Source: an uncultured Clostridia bacterium
GTDB taxonomy: Bacteria; Bacillota; Clostridia; TANB77; CAG-465
Assembly (NCBI GenBank): GCA_944387385.1
Contig: CALXES010000003.1
Span: 66,399 to 130,398 of the forward strand
DNA: 64,000 nucleotides
Direction: 5' to 3'
Under the pieces are notes generated by a model. The model was not told the DNA's origin, did no database searches, and saw nothing but the letters and a program-made list of their open reading frames with translations. Every line of letters starts with the position of its first letter. The first letter of the stretch is position 1. Shown here one piece after another: positions 1 to 64,000 of this stretch. The translations under genes and the position numbers were made by a program.

Positions 1-665
1 ATAAACTATTATTTATTTCTTCAAATATATTTTCAAAGTCAACTACAATATTTTCAACACTAACTGTAAAAGTTGCAAATATTACATCTTTTTCTGTTCT
101 TAGAGAAAATGTTGTAGTTACATTTCTCTTATTTAAAATTTCAAACTTTCTATACTCATCTTTTGAAGTTTTCTTTCTAGTATATTCTTGGTTTACAATT
201 TCTCTTAAATTATCAAGTTCAAAATCCATATATTTATCACTAAAATATATAACGTCAATATTAAATTTAGCATCGGAAATCTTTTTTTGAACTTCCTTCA
301 TAATATCTTTTACGTACTCAGAATATTTACAAACAGCATCTTTAAAGTCAGAAATACTATTTAACTCTAAATACATTTCAATATGAGAAACATTATTAGG
401 AAAAATCCTAATATTTATATCTTTATTTTTTATTATTATTCTCTTTTCTCCTATATCCCAACCTTGTTTAAAAAGGTCAGTACGATTCTTATTAATGTAC
501 TTTTTAAATATTGATACTATATTTTTTGAACCTATCCATAATCTAATACTTATTGTATCATTTTTTCCGAATAATATACTTTAAAGATTTTTCTTTTGCT
601 ATAATCTCATTATACTCCTTACAAGCATTATTAATTTTAGTTTTTGTTATGCAATAATTTGCCAT
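1..665 (-). pseudogene. hypothetical protein split by a frameshift; 3' end lies beyond the window
   Basis: AAGGAGG SD plus ATG at 665 opens a 35-codon ORF (MANYCITKTK...IIRKK) that stops at 558-560. An ORF in the adjacent frame runs from ~580 to position 1 with no start of its own (..DTISIRLWIGSKNIV..). Deleting one base from the A6 run (T6 on the plus strand, 561-566) joins them. Not in the ORF track because it is open-ended. Confidence 0.4.
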
Positions 666-749
666 AAAAAACGACCTCCTTATTAAAATTAGTTTAATCA
701 ATTAAATTCGTGTATTATTATAACATACATTTTACATAAAATAAATAGT

Positions 750-783
750 TAAATAAATAAAAATAGGAAATTATTCCTATTTT
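750..783 (-). terminator. rho-independent terminator after purB
   Basis: Hairpin AATAGGAA-ATTA-TTCCTATT (762-781), followed on the minus strand by a T-rich run. Confidence 0.6.
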
Positions 784-2134
784 AAAACATATAATCAATT
801 AGTTTAGATGATAGACCAATATATTCTTTAGGATCAAGTTTTAATAGTCTATTTTTATCCTCTTTACTTATTTTTAAAGATAATATAAATTCTCTTATTT
901 CCTCTAGTGTTACTCTTTTACCTCTTGTAAGCTCTTTTAACTTTTCATATGCATCAGTAAAACCATTTTTTCTTAATAATGTCTGTATAGCCTCAGCTAA
1001 TACCTCTGGATTATCATTAATATCTCTATTTAAAATTTCAGTATTAATTTCCATTTTAGAAAAAGCAACAATAGTCTGCTTTATGCTTATTAGTGTATGT
1101 GAAAACATAACTCCTATATTTCTTAAATTAGAAGAATCACTTAAATCTCTTTGCATTCTTGATATTTGAAGATTATTTGTAAAGTTATCTACTATAGTAT
1201 TTGCCATATGAATATTTGCCATTGAATTTTCATGATTTATAGGATTTACTTTATGTGGCATTACAGATGAACCTGTTTCAGTTTTTACTGTCTTTTGATT
1301 AAAATAATTCATAGAAATATACATCCACATATCTAAATTAAAATCTAAAGTTATATTGTTAAATAATTTAATATAGCTAAAAAGTTCACAAATTGTATCA
1401 TGTGATTCTATCTGTGTAACAAGAGGATTATATTCAAAGCCTAAAGTCTCTACAAAGTTTTTAGTAAATTCTATCCAATCTATATCATATGCAATGCAAT
1501 GCGCACTATAATTTCCTACTGCTCCACTAAATTTTCCTTTTAGCTTAATATTTTTTATCTTATTTAAAATACAATTCCATCTATACACAAATACTGCTAA
1601 TTCTTTACCAACAGTTGTAGTAGTAGCAGGTTGTCCGTGAGTATGAGCAAGCATTGGAATTTCTCTTAATTCTCTTGCTTTATTTGAAACATTTAATATA
1701 AGCTCCTCCATGCTTTTAACAATTATATTATTAATACAATCTTTAATCATAAGATTATATGCCAAATTATTTATATCCTCCGAAGTACATGCAAAATGTA
1801 CAAAACTTATATATTTATTGAACTCTGTTTTACTAACTTTCTCTCTAATATAATATTCAATTGCTTTTACATCATGATTAGTAATCTTTTCTATTTCTTT
1901 AACTCTTTTACATTCATCTACGGTAAATTTTTCTACAATCTTATTAAGGTTATCTAACGTACCATTGTAATTAATTATTTTTTCCTCTTTTAGTAAATAT
2001 TTAAACCATTCAATTTCAACTATTACTCTGTATTTTATATATGCATATTCACTAAAATAATTAGAAATATCACAAGTTATATTTTTATACCTTCCATCAA
2101 TTGGTGATATATTTAAAAGTGTTTCTATTTCCAT
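782..2134 (-). CDS. purB: adenylosuccinate lyase
   Basis: 450 aa; fumarate-lyase signature SSVMPHKVNP; N-terminal PIDGRY; AGGAGAG SD; directly downstream of purA. Confidence 0.93.
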   Translation of the reverse strand: MEIETLLNISPIDGRYKNITCDISNYFSEYAYIKYRVIVEIEWFKYLLKEEKIINYNGTLDNLNKIVEKFTVDECKRVKEIEKITNHDVKAIEYYIREKVSKTEFNKYISFVHFACTSEDINNLAYNLMIKDCINNIIVKSMEELILNVSNKARELREIPMLAHTHGQPATTTTVGKELAVFVYRWNCILNKIKNIKLKGKFSGAVGNYSAHCIAYDIDWIEFTKNFVETLGFEYNPLVTQIESHDTICELFSYIKLFNNITLDFNLDMWMYISMNYFNQKTVKTETGSSVMPHKVNPINHENSMANIHMANTIVDNFTNNLQISRMQRDLSDSSNLRNIGVMFSHTLISIKQTIVAFSKMEINTEILNRDINDNPEVLAEAIQTLLRKNGFTDAYEKLKELTRGKRVTLEEIREFILSLKISKEDKNRLLKLDPKEYIGLSSKLIDYMF

Positions 2135-2145
2135 TTTCTTCTCTC

Positions 2146-3491
<1,346 letters not shown>

Positions 3492-3608
3492 ATCTCTTTA
3501 TGTTTGGCAAATGAACAAGTATATTTCAACTTGTAGATAAATCCTAGTTTATTTTTTCTATGTTTTATCCCCATTTGCATATTCTCACCTACTATTTTCT
3601 ACACAAAA

Positions 3609-3637
3609 AGTATATAGTATTTTTTATTTATTGTCAA
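3609..3637 (-). promoter_or_regulatory. sigma-A type promoter for purAB
   Basis: TTGACA (3637-3632), 17-nt spacer, TATACT (3614-3609) on the minus strand, just after the stop of the upstream gene. Confidence 0.5.
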
Positions 3638-3645
3638 GAAAAAAG

Positions 3646-4503
3646 TTAATCTATTTTCTTTAAAGTTGTAACACTTATTTCAGGAGTATTAAAAACTCTA
3701 ATAGGCACAGTAGAATTTCCAATACCTCTACTTATTATCATAACTTTATCTCCTCTTTTTTTCATTCCTGCACCATAAGTTGTAAAATACCAATTTTTCC
3801 ATGGAGTTGCAAAACCTAAGCCAAATAATCTAATACCACCTCCATGAACATGACCTGAAAATGTTAAATCAAAGCCCATTTTTACGTAAGATTTAAAATA
3901 TAATGGATCATGCATAAGCAAAATGTTAAACTTATTATTGTCTAACTTTCCAACTAGCCTTTCATATCCATCTTTATATTCGTTAATTACTTCATTTGTT
4001 AATGTTTTTCTTGAATGCTCTTTACTTGAATTAAATCTTAAACCATAAAGTTCTATTTCATCATCGTTTATTACTAAACTTGTTCTTTCATTGTCTAATA
4101 CAACAATACCTAATTTTTCTAATTCTTTTCTAAAATTAGCAATTCCTGACTCACCTAAAGCAAGTTCATGATTTCCAAGACAAAAATATATTGGTCTTGA
4201 ATTAATTCTTTTAAAAAATTCAAGTGCAGGTTTTATATCTTTATCTTGTCTTATAATAAAATCCCCAGTTGCTACAATGATATCCGCCTTTTGTCTATTT
4301 ATTAATTTAATTAATTTATCATTATCCTTCCCATAAGTAGTACAATGCCAATCAGATAAATGCAATATTTTAAATTCATCAAAACTTCTTGGTATTTTTT
4401 TATTTTTAACTTTATACTTACTTACAAATACCATTTTATAATCTATATAATATACTATAAAAATAAATAATAGTATTAATAACAATATAATAATATATTC
4501 CAT
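3646..4503 (-). CDS. membrane-anchored metallophosphoesterase (calcineurin-like)
   Basis: Motifs HLSDWH, GDFI, GNHE, GHVHGG; N-terminal TM helix. Start placed at ATG 4503 behind GGAGGAATA rather than the track start at 4584. Confidence 0.8.
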   Translation of the reverse strand: MEYIIILLLILLFIFIVYYIDYKMVFVSKYKVKNKKIPRSFDEFKILHLSDWHCTTYGKDNDKLIKLINRQKADIIVATGDFIIRQDKDIKPALEFFKRINSRPIYFCLGNHELALGESGIANFRKELEKLGIVVLDNERTSLVINDDEIELYGLRFNSSKEHSRKTLTNEVINEYKDGYERLVGKLDNNKFNILLMHDPLYFKSYVKMGFDLTFSGHVHGGGIRLFGLGFATPWKNWYFTTYGAGMKKRGDKVMIISRGIGNSTVPIRVFNTPEISVTTLKKID

Positions 4504-4608
4504 TATTCCTCCAATAAATATATTGTGATAATAACATATATCAATAATTTTTTCAATTACTGTATATATTAAATAAATAAACAAACAATAATATTAGGTG
4601 ATTAAAAA

Positions 4609-5034
4609 ATGAAGGATACAGATATTTTAAAAGAAATAAATAAAGCCTCAAAATATGGAATAAATGGTATTAATTTAACATTACAAAAAGCTATAGACAG
4701 TAATTTTAAAAATGTACTATATGCTCAAAAAGATGAATATGAAAATATTTATAACAGAAGTAAAGATTTGCTAATAGAGAAAAATCAAAGCTCTGAAGAT
4801 TTAGATCCTCTTGAAAAAGCGATGTCATGGATGTCTATACAAATGTCTACACTTACAAATGCATCAAATTCAAAGCTTGCAGAAATACTAATTCAGGGAA
4901 ATGATATGGGAATAATAAAAGGTCAAAAATTATTAAATAGTCCTATGTCAAAAGACTCTACAACTCAAAATTTAATTAAAGACTTTATTCATCTACAACA
5001 AGAAAATATAGAAGGATTAAAAAAATATTTATAA
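4609..5034 (+). CDS. hypothetical helical protein (possibly a CotF/ferritin-like four-helix bundle)
   Basis: 141-aa ORF with AGGTGA SD and a downstream terminator. Family guess rests only on a loose pattern (DILKEINKASKY...). Confidence 0.55.
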   Translation: MKDTDILKEINKASKYGINGINLTLQKAIDSNFKNVLYAQKDEYENIYNRSKDLLIEKNQSSEDLDPLEKAMSWMSIQMSTLTNASNSKLAEILIQGNDMGIIKGQKLLNSPMSKDSTTQNLIKDFIHLQQENIEGLKKYL

Positions 5035-5039
5035 CAACA

Positions 5040-5071
5040 AACAGGTGTAAATAATCTTACACCTGTTTTTA
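5040..5071. terminator. bidirectional terminator between convergent genes
   Basis: Hairpin ACAGGTGTA / TACACCTGT (5041-5066) flanked by A-rich and T-rich runs. Confidence 0.65.
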
Positions 5072-5467
5072 TTGCATTAGACTTTTAAAATAAGTTTGGT
5101 CTTCTAAAATTTTTGTTAATATATCTGACTCTTCCTTAGTTGGTATTTCTTGGCCAATTCTAAAGTTTGCAACATCTTCACACTCACACCCTAGTACATT
5201 TGCTAGTTTTTCATCTGTTACATCATCATAAATACTATATATCTCATTAATTTGTTTTACAGTTATTATTCCTTCTGCTTTTCTATATGCTTTATCTTTA
5301 CTCTGTAAATTCATATGAGGATCTTCTTCAAGTAAACTATCGCACTCTGGACAATATCCTCTAAAAGCTCTATATTTATATTTTTTATCATTTGTGTAAA
5401 ACTCAGAATTAAAGGTCTCCATTACTGGTTCAACTTCCATTTTACACTTATTACAATACATCTTCAT
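5069..5467 (-). CDS. YgiT/MqsA-like zinc-ribbon plus HTH protein
   Basis: 132 aa; CNKC...CPEC zinc ribbon at the N-terminus, helix-turn-helix-like C-terminal half (LANVLGCECEDVANFRIGQEIP); GGGAGGA SD. Confidence 0.5.
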   Translation of the reverse strand: MKMYCNKCKMEVEPVMETFNSEFYTNDKKYKYRAFRGYCPECDSLLEEDPHMNLQSKDKAYRKAEGIITVKQINEIYSIYDDVTDEKLANVLGCECEDVANFRIGQEIPTKEESDILTKILEDQTYFKSLMQ

Positions 5468-5595
5468 ATAACATCCTCCCTTTTTTATTTTAGTATTACA
5501 TTATACATTCATTTTTTATCAGTTACAAGTATATATTCAATTTGGTACAAAAAAATAACTAGTATGTAACATTTACAAACTAGTTAAAATTTAAT

Positions 5596-7758
5596 TTATG
5601 CTATTTCTTCTGGTGGAATTAAGCTTAAGTTTACCTTATTTCTTTCAAGATCAATCTTATCTACATAGCATGTAACAATATCACCAACATTTACTACTTC
5701 CATTGGATGCTTAATGTATTCTTTAGTAAGCTTAGATATATGTGCTAGTCCATCATCATGTAGTCCAATATCAATAAAAGCACCAAAATCTACAACATTT
5801 CTAACTGTTCCTTCAAGTCTCATCCCAATTCTTAAGTCTTCTATATTTAGTATATTACTTTTTAGAAGTGGCTTTATAAAATCGTCTCTAAAATCTCTAT
5901 TTGGCTGTTTAAGGCATTTTATAATGTCTTCTAATGTAAATTTATCTATATTATTTTCTAAAGAATATTTTTCCAAATTTAATTCGTCTAATTTTTTATT
6001 TAATTCTTCACTACCTATAGTCTCTAGAGGCATATCAATATCTGAAAATAACTTTAATGTTTTTTCATAGCTTTCTGGATGTATAGGTGTTTTATCCAAT
6101 AAGTTTTTTCCATCAATTATACGCATAAATCCTATTGATTGTTCATATGCTTTAGCTGTTAACACCTTATTTTTAATTAATTCTTCTCTTGAATTTATTT
6201 TACCATTTGTATCTCTATATTTAAGTATTTTATCTATATTAGTTTTAGTTATGCCTGATACATATTTTAAAATTGAAGGACTTGCTGTATTTATATTTAC
6301 TCCAACTAGATTTACTGATTTTTCAACAATAAAGTCAAGTGATTCATTAAGTCTTTTTTGATTTACATCATGTTGATACTGGCCTACACCTATACTTTTG
6401 GGATCAATTTTTACAAGTTCACTTAAAGGATCTTGCAATCTTCTTCCAATACTTATTGCACTTCTTTCTTCAACATGCAAATCCGGAAATTCAGATATAG
6501 CAAGCTTAGAAGCAGAATATACAGAAGCACCTGCTTCACTTACAATTATATATTCAACTTTTTTTCTTTTATATTCACTACAAACTTCGGATACAAGTTT
6601 TTCACTTTCTCTTGATGCAGTACCATTTCCTACAGCAATAACATCTATATTGTAGATATCAATAAGATTTTTAATTATTTTTTTTGATTCTTCCCATTTA
6701 TTTTGTGGATCATGTGGATAAATCTTACTAATATTTAGTACTTTTGAAGTTCTATCTATAACTGCAAGCTTACATCCAGTTCTAAAAGCGGGATCAAAAC
6801 CAAGTATTACTTTATCTTTTATTGGTGGTGTAAGTAATAACTTTTCCAAATTTTTACCAAATACATCTATTGCTCCTTCTTCTGCCTCTTCTTTTAGCTT
6901 GCCTCTAATTTCTCTTTCAATTGAAGGAAATATTAATCTTTTATATGAATCATATATTGCATCTTTTACTATATCTACAACTGGACTTACTTCATTTTTT
7001 ATAATCTTCTTTTCTAAAAAGCTAATAATATGTTCTAGATTAACATCTATAGATACATTAAGTACATTTTCCTTTTCTCCTCTGTTGATGGCAAGTATTC
7101 TATACTCTTTTGCATTTCTTATCTTTTCACTGTAGTCATAATACATTCTATATACTTGTCCCTCATCTTTAGCATTCTTTTTAATTTTAGAATTAATAGT
7201 ACCAAAATTATATATATTATTCCTTATATATTTTCTATAACTTGCATTATCTGAAATCCACTCAGATATAATATATTTTGCACTAGTAATTGCTTCATCA
7301 GCACTCTTTACTTTCTCATTAATATATTTTTCTGCAGTTTTCTTAATATCTATTTTATCTGGAAAAGCCATTATAATTTTAGCTAAAGGTTCAAGTCCAT
7401 TTGCAATAGCTTCTGTTGCTTTTGTTTTCTTTTTTTCTTTATATGGTCTATACAAATCTTCAACTTCAATAAGTTTTGTACACTTCATTATCTCTTCTTT
7501 TAAAATGTCTGTAAGCATTCCCTTTTCATTTATGAGTCTTATTACATCTTCTTTTCTTTTTAAAAGATTTACTTGATATTCATATACCTCATTTATGCTT
7601 CTTATTTGTTCTTCATCAAGTGCTCCTGTCGCCTCTTTTCTATAACGGGCAATAAAAGGTACTGTATTTCCTTCTTCTAGTAATTTTAATGTATTTTCTA
7701 CTTGCTTTTCTTTTACATTTAATTCAATAGCTATTTGTGTAATAATTTCTTTATTCAT
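5596..7758 (-). CDS. tex: Tex-like transcription accessory protein (YqgF plus S1 domains)
   Basis: 720 aa; hallmark N-terminus VPFIARYRKEATG; C-terminal S1 domain (GTVRNVVDFGAFIDIG). Confidence 0.92.
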   Translation of the reverse strand: MNKEIITQIAIELNVKEKQVENTLKLLEEGNTVPFIARYRKEATGALDEEQIRSINEVYEYQVNLLKRKEDVIRLINEKGMLTDILKEEIMKCTKLIEVEDLYRPYKEKKKTKATEAIANGLEPLAKIIMAFPDKIDIKKTAEKYINEKVKSADEAITSAKYIISEWISDNASYRKYIRNNIYNFGTINSKIKKNAKDEGQVYRMYYDYSEKIRNAKEYRILAINRGEKENVLNVSIDVNLEHIISFLEKKIIKNEVSPVVDIVKDAIYDSYKRLIFPSIEREIRGKLKEEAEEGAIDVFGKNLEKLLLTPPIKDKVILGFDPAFRTGCKLAVIDRTSKVLNISKIYPHDPQNKWEESKKIIKNLIDIYNIDVIAVGNGTASRESEKLVSEVCSEYKRKKVEYIIVSEAGASVYSASKLAISEFPDLHVEERSAISIGRRLQDPLSELVKIDPKSIGVGQYQHDVNQKRLNESLDFIVEKSVNLVGVNINTASPSILKYVSGITKTNIDKILKYRDTNGKINSREELIKNKVLTAKAYEQSIGFMRIIDGKNLLDKTPIHPESYEKTLKLFSDIDMPLETIGSEELNKKLDELNLEKYSLENNIDKFTLEDIIKCLKQPNRDFRDDFIKPLLKSNILNIEDLRIGMRLEGTVRNVVDFGAFIDIGLHDDGLAHISKLTKEYIKHPMEVVNVGDIVTCYVDKIDLERNKVNLSLIPPEEIA

Positions 7759-7893
7759 TGTTTTTTCTCCTTAAAATATTAACAACAAGTATTATATCAT
7801 AAATTTGGTAAAATATATTAAGTTACAACATTTATTGACAATAATATAATATCTTAATATAATTAGTATGAAGAAAAAAGAGGTGAAAAAATC

Positions 7894-10341
7894 TTGGGAT
7901 ATGTTGATAGATTCATAAAAAAAATATCTTTAGAAAATACCAAATATAAAGAAAAGAAAACTCTTCTACCAAATCTTAGACCTGGTGACATTATCTGGGC
8001 AAAAAGATATTCAAAAGAAGAAGTTCGAGAAAATATTGATTTAGAACATCAAGAAAGCCCTTTTATAGTTATATACAAAAATGAATTAAATATATCATAT
8101 TGTTTAGAATGTAGCTCAAAAGAAGAAACAAAACAACCAAACATAATAAAATTTAAAAAGAAAGACTATCCTCACATACTATATAAAGATACATATGTAA
8201 AACTAAAATCAGATATTGAGCTTACAAGTTATAGATATATAAGAAAAATGGGAAGTTTAACAGTTAGTGACTTTAACATACTAAAAAAGAACTTATTTTT
8301 GCTAATGACAGATGAAGAAAATGCTAAATTATTTAGTTTTACAAAAAGTAAATTAAACTTCTATTTAGACAGTGGTGATTTTATACGCAAAGATGGTGAT
8401 CATTACCTAGTAGGGTATAAAGAAGGGAATACTCTTTATTCATATAGGGCCATAAAAGATGAATTTAATTCAGATATAACAATAAATAGTATTCCATTTA
8501 AAATACGTTATGATAAAAAGATAAAAATTAGTGCCACTGACACTTATATGCTTTTAGGTATATATCATAAATACAAATCATACTTTAAAAAACAAAAATT
8601 TATTGGTTATCATTTAGCTGATATTGGTGACTTAATACAAGTAAATAATAATTATTATCTTGTATATGGAAAATACAAAGAATATCTAGTTGTTATTCAA
8701 GTATACAAAGATATAAAAGGCCTAACAATAAAAACATATGACATTAGTATTAATAATACAAACTATAAAACTGGATATAATTTTTTCCTTCTATCATCTG
8801 AATATGAATACAATATAATATCAAATATTTTAGAATTTGAAATATGTGAATATACAAATAGACTTAAAGACTTAAATATTACTCCTAATTTAAGCACTGA
8901 AAATATTATTGAAACAAATAATTTATCTAATACTACTTTAAGTACATTACAAAAAGAAATACTAAATCAGTTAAAAGAAATGAACTTTAGCTTTGAAGAA
9001 ATTACTAGAATTATGATTGAACTAAAGGGAATAAAAGAACAACTCAAATTTAGAGAATATTTAATAAAAAACTATGATGAAAAAGATAAAGAAATAGTTA
9101 AAAACGCAGCAAGTTATATAGTATCTGATGGTATTTTTAATAATAAATTATTTCTAAAAGAGGGAGATATTATACTTGCAAAAAGAACAAATGATTCAAA
9201 TATTAAAAATAATATAATAAAGGATTATAAATCTATAGGACCATATGTAATAATTTATGTAGATAGAGAAAAAGAAAAAATATATGCCTTGTCAGGAGCT
9301 TATTCAGTAATTAGAGGGCCAAAGACCTTTTTTAAAATAAAATCAAGTTCTACTGAGCTCCAAGAAGATACAATACATTTAAAAAGTATCATTCCTACTG
9401 AAATAACAAAAGATGATTATATAAAAAAAATTGATGAATTACCAAATGAAGAACTAAACACTTTAAGAAAAAAAGTATATGCGATAATGTATTATAATGA
9501 AGATAATAACTTTTTTAATAAGGAAGTCTTATCATATTATAATTCTCCTTTTGACATTATAAATTATAAAAATAACTACTACTTAATATTTGATGAGGAT
9601 GATAAAAACTTTTATTCATATCAGTTATATGAAACTATATATCCTTATCTTAAAATAAATGATATAGGCTATATGGTAAATTTAAGAAATATAACAAAAA
9701 TACCTAAAGATAAAACTTATGAAGTTGTATATATAATTAAACCCAAACTTTTGGATGTAATAAAAAACAAAAAAAGATGGAAAGACATTAAATTACCTAT
9801 AGTAGAAAAAAATATAGAAACTGCAACACAAGGAGATATAATAAATTATAATAATATATATTATTTAGTTTTTGGTGAATATAAAAATTACCTACAACTA
9901 TATAAATTATATACTAAACAGGAAAATAATTTTGCTTGTTCATTTATAGCTGATAGTAAAACTTTTTATACAAATTTCCAAATATATTTAATTTCTAAAA
10001 ATGCAAATATCACAATTACAGATAATGTTAATCAAGATAAGTTAAATGAAATTAACAATATTAGAAAATCATATAAGAAAGTAAATACTATATATAATAC
10101 ACCTTTAGATTATAAAGATGAACAATCACCAAAACTAAATAAAGAACAATTACAACTAATAGATAAATTAAAAGAATATGACTTTTCCGAGGAAGAAATA
10201 ATAGGATACTTAGTTGCACTAAACAACAAATTTGTAATAGATGAGATTTTAGATTTTATTATAAAAAAAGAACAAACTAACACAATTTCAAAAGGTAAAA
10301 TAGGCAGAAGAATAAGAAGAACTGCACGAAAACAAGAATAA
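7894..10341 (+). CDS. large internally duplicated protein with two MazF/PemK-like modules
   Basis: 815 aa; TTG start behind AAGAGGTG. Two ~395-aa halves each carry GDII(W/L)AKR...P(F/Y)(I/V)(V/I)IY, two GD.I...YYL(V/I) beta-repeats and an L..LKE..FS.EEI helix. Confidence 0.6.
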   Translation: MGYVDRFIKKISLENTKYKEKKTLLPNLRPGDIIWAKRYSKEEVRENIDLEHQESPFIVIYKNELNISYCLECSSKEETKQPNIIKFKKKDYPHILYKDTYVKLKSDIELTSYRYIRKMGSLTVSDFNILKKNLFLLMTDEENAKLFSFTKSKLNFYLDSGDFIRKDGDHYLVGYKEGNTLYSYRAIKDEFNSDITINSIPFKIRYDKKIKISATDTYMLLGIYHKYKSYFKKQKFIGYHLADIGDLIQVNNNYYLVYGKYKEYLVVIQVYKDIKGLTIKTYDISINNTNYKTGYNFFLLSSEYEYNIISNILEFEICEYTNRLKDLNITPNLSTENIIETNNLSNTTLSTLQKEILNQLKEMNFSFEEITRIMIELKGIKEQLKFREYLIKNYDEKDKEIVKNAASYIVSDGIFNNKLFLKEGDIILAKRTNDSNIKNNIIKDYKSIGPYVIIYVDREKEKIYALSGAYSVIRGPKTFFKIKSSSTELQEDTIHLKSIIPTEITKDDYIKKIDELPNEELNTLRKKVYAIMYYNEDNNFFNKEVLSYYNSPFDIINYKNNYYLIFDEDDKNFYSYQLYETIYPYLKINDIGYMVNLRNITKIPKDKTYEVVYIIKPKLLDVIKNKKRWKDIKLPIVEKNIETATQGDIINYNNIYYLVFGEYKNYLQLYKLYTKQENNFACSFIADSKTFYTNFQIYLISKNANITITDNVNQDKLNEINNIRKSYKKVNTIYNTPLDYKDEQSPKLNKEQLQLIDKLKEYDFSEEEIIGYLVALNNKFVIDEILDFIIKKEQTNTISKGKIGRRIRRTARKQE

Positions 10342-10443
10342 TATTATGTAATATGATTGATTTGCCTAAACTCTTATGCTATAATTTTGGTGTATATTTA
10401 TTTTTTCTAAATTAAATATAACTATATTTATGGAGGGATTAAT

Positions 10444-10953
10444 TTGAAAAGTGAACCGATTCAAATCTATGAGGACGTATTAAAAGGCTCTTTACGCCGT
10501 TTTCCTCGAGGTTTTTGGGTAGATGACGAAGGCAAGAATCTTATTGCATCTGCTGAAATTACACGCTACTTAATTGAAAATGTATTAAAATGGAGTGATG
10601 AGAAAGTAAAAAGTGATATTTCGTGTAAAGTATTTTTTAATCACAAGCTAAAAGGTATGCTATGCACTCTTTTTGGAGATAGTGTGTATGCTGCACTAAA
10701 CAATGCATATCCTGGCAAGTACAAAGAATGGGAACTTGCGTGTACACCACGTAACTTTTGGACACTTGAAAATGCCAAAAAAGCAACAATTTGGCTTTTC
10801 AAAGAAAAACTACAATGGAGTGATGATGAGATAAGGCAAAATATCAGCAGGAGGATTTTTGTTGAAAATGGATTAGATACTATGATGCATGTGTTATTTA
10901 AAAACAATGCAAAAGCAGCTATATCCAACGCTTTTCCTGATTTATTCCGGTAA
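10444..10953 (+). CDS. hypothetical protein with an internal two-fold repeat, compositionally foreign
   Basis: 169 aa; TTG start behind GGAGGGA. About 37-40% GC by hand count of 10441-10560 against ~25% in the surroundings. Repeat (KWSDEKVKSDIS / QWSDDEIRQNIS). Confidence 0.6.
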   Translation: MKSEPIQIYEDVLKGSLRRFPRGFWVDDEGKNLIASAEITRYLIENVLKWSDEKVKSDISCKVFFNHKLKGMLCTLFGDSVYAALNNAYPGKYKEWELACTPRNFWTLENAKKATIWLFKEKLQWSDDEIRQNISRRIFVENGLDTMMHVLFKNNAKAAISNAFPDLFR

Positions 10954-10962
10954 AAATTAAAG

Positions 10963-10996
10963 GCAGGTAGATTTAAAAAATCTACCCGCTTTTTTG
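10963..10996 (+). terminator. rho-independent terminator
   Basis: GCAGGTAGA / TCTACCCGC stem (one mismatch) followed by T6. Confidence 0.6.
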
Positions 10997-11006
10997 CAAA
11001 ATAAAT

Positions 11007-11753
11007 TTATGATATTTTATATTTCTTATCATCATATTTGATTATTTGATTATCTGTATATCTACCATAATCTTTTGCATACTCTTTCATTTTATCCATA
11101 GGCATTTTATTTACTACAACACCTATTATATTTCCACCCATGTTCTCTATTTTCTTTTTAGTTTCAACTAGAGCTTCACTCTTTGTTTTTTCAATTGCAC
11201 AAACAAGTACAACTCCATCTGCTTTATTACATAATATCATACTATCTGTAACTATATTAATTGGTGGAGCATCAAATAATATAACATCAAATTTGTTCTT
11301 TACATTATCTAAAATCAAATCAAATTGTGAATTTTCAAAAAGCTCAGATGGATTATGAGGTACAGCTCCTGCAGGGATAATATATACATTATCTATTTGA
11401 GTCTGTTTAATGTATTTTCCAACTTCAGCATCTAGATTTTCATTATCCTTGTTTATATTTTTATTATCTAGAGCTTGAGCAAGTCCTTCTACATTATCTA
11501 CTTTAAATATATCATGTTGTCTTCCTTTTCTTAAATCACTATCTATAATTAAGACTTTTTGTTTAGACTGTGAAAAAGCAATTGCTAAGTTTGAGATAAT
11601 AAGACTTTTTCCATCTTCTGTTGATGAGCTAGTAATTAAAAATGACTTATAATTATTCTTACTCATCTTATATGTAATACTTGTCCTAAGTGTCCTTATT
11701 GCCTCTGATATTGGAGACTTTGGAGCCTCATGTATAATTAAATCTTTTCTCAT
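11007..11753 (-). CDS. CpsD/CapB-type tyrosine protein kinase (BY-kinase)
   Basis: Walker A TSSSTEDGKS, A' IIDSDLRKG, Walker B ILFDAPP, Tyr-rich C-terminal tail. N-terminal PKSPISEAIRTLRT is typical of CpsD. Confidence 0.88.
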   Translation of the reverse strand: MRKDLIIHEAPKSPISEAIRTLRTSITYKMSKNNYKSFLITSSSTEDGKSLIISNLAIAFSQSKQKVLIIDSDLRKGRQHDIFKVDNVEGLAQALDNKNINKDNENLDAEVGKYIKQTQIDNVYIIPAGAVPHNPSELFENSQFDLILDNVKNKFDVILFDAPPINIVTDSMILCNKADGVVLVCAIEKTKSEALVETKKKIENMGGNIIGVVVNKMPMDKMKEYAKDYGRYTDNQIIKYDDKKYKIS

Positions 11754-11764
11754 AATCTCACCTC

Positions 11765-12460
11765 TTATTTAATATCTGGAATAACTGCAAGTACTTCAAG
11801 TCCTAGCAGATCTTCCACTTCAGATTTAGATTTTATTGTTGTATCAAAATAGAAAATAACAAATAGTACACCACAAGATAATACTAAACCAACCATACCA
11901 AATATAGCTGCATTTTTAGCATAACTTACATTATATGGTGAAGAACTAGGAATCGCAGTATCTATTACAGTTACATTCTCAATGTTATATATTTCTTTAA
12001 CCTTTGAACTAAATACCTCAGATAAGCTATTTGCTACATTAGCCGCAACAACTGGATCTTCATTTGAAACTTGAATCTTAAGCATTTCTGTATCATCTTT
12101 TGCAGTAACAGATATATTTGACATTAAAGCTTCTTCTGAAATATCAAGTTCTAGTTTTTCTTTTACTTCACTTGCAACAGCTCTGCTTTTCATTATCTCG
12201 CTATATGTTGCAACAAGCTTTGAATTTAATGTAATATCATTTTGTGTTATTCCTTCACTAGTAGTAGTACTAATAGTACTAGTATCTGTAGGCTTAGATA
12301 ATACAACTGTTGAATATGAAGAATACATTGGCGTTACAAAAAATTTAGTATAAACTACTCCTGCAATTAGTCCTAGTATACAACATAGTATAACCCAAAC
12401 CTTCTTTTTAAATATATAATATATAATCTCTTTTATATCAATCTCTTCCACACGCATCAC
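11765..12460 (-). CDS. Wzz/CpsC chain-length determinant (BY-kinase modulator)
   Basis: 231 aa; TM helices at both ends; immediately upstream of the BY-kinase. Start uncertain (GTG/ATG cluster). Confidence 0.8.
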   Translation of the reverse strand: MMRVEEIDIKEIIYYIFKKKVWVILCCILGLIAGVVYTKFFVTPMYSSYSTVVLSKPTDTSTISTTTSEGITQNDITLNSKLVATYSEIMKSRAVASEVKEKLELDISEEALMSNISVTAKDDTEMLKIQVSNEDPVVAANVANSLSEVFSSKVKEIYNIENVTVIDTAIPSSSPYNVSYAKNAAIFGMVGLVLSCGVLFVIFYFDTTIKSKSEVEDLLGLEVLAVIPDIK

Positions 12461-12529
12461 CTGATATTTATATTGTATAATGTTTACGTAAAATTTTTCA
12501 AGAGAATATTATAAAAAAAGAAAATAAAT

Positions 12530-12558
12530 TAAAAAAAAAGATAGATATTTATCTATCT
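12530..12558 (-). terminator. rho-independent terminator
   Basis: AGATAGAT / ATCTATCT stem (12539-12558), then T8 on the minus strand. Confidence 0.6.
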
Positions 12559-12565
12559 ACACTAT

Positions 12566-13006
12566 TTAAATACTGTCGCAATATTCAAAAATTTCCAAAT
12601 CACTAACTTTTCTTTTTTTCTTTGTATTTCTACAAATCTCATCTACGTATGACATATTAGATAATTTATTTTCATCATCTAAAGCATATATCTTATAGTT
12701 TCGAATAAGTAGACTTCTTGTTTTATTATCTAGTTTACATTGATAGTCATCATCAATCAAATAATTTTTTGATTTAGAAAATTTTTTTAAACGTTTAAAT
12801 TCCTTTTGTATACTCAAAAATATTGGTCTTTTTTTCGTAATTATTGGCTGTTCATTAAAAAGCTTATGCTCAATTTCGTACTTATTGTAATTAAATTCAT
12901 AAATGTACCAACAGTAAGAATGATACACCAACCTTTGAATTTGATATTCTTTAAGTTCTTCATTTAAACTAGCAAAATATTTAGCTATATCAACAGCAGT
13001 ATACAT
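12566..13006 (-). CDS. Panacea/DUF4065 (SocA-like antitoxin domain) protein
   Basis: 146 aa; N-terminal pattern AVDIAKYF...IQRLVYHSYCWY...LFNEQP matches my memory of DUF4065; AAGGAGTGA SD. Confidence 0.45.
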   Translation of the reverse strand: MYTAVDIAKYFASLNEELKEYQIQRLVYHSYCWYIYEFNYNKYEIEHKLFNEQPIITKKRPIFLSIQKEFKRLKKFSKSKNYLIDDDYQCKLDNKTRSLLIRNYKIYALDDENKLSNMSYVDEICRNTKKKRKVSDLEIFEYCDSI

Positions 13007-13249
13007 TTTTCATCACTCCTTTTTATTTAATAAAAATTTAGCCATAAATCCTAAAGATTTACTAAATAGATTTATATAATACTCAAGGAGTTAAAATATA
13101 ATATTATTTTAAAAATAATACTCAATGTCTATATTAATCTACATTTTAGTAAACATAAAACTAATATAATTATATCATAATTAAATTAAAAAGTCAAAAA
13201 AATACCTAAGTAAAATTTATATTACCTAGATATTAAAAATATAATATAA

Positions 13250-14656
13250 TTATACATGCTTAATATTTGTATTTTGAGATATCTCATTTGAAGTTGTAGC
13301 TAAGTCTTCTACACTCAATTCATGAATATCTTTATGTCCTGTTATTCTACCAAAAGTTTTTAGCTCTTCTTTTACATTTTCTAAATATTTAGCTACCTTT
13401 TTACTACTATTTTCTATAGATAATCTTTTACGAAGCTTAGGATCTTGTGTTGCTATTCCTTTAGGACACATACCACCATTACATACTCTATACTGATCAC
13501 ATCCTAAAGCAATCATTGCAGCAGTTGCAATAGCTACACAATCAGCACCCATAGCAATAGCCTTGGCAAAATCACTTGCATCATATAATCCACCAGTTAT
13601 TACTAAGTCTATATCTAAATTATTCTCTTTTAAATATTTCTTTGCTCTATATAATGCATATATAGTTGGAACTGATGTATTATCTTTTAAAAATGTTGGA
13701 CTTGCACCAGTTGCTCCACCTCTACCATCAATAGTAATAAAATCTGGCATAGCAAAATATACATATTCTAAATCCGCCTCAATATGTCCTGCAGCAATTT
13801 TTATACCAATAGGTCTTCCAAGTGATTTTTCTCTTAACTCATCTACTAAAGATTTCAAATCTTCTTTAGTTTTAATCTCTTCAAATTTAGATGGACTAAT
13901 TACATCTTCACCAATATTTTTACCACGTACTTTTGCAATCTCTTCTGTTACTTTATTTGCAGGTAAATGTCCACCCATACCAGGCTTAGTACCTTGTCCA
14001 ATTTTAATTTCTATAGCATCAGCATTTTTTAAATTTTCATCTGTTACACTATATTTATTTGGTACATATTCAAATATATATTTATATGATGCCTCCATTT
14101 CCTCAGGTAAAATTCCACCTTCGCCACTACACTCTGCAGTTTTAGCTATACAAGAGCCTTTAGCTAAAGCAATTTTTGCTTCTTTAGATAAAGCACCAAA
14201 TGACATATGTGAAATATATACAGGCATATCTATCTCAAGAGGACGCAATGCATGCTTTCCAATAACAGTTTTTAATGACACATCTTCATGATCAAAAAGA
14301 GGTGCAGGATTTAACTGTGCTCCAAGTATTAATACATCATCAAAACCAATAACTGGACGTGTTGTTCCCATAGCCGAAATTTCATTATAATTATCACTTG
14401 TAATAGCATGTATTTTTGAAACAGCTTTTTTAAGTCTTATTGGTGTATCTTTAGCCATTGCTTCCATAGAATCTTCAACTTCAGATTCTTTAGCAACTTC
14501 TTCCACACTTTCCACATCTTCCTCTATCTTTTCAAAAGCACTTTTAGGATTAAAACACAAAGGACATTTCCAATCATCTGGTAAATCCTTAAACAATACT
14601 CCTTCCTTTTCTTCATCATAAATATATCCACAAATTGTACAACGATACTTAGCCAT
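13250..14656 (-). CDS. rubredoxin fused to an FMN-binding glutamate-synthase-like domain
   Basis: 468 aa; N-terminal CTICGY...CPLC rubredoxin knuckles, then a GltB-central-domain-like TIM barrel ([25 protein letters not shown]). Confidence 0.85.
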
Positions 14657-14752
14657 AATATTCCTCCTTTTTCGATATTATTTAAATGTATAGTATCATA
14701 AAATAATATAACTAAAAAAATATATAAATTTATATAACAAATAATATAATTT

Positions 14753-16009
14753 TTAGCTTAATAAAATATCTTCTATAAGTGGTTCAACACCATCATCAAT
14801 TATTTTTTTTACTTTATTTTGTATACCATATCTATTTAAATCTATTGCTACATGTTTTATAACTTTTGCTGCAATCTCTCTAACAGGATATGAAAAGCTC
14901 ATATTGTTTACAATTCTTAACATAAAATTAGCCACTTTATCATAATCCTCCCATTTTAATCTATGTAATAAATATTCTTCTGATAATTCATTAACCATTT
15001 GTAGTGCCAAATTATTATCGTCTTTTATATACTTAAACAAAGCACAATCAAAATTATTAACATCACATAATAGTCTTAAAATTTTATCAGTTGGTAACTC
15101 ACTTATATACATATTTATTTGGTCATCATATTCATTTCTTTGAATAGCACTTTTTATAATTTCTTCATTTTGTTCTTTCTCATGAAAATCTATAGATTTA
15201 TTTATTGCGTCTAGTAATTTTTGAGCATCATCATATCTTAACATTCGCATTACAGAACATGCTTTTTCAACAACTGACTTAAACATATGACTAGTATTCA
15301 TAGGATTTTTATTCATTATAAAATTAATTATCTTACCTAAAGAATAGACATCACTTCTTTTATCTCCATCTTTTAATAACATGAATTGATCTGGATCACA
15401 ATACTGATATTGTCCCAAAGCATTTGTTAATATAGTTTGATGTGAATTTAATATATTTAAATTTTTTCCTAGTCCAAAATCACCAATAATTATTTTAGAA
15501 TCTGAAACAAATATATTAGTAGGACATAAATCTCTATGTACAATATTTCTATTGTGTACTTTAGCCATAATATTTAAAATTCCTTTAATTAACTTTATTT
15601 TTTCTTCATCATATAATATAAATTTATTTTCTATATAATGTTCTAAAGTTTCATTATAATATTTCATTGTATAAACATAATCATCTTTTTTATATTCATA
15701 TACTTCTACAATTCCATCTAAATCTTGCAGTGACTTTGTTATTTCAAATTCACGTTTAAATCTACTAACAATAGAATTCTTATCATACAATTCTTTATAT
15801 AAATGCTTTTCAACTATATTGTTTGATTTCCTTTTAAATACATTAGCAAAACCGCCATGACCTATTTCTTCTAAATCTTCATCCTCAATCACTATATATA
15901 CATTATTATTTTTTACTTGAAAAGATAATCCATCTACTCTTACAATTTTATTTAAAAAATTTAGTATGTCATTTCTAGCTTTCACACTCTGAACTTTATT
16001 TAGACTCAT
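14753..16009 (-). CDS. cytoplasmic eukaryotic-like Ser/Thr protein kinase with an uncharacterised C-terminal domain
   Basis: GHGGFANV glycine loop, catalytic loop HRDLCPTN (Cys where Lys is usual), DFG. No TM segment. No SD before ATG 16009. Confidence 0.75.
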   Translation of the reverse strand: MSLNKVQSVKARNDILNFLNKIVRVDGLSFQVKNNNVYIVIEDEDLEEIGHGGFANVFKRKSNNIVEKHLYKELYDKNSIVSRFKREFEITKSLQDLDGIVEVYEYKKDDYVYTMKYYNETLEHYIENKFILYDEEKIKLIKGILNIMAKVHNRNIVHRDLCPTNIFVSDSKIIIGDFGLGKNLNILNSHQTILTNALGQYQYCDPDQFMLLKDGDKRSDVYSLGKIINFIMNKNPMNTSHMFKSVVEKACSVMRMLRYDDAQKLLDAINKSIDFHEKEQNEEIIKSAIQRNEYDDQINMYISELPTDKILRLLCDVNNFDCALFKYIKDDNNLALQMVNELSEEYLLHRLKWEDYDKVANFMLRIVNNMSFSYPVREIAAKVIKHVAIDLNRYGIQNKVKKIIDDGVEPLIEDILLS

Positions 16010-16050
16010 ATCTCGAGTTAAATAATTTTCATCTAATATATATGAAAAAA

Positions 16051-16074
16051 ATCTTTCTATCTTTCTATCTTTCT
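16051..16074. repeat. 3 exact tandem copies of an 8-nt unit (ATCTTTCT plus strand / AGAAAGAT coding strand)
   Basis: Read directly from the sequence. A further partial unit ATC follows. The upstream ORF's stop codon lies inside the repeat. Confidence 0.95.
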
Positions 16075-16290
16075 ATCATCTTGCAACGTACATAAAGATT
16101 CAAAAACATAACGCCATCTTGAAGGAAATCCAGATTTATAAACATCTGATGAGCCAAAATTATTGTTAAAAAAATCTACTAATTGTGCCCCTGTTTTATA
16201 GCTATAATTATAAATCACATCGTCTATGTTTATTGGTATGTCTCCAATAAATATTTTTGAAATTCGTTTTAATACTTCGTCAGATAACAT
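16057..16290 (-). CDS. small protein, probably the detached N-terminal module of the kinase
   Basis: 77 aa from ATG 16290 behind AAAGGTGA (the track uses GTG 16299). Ends at a TAG inside the 8-nt repeat. Confidence 0.55.
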   Translation of the reverse strand: MLSDEVLKRISKIFIGDIPINIDDVIYNYSYKTGAQLVDFFNNNFGSSDVYKSGFPSRWRYVFESLCTLQDDRKIER

Positions 16291-16333
16291 TACTTTCACC
16301 TTTATTTCATATTATATCATAATTTATAAAAAC

Positions 16334-16378
16334 AAAAAAGACTTAAATATCAATCATATATGCTATTTAAGTCTTTTT
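16334..16378 (-). terminator. terminator after FrhB-like copy A
   Basis: GACTTAAATA / TATTTAAGTC stem flanked by A6 and T5. Confidence 0.6.
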
Positions 16379-16382
16379 AAAA

Positions 16383-17537
16383 TTACTTTCTTAATACTTT
16401 CTTTGCTATTCTTTTTCCTTTTCTTAGAATCTTTTTAACAATAGAAACTCTAGTATATTTATTCATAACATCTATAACATTATCACTATTTATAGAGCCT
16501 TTTTTTATACCTTCAAAAAACTTATCTCTACTTTTATGTGCAGGTACATTACTGAAATGATTATATTTAGCAGCTACATCAATATCTACTTTTTCAAGTA
16601 TAGAAGTATTATTTTTAAATATATTTAATAAGCTCTTTCCTTTTTCAGAATTTACTGTTAATAATGAAACTCCTTTTGTAGAATCTAAATCAGGTTTTAC
16701 TTTTTCAATTTTCCAAAAATCTGCTATCGTAAAATCAGTTATTCTACTTTTAGAAGCAAAAACACAAAAGTTACAAGATCTTCTATTAATTAATTCTTTA
16801 CCAAAGGCATTTTTAAATGTATCTTCATATAATACTTGATCATTTTGTAACTCAATTAATGTTCTTTCGTCTCCCCATTTAATTTCTTTACTTCTAAATC
16901 TAATATCTTTCACTTTTTTGGAATATTTTTTTTCTAAATTTTCTTTATATAACTTAAATACTTTAGGTGATGGATTAGCATGACATAGTATATCACAAAG
17001 TATTAAATTATCATATTCTTTACCAAGATAACTTTTTAATCCACTTATTTGACAAGCCGTTCCTGTATATAATACTACTCGTCCATCTTTTAAAAACTTT
17101 TCAGCTTCTTTATATGTGTTTTTCAAATCACTTCTTACATATTTAGAACCACAAAACTGTTTACAATCTTCTAAAGTTTCAGCATATTTGTGAATTACAT
17201 TTAAATCCTCATCATAGGTAACACCAAACACTACACCTTTATTTTCTATAACATATTTTGCTAATATGTAGAACATACCACCAGAAGAAGCATTTTTAAG
17301 TTCTTTATCATTATTATTAATAGCTATATATGCAACTGACTCTTGTTCACTTTTATTAAAATTAGAGCATACTTTCTCACATAAACCACAATTAATACAC
17401 TTTTCTTTATTTATATGTGGATATAAAAATCCTTCACCATCTTCTACCATTTCAATTGCACTTTTTGGACATCGCAAAGCACAAGTTCCACAACCATTAC
17501 ATAGTTCTTTTTTACCAGTATTAAAATAATTTTCCAT
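16383..17537 (-). CDS. F420-hydrogenase beta-subunit-like (FrhB family) 2x[4Fe-4S] protein, copy A
   Basis: 384 aa; [12 protein letters not shown] and [11 protein letters not shown] ferredoxin motifs. This family commonly accompanies polysaccharide pyruvyl transferases. Confidence 0.8.
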
Positions 17538-17712
17538 AGTCTTTCTCCTTATTTTCTTTTTAATATCATTTTAAAAATCTTATTAAGATTTTTCCATTTA
17601 CAACATAAACGTATAAAATAACAATGGCTAGTATTTTTGAAATTTTTTTAATACTTCTTCAAACAACATTGCTTTCACCTTTATTTCATATTATATCATA
17701 ATTTATAAAAAC

Positions 17713-17757
17713 AAAAAAGACTTAAATATCAATCATATTTACTATTTAAGTCTTTTT
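17713..17757 (-). terminator. terminator after FrhB-like copy B
   Basis: Same stem as 16334-16378; the loop differs at 2 positions. Confidence 0.6.
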
Positions 17758-17761
17758 AAAA

Positions 17762-18916
17762 TTACTTTCTTAATACTTTCTTTGCTATTCTTTTTCCTTT
17801 TCTTAGAATCTTTTTAACAATAGAAACTCTAGTATATTTATTCATAACATCTATAACATTATCACTATTTATAGAGCCTTTTTTTATACCTTCAAAAAAC
17901 TTATCTCTACTTTTATGTGCAGGTACATTACTGAAATGATTATATTTAGCAGCTACATCAATATCTACTTTTTCAAGTATAGAAGTATTATTTTTAAATA
18001 TATTTAATAAGCTCTTTCCTTTTTCAGAATTTACTGTTAATAATGAAACTCCTTTTGTAGAATCTAAATCAGGTTTTACTTTTTCAATTTTCCAAAAATC
18101 TGCTATCGTAAAATCAGTTATTCTACTTTTAGAAGCAAAAACACAAAAGTTACAAGATCTTCTATTAATTAATTCTTTACCAAAGGCATTTTTAAATGTA
18201 TCTTCATATAATACTTGATCATTTTGTAACTCAATTAATGTTCTTTCGTCTCCCCATTTAATTTCTTTACTTCTAAATCTAATATCTTTCACTTTTTTGG
18301 AATATTTTTTTTCTAAATTTTCTTTATATAACTTAAATACTTTAGGTGATGGATTAGCATGACATAGTATATCACAAAGTATTAAATTATCATATTCTTT
18401 ACCAAGATAACTTTTTAATCCACTTATTTGACAAGCCGTTCCTGTATATAATACTACTCGTCCATCTTTTAAAAACTTTTCAGCTTCTTTATATGTGTTT
18501 TTCAAATCACTTCTTACATATTTAGAACCACAAAACTGTTTACAATCTTCTAAAGTTTCAGCATATTTGTGAATTACATTTAAATCCTCATCATAGGTAA
18601 CACCAAACACTACACCTTTATTTTCTATAACATATTTTGCTAATATGTAGAACATACCACCAGAAGAAGCATTTTTAAGTTCTTTATCATTATTATTAAT
18701 AGCTATATATGCAACTGACTCTTGTTCACTTTTATTAAAATTAGAGCATACTTTCTCACATAAACCACAATTAATACACTTTTCTTTATTTATATGTGGA
18801 TATAAAAATCCTTCACCATCTTCTACCATTTCAATTGCACTTTTTGGACATCGCAAAGCACAAGTTCCACAACCATTACATAGTTCTTTTTTACCAGTAT
18901 TAAAATAATTTTCCAT
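17762..18916 (-). CDS. FrhB-family 2x[4Fe-4S] protein, copy B (protein identical to copy A)
   Basis: 384 aa, identical translation to 16383..17537. Confidence 0.8.
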
Positions 18917-18927
18917 AGTCTTTCTCC

Positions 18928-20331
18928 TTATTTTCTTTTTAATATCATTTTAAAAATCTTATTAAGATTTTTCCTATTTATAACATAAGCGTATACAACA
19001 GCAATTGTTAGTCCAATCACATATAAAATCATATTATTTGAATAGAATGCTATAAGTATTGGTATTAAAACTAATATTGTAGATATAATGAATGTTTTAT
19101 CAATTTTTATTTCAAAGTATCTCTTCTTTAAATCATGTAATCTATATACAGACATTACAAAATAAGCAGTCAGATTTGCTATTGTAGAAGCATATAATCC
19201 AATAAATTTAATCAAGCATAAATTAACAACAATATTAATTAAAGCAGAACCAATAGAAGTATTAGCAATCGCTTTTGTATTTTTTTTTGCAACATATATT
19301 GTACTTATAAGACCTACAACCACATTAAAAATACATCCTAGCATCATTATAGGTACTAAATTATATCCAGCAGAGAACTTTTCATTTATCATTATTGGAT
19401 ATACAAACGGCATGCATGCAATTATTCCAATACTCATAGCAGTAAAAAATCTTAACATCATATTAGTCATTTTATTTAAAAATTCTTTAGAATCAGAATC
19501 ATCAATATGTAATGACACCATTTCAGTCCAGCTCAAATTAAATATATTATATAAAGTTATAAATACATTAGAAAATTTGTGTGCAGCCGATAAAATACCA
19601 TTTTGCGCTACTCCTAATATTGCAGATACTATAACTCTATCTGATGCATTAAAAACCCACCAAGATATTGCATTTGGAATTAATGGCAATGAATATTTCC
19701 ATAATTTCATTAATACGACTTTTTTAAATTCTGATATACTAATATATTTATACAATTTTAAAGCAAAAATATTGTATATTGCACATATTATTTGACCAAG
19801 CATATTAGCCATTAACATTCCATATGCTCCAAATTTAAATACTACTAAAAACAAAATATTAAAAATTATTGTTGAAAAAGCAGACAAAAAACTACCTATA
19901 GCATAATGAGTATTTTTCCCTAACCCTCTTGCCATTTGTTGAGTTAAAGAAGCAAAAATATATGCTATAACATTAGTAGCTAAAAAATATTTGTACTGAT
20001 TTTCAAAAAATGGAGATATAATAAAAAATATACCAATATATACAATACATTGTAATAGTACGGAAAATATTCCAGTAGAAATTATTTTCTTTTTTACATC
20101 TTCATTTTCTCTATTGTCAATTAAATTTCTAAATACAGCCTGTTCAACCTGAAAAGTTACTATTGGCAGTAATAAAGAAACTAAAGTATTTAATAAGTCA
20201 ACTGTTCCATATTCTTCAGTAGATAATATAGCAGTATAAAGTGGAAGTAAAAAGAATGTTATAAGTTGTGTACAAACTTTTCCTATTGTTATAATAAGTG
20301 TGTTTTTAAATAAAGTTTTTTCCCTACTCAT
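18928..20331 (-). CDS. wzx: Wzx-type oligosaccharide flippase (MOP superfamily)
   Basis: Polytopic membrane protein of ~467 aa. Start moved to ATG 20331 behind AAGGGAG; 8-nt overlap with the upstream gene. Confidence 0.8.
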
Positions 20332-21457
20332 TATCTTCTCCCTTTTCATCAATTGCATTTACAAGCCAATTTATAGATTTTTTTCTTTCATCTTCTAGTT
20401 TATTATTAACTTCATTCCAATCAGTTTTTAAATTAAAATCTATATTTTTAAATTCGTTAAAGTCATAAAAAGTTCTTCCTTTTATTCCCACCTTGTCCAA
20501 TAAATTAATAACTCTAGCACCAGTTTTTTTATTAGGTACAATAAAAAAGTTTTTATTATATATAATAGAAAATACTGTAGCATGAAATGATGTAGCAACA
20601 ACATATTCTGCATTTTTTATATAATTAACAAACTCTAATGGTCCTTCTGTATATGCACTTTTAATAACATTATTATACCCTGGATTTGTTTTTTCAAAAT
20701 GAATAACTTTTAAGCCAGTTTTTTCTGATAAATCATTTACTATTTTTATATACTCTAAGTCAGGTTGTACAACATAAGCTAATATATATTTTTCTCCATA
20801 TGAACTTATATTACCCAATAAATGCTCCCAATCATCTTTTTTTAATAACAAAGTGGGATCTAGAACAACTTCAATATGTTTATTACTAATCTTTTGTAAT
20901 TGTTCCTTTGCATCTTCTTCTCTAACTGATATAAAATCTAATCTTGATAATTTATTTTTGAAATCTTCTTTATTTTCTAAAATAATATTAGCGTTTCCAA
21001 CGCTTGCCGCATAAGATATTCTTTTGGTATTCTTATCTCCAAAGTTCAAAGTATATATATCTGATAATTCACCTACAATTGTCGTACTCCACACTTGATC
21101 ACTTCCAGTTATAAGAATATCAGAATCAGGATAATTATTTTTTAAGTATTTTTCACTTTTATATGGAGAAGTAAAATTAATATTACTATTTAAAAAGTTT
21201 TTAAAAGATTTCATTCTTTTATAATTTTTAGAAAAATTTTTAATATCATTTAACACTAAAAAAAACCATTTAATTACATTTTTCCTTATAGGCGTAATTA
21301 ATTTATAAGAATTAGATATTCTTTTATTTCTATAATCAATATCTTTGATAACATAATCAGGATATTTTTCGCATAAGAATTTGTTTAATGCATATGTTTG
21401 TAATGCTGCTCCATAATTTAAGGCATTTTGAAATGTAACAATATTTATCTTTTTCAT
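20324..21457 (-). CDS. polysaccharide pyruvyl transferase (1)
   Basis: 377 aa; N-terminus INIVTFQNALNYGAALQTYAL, GSDQVWS and SFHATVFS motifs typical of the family. Confidence 0.8.
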   Translation of the reverse strand: MKKINIVTFQNALNYGAALQTYALNKFLCEKYPDYVIKDIDYRNKRISNSYKLITPIRKNVIKWFFLVLNDIKNFSKNYKRMKSFKNFLNSNINFTSPYKSEKYLKNNYPDSDILITGSDQVWSTTIVGELSDIYTLNFGDKNTKRISYAASVGNANIILENKEDFKNKLSRLDFISVREEDAKEQLQKISNKHIEVVLDPTLLLKKDDWEHLLGNISSYGEKYILAYVVQPDLEYIKIVNDLSEKTGLKVIHFEKTNPGYNNVIKSAYTEGPLEFVNYIKNAEYVVATSFHATVFSIIYNKNFFIVPNKKTGARVINLLDKVGIKGRTFYDFNEFKNIDFNLKTDWNEVNNKLEDERKKSINWLVNAIDEKGEDNE

Positions 21458-22494
21458 TTTTTCCCTCCAATTTTCTTTAATAATAATTTAACGTCCTGTT
21501 TTAATTTCATATAATTATATAAGCTTTTTTCTTTTTTTAAGTTAATAAAAAATTTTTCAATACCAAATCGTAAATAATGATTAACTACTAAAACATGTTT
21601 ATCGTTTAATATATCTTTTAAAAACATTATTTTTTCAGTTTTAGATATATTACAATTATTTGAAAAAACTGTAAGTAAAGAATAATACATCATTTTTCCT
21701 TCATACTTTAATAAAAACTTTTCATTTTTTTTATCATATATTTTATAAAACTTATAAAATTCTACTAATTCGTTATAAATCTTTTTTCTCCTTGATAAAA
21801 TATCAGTTCTAAATTTTGAAGTTAAATTGTTTGGTTGATTAAAATAATAATTATATAAACAATCTTTTATCTCAATCAAATTTTTTATTTTTTTTATATA
21901 TTCGCAATTAAATAAAAAATCTTCTCCCAAATTAATATTTTCATTAAATTCTATATTATTTTCTATTATTATACTTTTTTTATATATTTTATTCCATACT
22001 ACATTTAAAACTCTTTCTTTGTCATCTGCAGTAAATCTATAAAAATAATTTGATATTTCATTAATACTTTTACAATAAATATCTTCTTTTACATTTCTTT
22101 TTGTATGTTTAGAGTTATTAATAATAAAATTAGTTCCAGTTGTTACCAAATCATATTGAAATTCATTAATAATCTTATATAATTTTAAATATGTATCTTC
22201 TGTAATAGTATCATCAGAATCTATAAAATGTATATAATTGCCATTAGCCAATTCTATTCCTTTATTTCTAGCTTTACTAACTCCACCATTTTCTAGTAAA
22301 CTATATACTCTTATATAATCATATTTTTGCGAAAAAACCTCACATACAGTCTTCGTATTATCTGTAGAGCAATCATTAATTAATATTACTTCATAAGGTT
22401 TAACAGATTGATTTACTATACTTTCTAATGTCCTTATAATAGTTCTTTCTGCATTATAGACTGGTATTACAACTGATATTTGGTTAATATTCAT
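21454..22494 (-). CDS. family 2 glycosyltransferase
   Basis: VVIPVYNAE...NQS and DSDD motifs. Start moved to ATG 22494 (MNINQIS) behind AAAGG. Confidence 0.85.
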   Translation of the reverse strand: MNINQISVVIPVYNAERTIIRTLESIVNQSVKPYEVILINDCSTDNTKTVCEVFSQKYDYIRVYSLLENGGVSKARNKGIELANGNYIHFIDSDDTITEDTYLKLYKIINEFQYDLVTTGTNFIINNSKHTKRNVKEDIYCKSINEISNYFYRFTADDKERVLNVVWNKIYKKSIIIENNIEFNENINLGEDFLFNCEYIKKIKNLIEIKDCLYNYYFNQPNNLTSKFRTDILSRRKKIYNELVEFYKFYKIYDKKNEKFLLKYEGKMMYYSLLTVFSNNCNISKTEKIMFLKDILNDKHVLVVNHYLRFGIEKFFINLKKEKSLYNYMKLKQDVKLLLKKIGGKK

Positions 22495-22498
22495 AATT

Positions 22499-23083
22499 CT
22501 ACCTTTCTTCAACATAATAACTAAATTTTCCGTTAGTTCCTTTTTCACTTACAACTTTAGCTGGTACTCCTGCAATAGTAACATTATCTCCAAAATCTTT
22601 ATTTACAACAGCATTTGCACCAATCGCAACGTTATCTCCTATTTTTATATTCCCAAACAACTTAGCACCTGGACCTATGAAACAATTATCTCCAATAGTT
22701 GGAGCTTTTCCATTTTCACCCATTTGAGTACCAATATTTACATCTATATTTATTCTACAATTTTTACCTATTTTCGAAGCGCCATTAATAACAATAGTAC
22801 CTCTATGAGCAATACAGAGTCCTGGTCCAAAAGTATTTATTGGTATTGAGAAGCCATATTTTATACTCAAAGACTTATATCTATATTTTAATATCAATAA
22901 TATTATTTTATTAAAAATTCCCTTTTTACAGTTATTATAATATTCAACCTTTCTCATTAAACGTTGAAAATTATACAAGGGAATTTCTTTCCTATTTCCT
23001 ATATAAATAATTTTCTTAGAATAATTTCTAGCTTTCCTATCTGCTTCTAAATAAAACTTATAATCTTCTTTATTTTTTATCAT
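22499..23083 (-). CDS. hexapeptide-repeat O-acetyltransferase (WcaB/CysE-like)
   Basis: 194 aa; left-handed beta-helix repeats (IGDNCFIGPGAKLFGNIKIGDNVAIGANAVV). Confidence 0.8.
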   Translation of the reverse strand: MIKNKEDYKFYLEADRKARNYSKKIIYIGNRKEIPLYNFQRLMRKVEYYNNCKKGIFNKIILLILKYRYKSLSIKYGFSIPINTFGPGLCIAHRGTIVINGASKIGKNCRINIDVNIGTQMGENGKAPTIGDNCFIGPGAKLFGNIKIGDNVAIGANAVVNKDFGDNVTIAGVPAKVVSEKGTNGKFSYYVEER

Positions 23084-24176
23084 ACTTTTTTACTAATTCC
23101 TTTCTTAATTCATTTTGAGAAAGAGTTCTTTGTTCATCTAGTTTTGAATAAACATTTTCATAATTTATAGTTTTGTATTTAGAAAAGTCTTTATCAATAG
23201 TCCTATCTTCTAATCCTAATAGATTAACAAGATTTTCAATTCTAGAATTAAAATTATTAGTTTCTTTTGATAAAGCATAAAAAAACTGTTTTTTAAAATT
23301 AATAGAAAAAGCTACACCATGAAATGATGTTGTTACAATATATTTTGCATTTTTTAAATAATATAAAAACTCATCTGGCCCAGCTGTTTTTACATTTTTC
23401 ACACCGATAACATTTTTATAAGAATGATTTATATATATAATTTTACAATTCTTTTTTTTAGCTAATTTTCTTGCAAATTCTATAATATCATTATTTGGTG
23501 CAATTATATATAATAAAATATAATCATAATTTATATTTTCTATATTTGTTTTATCAATAATATTATTCCAATCACTAGAATTTAATAATAAAGTAGGGTC
23601 TAATGTTATTTCTACATCTCTATTTAAAAGATTCTTTACAATTTTTTTACCTTGTTCTTCTCTAACTAAAATATTATTAAATTTTGATAAATTTTCCTTT
23701 GTAATATCTAAATATTTATCTGGTACTTTACTGTATCCAAAACTTGCTGCGTAAGACAATTTTTTTTCATCACTATCAACAAAATCTAAAAAGTAAGTTG
23801 CATCTTCTCCAGATAATTCTAAATTCCAAACCTGATCACTTCCAACAACAAACTTATCATATATTCTATTAGTATCAATTATATCAGATTTATAATAAGA
23901 CTTTGAGCTTAATTTTTGATAATTTTTTTCAAAATTTTTAAATTTATTCTTTAAAATCTTACTATTTCTATTAGTTAGTATCGATTTAACAAGTTGCTTT
24001 AGATTTTTGCATTCTGATAATTTTTTTATTTTATATCTCTGAGTAATTGCATCACATTTATAGTCTATTATTTCACAATCATATCCTAAATCATTTATTT
24101 TCTTTTGTAAAGCATATGCCTGTAAAACCGCCCCATAATTTGTTGTGTCATGGTAAGTTAGAGTTCCTATTTTCAT
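23070..24176 (-). CDS. polysaccharide pyruvyl transferase (2)
   Basis: 368 aa; paralog of 20324..21457 (IGTLTYHDTTNYGAVLQAYAL, GSDQVWN, SFHGVAFS). Confidence 0.8.
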   Translation of the reverse strand: MKIGTLTYHDTTNYGAVLQAYALQKKINDLGYDCEIIDYKCDAITQRYKIKKLSECKNLKQLVKSILTNRNSKILKNKFKNFEKNYQKLSSKSYYKSDIIDTNRIYDKFVVGSDQVWNLELSGEDATYFLDFVDSDEKKLSYAASFGYSKVPDKYLDITKENLSKFNNILVREEQGKKIVKNLLNRDVEITLDPTLLLNSSDWNNIIDKTNIENINYDYILLYIIAPNNDIIEFARKLAKKKNCKIIYINHSYKNVIGVKNVKTAGPDEFLYYLKNAKYIVTTSFHGVAFSINFKKQFFYALSKETNNFNSRIENLVNLLGLEDRTIDKDFSKYKTINYENVYSKLDEQRTLSQNELRKELVKKYDKK

Positions 24177-25381
24177 TTTAATTCCTCCTTTTTATTTATT
24201 GATATTGTTAAATTAATCATAAGCATATAAACTAATAATATTGAAAAATTATATAATGGATTGCCAGTAAGTCCATAAACTAAAAAGAAAATTTGATAAT
24301 ATGCAGATATTAATACATTTTCTCTATCAGCGGAAAATTTCAACGCTTTAAGCAACTTTACTATAGAATCTTTAAAAACTAAAAAGTATACTAATATACC
24401 GATTATTCCTAATTCAGAGACAATTTGTAGATAAATATTATGACCATCATTGCCACCTGTAAGATCACCCGTAGTTTTAGCACCGCTTCCAAATAAAGGA
24501 CGTTCAGCTATATTTTCAAATAGCACTTTATAAATATCTTCTCTACCATTTAACATATCATCTTCATCACTAGTTTCTTGAAATCTTTCAAACACAATTT
24601 TAGTCGCAGGTATATATAACATTAATCTTGAAACGACCAATATAATCAAAAAAATCAAAGCACTTTTTTTTAAGATTTTTTTATTTCTTAAATTAACAAT
24701 AATAAAGATAACAATCATTGAAATTGCATTTGCAACTAATAATCCTCTTTTTCCAGTTAATAGTAATGCTAATATACCTATAATTATAAAAATAAAATTC
24801 AAAATTTTCTTTTCTTTATTATAAAGAAATCTAACAAAAAAAATACATATAAAAACAGTTATGCAAAAAGCATTAAATCCATGTTCAGATGATATTCCTG
24901 CGTTCATTCCATGTCGCATTAAAGCCAAATTATATTCATAAGCAGAAGCCGTTAAAATCTTTCCAATTATAAAATGAATAAAGTTTGGAAATATTGCATA
25001 TATTAAAGTTGCAAAAACATGTATTGAGGAAAAAAATGCTAATATATTTACTATACTTTTTTTATAACTTTTATAATTTAATGTTATAATTTTTAATATA
25101 ATAACTAAAAACAAACATATACTATACCTTAAGGTACTTTCTTTATCAATTGAATACAAAGTAGAAATAAATGATAAAAGACAAATGCCAATCCATATCA
25201 AGTCATTTTTTGTTATCTTTATTTTAAACATATTGCATTTTAAAATCGGGATTAATCCCACTATTACTGTAAATAATAATTGAATACTTTCTTTATTTAT
25301 TACGTATCCAAAAAAAATAAAAAGTCCAATTAAAACCAATTCTAGTTTTTCAAAATATTCAAAAAATATTTTCTTATTCAT
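24173..25381 (-). CDS. wzy: Wzy-type polymerase / O-antigen ligase family membrane protein
   Basis: ~402 aa with more than 9 predicted TM helices and a large loop. Start moved to ATG 25381. Confidence 0.7.
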   Translation of the reverse strand: MNKKIFFEYFEKLELVLIGLFIFFGYVINKESIQLLFTVIVGLIPILKCNMFKIKITKNDLIWIGICLLSFISTLYSIDKESTLRYSICLFLVIILKIITLNYKSYKKSIVNILAFFSSIHVFATLIYAIFPNFIHFIIGKILTASAYEYNLALMRHGMNAGISSEHGFNAFCITVFICIFFVRFLYNKEKKILNFIFIIIGILALLLTGKRGLLVANAISMIVIFIIVNLRNKKILKKSALIFLIILVVSRLMLYIPATKIVFERFQETSDEDDMLNGREDIYKVLFENIAERPLFGSGAKTTGDLTGGNDGHNIYLQIVSELGIIGILVYFLVFKDSIVKLLKALKFSADRENVLISAYYQIFFLVYGLTGNPLYNFSILLVYMLMINLTISINKKEELK

Positions 25382-26558
25382 AATAACTATCCCCAATTAA
25401 AAATCTAAATCTATTAACATATATTTCTTTAGTAAATTTTTCACTTTGCTTTCTTGCTTCTTTTCCCATTTTTATTAATTTTTCACTATTTGTAATTATA
25501 TTTTCTATTGCTATTGATAAGTCTTTTTCGAAATCTTTACCTTTATTCACAACTATAGCGCACTCGGAATTAACTAATTCTTTCATTCCACCAGAATTAG
25601 CTATTATAACCGGATTTCCTGTTGCCATATGTTCAATCACTGTTAAGGCAAAAGGTTCTTCCCATATAGATGGTATAACACCTAAATCTGCTATTCCATA
25701 TAAAGATGGTATATCTTTATAATCTACATAACCTGTAAATATAACATTTTTATTGGCTATATTTTTAATTTCACTTATATAATTTGATTCTTTATTTTCT
25801 CCATAATCAGAACTACCAGCTATCACTAATTTAACATTATCTAAGGTTAAATTAGAAAATGCTTGTACAAGTTCTTTTACCCCTTTTTCTGGAACAATTC
25901 TTCCTGTGTATAAAATTACTTTATTATCTATAGGTATATTATATTTATTTTTTAATTTAACTATTTCATTTTTATACTTTTCTTTTCCGAATCTTTTTGT
26001 GTCTATACCATTATATAAAGTATGAACTTTATTTGCATAATTTGAAGATATTTCTTTTACTCTATCTCCAACAAAATTACTTAGTACTAATATTTTATAG
26101 CATTTCTGTATAATTTTTAAAGCATTTTTAGTGTTTATGTTTAGTCTATCATTATGCAAATGTAAAATTATCTTTCTATTTGTTTTTTTAGATATAGGTA
26201 AAACATACTCTGGTACATTTTCAATAATGATACAATCATATTTTTCAAAATTTTCTTGTTTTATAATTTCATGTATATAAGCATTTCCAATATAAACGTT
26301 TGGTAGAAAATTAATACTTCTTCTTAATACTTTTTGTATTTTATAAAAAATTGAATTTTGAGTTATAAATTTAAATTCTGTACTTTTATACTTTTGAGAT
26401 TCAATTTCTGCTTTTTTATTAAATATACTATATAAAGTAATATTATATTTATGATCTTTTTCATTTTCTTCCAAAAACATATTAATTAAATTTTCTACTG
26501 CACCACCATTAACAGGAGGCATTGGTAAAACTCCTGCACTTATAATCAAAATATTCAT
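25374..26558 (-). CDS. family 4 (GT-B) glycosyltransferase
   Basis: C-terminal E..F....EHMATGNPVI motif (EX7E type). Confidence 0.85.
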   Translation of the reverse strand: MNILIISAGVLPMPPVNGGAVENLINMFLEENEKDHKYNITLYSIFNKKAEIESQKYKSTEFKFITQNSIFYKIQKVLRRSINFLPNVYIGNAYIHEIIKQENFEKYDCIIIENVPEYVLPISKKTNRKIILHLHNDRLNINTKNALKIIQKCYKILVLSNFVGDRVKEISSNYANKVHTLYNGIDTKRFGKEKYKNEIVKLKNKYNIPIDNKVILYTGRIVPEKGVKELVQAFSNLTLDNVKLVIAGSSDYGENKESNYISEIKNIANKNVIFTGYVDYKDIPSLYGIADLGVIPSIWEEPFALTVIEHMATGNPVIIANSGGMKELVNSECAIVVNKGKDFEKDLSIAIENIITNSEKLIKMGKEARKQSEKFTKEIYVNRFRFLIGDSYYE

Positions 26559-27544
26559 TTACTTTTCTCCTTTTTTATATTTAACATTACTATTATTTTT
26601 CTTCTAAAGTCAAAAAGCCTTTCAAAAGCTAAATAAACAAAAAATGGAAAATTTTCAAATAAATATTTTTGAAATATAATTCTACTTTTTAATTTTCCAG
26701 ATAATAAATCTTTATTGAAATTAGTTTTACTTAAATATTCAATATAAAAATTCTTATAAGGATGTGTGCAACTTCCATACCAAGGTCTATTATACCATTT
26801 AGTAATATAATGTATTATAACTTTATTTTTATTAGCTTCTAAAATTTCTTCATCAGTATAAAAGTTTTTCATTTTATAAATTCTTTTTAATTGCTTACTA
26901 TTCATACATATTAGTTCGGGCATCAAATTATATTTTGGTGATAAATATTTAATCCTATCTTTACAAACAATATTTAAAACACCTTGATCATGATGTGGAA
27001 CTTTTCCATTAAATCTTTCCATACACTCGACGAACTTATTCTTTAAATTGTCTTCTCTCCACTTTTTCAAATTTATTAACAATACACCAGAATTAATATA
27101 TCTATACTCTTTACTTAACCCAACTAATTCAACATTAAATCTTTGAATAGGATCTTGCACGCCAGCAAAATAATATTCATCTATATCAGTATTCCACAAC
27201 CCACTTATATCATTTACTATAACTGTATCACAATCTAGATATAATATTTTATCTATTTTATCACTAATATTTTCAGTAAATAATCTTGCGTATGCTGATT
27301 TAGGAAAATCATTGTTTTTCGTAAACTCTTCATAAATATTGTCTATTTCAACAAAAAATATTTTTCTATTAAATTCTTTAGAAATCATAAAAAAGTTTTC
27401 TTTAGTTTCTTTACTTAAATCATTTGAAATAATATAAACATCAATTTCATCGACATTCTTATTGTTATCAAATAAAGAATATATGGATACGCCACAATGT
27501 CTTGCATAATTCTCATCAGTAGAATATACTACATTTATCTTCAT
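26555..27544 (-). CDS. family 8 glycosyltransferase
   Basis: Motifs NVVYSTDENYARH, LDCDTV and HHDQGVLN. Confidence 0.85.
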   Translation of the reverse strand: MKINVVYSTDENYARHCGVSIYSLFDNNKNVDEIDVYIISNDLSKETKENFFMISKEFNRKIFFVEIDNIYEEFTKNNDFPKSAYARLFTENISDKIDKILYLDCDTVIVNDISGLWNTDIDEYYFAGVQDPIQRFNVELVGLSKEYRYINSGVLLINLKKWREDNLKNKFVECMERFNGKVPHHDQGVLNIVCKDRIKYLSPKYNLMPELICMNSKQLKRIYKMKNFYTDEEILEANKNKVIIHYITKWYNRPWYGSCTHPYKNFYIEYLSKTNFNKDLLSGKLKSRIIFQKYLFENFPFFVYLAFERLFDFRRKIIVMLNIKKEKSK

Positions 27545-27564
27545 TTTTTATCCCCCATTTTAAA

Positions 27565-28641
27565 TTATTTTTTTGCCATTATATCATTATATGTTGATTC
27601 AATATTATTCATATATGAATCAATATTGTCTAACTTCTTAGATTTTTTTATTGCATTTAAATGTTTACTACTATAATAATCATCATTATTAATCAGTTTT
27701 TCTATTTCTTTTATTATTTCGTTATCATTATTACAAAGTTTTCCACATGAATCGTCAACAATTAACGGCAAACCTCCAACATTATTAACGACACATGGTA
27801 ATCCCAAAGCTAACGCTTCAAAAGCCACCAATCCAAAGCCTTCCCAATCGCTGGTTAATAAAAATACTTTTGATTTTTTCATATAAGCATAAGGATTTTT
27901 TTGAAAACCAACAAATTTTATATTAGTAGATAAATTTAATTCATTAGCTTTATTTACTATTTCATCATAAAGTTCACCATTTCCAACCCATATTACTTTT
28001 ATATTGTTATTTTCTTTCTTTATTTCTTTTATAATTTTTATAAATCTTTCTGGATTTTTTTGCTTTGTTAGTCGTGCCACGCAACAAATATCATATTCTA
28101 CATTATAGTTTTTATTTTCATCTATTTTACTTGTCACATTAAAACAGCTTATAGGGTTTGAAACATTAATTATCTTATCATTAATATTCTTAGAAAAAAT
28201 ATACTCTTTTTTTATTGAATCTGATACAATTAAAATTTGTTTGACATTTTTTCTTAAACATGATAATAGAAACATATAATTATATGGATGAAGAACATTT
28301 TTTAACCAAGGTGAATTATTATGTAAGTGAAAGATAATTTTTGTTTTTCTTATAAAAAAACCACACATTAAAGAAGCTGTATAATCATGTGCTACTATTA
28401 AATCTGGTTTATAATTATTTTCTAATCTTATTAATTCATTTTTTGATATTTTATCAATTTTTATTCTATTTATACTTTTTTCTTTTAAAACGTCAACAAT
28501 AGGACCATCTTTACATACATAAAAAAAATTATATTTTTCTTTTAATGATTCGATAATATTAATAACAACATTTTCTAATCCAGAATAAATATTGCTATTA
28601 ACAATATGTAATACTGTAGGTTTTTTATTTATATTCTGCAT
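27565..28641 (-). CDS. family 4 glycosyltransferase
   Basis: EGFGLVAFEALALGLPCV motif. Start moved to ATG 28641 behind GAGGGGAG. Confidence 0.85.
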   Translation of the reverse strand: MQNINKKPTVLHIVNSNIYSGLENVVINIIESLKEKYNFFYVCKDGPIVDVLKEKSINRIKIDKISKNELIRLENNYKPDLIVAHDYTASLMCGFFIRKTKIIFHLHNNSPWLKNVLHPYNYMFLLSCLRKNVKQILIVSDSIKKEYIFSKNINDKIINVSNPISCFNVTSKIDENKNYNVEYDICCVARLTKQKNPERFIKIIKEIKKENNNIKVIWVGNGELYDEIVNKANELNLSTNIKFVGFQKNPYAYMKKSKVFLLTSDWEGFGLVAFEALALGLPCVVNNVGGLPLIVDDSCGKLCNNDNEIIKEIEKLINNDDYYSSKHLNAIKKSKKLDNIDSYMNNIESTYNDIMAKK

Positions 28642-29716
28642 TATACTCCCCTCTATATAATTTAAAGTATTTTTCACACATAACTTCTGTGTTATAAATA
28701 TTTTTTATATCATTAAATGCATTTTCAGATATTTTTTCTAAATTATATTTATTATCTTGTATATTTTTTATTACCTCAATAAATTCATTTAAGTTGTTAC
28801 AAACAAATCCATTATTCTCATTAGAAATTACATCTCTATTTCCTATAACATTACTTACTATACAAGGTTTCTTTAAAGCCATAGCTTCAAGTAAAGATAT
28901 AGGTAATCCTTCCCATAATGAAGGTAATATAAAAACATCTGATTTATTAAGTATTTCCATTAACTCATCTCTATTTTTCCAACCGGTAATTTCTATGTTT
29001 TTACTTGTAAGTTTATCTTCCAAATCCCCTGTTCCTACCCAAATAAATTTAATTTGAGGAAAATATTCTGCAATCTTGTTAAATAATTCAGGATTTTTCT
29101 GATAAGAAATTCTACCTGTAGTAACAAAAGTTAACTTTTTAGTATTTATTTGTTTTATTTTATCTGGTATATATTTTTTTAACTTTTCTAAATTAACACC
29201 ATTGCTTACATAAGTAGCTCTTTTTGTTAATTTTAAAGATTCTTCATATTCACCTTTTGAACATGCTACTATTACTGAATGATTTAATGTACAAATTTTT
29301 TCAATTGATCTGTATATAAATCTTTTTAATCTTGAAGAATCCTCCATTAAAAATGAATATCCATGTGGTGTATAAAAAGTTTTTATTTTTTTGGTATTAG
29401 TTGCCATTCTGCCAATAAAACCGGCCTTTGACGAGTGGCAATGAACAATATCTGGCTTTTCATTTTTAATAATCTCTTTAATTTCTAGTAAAGCTTTTAA
29501 ATCATTAAAACCTATTTTTCTTTGCATATATTTAGATTTTATAAATTTAATTCTAGGGTCAAACTCTTCAACAAAATTAGATGGTGATTGTTCTCTTAAT
29601 GAATAAACTATAACAATATCATACTCATTAACCATTTTATTTGTTAAATCTAACAGATAATTATATATACCACTACAAAAAGCTTCTACAATATAAACAA
29701 TTTTTTTTCTCCCCAT
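28625..29716 (-). CDS. family 4 glycosyltransferase
   Basis: EGLPISLLEAMALKKPCI motif. Confidence 0.85.
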   Translation of the reverse strand: MGRKKIVYIVEAFCSGIYNYLLDLTNKMVNEYDIVIVYSLREQSPSNFVEEFDPRIKFIKSKYMQRKIGFNDLKALLEIKEIIKNEKPDIVHCHSSKAGFIGRMATNTKKIKTFYTPHGYSFLMEDSSRLKRFIYRSIEKICTLNHSVIVACSKGEYEESLKLTKRATYVSNGVNLEKLKKYIPDKIKQINTKKLTFVTTGRISYQKNPELFNKIAEYFPQIKFIWVGTGDLEDKLTSKNIEITGWKNRDELMEILNKSDVFILPSLWEGLPISLLEAMALKKPCIVSNVIGNRDVISNENNGFVCNNLNEFIEVIKNIQDNKYNLEKISENAFNDIKNIYNTEVMCEKYFKLYRGEYNAEYK

Positions 29717-29720
29717 AAGC

Positions 29721-30467
29721 CTATTTAGCCCCTTCTTTTTTTAATACAGATTCTATTGTCTTTACAAAGCATTTAGCATCTAAAGAAAAGCTTTGATGAT
29801 CTATATAGTATAGTTCAAGATTTACTCTTTCTTCATAACTAGTATCACTTCTTCCATTACAAGCCCACCAGCCAGTAAGTCCAGGTTTTACGCTCAAAAA
29901 TTTTTCCTTATTATCTCCAAACTTATCTATTTCACCATCAATAACAGGTCTTGGACCTATAATACTCATATCACCTTTTATTATATTTAATAATTGTGGT
30001 AACTCATCCAAAGAAGTCTTTCTTAAAAAATCACCAACCTTAGTAATTCTTGGATCATTATCTAATTTAAAATTTTCTTCCCATTCGCTTTTAATTTGTG
30101 GATCCTTTAACAATTCTTCTAATCTTTCATTTGAATCAGTATACATACTTCTAAACTTATACAAATAAATTGGTTTACCATCTTTTCCAATTCTCTTATG
30201 TTTATAAAAAACTGGTCCATTTGAATCTTTCTTTATCGCTATACTTGTAGCTAAAAATATAGGTGAAAGCGCTACCAAAGCAGCAGATGCAAAAGTTACA
30301 TCAAATGCTCTTTTAAAAAAATTATAAATTGGTTTGTTTTTTACCTGATTATAATGTAACACTTTGTTATTATCATCAAATTTAATAATATTATTTTCTA
30401 CAGGCAATTTTTTATCTGTTTCAACACTTAATATGTTAAACTCTTGTGCCTCATTAGAATGTGACAT
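29721..30467 (-). CDS. initiating undecaprenyl-phosphate sugar phosphotransferase (bacterial sugar transferase family)
   Basis: 248 aa; DELPQLLNIIKGDMSIIGPRP motif; single N-terminal TM helix. Confidence 0.9.
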   Translation of the reverse strand: MSHSNEAQEFNILSVETDKKLPVENNIIKFDDNNKVLHYNQVKNKPIYNFFKRAFDVTFASAALVALSPIFLATSIAIKKDSNGPVFYKHKRIGKDGKPIYLYKFRSMYTDSNERLEELLKDPQIKSEWEENFKLDNDPRITKVGDFLRKTSLDELPQLLNIIKGDMSIIGPRPVIDGEIDKFGDNKEKFLSVKPGLTGWWACNGRSDTSYEERVNLELYYIDHQSFSLDAKCFVKTIESVLKKEGAK

Positions 30468-30470
30468 TCT

Positions 30471-31022
30471 TTATTCCCCCATTTTCAGATTTTTTCTTTT
30501 TCTCGATTTTTTTAGTATATTTATGAAAATCATAACTAAAATAGTTCCTGTTATCACTCCTAAAGTATCAATTCCTATATCTGTTATTCTGCTTGTCCTA
30601 CCTGCAACAAATCTTTGATGAAACTCATCGGACATAGCATAAAGCATTCCTGTTAGGATAGCAAATAAATATATTTTATTGTTTTCTTTAAAAAAAGCAT
30701 AAAAAAATACAGATAAAATAATACCACCAATTGTGTATAAAAAATAATGAGCATTCTTTCTTACAAAAGTTTGTAGTTCTTGAGAATAATTGTATTTCTC
30801 ATTATTACTATCTTGTGTGTTTACTGTATCTGTTTTATTTGAGCTATAACTTTCTACTTGTGGTGTGTCATTACCATTTACAGTGCTTTCTATTGCATAT
30901 ATAAATGCACCACTAGTATTAAGTGTTTGTGTTCCGTCTTGACTAGAAAATATAAATACAGTTATCATCCATACTAAAACAAATATTGTGGATATTATTT
31001 TAAGTATCTTCCCCTTATGCAT
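30471..31022 (-). CDS. VanZ family membrane protein (paralog 1)
   Basis: 183 aa; RKNAHYFLYTIGG and DEFHQRFVAGRTSRITDIGIDTLG motifs. Confidence 0.8.
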   Translation of the reverse strand: MHKGKILKIISTIFVLVWMITVFIFSSQDGTQTLNTSGAFIYAIESTVNGNDTPQVESYSSNKTDTVNTQDSNNEKYNYSQELQTFVRKNAHYFLYTIGGIILSVFFYAFFKENNKIYLFAILTGMLYAMSDEFHQRFVAGRTSRITDIGIDTLGVITGTILVMIFINILKKSRKRKNLKMGE

Positions 31023-31303
31023 TTTTCTCTCCTAACATTCAATATTTTAGTGACATACTTAACTATTTTTTATGTCTTCTTCAATATACTTTCGACGGGT
31101 ATTATTATATCATTTAACATAAGTTTAGTCAATTAAATTTATCGTATTTAGTTTAAATTTGTTGTAAATTTTTCTGTAATGTAATATTTTGTAAATTAAA
31201 ATAATTAATATTTTTTGCTATATACTTGAATTATTGATAAAAAAGAGTATAATATGTCTTATCCGAAAATCCTCACACCCATTAACTATTTGGGAGGTAT
31301 TCA

Positions 31304-31565
31304 AATGAAGTTGTTTAATAAAATGCTCTGTTTCCTCACTGAATACAGAATTATTCCTCATATCTTGGAGAATAATCTGCATCTTAAATTGGTTTCTCTT
31401 CCCAGAGTTACCAGAGGAGGATACTACGTGTCTGCTGTCATGAAAAGAAATAGTACCTGCACCGTTTACTGGAACATTCCTAAATCTTGTAATGTTATCT
31501 TAAACCATGAAGGTTGCGATCTTATCTGCTGGCACGGCATCGAAGTAATCAGAGTGGAGGATTGA
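31304..31565 (+). CDS. uncertain: 87-aa Cys/His/Trp-rich ORF in a GC-rich insert (may instead be the antisense shadow of a decayed minus-strand gene)
   Basis: GGGAGG SD 7 nt before ATG 31304; TTGAAT-16-TATAAT promoter at ~31222-31249; terminator at 31586-31626. ~39% GC (118 of 300 by hand count, 31301-31600). The codon-aligned minus frame is also open apart from one TAA. Confidence 0.3.
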
Positions 31566-31585
31566 TATTCTACTCTGCTAGGAGC

Positions 31586-31626
31586 AAAAAGGGCGAGTCC
31601 AAAACTTGGGCTCGCTCTTTTTTTTA
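31586..31626. terminator. GC-rich bidirectional terminator
   Basis: 10-12 bp stem GCGAGTCCAA / TTGGGCTCGC (31593-31615) with A5 upstream and T9 downstream. Serves the plus ORF and the minus OLD-like gene. Confidence 0.7.
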
Positions 31627-31631
31627 TAATT

Positions 31632-33389
31632 TTAATCATTAACAATCTCTTTAATAATATCAAATATTTTTTGAAAATTAGTAAAATTAAAATTAGAAGA
31701 AAAATCATTATTACAAACTAAATTTGCAAAGTCATCTTTTGTTAAAGCAATTGAGTTTTTTGCTTCTATATCATCTATTAAATAAACTTTTTCATCTATT
31801 ATTCCATTAATATCAACTTTATTTTTAATATTAGATATTTTTGTATAAAATTTTTTATTCTTCGACATACCAGATTTTGTGATAAATTCTTCTCCCAAAA
31901 ATATTCTTCTACCTTCTACATTTTCTTTTAATAAATCCTGTCTATTATAATAATGCTCTATAGATATTTTTTCACCATAATCACCAACAATTGGTATAGA
32001 AAAGGCATATACTTTATTTCCAAGATTTATATATTTATTTTCATATAAATTAAAATCTTTTAGTATCCTTTCATTATCTCTATCAAAAATTCCTATTATT
32101 TTATTAGGTCTCTTTATAAGTTTTAGATTATTTAACAAACTTTGTAGTCTCGAATCTCCCCACGCATTATCAATATTAAGAAATACAATATCCAAATCAT
32201 TTATATTTAATTCTTTCATAGCATTTTCAATATGTTTATTATCAGTTTTTCCTTCTGTAATTATAATAGTAGAATTACTATAAGCCTGTATATCTTTTAT
32301 ATATTTATTTAAAGAAAAAGCTTCTTCAATTACCTCTATAGAATTACAATTATAAAACTCTTTTTTATTAGGCAAAAATACATTTCCTAAGTCATCTTTT
32401 TTTAAAACAATTACTTTATCATTTTTTCTATTTGGACTATGCAATATAAAAGGTGAATGCGTTGCAACAAAAATTTGACATATTTGTTTTCCTGTTTCGT
32501 CAATACACATTCTTCTAAAATATTCAATTATTTTTTGTTGCCATATCGGATGCAAACTTAGTTCTGGCTCATCAATCAGTATTATAGAGCCAGGTAGATT
32601 ATTTAAGTTTTTCAATATAAAACTTCCTCTATAAACAATTTGCTTTTCTCCAGAACTCAATTGATCTATCGGAATGAGTTTATCTTTTCGTCTAAAATAA
32701 ATTTCTTTATATCCATTTTCATTTTTTATGCTATCAAAAACTAAATCATCGCCAAACATATAACTAAAAGCATTTTTAAATCTTCTCATTCTTTTTTCTA
32801 TAACTTCTTCTGGTGGTATTTTTTGAGGATTTTTAATAATCCAATCAGATAACTCTTCTGCATCAGAAGCTTTAATATCTATTAATAATTGAGCTATTTT
32901 TTGTGACAAATCCTGCGTTTGCATTTCACTTTTTATATCCTGATCTAGTTCCATAGCTGTTACAGATTTTATTTTATTATAAGAAAAATTAATTTCTGCA
33001 AGAGAATATATACATTTGCATATATTATTTAGTCCAAAATATACTATTGGTGAGCCAAATATCTTATAATCACTATCATTTTCCTTAAAATAATAAGAAT
33101 TTTCATTAGGAATCTTAATAATATTGAACATTTTACTTTTTATCTGAATAGAATTTTTTTTCAATTTTTTCCTTTCAGAATCAGTAATTTCAAATTCAAT
33201 TTCATAATTATCTTCAACTTTTTCATTTATGAAAATATTAAAAATATCATTTATTATTGTTGTCTTACCACACCCATTTTCTCCAGCCAAAAAAATTATA
33301 TCCTCTGCCTCTCCAGTACTATCTGTAAAGTCTAATTCTATATTTCCTAATACTTTATGATTTTCATATTTAATTTTACGTATTCTCAT
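31632..33389 (-). CDS. OLD-family ATP-dependent endonuclease-like protein (ABC-type ATPase plus C-terminal Toprim)
   Basis: 585 aa; Walker A GENGCGKTT, signature-like LSSGEKQ, Walker B ILIDEPELSLHP, ATHSP. C-terminal ITEGKTD ... IFDRDNE resembles Toprim E and DxD. Own extended -10 promoter and AAGGAG SD. Confidence 0.7.
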   Translation of the reverse strand: MRIRKIKYENHKVLGNIELDFTDSTGEAEDIIFLAGENGCGKTTIINDIFNIFINEKVEDNYEIEFEITDSERKKLKKNSIQIKSKMFNIIKIPNENSYYFKENDSDYKIFGSPIVYFGLNNICKCIYSLAEINFSYNKIKSVTAMELDQDIKSEMQTQDLSQKIAQLLIDIKASDAEELSDWIIKNPQKIPPEEVIEKRMRRFKNAFSYMFGDDLVFDSIKNENGYKEIYFRRKDKLIPIDQLSSGEKQIVYRGSFILKNLNNLPGSIILIDEPELSLHPIWQQKIIEYFRRMCIDETGKQICQIFVATHSPFILHSPNRKNDKVIVLKKDDLGNVFLPNKKEFYNCNSIEVIEEAFSLNKYIKDIQAYSNSTIIITEGKTDNKHIENAMKELNINDLDIVFLNIDNAWGDSRLQSLLNNLKLIKRPNKIIGIFDRDNERILKDFNLYENKYINLGNKVYAFSIPIVGDYGEKISIEHYYNRQDLLKENVEGRRIFLGEEFITKSGMSKNKKFYTKISNIKNKVDINGIIDEKVYLIDDIEAKNSIALTKDDFANLVCNNDFSSNFNFTNFQKIFDIIKEIVND

Positions 33390-33491
33390 TTATATATCTC
33401 CTTATTTTATAAAAATTATATCATTTTTACAAAAATAAGCAACAATAAATAAAAAGAGAAAGCTTTATTTTTTGCTCTCCCTTCTTTATCT

Positions 33492-34178
33492 TTAATAATT
33501 AAGCATAGTATTTTCTTCATGTTTTCTATAGAGTTTTATTATTTTTGCTTGCAAGTTTTCAAGAGCCTTAGCATACCATGTTAATTTTTTAGAATCTAGC
33601 TTTGAAATAGGCTTATTACTTTTATATCTAATATCGTGCTCCATTTCAGACCAAAAATCCATAGCTACAGTTCTAATTTGTATTTCAACTTTTATTATAA
33701 CTGTTTCTCCATTTATTGTAACAGGTGTCTCTACTATTAAATGATATGCTGAATATCCACTTTTTTTAGGATTATATATATAATCTTTTTCTTCTATTAC
33801 CTTTAAAGTTGGTATATTCTCTATTATTTGTTTAATAAAAAAGATATCATCTTTAAGAGGAACTACAATTCTTACACCAGCAATATCATCAATATTATCT
33901 ACTAAAGACTTATATGTAAGAACTATTCCTTTTTTCTTCATCTTATTTATTATACTTGTTTTAGACTTTATTCTAGAATCAATCTTTTCTACCATTGAGT
34001 ATCCATATATTTGATTAATTCTTGCTTTAATACCATTTAATGTACCTACTACTTGATTCATTGCAAGTTCATATATTATCAACAAATCGTTGTATTGTTT
34101 ACTTTCTATGTCAATTTTTTCATCTTCTGTTTTATCTAATTTATTATTTTTAATTATTATATCAGTTCTTGGACTCAC
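33492..34178 (-). CDS. RelA/SpoT-domain small alarmone synthetase (RelQ/RelP-like)
   Basis: 228 aa; DIAGVRIVV, SGYSAYHLIVE and EIQIRTVAMDFWSEMEH motifs. The GTG start sits within the SD-like GGGAGGTGA, so the start is uncertain. Confidence 0.8.
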   Translation of the reverse strand: MSPRTDIIIKNNKLDKTEDEKIDIESKQYNDLLIIYELAMNQVVGTLNGIKARINQIYGYSMVEKIDSRIKSKTSIINKMKKKGIVLTYKSLVDNIDDIAGVRIVVPLKDDIFFIKQIIENIPTLKVIEEKDYIYNPKKSGYSAYHLIVETPVTINGETVIIKVEIQIRTVAMDFWSEMEHDIRYKSNKPISKLDSKKLTWYAKALENLQAKIIKLYRKHEENTMLNY

Positions 34179-34342
34179 CTCCCTTATCTTTCTATTAAGA
34201 TTATATCTTGAATATGAATAATATTCAAATATATTGTGTGTTAATTAGATGAAATTTCTTTCATAATCCATTCTACACAATATTCTTTATTATTTATTTT
34301 ATATATGATATAATTTACTATATTTTAAAGTGGAGGTATTCT

Positions 34343-34996
34343 ATGCAATACTTATTTTTAGATGAGTCAGGAAATTTACACAAAAATAGTCCAGATAGAT
34401 ATTTTGTAATTGGCGGAGTTTTTACAAACAACTATGCTGATATAAAAAAATCATATGTTGAGATTAATCACGAACTCAAAGAAAAGCTTAATATGGATTT
34501 TGAAACAGAACTTAAAGCAGCATATCTTAACATGGAAGAAAAGATGGATATTGTAATAAAATTACAAAAGATGAATGGAATGTACATAGTAGGAATAATT
34601 GTAGATAAAGAAAAAATTGGTGTAGAGATAGATGAAATACATCTATACTATAACTATATAATACGTAAATTAATAGATTATCTTATTAAAATAAAACTTG
34701 TTAAAATGACTGCAAATGAAGAACTATATTTAAATATAGATAAAAGCTCAATGAAAATAGAAGATATAAACTCACTTGAGAATTATTTAAAAACACATTT
34801 TAATATTGAAAGAAGATTTAAATGTAAAATAAATGTATCATATTGGGATTCTAAGAAAAATTATATGGTACAAGTAGCAGATATAATGTGCAATACAATT
34901 TGGAACATTGCTCAGTCTAAAAATCCTATGAGATTATTTAGACATTTAGATAGACATGGAAGACTTAGAATATATAGGCTTATTAAAATTGTTTAA
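34343..34996 (+). CDS. DUF3800 family protein
   Basis: 217 aa; N-terminal LFLDESGN and C-terminal VQVADIMCN motifs; GGAGG SD. Confidence 0.65.
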   Translation: MQYLFLDESGNLHKNSPDRYFVIGGVFTNNYADIKKSYVEINHELKEKLNMDFETELKAAYLNMEEKMDIVIKLQKMNGMYIVGIIVDKEKIGVEIDEIHLYYNYIIRKLIDYLIKIKLVKMTANEELYLNIDKSSMKIEDINSLENYLKTHFNIERRFKCKINVSYWDSKKNYMVQVADIMCNTIWNIAQSKNPMRLFRHLDRHGRLRIYRLIKIV

Positions 34997-35019
34997 AAGG
35001 TGAATGCTATTCACCTTTT
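34995..35019. terminator. bidirectional terminator
   Basis: AAAAGGTGAAT-GCT-ATTCACCTTTT perfect hairpin between convergent genes. Confidence 0.65.
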
Positions 35020-35486
35020 ATTTTTATAACTTTTTTTATTATAATGTTTATTATTTTTATTATAATTAAGCAAATTATTACTCCAGTTATTATACCTAAA
35101 CTATCAATAAATACATCTTTTATCATACCACTTCTACCTGGAACAAACAACTGATGAATCTCATCTGTTATAGCATATAATGCGCCCACTAATAATGAAT
35201 AACCAATCTTTTCTCTGTTTTTTAATTTAAATGAATTAAACAAATTAAAAATTAATATTCCGCCTAAAGTATATAATGTAAAATGTGCAAGCTTTCTTAC
35301 AATAGGTTGTAAAAGTTCAACTATTTCTTCAAGCTTTACTTTATCTATATTATTATTAATAAATGTTATAATTTTTCTAATAGTATTTCCACTTGTAACT
35401 TGTGAGTCATCACCTATCTGACTTGAAAACCAGAAAACCAAAATCATCCAAAGTATAACTAAAGTAATTGATATTATTTTCCTCAT
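35007..35486 (-). CDS. VanZ family membrane protein (paralog 2)
   Basis: 159 aa; RKLAHFTLYTLGG and DEIHQLFVPGRSGMIKDVFIDSLG motifs, same architecture as 30471..31022. Confidence 0.8.
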   Translation of the reverse strand: MRKIISITLVILWMILVFWFSSQIGDDSQVTSGNTIRKIITFINNNIDKVKLEEIVELLQPIVRKLAHFTLYTLGGILIFNLFNSFKLKNREKIGYSLLVGALYAITDEIHQLFVPGRSGMIKDVFIDSLGIITGVIICLIIIKIINIIIKKVIKIKGE

Positions 35487-35580
35487 AATCTATCCTTTCA
35501 AATTTGTTTATTGTATTATATATCATTTATCTTAATTTTTCCATAAAAAATATAGAGTATTTCTACTCTATATATTAAAT

Positions 35581-36288
35581 TTATTGTATAAATTTTATGT
35601 TGTCAATTGTAAAACTAAATTCGTCATTTTTGTCTGAATATACGTCAATTGATACAAATTTTTCTTGTCCAGGTTCAATATAGTTAATTGTCTCTGATGA
35701 GTTTGTGTTTGATTCGATTACATCTGCACTCTCTAAAACATTCTTTGAATTGTTTTTCACAATTACAGTCAATGTTTTTTGATTTGTTCTGCTGTAATCA
35801 ATTTCATAATATGCAGTAATACTTATATCTTGAGATGTTACATTCTCAACAGGTCGTATAACACTACTATCACCAGTTACAGTATTATAATATAAATTTG
35901 AAAATACATTAATAGAAAGCATAATCAAAAGCACTATACATACTACTGGTATTGAATAGTTATCTACCTTTGAATAGATCTTCTCATACTTACCTAATTT
36001 ATTGCTGTTTTTTTCAAGCTTAAGCTTAAATTCATTTTCTATCTCTTTTCTTTTTTCTACTTGACCCTCAACTTCAGTATCAAGTTCAAGTGGTAATTCT
36101 TGTAACTTTTTTAAGTACATCTCCTTTATATTACCATCTTCTTGTTTATATTTTTTAATTTTCTTGTTTAGCCCCCACAAAATAATAGGTAGTAAAACTA
36201 TAATGATAAGAAATAAAATGAAAACAGCAAATAGTAAATAAGATATAACATCTGCTTGATGTAAAATTCCAATAAGTTCGTTACTCAT
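35581..36288 (-). CDS. bitopic membrane protein: TM, coiled coil, TM, extracytoplasmic beta-rich domain
   Basis: 235 aa; AGGAGGG SD; own TTGACA-17-TATAAT promoter. C-terminal TLTVIVKNNS...IEPGQ...FSFTIDNIKF shared with 37929..38312. Confidence 0.65.
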   Translation of the reverse strand: MSNELIGILHQADVISYLLFAVFILFLIIIVLLPIILWGLNKKIKKYKQEDGNIKEMYLKKLQELPLELDTEVEGQVEKRKEIENEFKLKLEKNSNKLGKYEKIYSKVDNYSIPVVCIVLLIMLSINVFSNLYYNTVTGDSSVIRPVENVTSQDISITAYYEIDYSRTNQKTLTVIVKNNSKNVLESADVIESNTNSSETINYIEPGQEKFVSIDVYSDKNDEFSFTIDNIKFIQ

Positions 36289-36429
36289 ACTATCCCTCCT
36301 TTTTAAAATTTATACAATAATAATTGTATACTAATTAACTAAGTCCTAAACTGTTAGACTTATATGCTCTTTTTAAAAGCAATTGTATTATAGCATTGCA
36401 TGCTTTTTATGTCAAGATACTTTTTATAT

Positions 36430-36459
36430 AAAAAGAAAAAGAGTGCAACTTTGCACTCT
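36430..36459 (-). terminator. rho-independent terminator
   Basis: AGAGTGCAA / TTGCACTCT stem, then a T-rich run on the minus strand. Confidence 0.6.
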
Positions 36460-37123
36460 AAATAAAAACATTTTCTGATATTAAATCAAATAATCTTGGT
36501 TCTTTAAAACTAGTATTTTGATTTTCAATAGTTGTTATAGTTCCATCTATAATTCTTAATTTTGTATTTCTTTGTCCTATTTGATAAGTATAATCTATTT
36601 TAACTTTTGGATATTTTTTAGATAATTTTTCAAAAACTTTAATAGGAGCTTTATCAAAAGTTTTAAATGTAAATGTATTTTCATTTATTCTAATATCAAA
36701 AGGATTACTACCTGTCCCCCATAAAGCATCTCTTATCATATATCCATTAAAGATTGATTTACTTTTAATTTTTTCTAGAAATAACTTAGTATCACTTTGC
36801 ATTTTTCTAATTTTATACTTTTCTTTAACATTAGAAATTTCATCAGTTGTAAGCTCTATAAATTGGTATGGATACATTCTAGTCTTTCCAATAAATTTAA
36901 ATGTACTAATTAATTTTTCTCTCATATCCTTATTATTTTTAATATAAACATTAAGACATAAATTCATATAATCATCTAGATCTAAATCATCTAAGTCTTG
37001 TTCCATAGGTTCAATTTTGTTAAAGTCTATTTGACTTTTCTCACTCCTTAAATTTTTTTTGATGTTAATAACCTCATCAAAAGTTCCAAAAATCATAACT
37101 TTGTTTTTAATTATATCATTCAT
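36458..37123 (-). CDS. hypothetical cytoplasmic protein (possibly DUF1281/YubB ferredoxin-like)
   Basis: 221 aa; ALWGTGSNPFDI...FTFKTFDKAPIKVFEKLSKKYP recalls the NWGTKWN-type motif. Assignment is from memory only. Confidence 0.45.
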   Translation of the reverse strand: MNDIIKNKVMIFGTFDEVINIKKNLRSEKSQIDFNKIEPMEQDLDDLDLDDYMNLCLNVYIKNNKDMREKLISTFKFIGKTRMYPYQFIELTTDEISNVKEKYKIRKMQSDTKLFLEKIKSKSIFNGYMIRDALWGTGSNPFDIRINENTFTFKTFDKAPIKVFEKLSKKYPKVKIDYTYQIGQRNTKLRIIDGTITTIENQNTSFKEPRLFDLISENVFI

Positions 37124-37195
37124 TATATAATTCTTCCTTTCCTTTTTAATCCTATGTACACTTAAAATGACAACTTAATACAAAAAAACTACAGT

Positions 37196-37272
37196 TCACC
37201 TCCTAAATTATTAGTTGTGTTAAATTATTTTAAATGTTTTTTTATTATATCATAGCTTTAAATTTATGTCAA
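37196..37272 (-). promoter_or_regulatory. promoter plus decoy-SD leader module, copy 1
   Basis: TTGACA (37272-37267), 17 nt, TATAAT (37249-37244), then AATAATTTAGGAGGTGAACTG (SD 37204-37196), ~70 nt upstream of the real SD/ATG. Confidence 0.55.
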
Positions 37273-37326
37273 CTTATAACTATAACAAAAAGACCTTGAA
37301 AATTAATTTAAGGTCTTCATTTTATA

Positions 37327-37776
37327 TTAACTCAAGCAAATTGCTGCTGAGTAATCTTCTGCTTTAAATTTATCTGAACAAATATCTGCCTCTAATTGTT
37401 CTCCATTTACGTAAGTTTCAGTAACAACTATTGCTCTGTTTTTATCTTTCAAACAATATTTATATTTTGCATCTAATCCTAGTTTTTGTACGAAATTTAT
37501 TAAGTCATGTTGTAAATAATCTTCTGCAAATGAAATATATGCAGTTTTAGAATTTTTTCTTGCATAAACAATCTTCTTTTTAAGATCCATCTTAGCAACT
37601 TTCCATTTAGTATTAATAAACTTTGTTATCTCGCTTAGATTATCTAAGGCTTTAGGATATCTTACATATACTATTTTAATTTCTCTTTCTTTTACATCTC
37701 CTAGAAATTCTTCAATTTTTTTTGAATCTCCTTCAATACATAACACATTTGTTAATTTTTTTGACATTTTAATCAT
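37327..37776 (-). CDS. hypothetical cytoplasmic protein
   Basis: 149 aa; GGAGAGGAG SD; monocistronic with its own promoter. Confidence 0.6.
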   Translation of the reverse strand: MIKMSKKLTNVLCIEGDSKKIEEFLGDVKEREIKIVYVRYPKALDNLSEITKFINTKWKVAKMDLKKKIVYARKNSKTAYISFAEDYLQHDLINFVQKLGLDAKYKYCLKDKNRAIVVTETYVNGEQLEADICSDKFKAEDYSAAICLS

Positions 37777-37837
37777 AAAATGACTCCTCTCCTTTTTAAA
37801 ATTAATTTTTTTGTAAAAGAATTAAACTATAGCATGA

Positions 37838-37913
37838 TCACCTCCAAATTATTTTATAGTGCATAATATTTAAAATGCTTCTTTATTATACCATATGTTT
37901 ATAATTATGTCAA
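37838..37913 (-). promoter_or_regulatory. promoter plus decoy-SD leader module, copy 2
   Basis: TTGACA (37913-37908), 17 nt, TATAAT (37890-37885), then AATAATTTGGAGGTGATC followed by ATG CTA TAG (a 2-codon mini-ORF, 37835-37827). Confidence 0.55.
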
Positions 37914-37928
37914 CAAAAAAAATAGAGA

Positions 37929-38312
37929 TTAATACATCTCTACAAATCTAATTTCTACAATTTGAAATTCTACTTTACTAAAGAAATTTTCTAAATTAAA
38001 ATACATCTTTATAGTATCATTTGGTCTTAGTTTATGAATTGTTACTTCCTTTTTACTATTTTTTTCTCTTACTATTAATGTTCCAATCATACTATCTGAA
38101 TTGTTCTTTACTGTTAAAAAAACTTCTTGATTCATAAATACATGATAAACTTGCTCATATTGTACTAATTGTAATCGGTCTTGTGATACATCGCATTTAT
38201 GATTTATCCTTATTCCATTAGTTATCAAAAAAATAAAACTAAAGGAAATTAAAAAGGATATAAAACAAATAAATGCTAAAATTTTAACAAGATTTTCTAA
38301 ACAAATTTTCAA
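37929..38312 (-). CDS. membrane-anchored small beta-domain protein (paralogous domain to 35581..36288)
   Basis: 127 aa; TTG start behind GGGAGG; N-terminal TM helix; FLTVKNNS...LRPND...VEFQIVEIRF. Confidence 0.6.
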   Translation of the reverse strand: MKICLENLVKILAFICFISFLISFSFIFLITNGIRINHKCDVSQDRLQLVQYEQVYHVFMNQEVFLTVKNNSDSMIGTLIVREKNSKKEVTIHKLRPNDTIKMYFNLENFFSKVEFQIVEIRFVEMY

Positions 38313-38426
38313 TATAGCCTCCCTCTAGAATAAATAATATTATTTCTAGATGTAATATATAAATTTATATATTATTTAATCTTTAACTAATGCATAAAGT
38401 ATATCATTTTTATAGTATTATGTCAA

Positions 38427-38465
38427 ATAAAAAAGATACTCAGAGTATTATACTCTAAGTATCTT
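38427..38465 (-). terminator. rho-independent terminator after the flotillin gene
   Basis: 15-bp stem AAGATACTCAGAGTA / TACTCTAAGTATCTT (one mismatch), then T6 on the minus strand. Confidence 0.6.
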
Positions 38466-38485
38466 ATATATATAATATTAATATT

Positions 38486-39943
38486 CTATTCCTGTTTAGC
38501 TTTAACTAAATTATCTGTTTGATTATCTTCATCACTTATATTGTTTACACCAGTTAAATTAATATTTTTTGTTGTCTTTCCTTCAAAAGTATCAGCCTTA
38601 ACTATCTCTTTTATATCAATACCAGTAGCTTCTTTTACTGATTCAATTACCTTTGCCATAACAATTGGAACATTTTCAGCCATGTCTGTAACACCACTTG
38701 TATTTCCTCCTATAACTGTCACTTTATCTATAGAAGAAATTGGTTCTGCCACATTCTTTGCAAATTCTGGAAGCATATTTACTATCATTTCAACTATAGC
38801 AGCTTCACCATACTTTTTCATAGCTTCAGCTTTTTTGTCTATTGCTTCTGCTTCAGCAATACCTCTTGCTTTTATAGCCGCTGCTTCTGCTTCACCTTTT
38901 GCTTGAATTGCTTTTGCTTCTTGTTCTTGTGCATACTTTTTGGCATCAGCTTCTTGCTGTTGAGCATATTTTTTTGCATCTGCCTCTTGCTGTACTCTAT
39001 ATTTTTCTGCCTCTGCTTTTTTCTTAATTTCAGCTTCTAAAGCTTTTTCTGTTACTTCAATTTCTTGTCTTCTTAACTCTATTTCTCTTTGTCTTTTAGC
39101 AATATCTGCATCTGTTGATGTAACTTCAATTACTTTTCTTTGTTCTTGTTTTTGAATTTCAAAAGCGGCATCAGCTTCAGCTGCTTTAGTATCAGCTGCT
39201 TTTTTTAGTTCAGATTTACGTATATCTAACTCATTTTGCTTTTGAGCAATCTCTAAATCTGCTTTTACACGAGCTTCATTGGCTTCTTTATCTGCTTGCG
39301 CCTTTTTAATTTCAACATCCCTATCAGCTTCTGCTTTTGCAATCGCCGCATCTTTACGAATTTTTGCAGTATTATCCATACCCATATTCTGAATAAGATC
39401 GCTTTCATCTTCAACATTTTGTATATTGCATGAAATAATTTCAATTCCAAGATTCCTCATATCTACAGATGCCTTTTGTTGTACTTGATTTCCAAAAGCT
39501 TCTCTATTATTACATATATCTTTTAAATTAATTGTACCTACTATCTCACGCATATTTCCTTGTAAGGAATCTTGTAAATCAATTATAATCTCATCTGATG
39601 TTTTATTAAGAAAGTTTTTCATAGCAAGTTCTAAAAGTTCAGGTTCCGTACTAATTTTTACTTTTGCAACTGCATCTACCTGAATATTAATAAAATCTAA
39701 AGTTGGTATATATCCATCCGTTTTTATATCTACTGTTACTTGTTTTAATGATAATTTATCTATCCTTTCAAAAAAAGGAATTCTTATTCCAGCACGTCCA
39801 ATTAAAATACGTGGTTTTTTCTTAAAACCAGATATAATATATGCTGTATCCGGTGGTGCTTTAACATATCCTGTTAAAATACCTAAAAATAACAATAAAA
39901 CAAAAATACCTATTATAATATAAACAATAGTCATAAAACACAT
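38486..39943 (-). CDS. floT: flotillin (SPFH/Band 7 domain, FloT-like)
   Basis: 485 aa; N-terminal membrane hairpin, SPFH domain, long Ala/Glu/Lys-rich coiled coil with repeated QQEADAKKYA. Confidence 0.85.
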   Translation of the reverse strand: MCFMTIVYIIIGIFVLLLFLGILTGYVKAPPDTAYIISGFKKKPRILIGRAGIRIPFFERIDKLSLKQVTVDIKTDGYIPTLDFINIQVDAVAKVKISTEPELLELAMKNFLNKTSDEIIIDLQDSLQGNMREIVGTINLKDICNNREAFGNQVQQKASVDMRNLGIEIISCNIQNVEDESDLIQNMGMDNTAKIRKDAAIAKAEADRDVEIKKAQADKEANEARVKADLEIAQKQNELDIRKSELKKAADTKAAEADAAFEIQKQEQRKVIEVTSTDADIAKRQREIELRRQEIEVTEKALEAEIKKKAEAEKYRVQQEADAKKYAQQQEADAKKYAQEQEAKAIQAKGEAEAAAIKARGIAEAEAIDKKAEAMKKYGEAAIVEMIVNMLPEFAKNVAEPISSIDKVTVIGGNTSGVTDMAENVPIVMAKVIESVKEATGIDIKEIVKADTFEGKTTKNINLTGVNNISDEDNQTDNLVKAKQE

Positions 39944-39991
39944 ACCTCTCTTTTCTTAAATTTTACATTTAAAATTTAACTTAAATGCAGT

Positions 39992-40067
39992 TCACCTCCT
40001 AAATTATTAGTTAATTTATATTTTTTAAATGCTACGATATTATATCACCGCACTTAGTTTATGTCAA
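39992..40067 (-). promoter_or_regulatory. promoter plus decoy-SD leader module, copy 3
   Basis: TTGACA (40067-40062), 17 nt, TATAAT (40044-40039), then ACTAATAATTTAGGAGGTGAACTG (SD 40000-39992), ~50 nt upstream of the flotillin start. Confidence 0.55.
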
Positions 40068-40100
40068 CTGTATTAAATAAAAAAATAAAGGCTTTTGCCC

Positions 40101-41060
40101 TTATTTTCCATAATAATATGTATTAAAATCTTGTTTTGCTCTATCTAAATCAAAACCAAAATAATATATTCCATCAAGCATCATGTCATAACCATAATCT
40201 GTTGATGGTATTTGTACAGAATTAATATTGTTTAAGTATTCTTGTCTATCACTTGCTACTTCTACAAACATTTCTCTATACTTATTTATATCCATATTTG
40301 TAGTTAAATTTACAAGTATATCGTCACTCAAATCTAATATTTCATCTACAGATAGTTTAGAAACCTTATTCATTAAAGCAATAAGAATTGCTCTTTGTCT
40401 TGAAGCTCTTGTAAAATCATTACCAACATATCTATTTCTTGAATGTACTAAAGCTTGTGTACCATTAAGTGTAACAGTTCCTGGTCCTGCTATTTGATTT
40501 TCCGCAGATACTCTTTGATTAATAAAATTTACTTCGTCTTGATCTAAAGTTATATCTACTCCACCTACTCTATCAATAGAACTTACAAGTCCTGAAAAAT
40601 CTACTGTTATATATTGTGTTAAATCAAGTCCAAAATACGAATTTATAGTCTTAATACTTAATTGTTCTTGTCCATATGCATAAGCATGATTTATCTTTGT
40701 CATTCCATAATCTGGTACATTTACATATGTATCTCTTGGTATACTAATTAAATTAATACCTTTATTAACATTATCTATTACAACAATTATTATTGTATCT
40801 GATCTTCCTGCATAACTATTATCAGTATCTCTTGAATCACTACCAAATATAACAAATTTTATCTTGTCATCAACTTGCACTTTTGGTTTTTCTGGTTCTT
40901 CTTCTACTGTTTCTATTCCTAAATCTGCCTCATCTAATGGTTTATATGTCATTTTATCAAACTTACTTTTTATAAATAAATATCCTGCAAATATACATCC
41001 AAGTATTACTATTAATATAATTAATAAAATTATCCATACTTTTCCCTGTTTTTTGTCCAT
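40101..41060 (-). CDS. LytR-CpsA-Psr (LCP) family phosphotransferase
   Basis: 319 aa; N-terminal TM helix; motifs FGSDSRD, RSDTIIIV, ISIPRDTYV. Confidence 0.88.
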   Translation of the reverse strand: MDKKQGKVWIILLIILIVILGCIFAGYLFIKSKFDKMTYKPLDEADLGIETVEEEPEKPKVQVDDKIKFVIFGSDSRDTDNSYAGRSDTIIIVVIDNVNKGINLISIPRDTYVNVPDYGMTKINHAYAYGQEQLSIKTINSYFGLDLTQYITVDFSGLVSSIDRVGGVDITLDQDEVNFINQRVSAENQIAGPGTVTLNGTQALVHSRNRYVGNDFTRASRQRAILIALMNKVSKLSVDEILDLSDDILVNLTTNMDINKYREMFVEVASDRQEYLNNINSVQIPSTDYGYDMMLDGIYYFGFDLDRAKQDFNTYYYGK

Positions 41061-41163
41061 AATTCATTTCTCCTGTTTTTTTACTGTTTATGAATTATAC
41101 CACATTTTACATAATAATACAACAAAAAAGACTTTATGTTTTCCATAAAGTCTTAATTAAATA

Positions 41164-41412
41164 TTACTCTTCTTCTGTTCTTTTTACAAATTCATTAAAT
41201 ATCTCATCTGCAAGTTCATCATCTGTAACTTCTTGATATTCAACTTCATCTTCTTTAGCAAGTGGTATTATTTTAAAAATAACTACTTCATCATCACTAT
41301 CTTCTGGAAGCATAACTGCATACTCTTCTTCATCTTTATATATAACATCAAGAATTTCATATTTCTTCTTTTTCCCCTCTATATCAGTAAGTTCAATCAT
41401 TTCATCTTCCAT
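41164..41412 (-). CDS. DUF1292 family acidic protein
   Basis: 82 aa; pattern IELTDIEGKKKKYEILDVIYKDEEEYAVMLP. Confidence 0.7.
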   Translation of the reverse strand: MEDEMIELTDIEGKKKKYEILDVIYKDEEEYAVMLPEDSDDEVVIFKIIPLAKEDEVEYQEVTDDELADEIFNEFVKRTEEE

Positions 41413-41466
41413 AATACAACTCCTCCTTTTTTATTAATAATATTATGTACCAATTTTCTAATATTA

Positions 41467-42525
41467 TTATTCATTTACCATTTTTAAAATTTCTTCTTTT
41501 AATGTCTCAACTATTTTTTCTTGTGGTACTTTTTTTATAGTCCTTCCTTTTTTAAACAACATTCCTTCATTAATTCCACCTGCTATTCCAATATCTGCTT
41601 CTCTTGCCTCTCCTGGTCCATTTACAACACATCCCATAACTGCAACAGTAATATCTGATTCAATAGTCTGTAAAAACTCTTCTACCTCCTTTGCAATAGG
41701 AATTAAATCAATTTGTGTTCTGCCACAAGTTGGACATGCAATAAGTGTAGGTGTTTTCTTATATAAATTACAATCTTTTAATATTTCTTTTGCAACTTTA
41801 ATTTCTTTTACTGGATCATCTGAAAGTGATACTCTAACTGTATCACCTATTCCCTCTCTTAGCATAACACCCAGACCAATACTTGATTTTATCGTACCAC
41901 TAAATTCTGTACCTGCTTCAGTTATTCCTAAATGAAGTGGACAATCAAACTCCTTTGATGCAAGTTCATAACTTTTAATACATAAATCTATATTAGATGC
42001 TTTAAGTGATATTAAATAATCTTTAAAATTCAATTTTTCAAGTATTTCAACATGTCTTCTTGCACTTTCAACCATAGCTTCTGCAGTAGGCTTACCGTAC
42101 TTTTCAAGTAAATCTTTTTCCAAAGAACCTGCATTTACTCCAATTCTAATAGGAATATGATTTTCTTTACACTTATCTACAACTGCTTTTACCTTTTCTT
42201 CAGATCCAATATTTCCAGGATTAATTCTTACTTTATCTACTCCAGATTTTATCGCTTCTAATGCTATTTTATAATCAAAATGAATATCTGCTACAATTGG
42301 TATATGAATTTTCTCTTTTATACTTTTTATAGCTTTTGCATCTTCCATATCCAAACATGCAACTCTAATTATCTCACAACCTACTTTTTCTAAATCTAAT
42401 ATTTGTTTTACGGTAGCATCAACATCCTTAGTCTTAGTATTACACATAGACTGAATAACAACTTTATTTTGTCCACCAATTTGAACATTTCCTACCATTA
42501 CTTTTCTTGTATCTCTTCTATTCAT
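41467..42525 (-). CDS. ispG: 4-hydroxy-3-methylbut-2-en-1-yl diphosphate synthase
   Basis: [16 protein letters not shown]...VIQSMCNT N-terminus; C-terminal CPTCGR and GCVVNGPGE cluster ligands. Start moved to ATG 42525 behind AGGAGAG. Confidence 0.93.
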
Positions 42526-42588
42526 AATACACTCTCCTACATGCTTATATAGTAGCATAGATATTTAAAATTTAAAAGTAATAAAAGA

Positions 42589-42616
42589 AAAAAGAGTAGA
42601 AAATTTCTACTCTTTT
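42589..42616 (-). terminator. terminator after nrdDG
   Basis: AGAGTAGAAA / TTTCTACTCT hairpin, then T6 on the minus strand. Confidence 0.6.
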
Positions 42617-42627
42617 AAAGGTATATT

Positions 42628-43119
42628 TTAATTTAATTGCACAATCTCATTATTTTTTAAGCTCTTTTTAACATCTATTACTCTTTGATTTGAAGAGCCT
42701 TTCCATTTTAAGGTAGGGTCATGAAGCTCATCTTTATATGTTCCATCTACTAACACGTCAATATAATTTAAAACTTCTTTATCTTTTAAATCTTCATCAA
42801 ATCTAAAGCCTGACCATACCCATATATCTTTATTGGGATATTTTTCTTTAAAGGCTTTAGCAAGTCTAGTTGTTCCATCAATATTATTTGGATGCATAGG
42901 CTCTCCTCCTAAAATTGATAAACCTTTTACCTCATCTTTATTACATAGATCTAATACTTTATTAATAACTTCATCTGTAAATTCTTTTCCTCCATCAAAA
43001 TTCCATGTTTCTGGATTAAAACAGTTTTTACAATGAAAATGACAACCTTGCATAAATATAGATACTCTAACTCCTGGTCCATTTGATATATCCATCTTTC
43101 TAATTAGATTGTATCTCAT
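42628..43119 (-). CDS. nrdG: anaerobic ribonucleotide reductase activating protein (radical SAM)
   Basis: 163 aa; GPGVRVSIFMQGCHFHCKNCFNPETW. Confidence 0.93.
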   Translation of the reverse strand: MRYNLIRKMDISNGPGVRVSIFMQGCHFHCKNCFNPETWNFDGGKEFTDEVINKVLDLCNKDEVKGLSILGGEPMHPNNIDGTTRLAKAFKEKYPNKDIWVWSGFRFDEDLKDKEVLNYIDVLVDGTYKDELHDPTLKWKGSSNQRVIDVKKSLKNNEIVQLN

Positions 43120-43120
43120 A

Positions 43121-45313
43121 TTATTCTGCCTCCTTATTATCTATATGTAATACCCTTTCTTTTATTTCTTGTGTTCTTCCTTTATTCCAGAAATTTGTTC
43201 CTATATATCCACATGTACGTCTTGCAACATTTAATGTATTATGGTCTCTATTTCCACAATTTGGACAATACCATTCTAAATCATCGTCAATTAATATTTC
43301 TCCACTGTATCCACATTTTTGACAGTAATCTGATTTAGTATTTAATTCTGCATACATAATATTATCGTATATAAATTTAATAACCTCAATTATTACTTCT
43401 AAATTGTTTTGTAAATTTGGTGTTTCAATATATGAAATAGCTCCACCTGGACTTAATTTTTGAAACTCACTTTCAAGTTTTAATTTAGAAAATGCATCAA
43501 TTTCTTCAAATACAGGTACATGATATGAATTAGTAATATATCCTCTGTCTGTTATACCTTTTATAGTTCCAAATCTTTCTCTTAAACATTTTGCAAATTT
43601 ATATGTTGTAGATTCAATTGGTGTACCGTAAACAGAATAGTCTATATCTTCTTCTTTTTTCCATTTAGTTGTAGCATCATTTAAATGTTGCATTACTTTA
43701 ACTGCAAATTCTTTACCTACACCATTATCTGTATGTGAATGTCCTGTCATTACTTTTACACATTCATAAAGTCCTGCATATCCTAAAGATATAGTTGAGT
43801 ATCCATGGTGTAAAAGCTCGTGTATACATTCACCTTTATCTAATCTTGCAAGAGCTCCATGTTGCCACAAAATAGGAGCAACATCACTTGGAACATTACT
43901 TAATCTTTTATGTCTTATTTGTAAAGCTCTGTGACATAAATCTAGTCTTTCATCAAAAATTTTCCAAAACTTATCCATATCTCCATCAGCAGATAAAGCA
44001 ACATCTGGTAAATTTATAGTTACAACGCCTTGATTAAATCTTCCATAATATTTACCTTTTCCTTCAACATAGTTTTTAGCTTTAGAGATATTACCTAAAC
44101 TCATTGTTCTATCTGGAGTTAAGAAAGATCTACATCCCATACATGGATAACATTCTCCATCTCCTAATTCATTTTTCTTTAATTCTTTCATTACTTTTTC
44201 TGAAATATAATCTGGAACCATTCTTTTTGCTGTACATTTTGCAGCAAGTTCTGTTAAATACCAATATTTACTATCCTCATGTATATTATCTTCTTCAAGA
44301 ACATATAGCAATTTAGGAAATGCTGGTGTAATATATACGCCTTTTTCATTTTTAAATCCAAGTATTCTTTGTTTTAAAAATTCTTCAATAACCATTGCAA
44401 GCTCATCTTTATATTCCTCTGTTTCTCCTAAATACATGCATACAGATAAAAATGGAGCTTGACCATTAGTATTTGTCATAGAGTTAACTTGATAATTAAA
44501 TGTTTGTACTCCATCTTCAACTTCTTTTCTTGTATCTTGCATAGCAAATTCTTCACATTCTTCTTTGCTAAGACCTCTTTCTTGATACTTCTTTAGATAT
44601 TTTTCATAGCTTAATCTTACAAATGGAGCTAAATGTGTAAGTGATACTGTTGCTCCACCATAACTTGAAGATGTAACAGCAAGAATTATTTGTGTTGCTA
44701 TTGTAGCAGCTGTAATAAATCTATGTGGTTTTTCTATCATAACACCATTTATTACAGTTCCATTTTGTAACATATCGTCTAAATTAATTAATTCACAATT
44801 GTGAAGGGCATTTTGAGCAAAATAATCTGCATCATGAAAATGAATAATACCTTTATCATGCGCTTCTACTATATCTTCTGGAAGTAAAAATCTTCTTGTT
44901 ATATCTGTACTTGTAATACCTGCCAAGTAATCTCTTTGTGTAGTTACTACTTGTGCATTTTTATTTGAATTTTCACTATTCCAGTATTCATTTTCACCTT
45001 CAATTAATTCTTTTATTGTTTTATCTGTTGTATTTGCTTTTCTAACAAGTTCTCTTGTATATCTATATGTTATATATTTTTTAGCTAATTGATATTTATC
45101 AAACTCCATTAGTTTTTCTTCTATTATATCTTGTATATCCTCAACCAAAATTCTTCTTTTATTTAAGTCCTCTATATACTTTATTATTTCATCAATCTCT
45201 TCTTTTGTCGCCTTCTCTTTTCCTCTTACCTCATTATTTGCTTTTCCTATAGCAATTCTTATTTTTTGTGGATCATAATCAACTATATGTCCATCTCTTT
45301 TTACTATTTTCAT
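43121..45313 (-). CDS. nrdD: anaerobic ribonucleoside-triphosphate reductase
   Basis: 730 aa; N-terminal ATP-cone, C-terminal Zn ribbon (CQKCGY...CPNCG) and glycyl-radical motif RRTCGYIG. Confidence 0.95.
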   Translation of the reverse strand: MKIVKRDGHIVDYDPQKIRIAIGKANNEVRGKEKATKEEIDEIIKYIEDLNKRRILVEDIQDIIEEKLMEFDKYQLAKKYITYRYTRELVRKANTTDKTIKELIEGENEYWNSENSNKNAQVVTTQRDYLAGITSTDITRRFLLPEDIVEAHDKGIIHFHDADYFAQNALHNCELINLDDMLQNGTVINGVMIEKPHRFITAATIATQIILAVTSSSYGGATVSLTHLAPFVRLSYEKYLKKYQERGLSKEECEEFAMQDTRKEVEDGVQTFNYQVNSMTNTNGQAPFLSVCMYLGETEEYKDELAMVIEEFLKQRILGFKNEKGVYITPAFPKLLYVLEEDNIHEDSKYWYLTELAAKCTAKRMVPDYISEKVMKELKKNELGDGECYPCMGCRSFLTPDRTMSLGNISKAKNYVEGKGKYYGRFNQGVVTINLPDVALSADGDMDKFWKIFDERLDLCHRALQIRHKRLSNVPSDVAPILWQHGALARLDKGECIHELLHHGYSTISLGYAGLYECVKVMTGHSHTDNGVGKEFAVKVMQHLNDATTKWKKEEDIDYSVYGTPIESTTYKFAKCLRERFGTIKGITDRGYITNSYHVPVFEEIDAFSKLKLESEFQKLSPGGAISYIETPNLQNNLEVIIEVIKFIYDNIMYAELNTKSDYCQKCGYSGEILIDDDLEWYCPNCGNRDHNTLNVARRTCGYIGTNFWNKGRTQEIKERVLHIDNKEAE

Positions 45314-45432
45314 TTTTTGCTCTCCCCCTTAATTTTATTTTACACTTAATTTATACCAATAAATATAAAAACATAAAAGTTGCACTTGCACCTTTTTATA
45401 TTTTTTGTTAAAATATATTTGGAGGAAGAAAA

Positions 45433-46065
45433 ATGTCTAATCCTTTTGAAAATTTAAGTAAAAATCAGATAAATAAATTATTTCATATACTTGGAGTTCA
45501 CATATATAATTTCAAAAAAAATCAAGAAATACTACCAACAATAAAATATGAAAATATTATATCAATTATATTACAAGGACACGCTCAAATTATTAACATT
45601 GAATACAATGGAAATGAAATTATAATGGAAAATCTATATAAAGATGACATTTTTGGTACCAATATTTCTGCAACAAATAGTGAATATACACAAATAATTG
45701 CAAAAGAAGATACAAAAGTTTTAGTTATAGATTATGATAAACTAGTAAATCCATTAAATTTAAAATACACATATTTTAATATTTTTCTTATGAATATATT
45801 TGATATAATAAACAAAAAATTTAGAGAAAAAAATGAAAGAGTAAAAATTTTAGAAAAAAAACAAATACGTGAAAAATTATTAGAGTATTTTGAAATTGAA
45901 CATAAAAAAACTCGTCAAAGAAATATTTATTTACCTTTTACATTTAGAGACTTAGCAGATTATCTAGCTATAAATAGATCTGCTATGTTTAGAGAATTAA
46001 AACACATGAAAGATGAAAAATTTATTGAAGTAAATGATAGAAAAATAACCTTGCTATATAAATAA
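45433..46065 (+). CDS. Crp/Fnr family transcriptional regulator
   Basis: 210 aa; cNMP-binding-like beta-roll plus C-terminal HTH (RDLADYLAINRSAMFRELKHM). Confidence 0.8.
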   Translation: MSNPFENLSKNQINKLFHILGVHIYNFKKNQEILPTIKYENIISIILQGHAQIINIEYNGNEIIMENLYKDDIFGTNISATNSEYTQIIAKEDTKVLVIDYDKLVNPLNLKYTYFNIFLMNIFDIINKKFREKNERVKILEKKQIREKLLEYFEIEHKKTRQRNIYLPFTFRDLADYLAINRSAMFRELKHMKDEKFIEVNDRKITLLYK

Positions 46066-46090
46066 AAGAGTAGAAATTCTACTCTTTTAT
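46064..46090. terminator. bidirectional terminator
   Basis: AAAAGAGTAGAA-ATT-CTACTCTTTT hairpin between convergent genes. Confidence 0.65.
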
Positions 46091-46536
46091 TTATATTCAC
46101 TAAGTGAAGTACTACCCTTTTTATATGTTATTTTATCTTCAGCAACATCAAGATAAAATCTTAATGTATGCTTTTCTTTATCTTCTTTTATCTCATATGC
46201 AATAGTTAAACAATTATTATAATATTCTAATGATAACGTATAGTTTTTTTCTACTCCCATATTAATTCTCTCTAATATTTTTATTTTATCTTTTACTTCA
46301 TTTGAATATTCTTTATTAGTTATAAAGTTATAATAAAAAGAATTATCTAATAAAATGTTATACTCTTCTATGCTTCCAAACTCATTATTTATTATTTTCT
46401 CTAATAGTTCAAACTGCTTAATATCATCACTTAATATCAATTTTTCATTTCTGCTTATTACTTTTGCTCTAGTAATTAAAAAAATAACCATGATTATTAA
46501 AAAAATAATAATAAACAAAATGTATCTTTTTTTCAT
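46087..46536 (-). CDS. hypothetical signal-anchored protein
   Basis: 149-aa ORF with an N-terminal hydrophobic helix; no recognisable motifs. Confidence 0.55.
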   Translation of the reverse strand: MKKRYILFIIIFLIIMVIFLITRAKVISRNEKLILSDDIKQFELLEKIINNEFGSIEEYNILLDNSFYYNFITNKEYSNEVKDKIKILERINMGVEKNYTLSLEYYNNCLTIAYEIKEDKEKHTLRFYLDVAEDKITYKKGSTSLSEYK

Positions 46537-46702
46537 ATAATCACCTATTTTAATTAAACCATATATATTATTTTTTTACAATAAAGAAACAATACATATA
46601 TATTATTGTTTCTTTTCATTTTTCTTTGTTTTATTTTATTTAATTATGTTATAATAAGTTATGTAGCAAAATAATATTATCTTTTATAATTAAACAAAGG
46701 AG

Positions 46703-49318
46703 ATGATGCTTTTGAAAAATGAAAAAGAAGAGGTTGATATCTTAAAGCTATATGGCCAAGATTGTACAATGTCTGTAGAGGATTTTATTAAAAAATATAA
46801 AGTAAAAGAAAAAGGGTTATCTACTGGCGAAGCTTCATATAAAAGAAAAAAATTTGGAACAAACGAAATAAAGCAAGCTAAACCTAAAAAATGGTATCAC
46901 TACTTTTTAGAAAGTTTATTTACACCATTTAACTGTATTTTACTTGGAATTATATTTATATTAATCTATACAGATATATATCTTCCTGAAACTCCAAGTT
47001 ACGCAAATATTATAGTAATCGTTATTTTAGTTATTGCAAGTACTTTATTAGATTTTATAGAGGAATTTCGCTCAAATAAAGCTGCTGAAAAACTTAAACA
47101 AATAGTTGAAACAACTACTTGCGTAATAAGAAATGGAAAAGAAGTAAAAATACCAATAAAAAATGTTACTATAGGTGATATTGTTGTACTTTCAGCAGGA
47201 AGTATGATCCCAGCAGATTTAAGAATAATAGAGTCAAAGGACTTATATGTTGGTCAATCTTCACTTACTGGAGAATCAGATGATGTTAAAAAACAGGCAA
47301 AGTCTGAACTAGATATAAATAAAATTGAAGATTTATCTGATTTAGATACAATTTGCTTTATGGGTACAAACGTTATTTCTGGTAGTGCAAAAGGTGTAGT
47401 AATAAAAATTGCCGATGACACTTATTTTGGTAAAGTTGCACATACTTTATCTATGGGAAAACCTAAAACAGCCTTTCAAAAGGGTATTGAGACTATTAGT
47501 AAACTATTAATTAAAATAATGTTGTGTGTTATACCTATTGTATTTTTACTTAATGTTTGGAAACACGATAGCATAACAGCATTTACATTTGCTGTTGCAA
47601 TTGCAATATGTATTACACCACTTCTACTACCTGTAATATTATCATCAAGCTTATCTAAAGGTGCTGTTAGAATGTCTAAGAAAAAAACTATTGTAAAGAA
47701 ACTAGACTCTATTCAAAACTTTGGAGCTATGAATATACTATGTACAGATAAAACTGGTACATTAACAGAAGATAAAATTGTATTAGAAAAATATTTAGAT
47801 ATTAAAGGTGAACAAGATCTTCGTATCTTAAAACATGTTTTTCTTAATTCATATTTTCAAACTGGACTTAGTAGTAATATAGATGAAGCTGTAATAAAAA
47901 AAGGTCTTGAAAATGGAATGGATGATTTAAAGAAAATATTTAAAATTGTTGATGAAATTCCATTTGATTTTACACGTAGGCGTTTATCTGTAATAGTAAG
48001 TGATGGTACTAAAAAACAACTTATTACAAAAGGTGCTGTAGAAGAAATATTAAGTATTTGTACAAAAGTAGATTATAAAGGGGAAATTTTTCCAATAACA
48101 AAAGAAATAAAAGATAATATAAAAAAGATAAGTAAAAATTTAAATGAAGAAGGATTAAGAGTAATCGCTGTTGCACAAAGAAATGACGTAGATGACATAG
48201 AACACTTTAAAGTAAAAGACGAGAAAAATATGATTTTACTTGGTTTTATAGGATTTCTTGATCCACCTAAAAAAACTGCTAAAGAATCAATTTTAAAATT
48301 GAACAATGCTGGTATAAGAGTAATTGTTTTAACAGGTGATAATGCAGAAGTTACTAGCTGCATATGTAAAAAAGTAGATATTAATTCAGAAAAAATAATT
48401 CTAGGTAGTCAAATAGACAAACTATCTGATGCTGGTGTATTAAGATTGCTTAGAAAAAATAATATTTTTGCAAAGTTATCACCTATTCAAAAAGCAAGAA
48501 TTGTAAGACTATTAAAAGAAGATGGTAATGTTGTAGGTTATATGGGAGACGGTATAAATGATAGTCCTTCTCTTACAAATTCTGATGTAGGAATATCAGT
48601 AGACACTGCTGTAGATATTTCTAAGGACTCTGCAGATATAATTCTTTTAAAGAAAGACTTAAATGTACTACTTGATGGAGTAACAGAAGGAAGACGAACA
48701 TTTTCAAATTTAATGAAATATATAAAACTTGCAACAAGCTTTAACTTTGGTGAAGTCTTATCACTAGTTATAGCAAGTATATTTCTACCATTTCTACCTG
48801 AAACACCTATACAATTACTAGTTGAAGGTTTGCTTTATGACTTTGGTCAAATGACACTTCCTTTTGATAATGTGGATAAAGAAGATTTAAAAAAGCCAAA
48901 AAGATTTTCTCTATCACAACTTAAAGATTTTATATTTTTTATGGGACCACTTAGTGCAATATTTGATTTAATAGTATACTCTTCTTTATGGTTTATTTTT
49001 AAAGTAAGAGATGTTGCAACTTTTCAAACTATGAGTTTCTCATTTAGTATAGTATCCAACTTAGTTGGTATGCATATAATTAGAACATCAAAAATACCAT
49101 TTATTCAAAGTAATGCTCATAAAGCTGTGTACATATCTTCAATAGCTTTAATGTTTATTGGTATATTAATTCCTTTTACAGGACTTGGAACAATTCTTGG
49201 ATTTATTCCACTTGAATTAAAATATATTGGATTAATATTTGGTGTTACTTTCTTATATTGTATAGTTGCAATGGTTGCTAAAAAAATATATATTAAAAAA
49301 TTTAAAGAATGGATATAA
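46703..49318 (+). CDS. mgtA: magnesium-importing P-type ATPase
   Basis: 871 aa; CTDKTGTLT phosphorylation site, TGDN and GDGINDSP motifs. Length and N-terminus are typical of MgtA/MgtB. Exact start ambiguous (ATG ATG .. TTG just after the SD). Confidence 0.88.
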   Translation: MMLLKNEKEEVDILKLYGQDCTMSVEDFIKKYKVKEKGLSTGEASYKRKKFGTNEIKQAKPKKWYHYFLESLFTPFNCILLGIIFILIYTDIYLPETPSYANIIVIVILVIASTLLDFIEEFRSNKAAEKLKQIVETTTCVIRNGKEVKIPIKNVTIGDIVVLSAGSMIPADLRIIESKDLYVGQSSLTGESDDVKKQAKSELDINKIEDLSDLDTICFMGTNVISGSAKGVVIKIADDTYFGKVAHTLSMGKPKTAFQKGIETISKLLIKIMLCVIPIVFLLNVWKHDSITAFTFAVAIAICITPLLLPVILSSSLSKGAVRMSKKKTIVKKLDSIQNFGAMNILCTDKTGTLTEDKIVLEKYLDIKGEQDLRILKHVFLNSYFQTGLSSNIDEAVIKKGLENGMDDLKKIFKIVDEIPFDFTRRRLSVIVSDGTKKQLITKGAVEEILSICTKVDYKGEIFPITKEIKDNIKKISKNLNEEGLRVIAVAQRNDVDDIEHFKVKDEKNMILLGFIGFLDPPKKTAKESILKLNNAGIRVIVLTGDNAEVTSCICKKVDINSEKIILGSQIDKLSDAGVLRLLRKNNIFAKLSPIQKARIVRLLKEDGNVVGYMGDGINDSPSLTNSDVGISVDTAVDISKDSADIILLKKDLNVLLDGVTEGRRTFSNLMKYIKLATSFNFGEVLSLVIASIFLPFLPETPIQLLVEGLLYDFGQMTLPFDNVDKEDLKKPKRFSLSQLKDFIFFMGPLSAIFDLIVYSSLWFIFKVRDVATFQTMSFSFSIVSNLVGMHIIRTSKIPFIQSNAHKAVYISSIALMFIGILIPFTGLGTILGFIPLELKYIGLIFGVTFLYCIVAMVAKKIYIKKFKEWI

Positions 49319-49325
49319 TAATTAA

Positions 49326-49360
49326 ACTCAGTATGCTAACAAAGTATACTGAGTTTTTTT
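49326..49360 (+). terminator. rho-independent terminator after mgtA
   Basis: ACTCAGTAT / ATACTGAGT stem followed by T7. Confidence 0.7.
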
Positions 49361-49391
49361 ATAACAAAAAGAATAACAAAAAATGTTATTC

Positions 49392-49946
49392 TTAATAATT
49401 GCTGTTTATTCGAGATAATCTTATTTGTTTAATTTCTGTACTAATTCCACCTCTTCTACTTAAGAAATCATAAAAATTACCTTTATTTAATTGCAGTCTT
49501 TTAAATACATTATCGTGTACGATTTCATTTCTCAATAAATTTAATTTTATTCTACCTAAAATTCTATTATGTGTGTACAATTTATCTTCTATATTAAATT
49601 CATTCTCTAATTGTTTTAAAACTCTATAATAGCCATAAGAATATGCAAATAAAACTTGTTTATCATCTTCTTTCTTATAATATTCTAAGAATTTTTCTTT
49701 AACACATTCTTGCAAATCTTCATATTTTGCAATTAATAATTCATGTGGCAATGTATCAAGCCAAGCTCTAACCATTCCTAAATAATTCATTTTTAAATTT
49801 AAAAGCTCAACTTTTTCTTGATTAATATAATTTAAAAGTGGTTTATCATCAAGTTCCTCATAACACCGTATTAATTCATCAATAAAACTCTTTTGATCAT
49901 CAATATTTGCCTCCCAAAAATTAATTTGTAAAATAATATCTCTCAT
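49392..49946 (-). CDS. hypothetical protein
   Basis: 184-aa ORF; AAAGGTGA SD; own terminator hairpin overlapping the stop. No recognisable motifs. Confidence 0.55.
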   Translation of the reverse strand: MRDIILQINFWEANIDDQKSFIDELIRCYEELDDKPLLNYINQEKVELLNLKMNYLGMVRAWLDTLPHELLIAKYEDLQECVKEKFLEYYKKEDDKQVLFAYSYGYYRVLKQLENEFNIEDKLYTHNRILGRIKLNLLRNEIVHDNVFKRLQLNKGNFYDFLSRRGGISTEIKQIRLSRINSNY

Positions 49947-50224
49947 AATTCACCTTTGTTCTCTAAGAACATCCTTTCTATTAGTATTAATTAACTATGC
50001 CATTAACAATTGTTGATGGAAAATATATTAATTTTCACGTGATAATTATATCAAAAAAAGATTTGTTTTGCAATACTTTATGTAAATTAAAGTAAAGTTT
50101 ATAATATTTATATGGTAACATTAATTCTAAGACTGGTAGTTTAGACTGGTACAAATAAAAAAATACCAGTCTAATGACTGGTAAATACTAAAAAATCAAC
50201 GTTCTTCACGAACAAATTGATGTA

Positions 50225-50314
50225 TGGCGGAGAGTGAGGGGTTCGAACCCTCGCGCCGCATACACGACCTAACAGTTTAGCAAACTGTCCCCTTCACCAC
50301 TTGGGTAACTCTCC
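50225..50314 (-). tRNA. tRNA-Ser (anticodon GCT), CCA encoded
   Basis: Cloverleaf folded by hand: acceptor GGAGAGT/ACTCTCC, anticodon stem ACAGT/ACTGT with loop TTGCTAA, long variable arm, T-arm GAGGG-TTCGAAC-CCCTC. Confidence 0.9.
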
Positions 50315-50443
50315 AAACTATTTTTTGCTACTTCTACATTATAACAATAAGAGATTAATAAGTCAATATTTTTTATTACTTTTTTAATAATTAAAGTATA
50401 TTATTTTAATTAGCTAATAAAATAATATTAAAGGAGTTAAAAC

Positions 50444-50902
50444 ATGTCAAAATTTAGAATTTATTTAATTTCAGCTCTCATTCCCATTGTATTAGGAGGA
50501 ATCGTTGGATTTATTATATCCGGTTATATGGACTATAATACTTTAAATAAGCCTGCACTCTCTCCGCCTGGCATTATTTTTCCTATTGTATGGACTATTT
50601 TATATTTTTTAATGGGAATTTCATATGCAACAATAATTATATATTCAAATATTGATGAAAAAACAAATAAAATCTACTTTTCACAACTTATAATAAATTT
50701 GCTCTGGTCAATTATATTCTTTGTTTTTAAAAATAGATTTTTAGCACTTTTATGGATTATCTTATTAGTAATATTAATTATTATCATGATTAAGAGATTT
50801 TATGAAAAAAATAAATTTGCAGGAATTATACAAATTCCTTACTTGTTATGGACTGTTTTTGCTACATATTTAAATTTATTTATATATATATTAAATAAAT
50901 AA
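50444..50902 (+). CDS. tspO: TspO/MBR family tryptophan-rich sensory protein
   Basis: 152 aa with 5 TM helices; motifs LNKPALSPPG..FPIVWTILY and YLLWTVFATYLN. Confidence 0.8.
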   Translation: MSKFRIYLISALIPIVLGGIVGFIISGYMDYNTLNKPALSPPGIIFPIVWTILYFLMGISYATIIIYSNIDEKTNKIYFSQLIINLLWSIIFFVFKNRFLALLWIILLVILIIIMIKRFYEKNKFAGIIQIPYLLWTVFATYLNLFIYILNK

Positions 50903-50936
50903 AAAACCTATTATTTAAAAATAATAGGTCTTTATT

Positions 50937-51025
50937 TGGCGGAAGAGGTAGGATTCGAACCCACGGTGCCTTTCGACATCACCAGTTTTCAAGACTGGCT
51001 CCTTAAACCACTCGGACACTCTTCC
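50937..51025 (-). tRNA. tRNA-Ser (anticodon TGA), CCA encoded
   Basis: Acceptor GGAAGAG/CTCTTCC, anticodon stem CCAGT/ACTGG with loop CTTGAAA, long variable arm, T-arm GTGGG-TTCGAAT-CCTAC. Confidence 0.9.
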
Positions 51026-51138
51026 ATATGTGATACGTATATTATTATATCACTTTTTTTTTATTTGTCAATATTAAAATCTAAAAAAATAAAAAAACTT
51101 GAAATAGTTATTATTTCAAGCTTTTATTATACTATAAA

Positions 51139-52017
51139 TTACATATCAATATTAAGTAATGATAGTAAACTCTCTAATCCTTCTTCATCATTATATTCAA
51201 TTATTAATCTCTGATGTTTTTTTGTCTGATCAAGTTTTACTTTATAACCAAAATAATCTTTTAATTTATTTTCCAAATTTTGATAATAAACAGACTTTGG
51301 TGGTTTTTTTGTATTTTTCTTTCTATATTTGTCATCTCCATATATTAATTTTTCAACATCTCTTACAGTTAATTTTTTTTCTGCTACTTTTTTTGCAATT
51401 GCTATTTGTTTTTCTTTATCTTCAATAGCAAGTAAAGCTCTTGCTTGTCCTTCTACTAATTCTCCTTTTAAAGTCATATTAAGAATCTCGTCTGGTAGTT
51501 TTAATAATCTTGTTATATTAGAAATTGTAGATAAGCTTTTACCTGTAATTTTAGCTACATCTGTACTTGTATATCCTTCTAAATCCATTAATTCTTTAAT
51601 AGCTTGTGCCACTTCTACAATATTTAAATCTTCTCTTTGTATGTTTTCTATAAGGGCGACTTGTTTCTTTTTATTATCCGTATAATCTTTTATTATTGCT
51701 GGAATCGTTTTCAAACCAGCGGCTTTTGCAGCTCTCCATCTTCTTTCACCTGCAACAATTGTATATCCATTATTATCTTTTACAACAAGTATTGGTTGTA
51801 TAACTCCATTTTCACGTATAGAATCCGTTAATTCTTGTAATTTTTCTTTGTCAAATATTTTTCTAGGTTGATTTAACATAGGCTCAATTTCAGTTATATT
51901 AAGTTCTACAACTTTTTCAAGTACTTTTCCTTCATCTTTTTTAGTTACTTTTTTTATTGTATCATCATTATCATCACCAAAAAAAGCATCTAAACCTCTT
52001 CCTAAACCCTTAGCCAT
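51139..52017 (-). CDS. parB: ParB/Spo0J chromosome partitioning protein with an atypical HTH
   Basis: 292 aa; GLGRGLDAFF, GERRWRAAKAAGL (CTP-binding box), IENIQREDLN. HTH reads GKSLSTISNITRLLKLP. Confidence 0.9.
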   Translation of the reverse strand: MAKGLGRGLDAFFGDDNDDTIKKVTKKDEGKVLEKVVELNITEIEPMLNQPRKIFDKEKLQELTDSIRENGVIQPILVVKDNNGYTIVAGERRWRAAKAAGLKTIPAIIKDYTDNKKKQVALIENIQREDLNIVEVAQAIKELMDLEGYTSTDVAKITGKSLSTISNITRLLKLPDEILNMTLKGELVEGQARALLAIEDKEKQIAIAKKVAEKKLTVRDVEKLIYGDDKYRKKNTKKPPKSVYYQNLENKLKDYFGYKVKLDQTKKHQRLIIEYNDEEGLESLLSLLNIDM

Positions 52018-52018
52018 A

Positions 52019-52789
52019 TTAATCCTCCTTTTCTGTTAATTTTATTAGCTCTTTTGCTAATTTTTTATATGTTTCTGCACCTTTTGATTCACTATCATAT
52101 AGTGTAATTGGCAATCCATGACTTGGTGCCTCACTTAGTCTAATATTTCTTGGAATAATAGTCTGAAATACTTTATTTCCAAAATATTTTTCAACTTCTC
52201 TTGCAACCTGTGTAGATAAGTTTGTCCTAGCATCAAACATTGTAAGAATTACTCCTTCAATAATAAAATCTGGATTTAAATGTTTTTGAACAAGTTTAAT
52301 TGTATTAATAAGTTGTCCTAGCCCTTCAAGTGCATAATACTCGCATTGTATTGGTACAAGTACACTATCAGATGCTGTAAATGCATTTAATGTAATAAGA
52401 CCAAGTGATGGTGGGCAATCAATTAGAATATAGTCATACTCATCTTTTATTTTATCTACTGCATCCTTTAATCTATTTTCTCTTGAAACCATTGAAACAA
52501 GTTCAATTTCAGCTCCTGCCAAATTGATATTTGCAGGACAAACTTCTAATTTTTTTACCATTGTTTTTACAATAGTTTCACTTATATCCATATCATCTAC
52601 AAGTACATTATATACTGATTTATCTGTATGAGCTTCAATTCCTAATCCACTTGTTGCATTTCCCTGTGGATCTATATCTATTAATAATACTCTTTTACCT
52701 TTTTGTGCAAGACATGCACTCAAATTAACTGCAGTTGTTGTTTTGCCTACTCCACCTTTTTGATTAGCTATTGATATTACCCTTGCCAT
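52019..52789 (-). CDS. parA: ParA/Soj ATPase
   Basis: 256 aa; deviant Walker A NQKGGVGKTT; DCPPSLG. Confidence 0.93.
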   Translation of the reverse strand: MARVISIANQKGGVGKTTTAVNLSACLAQKGKRVLLIDIDPQGNATSGLGIEAHTDKSVYNVLVDDMDISETIVKTMVKKLEVCPANINLAGAEIELVSMVSRENRLKDAVDKIKDEYDYILIDCPPSLGLITLNAFTASDSVLVPIQCEYYALEGLGQLINTIKLVQKHLNPDFIIEGVILTMFDARTNLSTQVAREVEKYFGNKVFQTIIPRNIRLSEAPSHGLPITLYDSESKGAETYKKLAKELIKLTEKED

Positions 52790-52941
52790 AATGTCACCTC
52801 ACGGTTATTATATTACATTTAAAGAAAAAATAAAAGAGAAAAGAATAAAATTTATATTTTTTAATAGTCGTAATTTGTCTATAAAAATATTGTACACAAA
52901 AAAATAGAGATGTGTACACAACAATCTCTATTCTAATATTT

Positions 52942-53667
52942 TTATAATGTTTTTTTCTTTATTTGACCATAATTTCTTGGGTATTTAGGAGGTGTACACA
53001 TATTTTTTTGTATAATCAAAATATTTCTATGATAATCTTCATTATTAATTGTGTACACATATTCAAAGCACCTATTTATCTTTAGTTTTAAAACATTTAA
53101 AGCGTTTGTAGATAACTTTATTTCTTCCTGTACACTATCACCTTTCATTATTATAGATTTTCCACCAACTTTTACAAATGGACTAATATATTCTAAAAGT
53201 ATTGGTAATTGTGCTACAGCTCTTGATACAGTTGCATCAAACTTTTCTCTAAATTCTTCTTTTCTTGCTTCTTCTTCTGCTCTTCCATGAACTATGTGTA
53301 CATTCTTTAAATCGAGTTTGTTAGCTACTTCTTGTAAAAAAATTAATCTCTTATTTAAAGCATCTAATAAAGTAAATTCTTTATCTTCATAATATATTGC
53401 AAGTACCATACCTGGAAATCCAGCACCAGTACCAATATCTATTATATTTTTTTCATCTTTAATTACCTTTGTACACATTAAACAATCTACAAAGTGTTTA
53501 ACTATTATTTCATGTTCATCTACTATAGCTGTAAGATTCATTTTTTCATTCCACTCAATTAATAAATCTTTGTACACATTTAATTTTTCTGCATGTTTTT
53601 CTGTAAGTTGTATATCTTGCTTTTCACATTCTTTACATAATAATTCTATAAATTCTTCGCTTTTCAT
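52942..53667 (-). CDS. rsmG: 16S rRNA (guanine527-N7)-methyltransferase
   Basis: 241 aa; WNEKMNLTAI and DIGTGAGFPG SAM motifs; conserved position beside mnmG. Confidence 0.92.
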   Translation of the reverse strand: MKSEEFIELLCKECEKQDIQLTEKHAEKLNVYKDLLIEWNEKMNLTAIVDEHEIIVKHFVDCLMCTKVIKDEKNIIDIGTGAGFPGMVLAIYYEDKEFTLLDALNKRLIFLQEVANKLDLKNVHIVHGRAEEEARKEEFREKFDATVSRAVAQLPILLEYISPFVKVGGKSIIMKGDSVQEEIKLSTNALNVLKLKINRCFEYVYTINNEDYHRNILIIQKNMCTPPKYPRNYGQIKKKTL

Positions 53668-53678
53668 ATGAAAACCTC

Positions 53679-55583
53679 CTACTTATTAATATTATGTTGA
53701 CTTAAGTAAATAAGTAAAACAGATATATCAGCTGGAGATACCCCTGATATTCTTGAGGCTTGACCAACAGATAATGGCTTTTGTTTATTTAGCTTTTGTC
53801 TAGCTTCTAAGCAAAGTCCCTTAATTTCATTATAATCTATATTTGGACTAAGTTTTTTACTTTCTAGCTGTTTAAATTCATCAATTTGTTCTTGCTGAAG
53901 TTTTATATATCCTTCATATTTTATTTGAATTTCTGCTTCTTCTGCAACACTTCTTGGTAAATCTTTTCTTTTCTTATCAATTGGAGCTAGACTTTTATAA
54001 CTTAATTCACTTCTTTTGAGTAAATCAGATAACTTGCATCCTGTACTAAGAGGAGAAGAACCAAGAGATTCTAATAATTCATTAACTTGTGTACTTGGTC
54101 TAATAGGTGTTGCTTTAATTCTTTCTATCTCCATTCTAATTAAATCTTTTTTGTGTACAAATTTTTTATATTTTTCTTCACTAACAAGTCCAACTTTATA
54201 TCCCTTTTCTGTAAGTCTTAAATCTGCATTATCTTGTCTTAAGGCAAGTCTATACTCTGCACGTGAAGTCATCATTCTGTAAGGCTCATTTGTTCCTTTA
54301 GTTACTAAATCATCTATTAAAACACCAATATATGCTTCTGATCTATCAAGTATTAATGGCTCTTTATTATCTATCTTTAAAACAGCATTAATTCCTGCAA
54401 TAATTCCTTGTGCAGCAGCTTCTTCATATCCAGAAGATCCATTTACTTGTCCAGCAAAAAATAATCCATCAATTCCTTTATATTCAAGACTTAGCTTTAA
54501 ATTTGTAGAATCAATACAATCATACTCAATTGCATAAGCTGGTCTCATCATTTTAGCATTTTCAAGTCCTGGAACAGATCTATACATCTGAATTTGAACT
54601 TCTTCTGGAAGAGATGATGACATTCCTTGAATGTACATTTCAGAGGTTTTTTCTCCTAAAGGCTCAATAAATAATTGATGTCTTTTCTTATCTGCAAACC
54701 TAACTACTTTATCTTCAATAGATGGACAATATCTAGGACCTGTAGATTTTAATTTCATATCTTTATTATCTGTATATATTGGAGATCTATCTAAATTAGC
54801 TCGAATTATTTTATGAGTTTCTTCAGTTGTGTACGTTAAATAACAAGATACTTGGTTTTTGTGTACAATTTCTTCTTTTCCTTCATTTTCAAAAGAAAAT
54901 GGTACAATCTCTTTATCTCCAAATTGTTCTTCCATCTTAGAAAAGTCAATAGTTTTAGCATTAATTCTAGCAGGTGTACCAGTTTTAAATCTTCTAAGTT
55001 CTATACCCAAATCTAATAGACTTTGAGATAAGTCATTAGCAGGAAAAACACCATCTGGTCCACTCTCGTAAGACACTTCACCAATAATTACTTTTCCTTT
55101 TAAATATGTACCTGTAGCAACTATAACAGCTTTTGTATTAAAAGTAGCTCCAATCTTTGTCTTTACTCCTACCACTTTGTTATTTTCAACTAATATTTTT
55201 ACAATTTCTGCTTGGTACACATCAAGATTTTCTTGTTCTTCCATTGTTTTTTTCATTTCAATATGGTACATTCTTCTATCTGATTGTACACGTAATGAAT
55301 GCACGGCAGGTCCCTTAGATGTATTAAGCATTTTAGATTGAATAAAAGTTTTATCTGCATTTTTTCCCATTTCTCCACCTAAAGCATCTATTTCTCTTAC
55401 TAAATGACCTTTAGATGTACCTCCTATACTTGGATTACATGGCATATTTGCAAGAGTATCCAAGTTAATAACAAATGCTGCTGTTTTTTTACCCATTCTA
55501 GCAGCTGCTAGTGCTGCTTCACATCCAGCATGTCCAGCTCCTATAACAACTACATCATAATCTCCTAAACAATATTCGCTCAT
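53679..55583 (-). CDS. mnmG: tRNA uridine 5-carboxymethylaminomethyl modification enzyme
   Basis: 634 aa; N-terminal FAD fold [26 protein letters not shown]. Confidence 0.95.
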
Positions 55584-55593
55584 CTTATCCTCC

Positions 55594-56967
55594 TTACTTT
55601 CCTAAACAAAACTTTTCAAAAATTTTAGAAATAATATCTTGCGTTACATCTGCACCAATTATTTCTCCTAATGTCTTTGTACACTTTTTAACATATATTG
55701 ATACAATATCTATTGGTTGCCCAAGATTAATTTCATTTTTAGCATCTATTAAGTATTCTATTGATTTTTTTAATAAATCTTTATGTCTTTCATTTGTAAT
55801 TATTAATTCATGTGAATAATCTAAATCTGATACATTAAATAATTTAGTTATCTCATTTTTTAAATTATCTATGCCATCATTTTCTTGTGCTGAAATACAA
55901 ACTGGTTTTTTTATGCCATTTTGTTCTAATTCTTTCAAAATTGTGCTTAAAATCGTTTTTTTAGTCAGATCCATCTTATTTATCACCGGAATATATTTAA
56001 TGCCTTTATTTTCGATTTTAGAAAGAATTTCAAAGTCCTCTTTTGATATTCCTTCCTCTCCATTTATTAAATACAATACTAAATCAACTTCATCTAGAAT
56101 TTTTAAACTTTTTTCTACACCAATTTTTTCTATAATATCATCTGTGTCTCTTATTCCAGCTGTATCTGATATATTTAAAACAATATTTCCAAGATTAATT
56201 GTCTCTTCAACAATATCTCTAGTTGTACCTGGTATATCTGTTACTATAGCTTTTTCATAATTAGCAAGATTATTTAAAAGTGATGACTTACCAACATTTG
56301 GTTTTCCAAGTATTGCAACATTTACTCCATTTTTTATATATTTTCCATGATCGTAAGTATCAAGAATATGTTGAATTTCAGATATTTTTCTATCAAGTAA
56401 GGATATAATACTTGTTGGCTCTACTTCATCATAATCATATTCTGGGTAATCTACACTTACCTCAATATGTGCCATAAGTTCAACTAATTCCTCACGTAAT
56501 GCTTTTATCTTTTTAGATAAATCTCCTTCCATATTTTTAGCTGCAATTCTACTTTCTGTTCTAGTTTTTGCATTTATTAAATTAATAACTGCTTCAGCTT
56601 GAGATAAATCCATTTTTCCATTTAAAAAGGCTCTCTTTGAAAATTCTCCTGGCTCAGCAATAGATGCTCCATTTTCTAAAACAATTTCTAATATATCTTT
56701 TGTAATTTGTGTTCCTCCATGACAGTTAATTTCACATACATCTTCTCCTGTATAAGAATGGGGAGCCTTAAAGTAAGATACTAAAACGTTGTCTATAATT
56801 TCTCCTTTATCTATAATTTTTCCATAAATAATGTGATTTGGCTCTAATTTTGAATTTGATTTAAAAATTTTATTTATTATGTTTAAGCTATCCTTTCCAC
56901 TTATTCTAATAATACTAATACCACTATTAGATAAGGCAGTACCAATAGCAGCAATTGTTGTAGACAT
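55594..56967 (-). CDS. mnmE: tRNA modification GTPase
   Basis: 457 aa; G-domain [12 protein letters not shown] and DTAG; C-terminal CLGK. Confidence 0.95.
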
Positions 56968-57086
56968 AATTTACCTCCTTTTTACTAAAAAGAACTCAGG
57001 ATGCAAAAATAATGTATATAAATTACTTTTACATCACTGAGTTCTATTTAACTTTCACCTAAATAGAATGGTGATTATATACTTTT

Positions 57087-57239
57087 TTAATCAATTCCAA
57101 GGTCATCTCTTTGAATTGATTGGCCTTTTCCAGAATCATCTTCTGCTTCTTTTTTCAATTTAGCTGTAGGCCAGTTTTCAATAGGATCATTTCTTGATTT
57201 TAAATCCTCTTCAAATTGTTCTTTTTCATTATCTTCCAT
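57087..57239 (-). CDS. small acidic protein (50 aa), not in the ORF track
   Basis: GGGAGG SD 7 nt before ATG 57239. Translation MEDNEKEQFEEDLKSRNDPIENWPTAKLKKEAEDDSGKGQSIQRDDLGID. A terminator-like hairpin follows at ~56990-57050. Confidence 0.45.
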   Translation of the reverse strand: MEDNEKEQFEEDLKSRNDPIENWPTAKLKKEAEDDSGKGQSIQRDDLGID

Positions 57240-57261
57240 ATTCATACCTCCCTAAAAGAAT

Positions 57262-57924
57262 TTATCTATATTGATATTTTCTTTTAATAACAACTCTTCT
57301 TCTAGGCTCTTCACCAATAGATTCAGTTTCTACATCTTTTCTATCAGCTAGTTCTCTATGAATTATTAGTCTTTCATATGCAGACATTGGTTCAAGCTTT
57401 ATTGGTCTTCTAAATTTAACACAATTTGCAGCCATTTTATTTGCTAATTTTCTAAGTTTTGCTTCTTTTTTCTTTTTATAATCATTTATTTCTACAAAAA
57501 CTTTAGCATATTCTTCATCTTCTCTTTGTAATATAGAATTAATAAGAGATTGAAAAGCTTCAATTGTTTTTCCTTTATATCCAATAAGATGAGACATCTT
57601 ATCTCCTGTAATTGTTAAGTTAATTTGATTACCATTTTTTTCAACTGTATAATTAACTTCCTCACCAGTTATTTCAAAGAAATTTTTTAATATTTCTTCT
57701 ACTTTTTCTATAGTCTTATTAGCTTGTTCATCACTTATTTTCTTATCTACAGTTAATCTTACTTTTGCAAGTTTAGCAGATAAAATTCCTAAAACGCCGC
57801 CATTTGATGGTTCTTCAAGGACTTCAATATTTACATCATCTCTTGACACTTTAAGTTCTTCTAAACCTTTTCTTATGGCTTCTTCTACTGTTTTTCCAAT
57901 TTGTTCAGTTACTTTTTTAGTCAT
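57262..57924 (-). CDS. jag: Jag/KhpB RNA-binding protein (KH plus R3H)
   Basis: ~220 aa; C-terminal R3H (LEPMSAYERLIIHREL). Start moved to ATG 57924 behind GAAAGGGTGA. Confidence 0.9.
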   Translation of the reverse strand: MTKKVTEQIGKTVEEAIRKGLEELKVSRDDVNIEVLEEPSNGGVLGILSAKLAKVRLTVDKKISDEQANKTIEKVEEILKNFFEITGEEVNYTVEKNGNQINLTITGDKMSHLIGYKGKTIEAFQSLINSILQREDEEYAKVFVEINDYKKKKEAKLRKLANKMAANCVKFRRPIKLEPMSAYERLIIHRELADRKDVETESIGEEPRRRVVIKRKYQYR

Positions 57925-58801
57925 TATTTTCACCCTTTCCTAGGAATAACACTTTATTTTTTTTTGTTTTTTTATCATTATTTTTAGTTTTATCTTCCAT
58001 TAATTTATCTATAATTAGTTGTTGCCCTATTCCTAAAATACTTCCAAATAGCCAATATATACCTAGTGCAATCGGCCATGCAAATGAAATATATGCAGAA
58101 AGTAATGGCATCATTATACTCATAGATTTTTGCATTTCAGCTTGATCTTCAGACATTGTTTGTTTTGTTTTTCGCATAGATACTTGATTACTAAGTATTG
58201 AAAAAAATAATGTAAGTATTGGAACTAACAGTGTCCATTTACTAACTTTTACTGATTCATCCTTTGAAAAAGCATCTTTTGGCGTATCTCCAAGACTTAT
58301 TTTACTACCAATATTCATATCTAATAAGTTATACTTTTTGGCTATATTTATTTCATAACCTTTTATTTCATTTTCTGTAAGCTCAGAAACATCCTTTTGT
58401 AAATACTCAGCTGTATATGATGCTATCTGCTCTTGATCCATCTGTGCAATGTATGTTAAAGGTTGCTTTACAACAAAAAACATTGCAAGTATTATTGGTA
58501 TTTGAATAATTGGTAATAGACATCCAGCCATAGGGCTAATCTTATTTTCAGCATATAATTTAGTAGTCTCTTCCTGTAACTTTACTGGATTATCCTTATA
58601 TTTTTCTCTAAGTTTATTATACTCTGGTGCAATTTTTTGAATTCCTGCTGTTGATTTAAGCTGTTTAAGCATTAATGGGAATAATAATAACTTTGTTAAA
58701 AAGGTAAATATTAAAAGTGCAATTAAATAATTGTTGCCAACTACGTTGTAGATTACTCTAATAATACTACCTAATAATCCTGAAATAAAGTCAATCATCA
58801 A
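57917..58801 (-). CDS. yidC: YidC/SpoIIIJ membrane protein insertase
   Basis: 294 aa; polytopic; conserved position between yidD and jag; basic C-terminal tail. Confidence 0.9.
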   Translation of the reverse strand: MMIDFISGLLGSIIRVIYNVVGNNYLIALLIFTFLTKLLLFPLMLKQLKSTAGIQKIAPEYNKLREKYKDNPVKLQEETTKLYAENKISPMAGCLLPIIQIPIILAMFFVVKQPLTYIAQMDQEQIASYTAEYLQKDVSELTENEIKGYEINIAKKYNLLDMNIGSKISLGDTPKDAFSKDESVKVSKWTLLVPILTLFFSILSNQVSMRKTKQTMSEDQAEMQKSMSIMMPLLSAYISFAWPIALGIYWLFGSILGIGQQLIIDKLMEDKTKNNDKKTKKNKVLFLGKGENND

Positions 58802-58814
58802 TATCCCCCATTCA

Positions 58815-59057
58815 CTACTTTAGTAAATCCACTCCACCTTTTGAAAATGGATTACATTTAAGTATTCTTTTTATACCTAATAAACTACCTTTGATTATAC
58901 CATATTTGTCAACCGCTTGCCTAGTGTACTCAGAACAAGTCGGATAGTATTTACAGTGACTTTTCATACGTGGTGATATACATAATTGATATAATCTAAT
59001 TATCTTAACTAGTATTTTTCTAGGTATTAACATTATTTTAGTTATCATTTTTTTCAT
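58815..59057 (-). CDS. yidD: membrane protein insertion efficiency factor
   Basis: 80 aa; YQ..ISP....CKYYPTCSEY motif. Confidence 0.88.
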   Translation of the reverse strand: MKKMITKIMLIPRKILVKIIRLYQLCISPRMKSHCKYYPTCSEYTRQAVDKYGIIKGSLLGIKRILKCNPFSKGGVDLLK

Positions 59058-59409
59058 AAAGATCTAACTCCTTAAAACAATTAATTATGTCTTCTTTAAT
59101 TTCCTTAAAATTAACTGTTTCGCCCTTTACATCTTTTTTATATATTATAATATAATTGTGTCCCTTTTTTAAATTTTCTTCTTCATTTCTATATATTTCA
59201 CGTGCCAATCTCTTAAGTCTATTTCTTTGTACACTATTTCCATTTTTTTTAGAAACACATACAGCAAAAAAATTCATATTATTATCTGAATTTTCATAAA
59301 ATTTAGTTATACAAGTATGCACTACGACATACTTTCCTTTAAAATATGAACCTTTTCTAAAAACATATCTAAATACTCTACTATCTTTTATTTTAAGTGT
59401 ATATTTCAT
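59038..59409 (-). CDS. rnpA: ribonuclease P protein component
   Basis: 123 aa; basic; motif VSKKNGNSVQRNRLKRLAREIYR; follows rpmH. Confidence 0.9.
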   Translation of the reverse strand: MKYTLKIKDSRVFRYVFRKGSYFKGKYVVVHTCITKFYENSDNNMNFFAVCVSKKNGNSVQRNRLKRLAREIYRNEEENLKKGHNYIIIYKKDVKGETVNFKEIKEDIINCFKELDLYEKNDN

Positions 59410-59469
59410 ATCTTTTCATCCTTTATAACTAGAAAAAGTGGATATGAAAACATACCCACCTGCAAAATA

Positions 59470-59604
59470 TTAAGCACAAAGTACTTTTCTTCCCTTTGCT
59501 CTTCTTAATTTTAATACTTTTCTTCCTGAAGAAGTTGACATTCTTTTTCTAAAACCGTGTACTTTTTGTCTTTGTCTTGTTTTTGGTTGATATGTTCTTT
59601 TCAT
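59470..59604 (-). CDS. rpmH: 50S ribosomal protein L34 (44 aa), not in the ORF track
   Basis: Translated by hand: [54 protein letters not shown]. Confidence 0.95.
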
Positions 59605-60674
59605 TATTACTACACCTCCTAAACAATGTATATATATTAAATAATTTTCAACTCAAAAAAATAAATGCTAATCATTTAGTTAATTAAGCATTCAAACATA
59701 ATATAAGTGAAAATATTATACACTATTATATTTTTTTTGTCAACCCCCTCAAGATCTAAAACTAATTGTAAAACACAACAATTTTCCACAAAAGTTATCC
59801 ACAGTTTTTATGTATACTTGTAAATTACAAATTTGACTATCTTTGACCTTAAAAAATCAAATTTATATGTGGATAACTTAAAAGTGATTACAAATTGTAA
59901 TTAAAAATATGTAAAAAATAAACATAAAAACATAAGTTATCCACAGTTTTTACGTAAACTAAACACTGATAGAAATTATATTAAAAAAAATTTTGCGCAG
60001 TTAAATTTTTAATAAAAAATTTTCACAAAAAAAACTTTAGTAAATTCAGTATTTTCAGTATGTTAAAGGTTTCATAATTTTTTTATTTTTTGTGAAAATA
60101 TTTAAAGTTATCCACAGATTTTATGTATATTTATTTTAAAATTTTTTTATGAAAAATCAAGTTATCCACAATTTTATCCACAAAGGTGTGGATAACTTTT
60201 TTTGCTTTTCGGTGTTTCAAAAAAATTTTGTTGTTTTTTACAACTATTATCCACATGGACAACTTTCTTTAATTTTATATATTTTGAATTAATTTTAATT
60301 TACATATGTAAAAGTTTAAAAAAAACATTAATTTATCTGTATTTTACAAATTTACATAAAAATTGTGGATAACTTATTTTTATTTATAAATTACAAAAAA
60401 AAGAATAGGCTATTTTACTGGGTTTTAAAGTGTTTTCTAGTTAAAATTACAAAAATATTTCAAAAACATTGCCAAAATGTTATTTTTTACAATTTTAAAA
60501 GTTATCCACAGAAAATTGTGGATAACCTGTGGATAACTATGTGATAGAATTGTGAAAATAAATTTTTGTCGAAAAGTTATCCACATGGGGTGTGGATAAC
60601 TACACTACTTATCCACAAAGTTATCCACATTAAATGCACCAGTCAAAGCCTTGAAAAAAGCGGATTTTTAAAAG

Positions 60675-60747
60675 TTATCCACATTATCCACACCCCCTAC
60701 TACTACTACTATATATAAAAGAATAAATAACTTAATATTTTAATTAA
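60675..60747. promoter_or_regulatory. candidate basal unwinding element: 2 abutting DnaA boxes, GC cluster, DnaA-trio-like repeats, AT-only stretch
   Basis: TTATCCACA TTATCCACA (60675-60692), CCCCC (60693-60697), (CTA)5 at 60697-60711 (TAG x5 on the other strand), then a G/C-free stretch 60710-60747. Confidence 0.6.
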
Positions 60748-60767
60748 CGCGCGTACGCGCGCGCGTG
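60747..60767. repeat. 21-nt perfectly alternating purine-pyrimidine CG-rich tract
   Basis: ACGCGCGTACGCGCGCGCGTG read directly. Contains the palindrome CGCGCGTACGCGCG. Surrounded by essentially 100% AT sequence. Confidence 0.9.
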
Positions 60768-61110
60768 AGAAAAAAATTGGTTTACATTTTTAGAAATTCT
60801 TTACAAAAAAAAATAAATAAAAAATTTTTTTATTCACAATACATTGTTAAAAATGTTTATAACTATATTATTTTTTTAATTAAAAAGTAAAAAATTAATT
60901 ATATATAAATTTATAAAAAAATTATATTTACTTATTCACATTATAAACATTGAATATAGTTATGACTACAATAATATATAAAAAAATTTTTTATGTGGAA
61001 AATGTGGATAAAATAAATTTTCCAATTTTTTTAATATTGATTTTTTAAAAATATTTTATTATAATAAAGAAAGATATAACGGTTTTATTTTTTTGTAAAG
61101 GAGGGATAAG

Positions 61111-62523
61111 ATGGAAGAGAATTTTATGAATGTTTGGGAAAAAGCTTTGGAAATATTAAAGGATGAAATATCTCAAATAGCATACAATACATATATTGAA
61201 GTAATGGTACCTCGACTTGTAGATAAAAATACTGTTTGTTTTTTATCACCATCTAGTTATTATATTGATATTTGTAAAAAAAGATATCTTGAACTTATTA
61301 GAAATACATTAAAATATTTAACTAGTGTAGATTATCAAATAATATTTGAAGCTAAACCAACAATTCCAGAAAATGGAGACTCTGATTTAGAAGATTTAGA
61401 AATTATTAGAGGACAATATGGGGATATTGAATCAGAAAATTCTGATGAAAAATTAAACCCTATATTAGATAAAGAAAAAATAAGAGAAAAAGCAGGACTT
61501 AATAAAAGATATACTTTTGATAATTTTATTATTGGAAATAACAATCGTTTTGCTAGAGCTACTGCATATTCTGTGTATGAAAATTTAGGACTTACTAATC
61601 CATTATATATATATGGTGGAGTAGGACTTGGAAAGACACACTTAATGCAAGCAATAGGTAATGCTGTAATTGACGAGGATCCCTCTAAAAAGGTTTTTTA
61701 TTGTACAGGTGAGTTATTTGTTAATGAGCTAATAAAAGTCATGTTAAATCCTAAAAATGCAGATTTAAATGATTCCTTTAAAAAGAAGTTTAGAAATGCA
61801 GATTTACTTTTAATAGACGATGTACAAATAATTGCGGGAAAAGATAAATGTCAAGAAGAATTTTTCCACACATTTAATGCTTTATGTGAAAGTGGAAAAC
61901 AAATTGTTCTTACATCTGAAAAACCTCCAAAAGAAATAAATGGACTTGAAGATAGATTAAAAACTAGATTTTCAATGGGAGTAAGTGTTGATATTCAAAC
62001 ACCAGACTATGAGACAAGACTTGCAATATTAAAAAAGAAAGCAGAAGAAGAGAGATATTTAATTGATGATGAAATATTAATAAAAGTTGCAACAAAAGTA
62101 AAATCTAATGTAAGAGAACTTGAAGGAGTTTTTAATAAATTAATGGCTTACACTAAATTTACTAATAATCAGTTAACAGATCCTGTTGTAGATAATATAA
62201 TAGAATCTATTTTAGTAAAAAATAGCAATGTATTATCTAGTACATTGGTAATGCAAGTAGTAGCAAAATTTTTTGATTTAAGAGTAAGTGACTTAACAAG
62301 TGATAAAAGATCTACATCTATTGCATATCCTAGACAAATTGCTATGTATTTGTGTAGAGAAGTAGCAGATATGTCTTTTTCTGCAATAGGAAAAGATTTT
62401 GGTGGAAGAGATCATTCAACTGTATTACATGCATATTCGAAAATAAAGGATGAATATGATAATAATCCAGATACAAAAGATTTAATTGATGATATTAAAA
62501 AGACGTTAGAAAGAGAAAGTTAA
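61111..62523 (+). CDS. dnaA: chromosomal replication initiator protein
   Basis: 470 aa; AAA+ motifs GGVGLGKTHL and LLLIDDVQ; C-terminal DnaA signature IGKDFGGRDHSTVLHA. Confidence 0.97.
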   Translation: MEENFMNVWEKALEILKDEISQIAYNTYIEVMVPRLVDKNTVCFLSPSSYYIDICKKRYLELIRNTLKYLTSVDYQIIFEAKPTIPENGDSDLEDLEIIRGQYGDIESENSDEKLNPILDKEKIREKAGLNKRYTFDNFIIGNNNRFARATAYSVYENLGLTNPLYIYGGVGLGKTHLMQAIGNAVIDEDPSKKVFYCTGELFVNELIKVMLNPKNADLNDSFKKKFRNADLLLIDDVQIIAGKDKCQEEFFHTFNALCESGKQIVLTSEKPPKEINGLEDRLKTRFSMGVSVDIQTPDYETRLAILKKKAEEERYLIDDEILIKVATKVKSNVRELEGVFNKLMAYTKFTNNQLTDPVVDNIIESILVKNSNVLSSTLVMQVVAKFFDLRVSDLTSDKRSTSIAYPRQIAMYLCREVADMSFSAIGKDFGGRDHSTVLHAYSKIKDEYDNNPDTKDLIDDIKKTLERES

Positions 62524-62631
62524 AATTTAAAAGTTGCTATTGATTTTTATAATTTAATTTATTATAATTAAAGAATAAAAAACGGAAGAAAAAATTAAGT
62601 TGTTAATCTAAAAAGAAAAGGAGAAAAATAA

Positions 62632-63750
62632 ATGAATATTAAATGTGATTTAAAAGAATTAATAAATGCTTTAAATATTGTTTCAAAAACATCTAGCTCA
62701 AAAACAACAATGCCTATTTTAGAGGGTGTTTTATTTGAGGCTTATCAAAATAAACTAAAATTAATAACAAATGACTTAGAAATTGGATCAGAACATACTT
62801 TTTCTTGTGAAGTAATAAGAGAAGGAAAAACAGTTGTTGATTTAAGAATGTTAAATGAGATTGTTAGAAAAATTGAGGATGAGTTTGTTGAAATTTCTGT
62901 AGATGATAACTTATTTGTTTTAAAATCAATTAACGGAATTTTTAAATTAGCAGTAATGAATCCTAATGAGTATCCAAAACTTCCAGTTTTTGATATAGAA
63001 AATAGCATACAACTTGAACAAAGTGTTTTTAAAGATATGATTAGAAGAACATTATTTTCTGTTAGTACAGATGAAAATAGACCAGTATATAATGGTGCTT
63101 TAGTAAAAGTAGAAGATAATGTTTTAACTATTGTTACAATTGATGGATTTAGGTTATCTTTAAAAAAACATATTTGTGAAAAGGAAATTAATAATTTTAA
63201 AGCTATTATTCCTGGTAGAGTACTATCAGAACTCCTAAAAATATTAAGTGACAACGAAGGAGAAATGGTAAGAATTGGAATTAATAGAAATCAAGCTTTA
63301 TTTGAAATTGGAAATAGTATCATAATAAGCAGATTAATTGAAGGAGAATTTTTAAATTATCAAAGTATTATTCCAGAAAAATATGAAACAAAAGTTAGAG
63401 TAAAAACTAAAAAACTACTTGACTCATTTGAAAGAGTTGCATTATTTGCAAAAGAAAATAAGGAAAAAGATAAAAAATCACCAGTAAAAATGAGATTAAG
63501 TCTTGATGGAATTACTTTAAGTTGTGTTAGTGAAAATGGTGATGCAAGAGAAGACATTGCTGCGTTAGTTGAAGGTAAAGAATTAGAAATTGGATTTAAT
63601 CCAAGATATGTAATTGATGCTTTAAAAGTTATTGAAGATACAGAAATTTGTATTGAATTTACTACTAGTATATCACCTGTACTTTTCAAACCTGTAGTTT
63701 CTAATGAATTTACATACGTAGTTTTACCAATAAAAATTAAACAAGACTAA
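62632..63750 (+). CDS. dnaN: DNA polymerase III beta sliding clamp
   Basis: 372 aa; three-domain clamp pattern (MPILEGVLFEA..., NPRYVIDAL). Confidence 0.95.
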   Translation: MNIKCDLKELINALNIVSKTSSSKTTMPILEGVLFEAYQNKLKLITNDLEIGSEHTFSCEVIREGKTVVDLRMLNEIVRKIEDEFVEISVDDNLFVLKSINGIFKLAVMNPNEYPKLPVFDIENSIQLEQSVFKDMIRRTLFSVSTDENRPVYNGALVKVEDNVLTIVTIDGFRLSLKKHICEKEINNFKAIIPGRVLSELLKILSDNEGEMVRIGINRNQALFEIGNSIIISRLIEGEFLNYQSIIPEKYETKVRVKTKKLLDSFERVALFAKENKEKDKKSPVKMRLSLDGITLSCVSENGDAREDIAALVEGKELEIGFNPRYVIDALKVIEDTEICIEFTTSISPVLFKPVVSNEFTYVVLPIKIKQD

Positions 63751-63812
63751 AATAATAATAACAAAGCATGAGTATTCTTTTATTCATGCTTTTTATTTTT
63801 GAGAGGTAGATT

Positions 63813-64000
63813 ATGTATATAAATAAATTAGAACTAGAGAATTTTAGAAATTATGAACAACAAAAGGTTAATTTAATAAATGGAATAAATTTATTTTTAG
63901 GAGATAATGCTCAAGGAAAAACAAATATAATAGAAGCAATTTATATTTGTTCATTTGGAAAATCATATAGAACTTTAAAAGATAATGAATTAATAGAATT
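63813..64000 (+). CDS. recF: DNA replication and repair protein RecF, N-terminal fragment (continues beyond the window)
   Basis: MYINKLELENFRNYEQQ...LGDNAQGKTNIIEAI Walker A; GAGAGG SD. Confidence 0.85.
   Translation, partial: MYINKLELENFRNYEQQKVNLINGINLFLGDNAQGKTNIIEAIYICSFGKSYRTLKDNELIE

Follow-up and report, generated by a model that had tools for sequence, protein, structure and literature searches.

Classical contingency loci carry long repeat tracts that occur with many unit numbers. In lacI of Escherichia coli, a CTGG sequence repeated three times is reportedly a frameshift hot spot (the observation is attributed to Farabaugh et al. 1978), and slippage gains and losses of one unit at this site are said to dominate the spontaneous null mutations and to revert relatively easily. 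The pneumococcal genes cap3A, cap8E and tts show phase variation by tandem duplication, according to Waite et al. 2001 and 2003. Stk2 is a staphylococcal Ser/Thr kinase that works as a one-gene abortive-infection system (Depardieu et al. 2016, as presented in PMC6532042, PMC11470126 and PMC9146914). In the mechanism given there, a phage protein activates the kinase, many core host proteins become phosphorylated and the infected cell dies.

The kinase gene described here belongs to an uncultured low-GC Clostridia species (host genome G+C 25.5%) and lies in a stretch of 64 kb, which was analysed as a whole and is called the window below. It is flanked by capsule-type polysaccharide genes, and an 8-bp tandem repeat interrupts its reading frame. 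The explanation that we consider probable is that a recent slipped-strand duplication inactivated an Stk2-type defence gene and that the null allele segregates in the population.

Reading frames at the repeat

The coding (minus) strand contains three copies of AGAAAGAT in exact tandem at 16051–16074. TRF reports the array at 16051–16077 with a period of 8, 3.4 copies, 100% matches and the unit ATCTTTCT. The minus-strand codons at the break are ...CAA GAT GAT AGA AAG ATA GAA AGA TAG AAA GAT TTT TTT CAT... The features that make up the gene are as follows.

14753..16290, minus strand: whole Stk2-family kinase gene, frameshifted here; 1,538 nt, whereas the intact two-unit allele has 1,530 nt and encodes 509 aa
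16057..16290, minus strand: 5' fragment ORF of 77 aa plus stop, corresponding to residues 1–77 of the N-terminal domain (from the ORF list)
16051..16077, minus strand: tandem array, GAT plus three AGAAAGAT on the coding strand (plus-strand unit ATCTTTCT), with the third unit as the inserted duplicate
16057..16059, minus strand: premature TAG stop after codon 77, in frame at the junction of unit 2 and unit 3 (from the ORF list and the reconstruction)
14753..16009, minus strand: 3' fragment ORF of 418 aa, corresponding to residues 92–509 (from the ORF list)

The 5' frame has no internal stop over 16057–16299 (minus strand), and its ATG is at 16290. The 418-aa ORF includes the end of the N-terminal domain, the Hanks-type kinase domain and the C-terminal helical domain. 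We rebuilt the gene in silico with 1, 2, 3, 4 or 5 repeat units, and two units give the sole open frame among these, with 1,530 nt including the stop and 509 aa. A single unit shifts the frame and leads to a stop after 81 aa. All rebuilds with three or more units end at the identical TAG, because in that frame the TAG arises at the unit junction. The original prediction had described the exact three-fold 8-bp repeat at 16051–16074, and both TRF and the coding-strand reading agree with it. It had also ended the upstream ORF (ATG 16290) at the TAG inside the repeat and derived one 509-aa, 1,530-nt ORF from one unit fewer; the ORF does end there, and the rebuilding gives exactly that product.

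The 3 × 8 array is the only exact tandem of at least three copies with a unit of 5–12 nt in the 64-kb window, and an exact 3 × 8 array appears in none of 100 dinucleotide-preserving shuffles. Exact 2 × 8 arrays are frequent, with 13 in 64 kb (about one per 5 kb) against 3.9 in the shuffles. Another repeat of the window, an imperfect in-frame 33-bp tandem with 2.6 copies of about 79% identity, is found at 38908–39016 within a 485-aa ORF (38486–39943).

Identity and fold of the kinase

The PADLOC Stk2 profile (PDLC02375) covers the reconstructed 509-aa protein from end to end. Residues 3–507 align with profile positions 2–498 of 500, with 567 bits and an E-value of 7e-171. Pfam Pkinase covers residues 136–369 of the fused protein (E = 1.5e-25). 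A search of 5.8 billion proteins with the 509-aa query found 510 relatives, and nearly all of the 120 relatives listed are about 500 aa long and have 100% query coverage. In an alignment of 18 sequences, the invariant catalytic residues are the GxGxxG motif at 141–146, K159, E178, HRD at 249–251, N256 and DFG at 268–270. The N-terminal domain in the same alignment has its own set of invariant residues, G16, D17, Y31, K32, G34, F41, N42, G54–P56, R58, W59, F78 and L83, while Met92 is conserved in the closest relatives only. The dN/dS value against the 85% orthologue is 0.27 for residues 1–91 and 0.26 for the kinase domain.

The AlphaFold model of the 509-aa protein has a mean pLDDT of 86.6. Residues 1–117 form a confidently folded domain in the model, mostly helical with two short strands, and the ten-residue means of pLDDT are 89–96 across residues 1–110. 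The break deletes residues 78–91; invariant F78 and L83 are lost, together with helices 75–82 and 85–92. Foldseek and PDB searches find the kinase domains of PknB, Stk1 and StkP, and these searches gave kinase-domain matches only, with no solved structure for the N- or C-terminal domain.

Sequence and model together indicate that the 77-aa and 418-aa ORFs are one gene cut inside a domain. The end-to-end match to Stk2, the relatives of about 500 aa, the conserved residues on either side of the break and the cut fold argue for one protein rather than two. A Ser/Thr kinase is split here, as had been proposed originally; the proposed separation of the kinase from an N-terminal module does not hold, since the cut falls inside the conserved domain. 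As judged by the profile match, the reconstructed protein is a member of the Stk2 family, being full-length, equipped with the catalytic domain and encoded by a single gene. The copy in the window is a disrupted member without an intact ORF. Anti-phage defence activity is predicted for this kinase.

Other collections were searched for the protein or for models of it. The NCBIfam release searched returned no Stk2-specific model and gives partial kinase-domain matches far under the cut-offs. A scan of phage genomes found no homologue of the kinase. Among GTDB species genomes, a protein-pattern scan detected just an Acidobacteriota kinase at 27% and nothing closely related.

Expression signals

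The upstream region of the gene contains three putative expression signals.

16332..16378, minus strand: terminator-like hairpin with U-run, ending the upstream 384-aa gene (from RNA folding)
16319-16311, minus strand: extended -10-like element TGATATAAT, read off the sequence, with a putative promoter role
16303-16296, minus strand: moderate Shine-Dalgarno sequence AAAGGTGA, with an energy of -5.1 kcal/mol

The hairpin has a folding energy of -15.4 kcal/mol and a z-score of -5.9, and none of 200 shuffles is equally stable. With this terminator-like structure upstream, the kinase gene is probably transcribed alone and thus probably constitutes its own expression unit. The consensus promoter scan does not include the -10-like element among its results. 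The Shine-Dalgarno sequence at ATG 16290, called good in the original prediction, turns out to be only moderate, as its -5.1 kcal/mol compares with a median of -8.9 kcal/mol over 38 genes of the window. The same prediction saw no Shine-Dalgarno sequence at the kinase ATG 16009, and here we agree, with an energy of -1.8 kcal/mol that is near background (the median of all ATGs is -0.25). This ATG starts 47 nt past the TAG stop. The 77-aa stub can be made. The 418-aa kinase is probably not translated from the three-unit allele, because it has no Shine-Dalgarno sequence and its start lies so far after the stop.

Alleles in public contigs

Contigs with alleles of this gene were found in ENA and Logan; the samples represent at least two series of studies (BRZ_ and ONAT22-1/ERR4096...). 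The two-unit allele is present at the DNA level on at least 14 metagenome contigs (L001–L008 and L022–L027), each with an uninterrupted 509-aa gene. Public protein P0001, located on at least eight metagenome contigs (L001–L008), is 100% identical to the two-unit reconstruction. The 77-aa product (P0128) and the 418-aa product occur together on five contigs beyond the window, and three units are confirmed at the DNA level on four of the five (L009–L012) and in the window. The 20 contigs include no allele of 1, 4 or 5 units, and JGI metagenomes gave no match to a DNA pattern allowing 1–4 units. Other unit numbers had been expected in related strains, and the 14 two-unit contigs supply them; three units in all relatives, named at the outset as the observation that would speak against the idea, is not what these contigs show.

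Apart from the 8-bp indel, there are zero nucleotide differences across the 1.5-kb gene in 13 copies. The alleles of L022–L027 are slightly diverged, with 10–11 nucleotide differences (about 0.7%), and have two perfect units each. The sample sets of the two-unit and the three-unit allele do not overlap. At the repeat site, the orthologues of 85%, 67% and about 43% identity stay in frame and lack any indel, which makes two units the ancestral state and three units a derived duplication. In the 85% orthologue the site reads GGAAAGAT AGAAAAAT, a degenerate form without the perfect 2 × 8 repeat. The three-unit form has the properties of a null allele, since an intact allele and intact orthologues exist and the disruption lies within a conserved domain. 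It is young, as the 8 bp are all that was found to distinguish it from the intact allele, and both alleles segregate among near-clonal strains of the species.

Wherever the contigs are long enough, the gene order is as in the window. It runs from a glycosyltransferase, a pyruvyl transferase, a flippase and two 384-aa FrhB/ferredoxin-like genes to the kinase, and continues downstream with a rubredoxin/glutamate-synthase-like gene and then Wzz/CpsD-like genes. L001 departs from this order by a 3.5-kb insert only.

Two more distant members of the family are broken independently, one by a nonsense codon (L020) and one by IS6 truncation on a Lactococcus plasmid (L021). The L020 member (4001–5527) is the 67%-identical Stk2-family orthologue and lies on a conjugative-element-like contig. 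A TTA-to-TAA change at an invariant Leu (VYSLGR to VYS*GR) splits it into 313 and 187 aa, and its intact version is found on L028 and L029. The L020 contig encodes PrgI, a VirB4/TraG-like ATPase and an M23 peptidase, and the intact copies also have an MT-A70 methylase. On the Lactococcus lactis plasmid NZ_CP065734.1 (L021, 2267–4365), an IS6-family transposase has cut off the 5' part of an Stk2-like kinase gene (40% identity), whose neighbours encode an AlwI-family restriction enzyme and two adenine methyltransferases. Such independent breaks within the family speak for raised lability or for selection.

Flanking haplotypes

Judged by several kb of flanking sequence, the strains are nearly clonal. 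Two flanking haplotypes carry the three-unit allele. The window and L009 have an 'A' tract at 16882–16629 and L010 has a 'B' tract, which comprises 57 SNPs and is common to the two-unit contig L001. The two-unit allele occurs on three flanking haplotypes. In a four-gamete test, the flanking markers are mutually incompatible (A/B against 16540/16531/16503). The markers are situated inside a 1.38-kb tandem duplication, in which gene conversion or assembly collapse is likely. The spread over haplotypes could reflect recurrent gain or loss of a unit by slippage at a raised rate, as in switching. Recombination explains it equally well, and given the mutual incompatibility of the flanking markers, either recombination or chimeric metagenome assembly can account for it. 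Farther downstream, SNP 10324 tracks the unit number. The shared 13.5 kb contain four 8-bp tandems (8860, 11035, 12608 and 16051), and only the one at 16051 varies, which fits either hypermutability or selection for OFF.

The duplication itself is about 1,380 bp in size, lies at 16253–19012 and contains the 384-aa FrhB/4Fe-4S ferredoxin-like gene twice (16383–17537 and 17762–18916), with identical proteins. Its 3' edge reaches past the promoter region of the kinase gene into the ORF, of which about the first 38 nt are included. The public contigs share this duplication, and L001 and L010 have the recombinant 57-SNP tract in each of the two copies.

Origin of the interruption

The ancestral gene would have contained two adjacent copies of AGAAAGAT, forming a 16-bp direct repeat. 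Strand slippage during replication would then have produced a third copy and added 8 bp. The resulting frameshift would end translation at a TAG behind codon 77, within the conserved N-terminal domain, and the Stk2-type abortive-infection kinase would be silenced, with a 77-aa stub and a 418-aa ORF without a ribosome-binding site as remnants. Precise loss of one unit should restore the gene, and the null would be reversible in principle. Slippage as the mechanism and the loss of function are what we infer from the two alleles, and the defence is most likely non-functional in this genome.

The same 8-bp tract could instead toggle between two units (ON) and three units (OFF) by slipped-strand mispairing and so hedge phage protection against the cost of a suicidal kinase, an idea that we regard as rather unlikely. 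The unit length of 8 is not a multiple of 3 and the repeat is intragenic, the unit number differs among near-identical strains, and both states are found in the same cohorts in near-identical backgrounds with no further substitution in the gene. The three-unit allele is on two flanking haplotypes. Pneumococcal capsule genes provide a precedent for ON/OFF change by tandem duplication and precise reversal, and phase-variable defence is known for R-M and BREX. If this reading were true, the lineage would alternate between a live suicide defence and its silencing, for example under a triggering prophage or a high cost of autoimmunity. However, only two or three units are present instead of a long tract with a spectrum of unit numbers, and the 20 contigs have no 1- or 4-unit allele. 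The ON state requires n = 2, and all n of 3 or more share one stop, so there is no cycling through frames. The sample sets of the two states are separate, the perfect repeat is not kept in the 85% orthologue, 2 × 8 repeats occur about every 5 kb in the genome, and recombination or chimeric metagenome assembly accounts for the haplotype spread with no need for recurrent slippage. In a limited literature search, no Abi kinase was described as phase-variable by slipped-strand mispairing. With just two states, no conservation of the perfect repeat in the 85% orthologue and an abundance of 2 × 8 arrays, the tract more closely resembles an ordinary hot spot of mutation than a contingency tract that evolved as such. 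Between the switch and the inactivating duplication that had been offered originally, the duplication is favoured and a dedicated high-frequency switch is not demonstrated.

Three further readings concern the products of the three-unit allele or its reality. It is very improbable that the locus is a functional split gene, with the 77-aa piece and the 418-aa kinase both made and either cooperating or giving a deregulated kinase. Both ORFs are intact and unmutated, and the 418-aa ORF retains the entire catalytic domain. Yet the break is in a folded conserved domain and removes residues 78–91 with invariant F78 and L83, ATG 16009 without a Shine-Dalgarno sequence and 47 nt past the stop makes translational coupling unlikely, Met92 is not conserved, and nearly all of the relatives listed are single chains of about 500 aa. 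Still less credible is that the three-unit allele gives an almost complete protein by a programmed -1 ribosomal frameshift in the repeat. Between a point just 5' of the repeat and the TAG, the kinase frame has no stop, and a -1 shift anywhere in these roughly 20 nt would suffice, but the zero frame (GAT GAT AGA AAG ATA GAA AGA TAG) contains no X XXY YYZ slippery heptamer and the intact allele requires no recoding. As for a sequencing or assembly artefact in the repeat count, short tandem repeats are sometimes miscalled, but the three-unit allele was assembled independently on five further contigs (ENA, Logan). Its presence in at least two study series excludes a consensus error, and we give an artefact next to no weight.

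Genomic surroundings

The gene neighbourhood contains several other variable or unusual elements. PADLOC applied to eight neighbouring proteins gives no match to any defence model. The L001 insert (8162–11700; 3.5 kb) encodes proteins of 820 and 279 aa without a Pfam or PADLOC match and is placed between the equivalents of window positions 14122 and 14747, directly downstream of the kinase. The direct repeat that flanks it, about 626 bp long, is a partial extra copy of the rubredoxin/glutamate-synthase-like gene. The insert could be an unknown defence or cargo cassette, and its position beside the kinase suggests a variable hot spot. A 242-aa ORF antisense to the rubredoxin/glutamate-synthase-like gene (13563–14291, plus strand) is called as a gene on L003 and is almost certainly spurious. 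A 146-aa ORF at 12566–13006 (minus strand), downstream of the kinase, has no Pfam match. The locus of the 85% orthologue has, at the matching position (L013, 9949–10392), a gene for a 147-aa antitoxin-type protein (SocA_Panacea), whose neighbours are an AAA_14 fragment and a DUF1186/RtcB gene; this hints at a variable toxin–antitoxin or defence region.

The other end of the window has DnaA-box-like repeats (TGTGGATAACC, TTATCCACA) at 60517–60692, upstream of dnaA (61111–62523), and a likely dnaN at 62632–63750; together these indicate that the window spans the chromosomal replication origin. The DnaA homologues come from MAGs, some of them labelled 'Clostridia bacterium', at 81% or lower. The ORFs just before the origin have sizes consistent with mnmG, mnmE, jag and yidC, an assignment by size only.

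Significance

In an uncultured lineage of gut Clostridia, the analysis recognises a kinase of the Stk2 abortive-infection type and finds its gene in two natural states, intact and knocked out by 8 bp, in otherwise near-identical strains. This would be a natural example of how costly defence genes may be lost quickly, and possibly regained, by micro-duplication. The isogenic alleles are ready for probing the uncharacterised N-terminal domain of Stk2. No new mechanism is revealed; the kinase is one more Stk2 homologue, and its interrupted form is a null allele of the familiar type caused by a frameshift in a short repeat. An annotation should join the two ORFs into a single gene with a frameshift flag.

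Comparison with known systems

The closest protein is staphylococcal Stk2. Both kinases have a conserved N-terminal domain, a Hanks kinase domain and a helical C-terminal domain, and both are single genes, with partner genes not detected nearby. Relatives of the present kinase are found on mobile elements or beside R-M systems, which is also a likeness to Stk2. The differences are the host, an uncultured low-GC Clostridia species, the frameshift in the gene and a function that is predicted, phage-triggered phosphorylation and abortive infection being known from staphylococcal Stk2 only. Stk2 is located in SCCmec, whereas this kinase is chromosomal, amid capsule-type polysaccharide genes and about 45 kb from oriC.

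With respect to the repeat, the locus is similar to classical contingency loci such as R-M mod/hsdS in having an intragenic unit that is not a multiple of three and a unit number that differs between close strains. It differs from them in having two against three units, a single ON number and an 85% orthologue without the perfect repeat. The pneumococcal capsule duplications are alike in that OFF is a short tandem duplication within the ORF and ON is the unduplicated state, with restoration through exact loss of the duplicate, which is predicted for the kinase. In the pneumococcal genes switching was measured in culture, whereas here two fixed alleles are seen across samples. The lacI CTGG site is also a low-copy tandem repeat in a coding region that changes by one unit. 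Its unit is 4 bp rather than 8, and its evidence comes from the laboratory, while the evidence here comes from natural populations.

Follow-up and report, generated by a model that had tools for sequence, protein, structure and literature searches.

The centromere site parS, together with the arginine by which ParB reads it, is regarded as close to universal in bacterial chromosome segregation. The canonical 16-bp parS, TGTTNCACGTGAAACA, is the site of B. subtilis Spo0J, Caulobacter ParB, H. pylori Spo0J and Thermus Spo0J. The arginine at position 173 (R173; positions follow the Caulobacter numbering unless marked as local) hydrogen-bonds guanine 1 (G1) of parS (Jalal et al. 2020, PMC7383237). 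A scan of 160,000 variants, built in the Caulobacter scaffold with only parS and NBS assayed, returned parS-specific variants with "an invariable R at position 173", and tolerated 17 residues at position 179 and any residue at position 184 (PMC7383237). A precedent for a change at this residue is Noc, the Firmicutes ParB paralogue that binds NBS (ATTTCCCGGGAAAT), where replacement of R173 by Q switches G1 to A1 and is enabled by "permissive" lysines at positions 179 and 184 (PMC7383237). On the DNA side, every experimentally studied chromosomal parS in a review of the field keeps G1, including those of S. pneumoniae (AGTTTCACGTGAAACT) and M. smegmatis (GTTTCACGTGAAAC) (PMC7022226). The pairing of R173 with G1 is assumed by genome-wide parS prediction, by ParB-based DNA labelling and by the published model of ParB-to-Noc evolution.

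In this study, we analysed a stretch of 64,000 nucleotides from an uncultured Clostridia bacterium (hereafter the window; its genome has 25.5% GC), and found that it encodes a ParB in which this arginine is replaced. The gene and its partner are located as follows, with positions counted from the first nucleotide of the window.

51139..52017, minus strand: parB/spo0J, encoding a protein of 292 amino acids (open reading frame and translation, Pfam, PDB sequence and fold matches)
52019..52789, minus strand: soj/parA, encoding a deviant Walker-A ATPase, directly upstream of parB (open reading frame, NCBIfam ParA-family matches)

The product of parB matches PF02195 (ParB_N CTPase) with 118.5 bits and PF17762 (HTH_ParB) with 104.1 bits, and its best PDB matches by sequence, and by fold with Foldseek, are ParB, Spo0J and Noc. 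The C-terminal dimerisation domain PF23552 is borderline (23.7 bits vs a cutoff of 23.8), and residues 241-287 are modelled as helix-strand-strand-helix with a pLDDT of only about 60-70. The translation contains the motifs GLGRGLDAFF, GERRWRA and ENIQREDL, the last two of which are invariant across its clade, and begins with the N-terminus MAKGLGRGLDAFF. The genes are arranged in the order mnmE-mnmG-rsmG-soj-parB, and parB lies about 10 kb from dnaA (61111) and from about 20 DnaA boxes clustered at 59.8-60.7 kb. The start of parB is 1 nt past the soj stop codon, and its translation is probably coupled to that of soj. We did not find a second ParB/Noc paralogue in the 64 kb window by tblastn. 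The locus thus retains soj-spo0J synteny, and the protein its motifs for CTP binding and an N-terminus of the ParA-activating type; the window ParB is the sole, origin-proximal, primary chromosomal ParB (Spo0J) system. Judged from its sequence, it looks like a normal CTP-dependent clamp and partner of ParA, which would have CTPase and clamp activity. The first-pass annotation had likewise described the rest of the protein as a normal Spo0J-type ParB, citing GLGRGLDAFF, the GERRWRA box and the position after soj, with no second ParB or Noc between rsmG and soj, and our analysis agrees on each point.

That annotation had also proposed that the recognition helix carries the specificity residues of neither ParB nor Noc. 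Its reading of the helix is exact, as the following features show.

51493..51543, minus strand: helix-turn-helix turn and recognition helix, residues 159-175, GKSLSTISNITRLLKLP (translation; the model places the helix at 162-173)
51532..51534, minus strand: TTA codon of Leu162, at the position of Caulobacter R173 (sequence and alignments)
51439..51456, minus strand: VEGQAR, residues 188-193 (translation)

We established residue equivalence by ungapped HMMER alignments to the structures of Myxococcus (7BNK), Thermus (1VZ0) and H. pylori (4UMK), and to Geobacillus Noc (7NG0). In these alignments, local L162, I168, K173 and G190 correspond to Caulobacter positions 173, 179, 184 and 201. Local K160, S161, N167 and R193 correspond to K171, S172, N178 and R204, the last a conserved DNA contact, and local Q191 corresponds to H202. 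In the AlphaFold2 model, L162 opens the recognition helix (residues 162-173, pLDDT about 87-92), and the modelled DNA-binding domain superposes on the parS-bound Caulobacter domain 6S6H_A with an rmsd of 2.4 A. The equivalence is unambiguous; the alignments to ParB and Noc structures place these residues at the specificity positions, and the residues that the first-pass annotation gave after Jalal et al. for positions 173/179/184/201, R/T/A/G in parS-binding ParB and Q/K/K/R in Noc, are accurate (PMC7383237).

To judge how unusual the L/I/K/G combination is, we compared it with the 148 nearest outgroup cluster representatives, taken from 1.84 billion proteins clustered at 50% identity. Position 173 is R in 148 of these 148, and R173 is present in every solved ParB. 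Position 179 is T, S, A, I or others in the outgroups; I is found in 11 of about 150 R173 ParB clusters, and also in H. pylori Spo0J, which is of the R173 type. K occupies position 184 in 54/150 outgroups, G occupies position 201 in 140 outgroup representatives (about 150 aligned), and position 202, where the window ParB has Q191, is H in 138/150. The statement that L/I/K/G matches neither class is therefore correct as to the residues but overstated, since I179 and K184 both occur in R173 ParBs and G201 is normal. Because ParBs that bind parS differ freely from one another at positions 179 and 184, and G201 is the usual residue, the single anomaly is R173L. It is also the decisive residue, because the parS binders in the mutational scan invariably have R173.

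We found that this loss is not restricted to the window species. The 120 database proteins most similar to it (80-100% identity) belong to metagenome-assembled genomes of uncultured gut Clostridia, and about 38 further metagenome loci extend the set down to 62% identity. Among all of these relatives, at 62 to 100% identity, none has R at position 173. The residues found there are V, L, I, M, A, T, D, Q and P, and in 38 sequences, non-redundant at 95% identity, the tally among the residues listed is V 19, L 7, I 6, A 2, T 1 and D 1. In these 38 sequences, position 173 has an entropy of 2.15 bits, vs a median of 0.18 for residues 38-225, and ranks within the top six for variability in the folded part of ParB. 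The clade consists of gut and anaerobe Clostridia with about 25-30% GC. R173 is present in P0121 (50% identity), the cluster representative that follows in similarity, and it is kept in equally AT-rich relatives outside the clade (L056, 28% GC; L060, 27% GC). In this clade of AT-rich gut Clostridia, the ParB arginine that reads one centromere guanine is lost throughout. The wide range of residues at this position, with D, T, Q and P among them, is more in line with a lost contact than with a specific one newly made between leucine and thymine.

So little constraint at position 173 could also mean that the clade ParB has no sequence-specific nucleation and acts as a DNA clamp or nucleoid protein that is non-specific or recruited otherwise. 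Variation at two other contact positions, Q162 (S, N or Q in the clade) and S172 (S or N), is in line with this. However, the remaining DNA-contact surface is invariant in the 38 sequences (local K160, S166, N167, R170, G190, A192 and R193), and ParB is about 87% identical across the clade. The retained synteny with soj, the CTP-binding motifs and the ParA-activating N-terminus also argue against it, as does the conserved parS-like site described below, which is present in every locus covering the junction. We therefore regard a loss of nucleation as highly improbable. Position 184 (local K173) is K in 35 and R in 3 of the clade sequences, compared with K in 54 of 150 outgroups.

The search for canonical sites covered about 74 kb of the window genome around oriC, about 20 kb per relative and about 437 kb of clade loci. 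Scans of the window and all loci for canonical parS and NBS with up to 3 mismatches gave a single near match in the window, described below. parS with at most 1 mismatch and NBS with at most 2 were absent from the 64 kb window, from the 10 kb beyond dnaN (L059) and from the clade loci, except L052. The best parS match in the window, TGTTGCAGGTGAAAGA at 51742 with 2 mismatches, was rejected, as it consists of the VAGERR codons inside parB and is not palindromic. As a positive control, the outgroup L048 (R173, 43% identity) has the canonical parS sites TGTTCCACGTGGAACA and TGTTTCACGTGGAACA flanking parB. A further candidate was found downstream of parB.

50033..50044, strand not assigned: TTTCACGTGATA, one mismatch from the parS core, intergenic, downstream of parB (core search)

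This candidate was not retained as a site; it is not conserved in the sister-species locus L003, and one-mismatch matches are not enriched.

Locus L052 has two canonical parS sites upstream of parAB, and the N-terminus of its ParB is 72% identical to that of the window ParB. The protein closest to it, P0270, ends just before the helix-turn-helix. If the L052 ParB also lacked R173, the covariation argument made below would be weakened.

We then relaxed the search to the parS core, which gave the 12-mer TTTCA[CT][AG]TGAAA (TTTCAYRTGAAA) and one perfect match in the window.

53661..53674, strand not assigned: TTTTCATATGAAAA, a perfect 14-bp palindrome, candidate AT-shifted parS (core search; homologues in the clade)

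This site is located at the mnmG stop and rsmG start, 0.87 kb upstream of parA. In 22 species-level clade loci (437 kb), we identified 36 matches to the motif vs 0.69 expected from a first-order Markov simulation, in which the maximum was 3 in 100 runs. Most of the 36 matches are homologous to one another and go back to one site, so they do not count as independent events. All clade loci that extend across the mnmG-rsmG junction have the motif there, with diverged flanks, and many lineages have 2-4 copies.

The ATG of rsmG (53665-53667) lies inside TTTTCATATGAAAA, and the site also overlaps the rsmG Shine-Dalgarno (SD) sequence. Because of this overlap, part of the conservation of the site could be translational. 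We considered whether TTTCACATGAAA at the rsmG start is only a coincidence of SD and ATG; copies of the motif outside the start-codon context and a G1-flanked version in L056 speak against this. In L009 and in the L028 group, one copy is intergenic, upstream of the SD and outside the rsmG start codon, and another is shifted, either in its distance to the start codon or in its reading frame. In L007 and L010, where rsmG starts with GTG, the motif is retained as TTTCATGTGAAA. Additional copies are present within mnmG in several lineages, and L022 has four copies, two of which abut DnaA boxes.

The site can also be read in another way, in which the substitution at 173 has little effect, or a canonical-type parS lies elsewhere or the core is bound without G1, and TTTCAYRTGAAA reflects rsmG signals together with AT drift. 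The junction site does overlap the SD and ATG in most lineages, drift from G to T or A is expected in a genome of 25.5% GC, and one-mismatch matches in the window are at chance level (4 vs 2.95 expected, not enriched). The DNA searched amounts to about 74 kb of the genome and about 20 kb per relative, and the related lineage L052 does have canonical parS. Against this, none of the parS-specific binders from the scan of 160,000 variants lacked R173 (PMC7383237), and R173 is universal outside the clade, even in the AT-rich L056 and L060. Several lineages have copies of the motif away from the start-codon context and within mnmG, and L056 has kept G1 at the same junction despite its 28% GC. We consider this explanation unlikely.

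The base corresponding to G1 was examined directly in the 72 half-sites of the clade. The base 5' of TTTCA is T in 48 (67%, against a background T of about 0.33), A in 10, G in 7 (10%) and C in 7. T flanks both halves in 18/36 sites and G flanks both halves in 0/36. The nearest R173 outgroup, L056 (helix GKNRTTITN, 50% identity), has the site TGTTTCATATGAAACT at the same mnmG-rsmG junction, and this site keeps G1 on both halves though its centre is CATATG. No site was found in the 5.6 kb examined of L060, the other AT-rich R173 outgroup. G1 is thus kept in both R173 outgroups having sites (L056 and L048), and residue 173 and the G1 position covary between the clade and the R173 outgroups, of which two species have sites. 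Since R173 reads G1, and T mostly takes the place of G1 in the clade, the lost residue is the one that reads the lost base. ParB and its DNA site look as if they have been evolving together.

The first-pass annotation had paired the changed helix with a repeat array upstream of parA, which we examined as well.

52891..55683, strand not assigned: 13 TGTACA cores, 12 of them GTGTACA on at least one side (motif counts; common to L003/L004 only)

The array extends over the parA promoter region, all through rsmG and mnmG and into the 3' end of mnmE, and surrounds the candidate parS-like site. It is shared, mostly at the same positions, by the window species and its sister species L003/L004, whose ParB is 92% identical. 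No TGTACA array sites were found across oriC, in the 10 kb that follow dnaN. Of the 12 array sites in coding sequence, about 8-9 needed derived amino-acid replacements relative to L005, L001 and L007, for example EILNKK to EIVHKN and KFLEKK to KFVHKK in mnmG, and KKSTKT to KKCTKT in mnmE. One further site was made through a rare CGT codon. These derived replacements indicate selection on the DNA itself.

On one reading, ParB now targets the TGTGTACA(CA) array upstream of parA, which would serve as a new centromere with many sites, and Leu162 would be part of a new recognition code. The array is real and highly non-random, with 14 occurrences of TGTGTACA in the window vs 1.16 expected, a count reached in 0/100 shuffles. 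Its 13 cores fall within the 2.8 kb that immediately precede parAB, and apart from the DnaA boxes the window has no other repeated element. The sites common to L003 and the derived amino-acid changes behind them speak for selection, and the two species that carry the array have the identical helix GKSLSTISNIT. However, the array arose once and is absent from every other R173-less lineage examined, including those with L173 helices: L033 (GKSLSTVSNIT), L055 (GKSLPTVSNIT), L044 and L018. L009, which differs only by L to V, also has no array; L043, with the identical helix, was left out because its contig is too short. For this reason, the array cannot explain the clade-wide loss of R173. The 7-10 bp core is also unlike parS, its half-site spacing would not fit the geometry of a ParB dimer on 16 bp, and the species with the array retain the conserved parS-like site in the middle of it. 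Retargeting to the array is therefore quite improbable as an explanation of the substitution, and the pairing of helix and array is not supported: the array is confined to two sister species, and a parS-derived site without the base read by R173, conserved clade-wide, explains the substitution better. The link between array and ParB is unsupported.

In the window species and its sister alone, the approximately 13 GTGTACA sites around the parS-like site might have evolved as a new multi-site centromere or ParB-loading platform, read by the R173-less ParB directly or via a second DNA-binding mode, so that a wholly new centromere sequence would be in the course of being acquired; we think this quite improbable. 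Local k-mer clustering in 20 loci for lineage-specific arrays in relatives recovered only DnaA boxes, which served as a positive control, and the idea that each lineage has its own co-evolving centromere array was rejected. A search for long palindromes and for 12-mers repeated within the window or between loci yielded only DnaA boxes, a tRNA arm and coding-conserved palindromes. Neighbouring genes were rejected as sources of an array-binding protein; one is a 184-aa open reading frame without a Pfam match, and a Crp-like regulator shows no obvious fit to the motif.

Taken together, these comparisons suggest that the clade has a ParB with a shortened, AT-shifted candidate parS, a reading to which we assign a probability of about 0.6. 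The first-pass annotation had taken the helix to fit a changed DNA specificity, and this appears to be the best reading of the locus, now through the loss of R173 together with a conserved candidate site that is derived from parS and has no G1. The clade site T-TTTCA-Y-R-TGAAA-A would replace TG-TTTCAC-GTGAAA-CA, with G1 changed to T, the outermost T no longer conserved and the central CG relaxed to YR. On the protein side, R173 would be replaced by a variable, mostly aliphatic residue, Leu162 in the window ParB, which may contact nothing in the site or may touch at most the thymine methyl, through van der Waals forces. Local K160, S161, N167 and R193 (K171, S172, N178 and R204) would go on reading the TTTCA core, and the near-invariant Lys184 may supply non-specific affinity, the "permissive" role of Jalal et al. 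ParB would then load at TTTTCATATGAAAA, close upon CTP binding, slide and do its usual work with Soj.

The literature searched contains nothing relevant on TGTGTACACA, nor on chromosomal parS sites of Clostridia that are non-canonical or degenerate, and to that extent a ParB that lacks R173 and has a derived site is undescribed. The clade should interest specialists in ParB and in the evolution of DNA recognition, because it breaks a residue reported as invariant. If the reading is true, the ParB of this widespread gut clade is a natural third state of the ParB/Noc interface, and the order "permissive lysine first, specificity residue second" can be tested on an evolutionary path that happened. 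Scans for canonical parS would then report the genomes of this clade as centromere-less, and the protein and its site could be an orthogonal ParB/parS pair for labelling.

Compared with known systems, the window ParB is closest to canonical ParB/Spo0J. It shares their ParB_N and HTH_ParB domains and, at a borderline score, the C-terminal dimerisation domain, the GERRWRA and ENIQREDL motifs, the N-terminal LGRGL motif for ParA activation, the mnmE-mnmG-rsmG-soj-spo0J order near oriC and 40-50% identity to solved ParBs. The contacts K171, S172, N178, G201 and R204 are kept, and the candidate site keeps TTTCA...TGAAA. It differs in that R173, reported as absolutely conserved, is Leu in the window ParB and never Arg in the clade, and that Ser stands at Q162 and Gln at H202. 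On the DNA side, no canonical parS is found within about 74 kb around oriC, and the candidate site has T for G1, an unconserved outermost base and a YR centre.

With Noc, the window ParB shares K184, and for its DNA-binding domain the scores against Noc structures are about the same as those against ParB structures. However, L173, I179 and G201 differ from the Q, K and R of Noc, so that only K184 agrees, and the Noc model TIGR04285 gives 222.6 bits vs a cutoff of 315. The gene is downstream of soj, not upstream, and the window has no NBS-like sites with up to 2 mismatches. At its N-terminus, B. subtilis Noc has an amphipathic helix for membrane targeting where ParB has the ParA-interaction motif, whereas the N-terminus of the window ParB is of the Spo0J type, without such a helix.

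The ParBs of secondary replicons and plasmids, such as that of B. cenocepacia chromosome II with the site gTTTATGCGCATAAAc (PMC7022226), resemble the window system in being type Ia, with a diverged palindromic site and a changed recognition helix. Unlike the window system, which is sole and primary, they are extra, replicon-specific systems beside a canonical chromosomal ParB/parS, and their sites also differ from the window candidate, which would be a minimal derivative of canonical parS.

A TGTACA array extends across the parA (soj) promoter region of the window, and one of its sites lies inside a terminator-like hairpin of rsmG.

52891-55683: TGTACA array of 13 cores, 12/13 of them GTGTACA, in the parA promoter, rsmG, mnmG and the 3' end of mnmE
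52905-52935, minus strand: terminator-like hairpin of rsmG, TAGAGAT..TGTGTACACATCTCTA followed by a T-run

The array is lineage-specific, being common only to the window and its sister species (loci L003 and L004), and many of its sites arose through derived residue replacements in proteins that are otherwise conserved. The site inside the hairpin reads TGTGTACACA. In L003, the hairpin was retained, but the array motif within it has decayed to TAGTACAC. One possibility is that the array is bound by an origin-anchoring protein or another origin-proximal DNA-binding protein.

Some relatives carry additional ORFs between rsmG and parA: one of 361 aa in L007 (L007/L008, 8050-9135) and two of 50 and 190 aa in L012 (8315-9068). 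No Pfam match was found for these inserted ORFs. Elsewhere in the window, we found a pair of ORFs sharing many identical 12-mers at an offset of 1379 bp, apparently tandem paralogues of recent origin.

16383-17537 and 17762-18916, minus strand: two tandem ORFs of 384 aa each

Two elements were identified in the oriC region.

59790-60680, between rpmH and dnaA: oriC cluster of ~20 DnaA boxes, TTATCCACA
60747-60768: alternating purine-pyrimidine GC tract, AACGCGCGTACGCGCGCGCGTG, in a genome of 25.5% GC

Eleven of the ~20 boxes have the form AAGTTATCCACA, and the same cluster is found in the loci reaching oriC (L001, L003, L005, L007, L020, L028, L037, L042, L044, L047, L055) within the clade of gut Clostridia relatives that lack R173, the Caulobacter ParB arginine reading guanine 1 (G1) of parS. 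The GC tract contains the perfect palindrome CGCGCGTACGCGCG, and comparable (CG)n tracts are present at oriC in L009 and L011; it may be a Z-DNA-prone or unwinding-related element. In another relative, L022, parS-like sites (1634-1660 and 4704-4730) immediately adjoin DnaA boxes (TTTCACGTGAAAAGTTATCCAC), which suggests that putative ParB-loading sites are interleaved with DnaA-box clusters in this lineage.

The closest match to canonical parS in the window (TGTTGCAGGTGAAAGA, 51742-51757, 2 mismatches) was rejected as a parS site, as it consists merely of the codons for VAGERR in the CTP-binding motif of ParB; the same pseudo-match was found again in parB of the relatives L003, L005 and L026. 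Two canonical sites (TGTTTCACGTGAAACA), spaced 45 bp apart, were identified in the relative L052 (236-296), ~75-120 bp upstream of a parA-parB pair, where the N-terminal part of ParB is 72% identical to that of the window's ParB. At the mnmG-rsmG junction of L056 (875-890), the nearest outgroup retaining R173 (50% identity, 28% GC), we found TGTTTCATATGAAACT, a parS flanked by G1 and centred on CATATG. The central CG of parS was thus relaxed before R173 was lost.

Follow-up and report, generated by a model that had tools for sequence, protein, structure and literature searches.

An apparently recent, candidate centromere-like array of short palindromes beside parAB in uncultured gut Clostridia

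Bacterial chromosomes are considered to share an almost invariant parS, recognised by almost invariant ParB residues. The locus described here, within a 64-kb stretch of DNA from an uncultured Clostridia bacterium (hereafter the window), raises the question of whether a main chromosome may carry a different kind of centromere-like site, and which protein would read it. An unstranded array of 17 GTGTAC/GTACAC sites over 3.3 kb (52360-55684) lies immediately upstream of parAB, at 4-8 kb from oriC, as originally predicted. It runs from the 5' part of parA across the parA-rsmG spacer, through rsmG and mnmG, and into the 3' end of mnmE. An 8-bp palindrome, GTGTACAC, is the consensus; the majority of sites keep seven of the eight positions, as GTGTACA.

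Five genes on the minus strand make up the surroundings: parB (51139-52017; Pfam ParB_N, HTH_ParB and ParB_C), parA (52019-52789; a Soj-type Walker ATPase of 256 aa, Pfam AAA_31/CbiA/ParA), rsmG (52942-53667), mnmG (53679-55583) and mnmE (55594-56967), the last three likewise identified by Pfam, which agrees with the earlier gene assignments around the array. The origin is a canonical DnaA-box field between rpmH/rnpA and dnaA (59782-61011), about 8 kb from the parAB operon. It holds 20 perfect TTATCCACA boxes (59795-61011), adjoins dnaA (61111) and lies at the GC-skew minimum.

Content and placement of the array

Over both strands of the window, GTGTAC has 36 matches, compared with 7.94 ± 3.04 expected from dinucleotide shuffles. 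More than half of them (19 of 36), forming 16 sites, lie in the 2.8 kb between 52891 and 55685, for which about 0.8 strand matches or ~0.35 sites are expected. TGTACA is also found 36 times in the window (15.7 expected), with 13 matches inside the same interval. When the array was compared with the rest of the window by a Poisson test, GTACAC (p=1e-19) and GTGTACA (p=3e-18) were enriched, and no other k-mer came near these values. The local enrichment claimed in the original prediction is therefore real, and a recount returned the same 16 sites between 52891 and 55685 that it had listed, together with a seventeenth in parA (52360-52365). The background outside the array had been put at about a dozen sites; the actual count is 16. 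Origin-proximal clustering was checked as well, and no second such cluster was found: between -60 and +13 kb relative to oriC the array is the sole GTGTAC cluster, the frequency having been measured over ~77 kb. The 11 kb to the right of dnaA contain one GTGTAC match only.

As had been claimed, sites are found in every codon phase, between genes and in a terminator hairpin loop. The parA site, GTGTACT (52360-52365, minus strand), falls in the codons AGT GTA CTT, where GTA is synonymous with the GTG or GTT of the outgroups. In the spacer, a GTGTACA (52891-52897, minus) closely follows the T-run of rsmG's terminator and precedes the parA promoter. The terminator itself carries the perfect palindrome TGTGTACACA (52911-52920) in its loop, between stems at 52903-52911 and 52924-32; the outgroups have the hairpin, with an unrelated loop. 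At the 3' end of rsmG, GTGTACAC (52992-52999) is read as ATG TGT ACA CCT, where outgroups encode SSNTP or IGNTP. The second perfect TGTGTACACA (53050-53059) is read as GTG TAC ACA, compared with AAT TAT GTT or TCA TAT ACT in outgroups. These 10-bp palindromes and the GTGTACAC copy had been placed correctly. Four more GTGTACA sites follow in rsmG: 53129-53135 (minus), 53296-53302 (plus; a K-to-H change relative to outgroups), 53470-53476 (minus; flanking codon E-to-M) and 53571-53577 (minus; I/M-to-V plus TAT-to-TAC).

In mnmG, three plus-strand sites coincide with a changed peptide, namely 54089-54094 (PSTQV vs. outgroup PTDEV or PTEEV), 54153-54159 (FVHK vs. FLEK) and 54861-54867 (IVHK vs. 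ILNK). The other four are synonymous: 54829-54834 (plus; ACG TAC ACA vs. ACA TAT ACA), 54974-54979 (plus; ACA vs. ACT), 55215-55220 (minus; GTG vs. GTT) and 55285-55291 (minus; CGT vs. AGA). The last site, in the 3' end of mnmE (55678-55684, minus), comes with KKCTK instead of KKSTK.

Information is confined to the 8-bp core, with none in the flanking positions; the recurring extended forms that had been described are thus unsupported. Several simple readings of the motif were rejected. A function at the RNA level or specific to one strand disagrees with the even distribution of the asymmetric forms (6 vs. 7 between strands). As promoters or extended -10 elements, the sites have the wrong spacing, and TACAAT occurs in only three of them. 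Z-DNA or a general propensity for alternating purines and pyrimidines does not fit an enrichment limited to one specific sequence.

It is very improbable that the array is a set of weak DnaA boxes with a DnaA-titrating role like that of datA or the Bacillus DnaA-box clusters. Its origin-proximal position would suit such a role, five sites read TTGTACACA, one base from the E. coli R2 box TTATACACA, and other bacteria do use boxes that have G at position 3 or A at position 5. However, the invariant GTAC core puts G at box position 3 (vs. TTWTNCACA), while the 20 perfect boxes of the genome's own oriC have A there, and neither G3 nor a GTAC dyad would become fixed by selection for DnaA binding where the genome is AT-rich. 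Furthermore, the motif is palindromic, the would-be box positions 1-2 are unconserved, TTATACACA itself is unenriched, and the sister clades without the array have the same DnaA.

It is also improbable, if somewhat less so, that the sites are targets of a DNA methyltransferase (GTGTAC or TGTACA) and form an epigenetic or sequestration element near the origin, comparable to SeqA-bound GATC clusters. In E. coli, such clusters are found around oriC and gidA, and the location near mnmG (gidA) and oriC recalls this arrangement. A palindrome of 6-8 bp is typical of Type II methyltransferase specificity, and the density of GTAC inside the array is fourfold that outside. Nevertheless, the enrichment is specific to GTGTAC, with other GTAC contexts barely raised, and oriC and the dnaA promoter have zero GTGTAC matches. 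The clade background is not depleted of the motif, which argues against restriction avoidance. Moreover, no methyltransferase or restriction-modification gene is encoded in the window, nor is an extra ParB or a ribbon-helix-helix protein.

Selection on the DNA and distribution among relatives

The original prediction held that selection acts on the DNA and not on a peptide, and three lines of evidence bear this out: codon shuffling, the codons of outgroups, and conservation above background. When synonymous codons were shuffled with protein and codon usage fixed, 1.1 matches were expected in mnmG and 2.6 in rsmG; the observed 7 and 8, respectively, were reached in none of 2000 shuffles of either gene. 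The outgroup locus L007 has no match across all five genes. Codon comparison with outgroups indicates that synonymous and amino-acid-changing substitutions both contributed to the origin of the sites. The synonymous codons that make sites end in G or C, contrary to the AT bias, and at least nine site-making amino-acid changes are spread across MnmE, MnmG and RsmG. Over 5 kb, locus L005 has 86.7% identity to the window. Conservation between the two is 42% for hexamers in general but 15 of 19 for those of the motif (p=0.001). Private site gains occur in each sub-lineage and imply turnover. At the DNA level, positive as well as purifying selection acts on the array, along with turnover. Whichever protein reads it, the locus demonstrates that codon bias and the conserved amino acids of MnmG and RsmG can give way to selection for DNA sites.

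Since the counts exceed the codon-shuffle expectation and both kinds of substitution made sites, the array is not a coding by-product. An origin in chance, codon usage or amino-acid composition has a practically negligible probability: only the AT-rich, repetitive genome speaks for chance, and neither dinucleotide nor synonymous-codon shuffles ever reach the observed counts. Sites conserved above background and the near-empty orthologous genes of sister lineages (0-1 sites in eight lineages) speak against it too.

Loci of relatives were gathered via homologous proteins and the contigs encoding them. The array was found only in the sub-clade whose ParB is at least 87% identical to that of the window. 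All loci with 92-100% ParB identity have it (L003-L006, L013, L014 and L119), and it is missing from eight sister lineages (L001, L007-L012, L015, L016). No substitute array was detected in the sister loci by k-mer enrichment, an unbiased scan for local 3-kb clusters or a search for repeated palindromes, which returned DnaA boxes only. GACTTA was rejected as a replacement motif of the sister clades because it is dispersed and reflects codons, and AGTGCAANNTTGCACT (36442 in the window, also in L007) was rejected as a motif family because it occurs as single copies only. The array looks like a recently evolved element, confined to one sub-clade of uncultured low-GC gut Clostridia.

ParB and other candidate readers

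Canonical parS, the 16-bp palindrome TGTTNCACGTGAAACA, does not occur with 0-1 mismatches in the 64-kb window, in line with the original prediction, and none lies between -60 and +13 kb of oriC. The one match with two mismatches (51742-51757) is a coding coincidence: it encodes IVAGER of ParB, and its synonymous positions drift freely among relatives. No parS match with at most two mismatches was found in the relatives L001 and L002, and a search of L001-L012 for the 12-bp parS core gave degenerate matches only.

The window encodes a single copy of ParB. Its CTP motif GERRWRA and its HTH are intact, and GERRWRAAKAAG is present and invariant in the family. Alignment to solved ParB structures (7BNK, 1VZ0 and 4UMK) places Ser151 of the recognition region, YTSTDVAKITGKSLSTISNITRLL, at the position of Caulobacter Gln162 and Leu162 at that of Arg173. 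Among the 146 nearest 50%-cluster representatives, the former is Gln in 133 and the latter Arg in all. R173 hydrogen-bonds guanine 1 of parS, shows absolute conservation and never varies among parS-specific variants (PMC7383237). The ParB of the window thus lacks the residue required for canonical parS recognition. Three substitutions are diagnostic of the array clade, two of which are the contact positions Gln162 to Ser and Arg173 to Leu; the rate-weighted probability that at least two of three fall on the 8 contact positions is 0.002, a post hoc statistic. Two DNA-contact positions of ParB changed on the branch on which the array arose.

ParB was also considered as a Noc protein reading NBS sites, a reading that was rejected. 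Its score against the NCBIfam Noc model is 222 bits (cut-off 315), it has Leu at 173, Gly at 201 and Ile/Lys at 179/184, and the motif is unrelated to ATTTCCCGGGAAAT and clustered rather than scattered.

The preferred reading, held tentatively and at somewhat below an even chance, is that of a newly evolved centromere-like nucleation array read by a re-specified ParB. The array would be a recent, origin-proximal set of ~17 short candidate binding sites with the core GTGTACAC, on which the adjacent ParAB system would nucleate as on a centromere. Loading of the non-canonical ParB (Arg173 to Leu, Gln162 to Ser) would take place here instead of at canonical parS. With many sites close together, local ParB occupancy beside oriC would rise, in support of segregation by ParA and perhaps of SMC loading. 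Protein binding at the sites, the identity of the bound protein as ParB and a role of the complex in partition are all inferred. Enrichment, DNA-level selection, position, the missing canonical parS and the loss of Arg173 and Gln162 all favour the centromere-like site that was originally proposed.

It is the part of that proposal naming ParB as the reader that is in doubt. The motif is a compact 8-bp palindrome without flanking information, unlike the 13-16-bp sites of the ParB family, and its core has no resemblance to parS or NBS. Each half-site reaches only 4 bp from the dyad; this is not easily squared with two ParB HTH domains that normally read 7-8 bp each over a 16-bp palindrome. ParB keeps Gly170, Lys171, Ser172, Asn178, Gly201 and Arg204, the readers of the inner parS core; its Asn167, Gly190 and Arg193 (equivalent to Asn178, Gly201 and Arg204) are invariant in the family. 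Moreover, sister lineages with equally non-canonical ParBs carry no array. All relatives at least 80% identical likewise have a ParB without Arg173 (Val, Ile, Ala, Asp or Thr instead), and the most variable positions of the family include 151, 162 and 169. In L009, which has no array, the recognition helix differs from that of the window only by Leu162 to Val, position 151 being outside this comparison. At position 151, array-less relatives have Gln or Asn throughout.

A rival candidate for the ParB site is the degenerate parS-like palindrome ATTTTCACGTGATAAT (50031-50046), found 1.1 kb downstream of parB. The parS core is kept in it, T replaces G where Arg173 reads, and it is conserved in the clade. 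With its inner-core parS contacts retained, ParB would fit a parS-like site of this kind better. Because it shares bases with the -10 box in the promoter of a clade-specific 184-aa ORF, ATTTTCACGTGATAAT could equally be an operator.

It is quite possible, although not probable, that ParB loads at this parS-like site and that the array is a platform for another lineage-specific DNA-binding protein encoded outside the window. A small dimer, e.g., a ribbon-helix-helix or small HTH protein, might use it for origin-region anchoring, nucleoid organisation or regulator titration. A compact 8-bp palindrome without flanking information suits such readers better than ParB, and the inner-core contacts of ParB, ATTTTCACGTGATAAT and the array-less sister clades with similar ParBs point the same way. 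Nonetheless, the change of two ParB contact residues on the same branch is left unexplained. No candidate gene was found in the window: the locally clade-specific genes are a Crp/Fnr regulator, nrdDG and the 184-aa ORF, which has a HEPN-like RNEIVH motif. The regulator, whose family reads 14-bp spaced palindromes, the 184-aa ORF and a ParA-like kinase of the capsule locus are all unconvincing as readers. TGTGTACACA recurs as a repeated site in many unrelated phages, which suggests that readers of that palindrome exist. The signal is weak, as the matches are only about twice those of control palindromes: pairs were found in 43 plus 24 viral stretches of a phage collection, compared with 23 and 19 for two controls. 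Some pairs in viral stretches lie just upstream of terminase genes, with no common adjacent protein family.

Known systems and the meaning of the locus

That the locus records a natural, recent centromere replacement on a main chromosome is less likely than not. On this reading, a ParB without Arg173 and Gln162 would have been re-specified to a compact 8-bp palindrome unrelated to parS, ~17 copies of which were written into essential genes beside parAB. Specificity residues evolve fast across the whole ParB family of this lineage, so that, if the reading is true, the co-evolution of ParB and centromere could be watched at the species level. If ParB does read the array, it would be the first ParB of a main chromosome to have a reprogrammed centromere other than parS. 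The sister lineages would then bracket the transition, a natural counterpart of the engineered ParB-to-Noc switch, and orthogonal ParB/site pairs could be obtained for DNA labelling. If another protein reads it, the array would be a new nucleoprotein element close to the origin in these abundant, uncultured gut Clostridia. A literature search gave nothing relevant on TGTGTACACA, GTGTACAC or non-canonical parS.

Clustered parS, divergent parS and the binding of half-parS by a ParB are precedents that speak for the ParB reading. Clustered chromosomal parS sites are described in Myxococcus xanthus (22 sites) and Corynebacterium glutamicum (10 sites) (PMC7022226). As in these ParABS systems, many copies lie near parAB and oriC, within and between genes, beside a ParA/ParB pair with an intact CTP motif. 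The differences are a sequence unrelated to TGTTNCACGTGAAACA, an 8-bp core instead of a 16-bp palindrome and a ParB without Arg173. To our knowledge, 17 sites in 3.3 kb are denser than any known case of clustered parS.

The specificity switch from ParB to Noc (parS to NBS) involves residues 173, 179, 184 and 201 (PMC7383237). Here too, the HTH of a ParB-family protein is altered at 173, which reads an outer half-site base, and Lys occupies the permissive position 184. In contrast, residue 173 is Leu and not Gln, and Gly201 is kept. Noc is a paralogue beside ParB with sites chromosome-wide, whereas here the sole ParB is altered and sites unlike parS form a single cluster. Private palindromes of ParB-family proteins are also known, e.g., the divergent parS gTTTATGCGCATAAAc of Burkholderia chromosome 2 (PMC7022226). 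Like the OB sites of KorB, however, these are palindromes of 13-16 bp on secondary replicons or plasmids, whereas the protein considered here is the only ParB of a main chromosome. The chromosomal ParB of Pseudomonas aeruginosa binds 7-nt half-parS sequences (PMC7022226). These heptamers are similarly short, but they are halves of canonical parS, occur genome-wide and do not support spreading.

Type Ib/II plasmid centromeres (the omega heptads of pSM19035, ParG/parH, ParR/parC) are built from short repeats of 7-11 bp, which occur in either orientation and precede an operon for a small Walker ParA. The repeats are contiguous, intergenic and read by an operon-encoded ribbon-helix-helix protein. 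Short repeats upstream of ParA are shared with the present locus; here, however, they are dispersed through genes, without an encoded ribbon-helix-helix protein. Origin-region site sets such as RacA/ram and RefZ/RBM of Bacillus, SlmA with its SBS GTGAGTACTCAC, DnaA-box clusters and datA extend over hundreds of kilobases, with sites of 12-20 bp conserved across genera. The SlmA site shares the GTAC dyad, whereas the array is a single 3.3-kb cluster in one sub-clade.

Distribution of the array and selection on its DNA

The original prediction of a GTGTAC/GTACAC cluster was confirmed: the window holds 36 matches to GTGTAC or its complement, compared with 7.9 ± 3.0 expected from dinucleotide shuffles. 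The interval 52891-55685 contains 19 strand matches, corresponding to the 16 sites first counted, and a 17th site lies within parA at 52360. Against the remaining window, Poisson p-values were 1e-19 for GTACAC and 3e-18 for GTGTACA, and no other k-mer was comparably enriched. The earlier description of three perfect palindromes and of a placement in a terminator loop was likewise correct.

The motif profile was pooled from 35 sites of the window and of one relative at 87% DNA identity. Information is limited to the GTAC dyad, then A (83%) and C (56%) on each side, giving the core GTGTACAC. The recurring extended forms proposed earlier did not hold, as positions 5-10 from the dyad carry at most 0.1 bit in the pooled sites. 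GTAC outside the GTGTAC context is hardly enriched. Asymmetric 7-of-8 forms occur in both orientations, so a signal acting at the RNA level or oriented by replication is excluded.

The genes concerned lie on the minus strand in the leftward order yidC, jag, mnmE (55594-56967), mnmG (53679-55583), rsmG (52942-53667), parA (52019-52789) and parB (51139-52017), followed by two tRNA genes. The window covers the origin region of a genome with a GC content of about 26%, and the turning point of the GC skew lies near 60 kb. Between rnpA/rpmH and dnaA (61111), a DnaA-box field carries 20 perfect TTATCCACA boxes (59795-61011). The array is located where a centromere is expected. To its left, the motif stays at background level over 49 kb, and right of oriC a single GTGTAC match occurs across the 11 kb past dnaA.

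Could the array be a cluster of methylation sites? This is improbable: oriC and the dnaA promoter are free of sites, no methyltransferase gene was found in the window, and the motif is not depleted in the background. A cluster of DnaA boxes was also considered, given a very slight chance and rejected: the motif is palindromic and always has G at box position 3, and oriC itself carries perfect canonical boxes.

Selection on the DNA rather than on a peptide, as had been proposed, was borne out by codon redraws and by the origins of the sites. Protein sequences were fixed, and synonymous codons were redrawn 2000 times from local usage. Seven motif matches were observed in mnmG and eight in rsmG, against 1.1 and 2.6 expected, and neither count was reached in any of the 2000 redraws. 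Orthologues of the array genes in one array-less relative had no motif match. Codon alignments revealed that some sites were made by synonymous shifts to G/C-ending codons, opposing the compositional bias (GTT to GTG, TAT to TAC, AGA to CGT, ACT to ACA). At least nine sites were made via amino-acid replacement in conserved proteins, such as ILNK to IVHK, FLEK to FVHK and PTDEV to PSTQV in MnmG and KKSTK to KKCTK in MnmE, with several more in RsmG. The array is strongly selected at the DNA level. At this locus, selection on DNA sites can outweigh both codon bias and the conservation of MnmG and RsmG residues.

Several features of oriC were also observed. In its unwinding module (60675-60770), two tandem DnaA boxes (GTTATCCACATTATCCACA) are followed by CCCCC, (TAC)4 and an AT-rich tract. 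A GC-rich element of alternating purines and pyrimidines, ACGCGCGTACGCGCGCGCGTG, comes roughly 40 bp beyond this tract and is kept as (CG)nCA(CG)n in all relatives although their GC content is 25%. DnaA boxes in the oriC regions of L001, L007, L010-L012, L015 and L016 are mostly extended as TTATCCACAG(G). CTGTGGA occurs in 11-17 copies in these oriC regions, and the array clade shows the extension far less strongly.

Phyletic pattern of the array

A search for ParB homologues gave a graded series of relatives, all uncultured Clostridia and mostly from the gut, and about 20 kb around parB was compared from 13 lineages. Every locus with a ParB 92-100% identical (L003-L006, L013/14, L119) carries the array, with 17-18 sites. 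In the eight lineages with a ParB 81-86% identical (L001, L007-L012, L015, L016), the syntenic genes have 0-1 sites, and 1-5 motif matches occur per 20 kb. An unbiased scan of these sister lineages for any k-mer clustered in 3 kb found no substitute array, only DnaA boxes. The array is real and lineage-specific, and the probability of an artefact is negligible.

Two sub-lineages of the array clade are 86.7% identical over 5 kb, nearly as distant from each other as each is from the outgroup (83.4%). They share 15 of 19 motif hexamers, compared with 42% of all hexamers (p=0.001), and each has private site gains. The array thus had a single origin, has been maintained and is still gaining sites. 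The number or density of sites, it is suggested, is what matters. A satellite GTGTAC group at 49127, 49515 and 49573 is private to the window's sub-lineage.

ParB as a candidate reader

The window encodes one ParB, with all three ParB domains and an intact GERRWRA motif. In its recognition region, YTSTDVAKITGKSLSTISNITRLL, Ser151 aligns with the conserved Gln and Leu162 with the conserved Arg of GK(S/A/E)R in solved ParBs (7BNK, 1VZ0, 4UMK); in Caulobacter numbering, these are Gln162 and Arg173. Both are among the residues contacting parS (Jalal et al., PMC7383237). Arg173 hydrogen-bonds guanine 1 of parS, is termed absolutely conserved in ParB orthologues and was invariable among parS-specific variants from a library of 160,000 (PMC7383237). 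In a library of 1.8 billion proteins, the 146 closest full-length representatives all have the Arg, and 133 have the Gln. The ParB family of this lineage (the window's protein and P0001-P0120) forms one cluster at 50% identity, and the nearest other ParB is 50% identical.

A non-canonical ParB is a trait of the whole lineage, because all relatives at least 80% identical lack the Arg173 equivalent and have Val, Ile, Leu, Ala, Asp or Thr instead. In keeping with this, no canonical parS was found in the window or the relatives searched. Judging from sequence, the array lineage's ParB would be unable to recognise canonical parS in the usual manner. The system departs from canonical ParB-parS in two defining respects, Arg173 and the parS sequence.

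The array probably acts like a clustered centromere, a putative function for which a re-specified ParB is the tentatively favoured reader. When 52 ParBs of the array clade are compared with 68 others of the family, the only substitutions diagnostic of the clade are Ser151, Leu162 and Pro239. The chance of at least two of three such changes falling at the eight parS-contact positions is 0.002, a post hoc value weighted by variability in the other relatives.

ParB is, however, not proven as the reader because of the compact motif, the unchanged inner-core residues, the variable positions 151, 162 and 169 and rival parS-like elements. To our knowledge, all characterised ParB-family sites are 13-16-bp palindromes or sets of heptamer boxes, whereas the array motif is a compact 8-bp palindrome. 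The readers of the inner parS core (Asn178, Arg204, Gly201, Lys171, Ser172) are unchanged, yet the array core is unlike TTTCAC. Positions 151, 162 and 169 rank with the most variable of the family in an otherwise invariant HTH, even in lineages without the array. This suggests rapid evolution of DNA specificity or else relaxed reading of the outer bases. In L009, a sister locus without an array, the recognition helix differs from the window's solely by Leu to Val. A similar platform read by another lineage-specific protein is a real possibility, if short of even, but no candidate besides ParB was found among the nearby genes.

Other parS-like elements and neighbouring features

Two parS-like elements also weaken the case for ParB as the array's reader. 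The first is the near-palindrome ATTTTCACGTGATAAT (50031-50046), 1.1 kb downstream of parB and conserved in the clade (L003 11972; L005 about 11420), a parS core with T replacing the G read by Arg173. It may be a degenerate parS or, equally, an operator, since it overlaps a -10 box that lies some 85 bp ahead of a clade-specific 184-aa ORF.

The second is a 12-bp element, TTTCAYRTGAAA, which covers the start codon of rsmG in all lineages, with a sole exact match per 20-kb locus (window 53661-53674; L001 7388; L007 8361; L009 8309 and 8335; L010 8392; L011 7203; L012 8363). It reads TTTCACATGAAA, resembling the parS core, in every sister lineage, whereas the array clade has the degraded form TTTCATATGAAA. 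L011 carries its exact reverse complement together with a GTG start codon; in L009 it is duplicated, and the duplicate lacks a start context. The element may be mere translation-initiation context.

In phage genomes, the array-type palindrome TGTGTACACA recurs as a repeated site, sometimes adjoining terminase genes. These occurrences offer no lead to the array's reader because control palindromes are still about half as frequent and no recurring protein family adjoins the sites. In viral loci L028, L041, L044, L049, L053 and L058, 2-5 copies lie directly upstream of a small ORF and the terminase large subunit (phrog_2). Contigs with this arrangement belong to several unrelated phages, and the copies may be pac/cos sites or late-operon control sites.

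The 184-aa ORF (49392-49946, minus strand) adjoins parB, occurs only in the array clade (the L005 copy is 54% identical) and found no family match. Its product has a HEPN-like RNEIVH (Rx4H) motif, and two sites of the GTGTAC satellite group fall within the ORF. Between rsmG and parA, L011 has a 361-aa ORF (8050-9135) and L016 has ORFs of 50 and 190 aa (8315-9068), all without Pfam match; this is the position of noc in Bacillus. A possible defence or stress islet elsewhere in the window (31632-34996) comprises a 585-aa ATPase of the AAA_21/AbiEii type, a small synthetase of 228 aa with a RelA_SpoT domain, and a DUF3800 protein. The 815-aa ORF at 7894-10341 matched no Pfam family. The 16-bp palindrome AGTGCAA(CT/AT)TTGCACT, found once in the window (36442-36457) and once in L007 (18983-18998), is probably a conserved operator.
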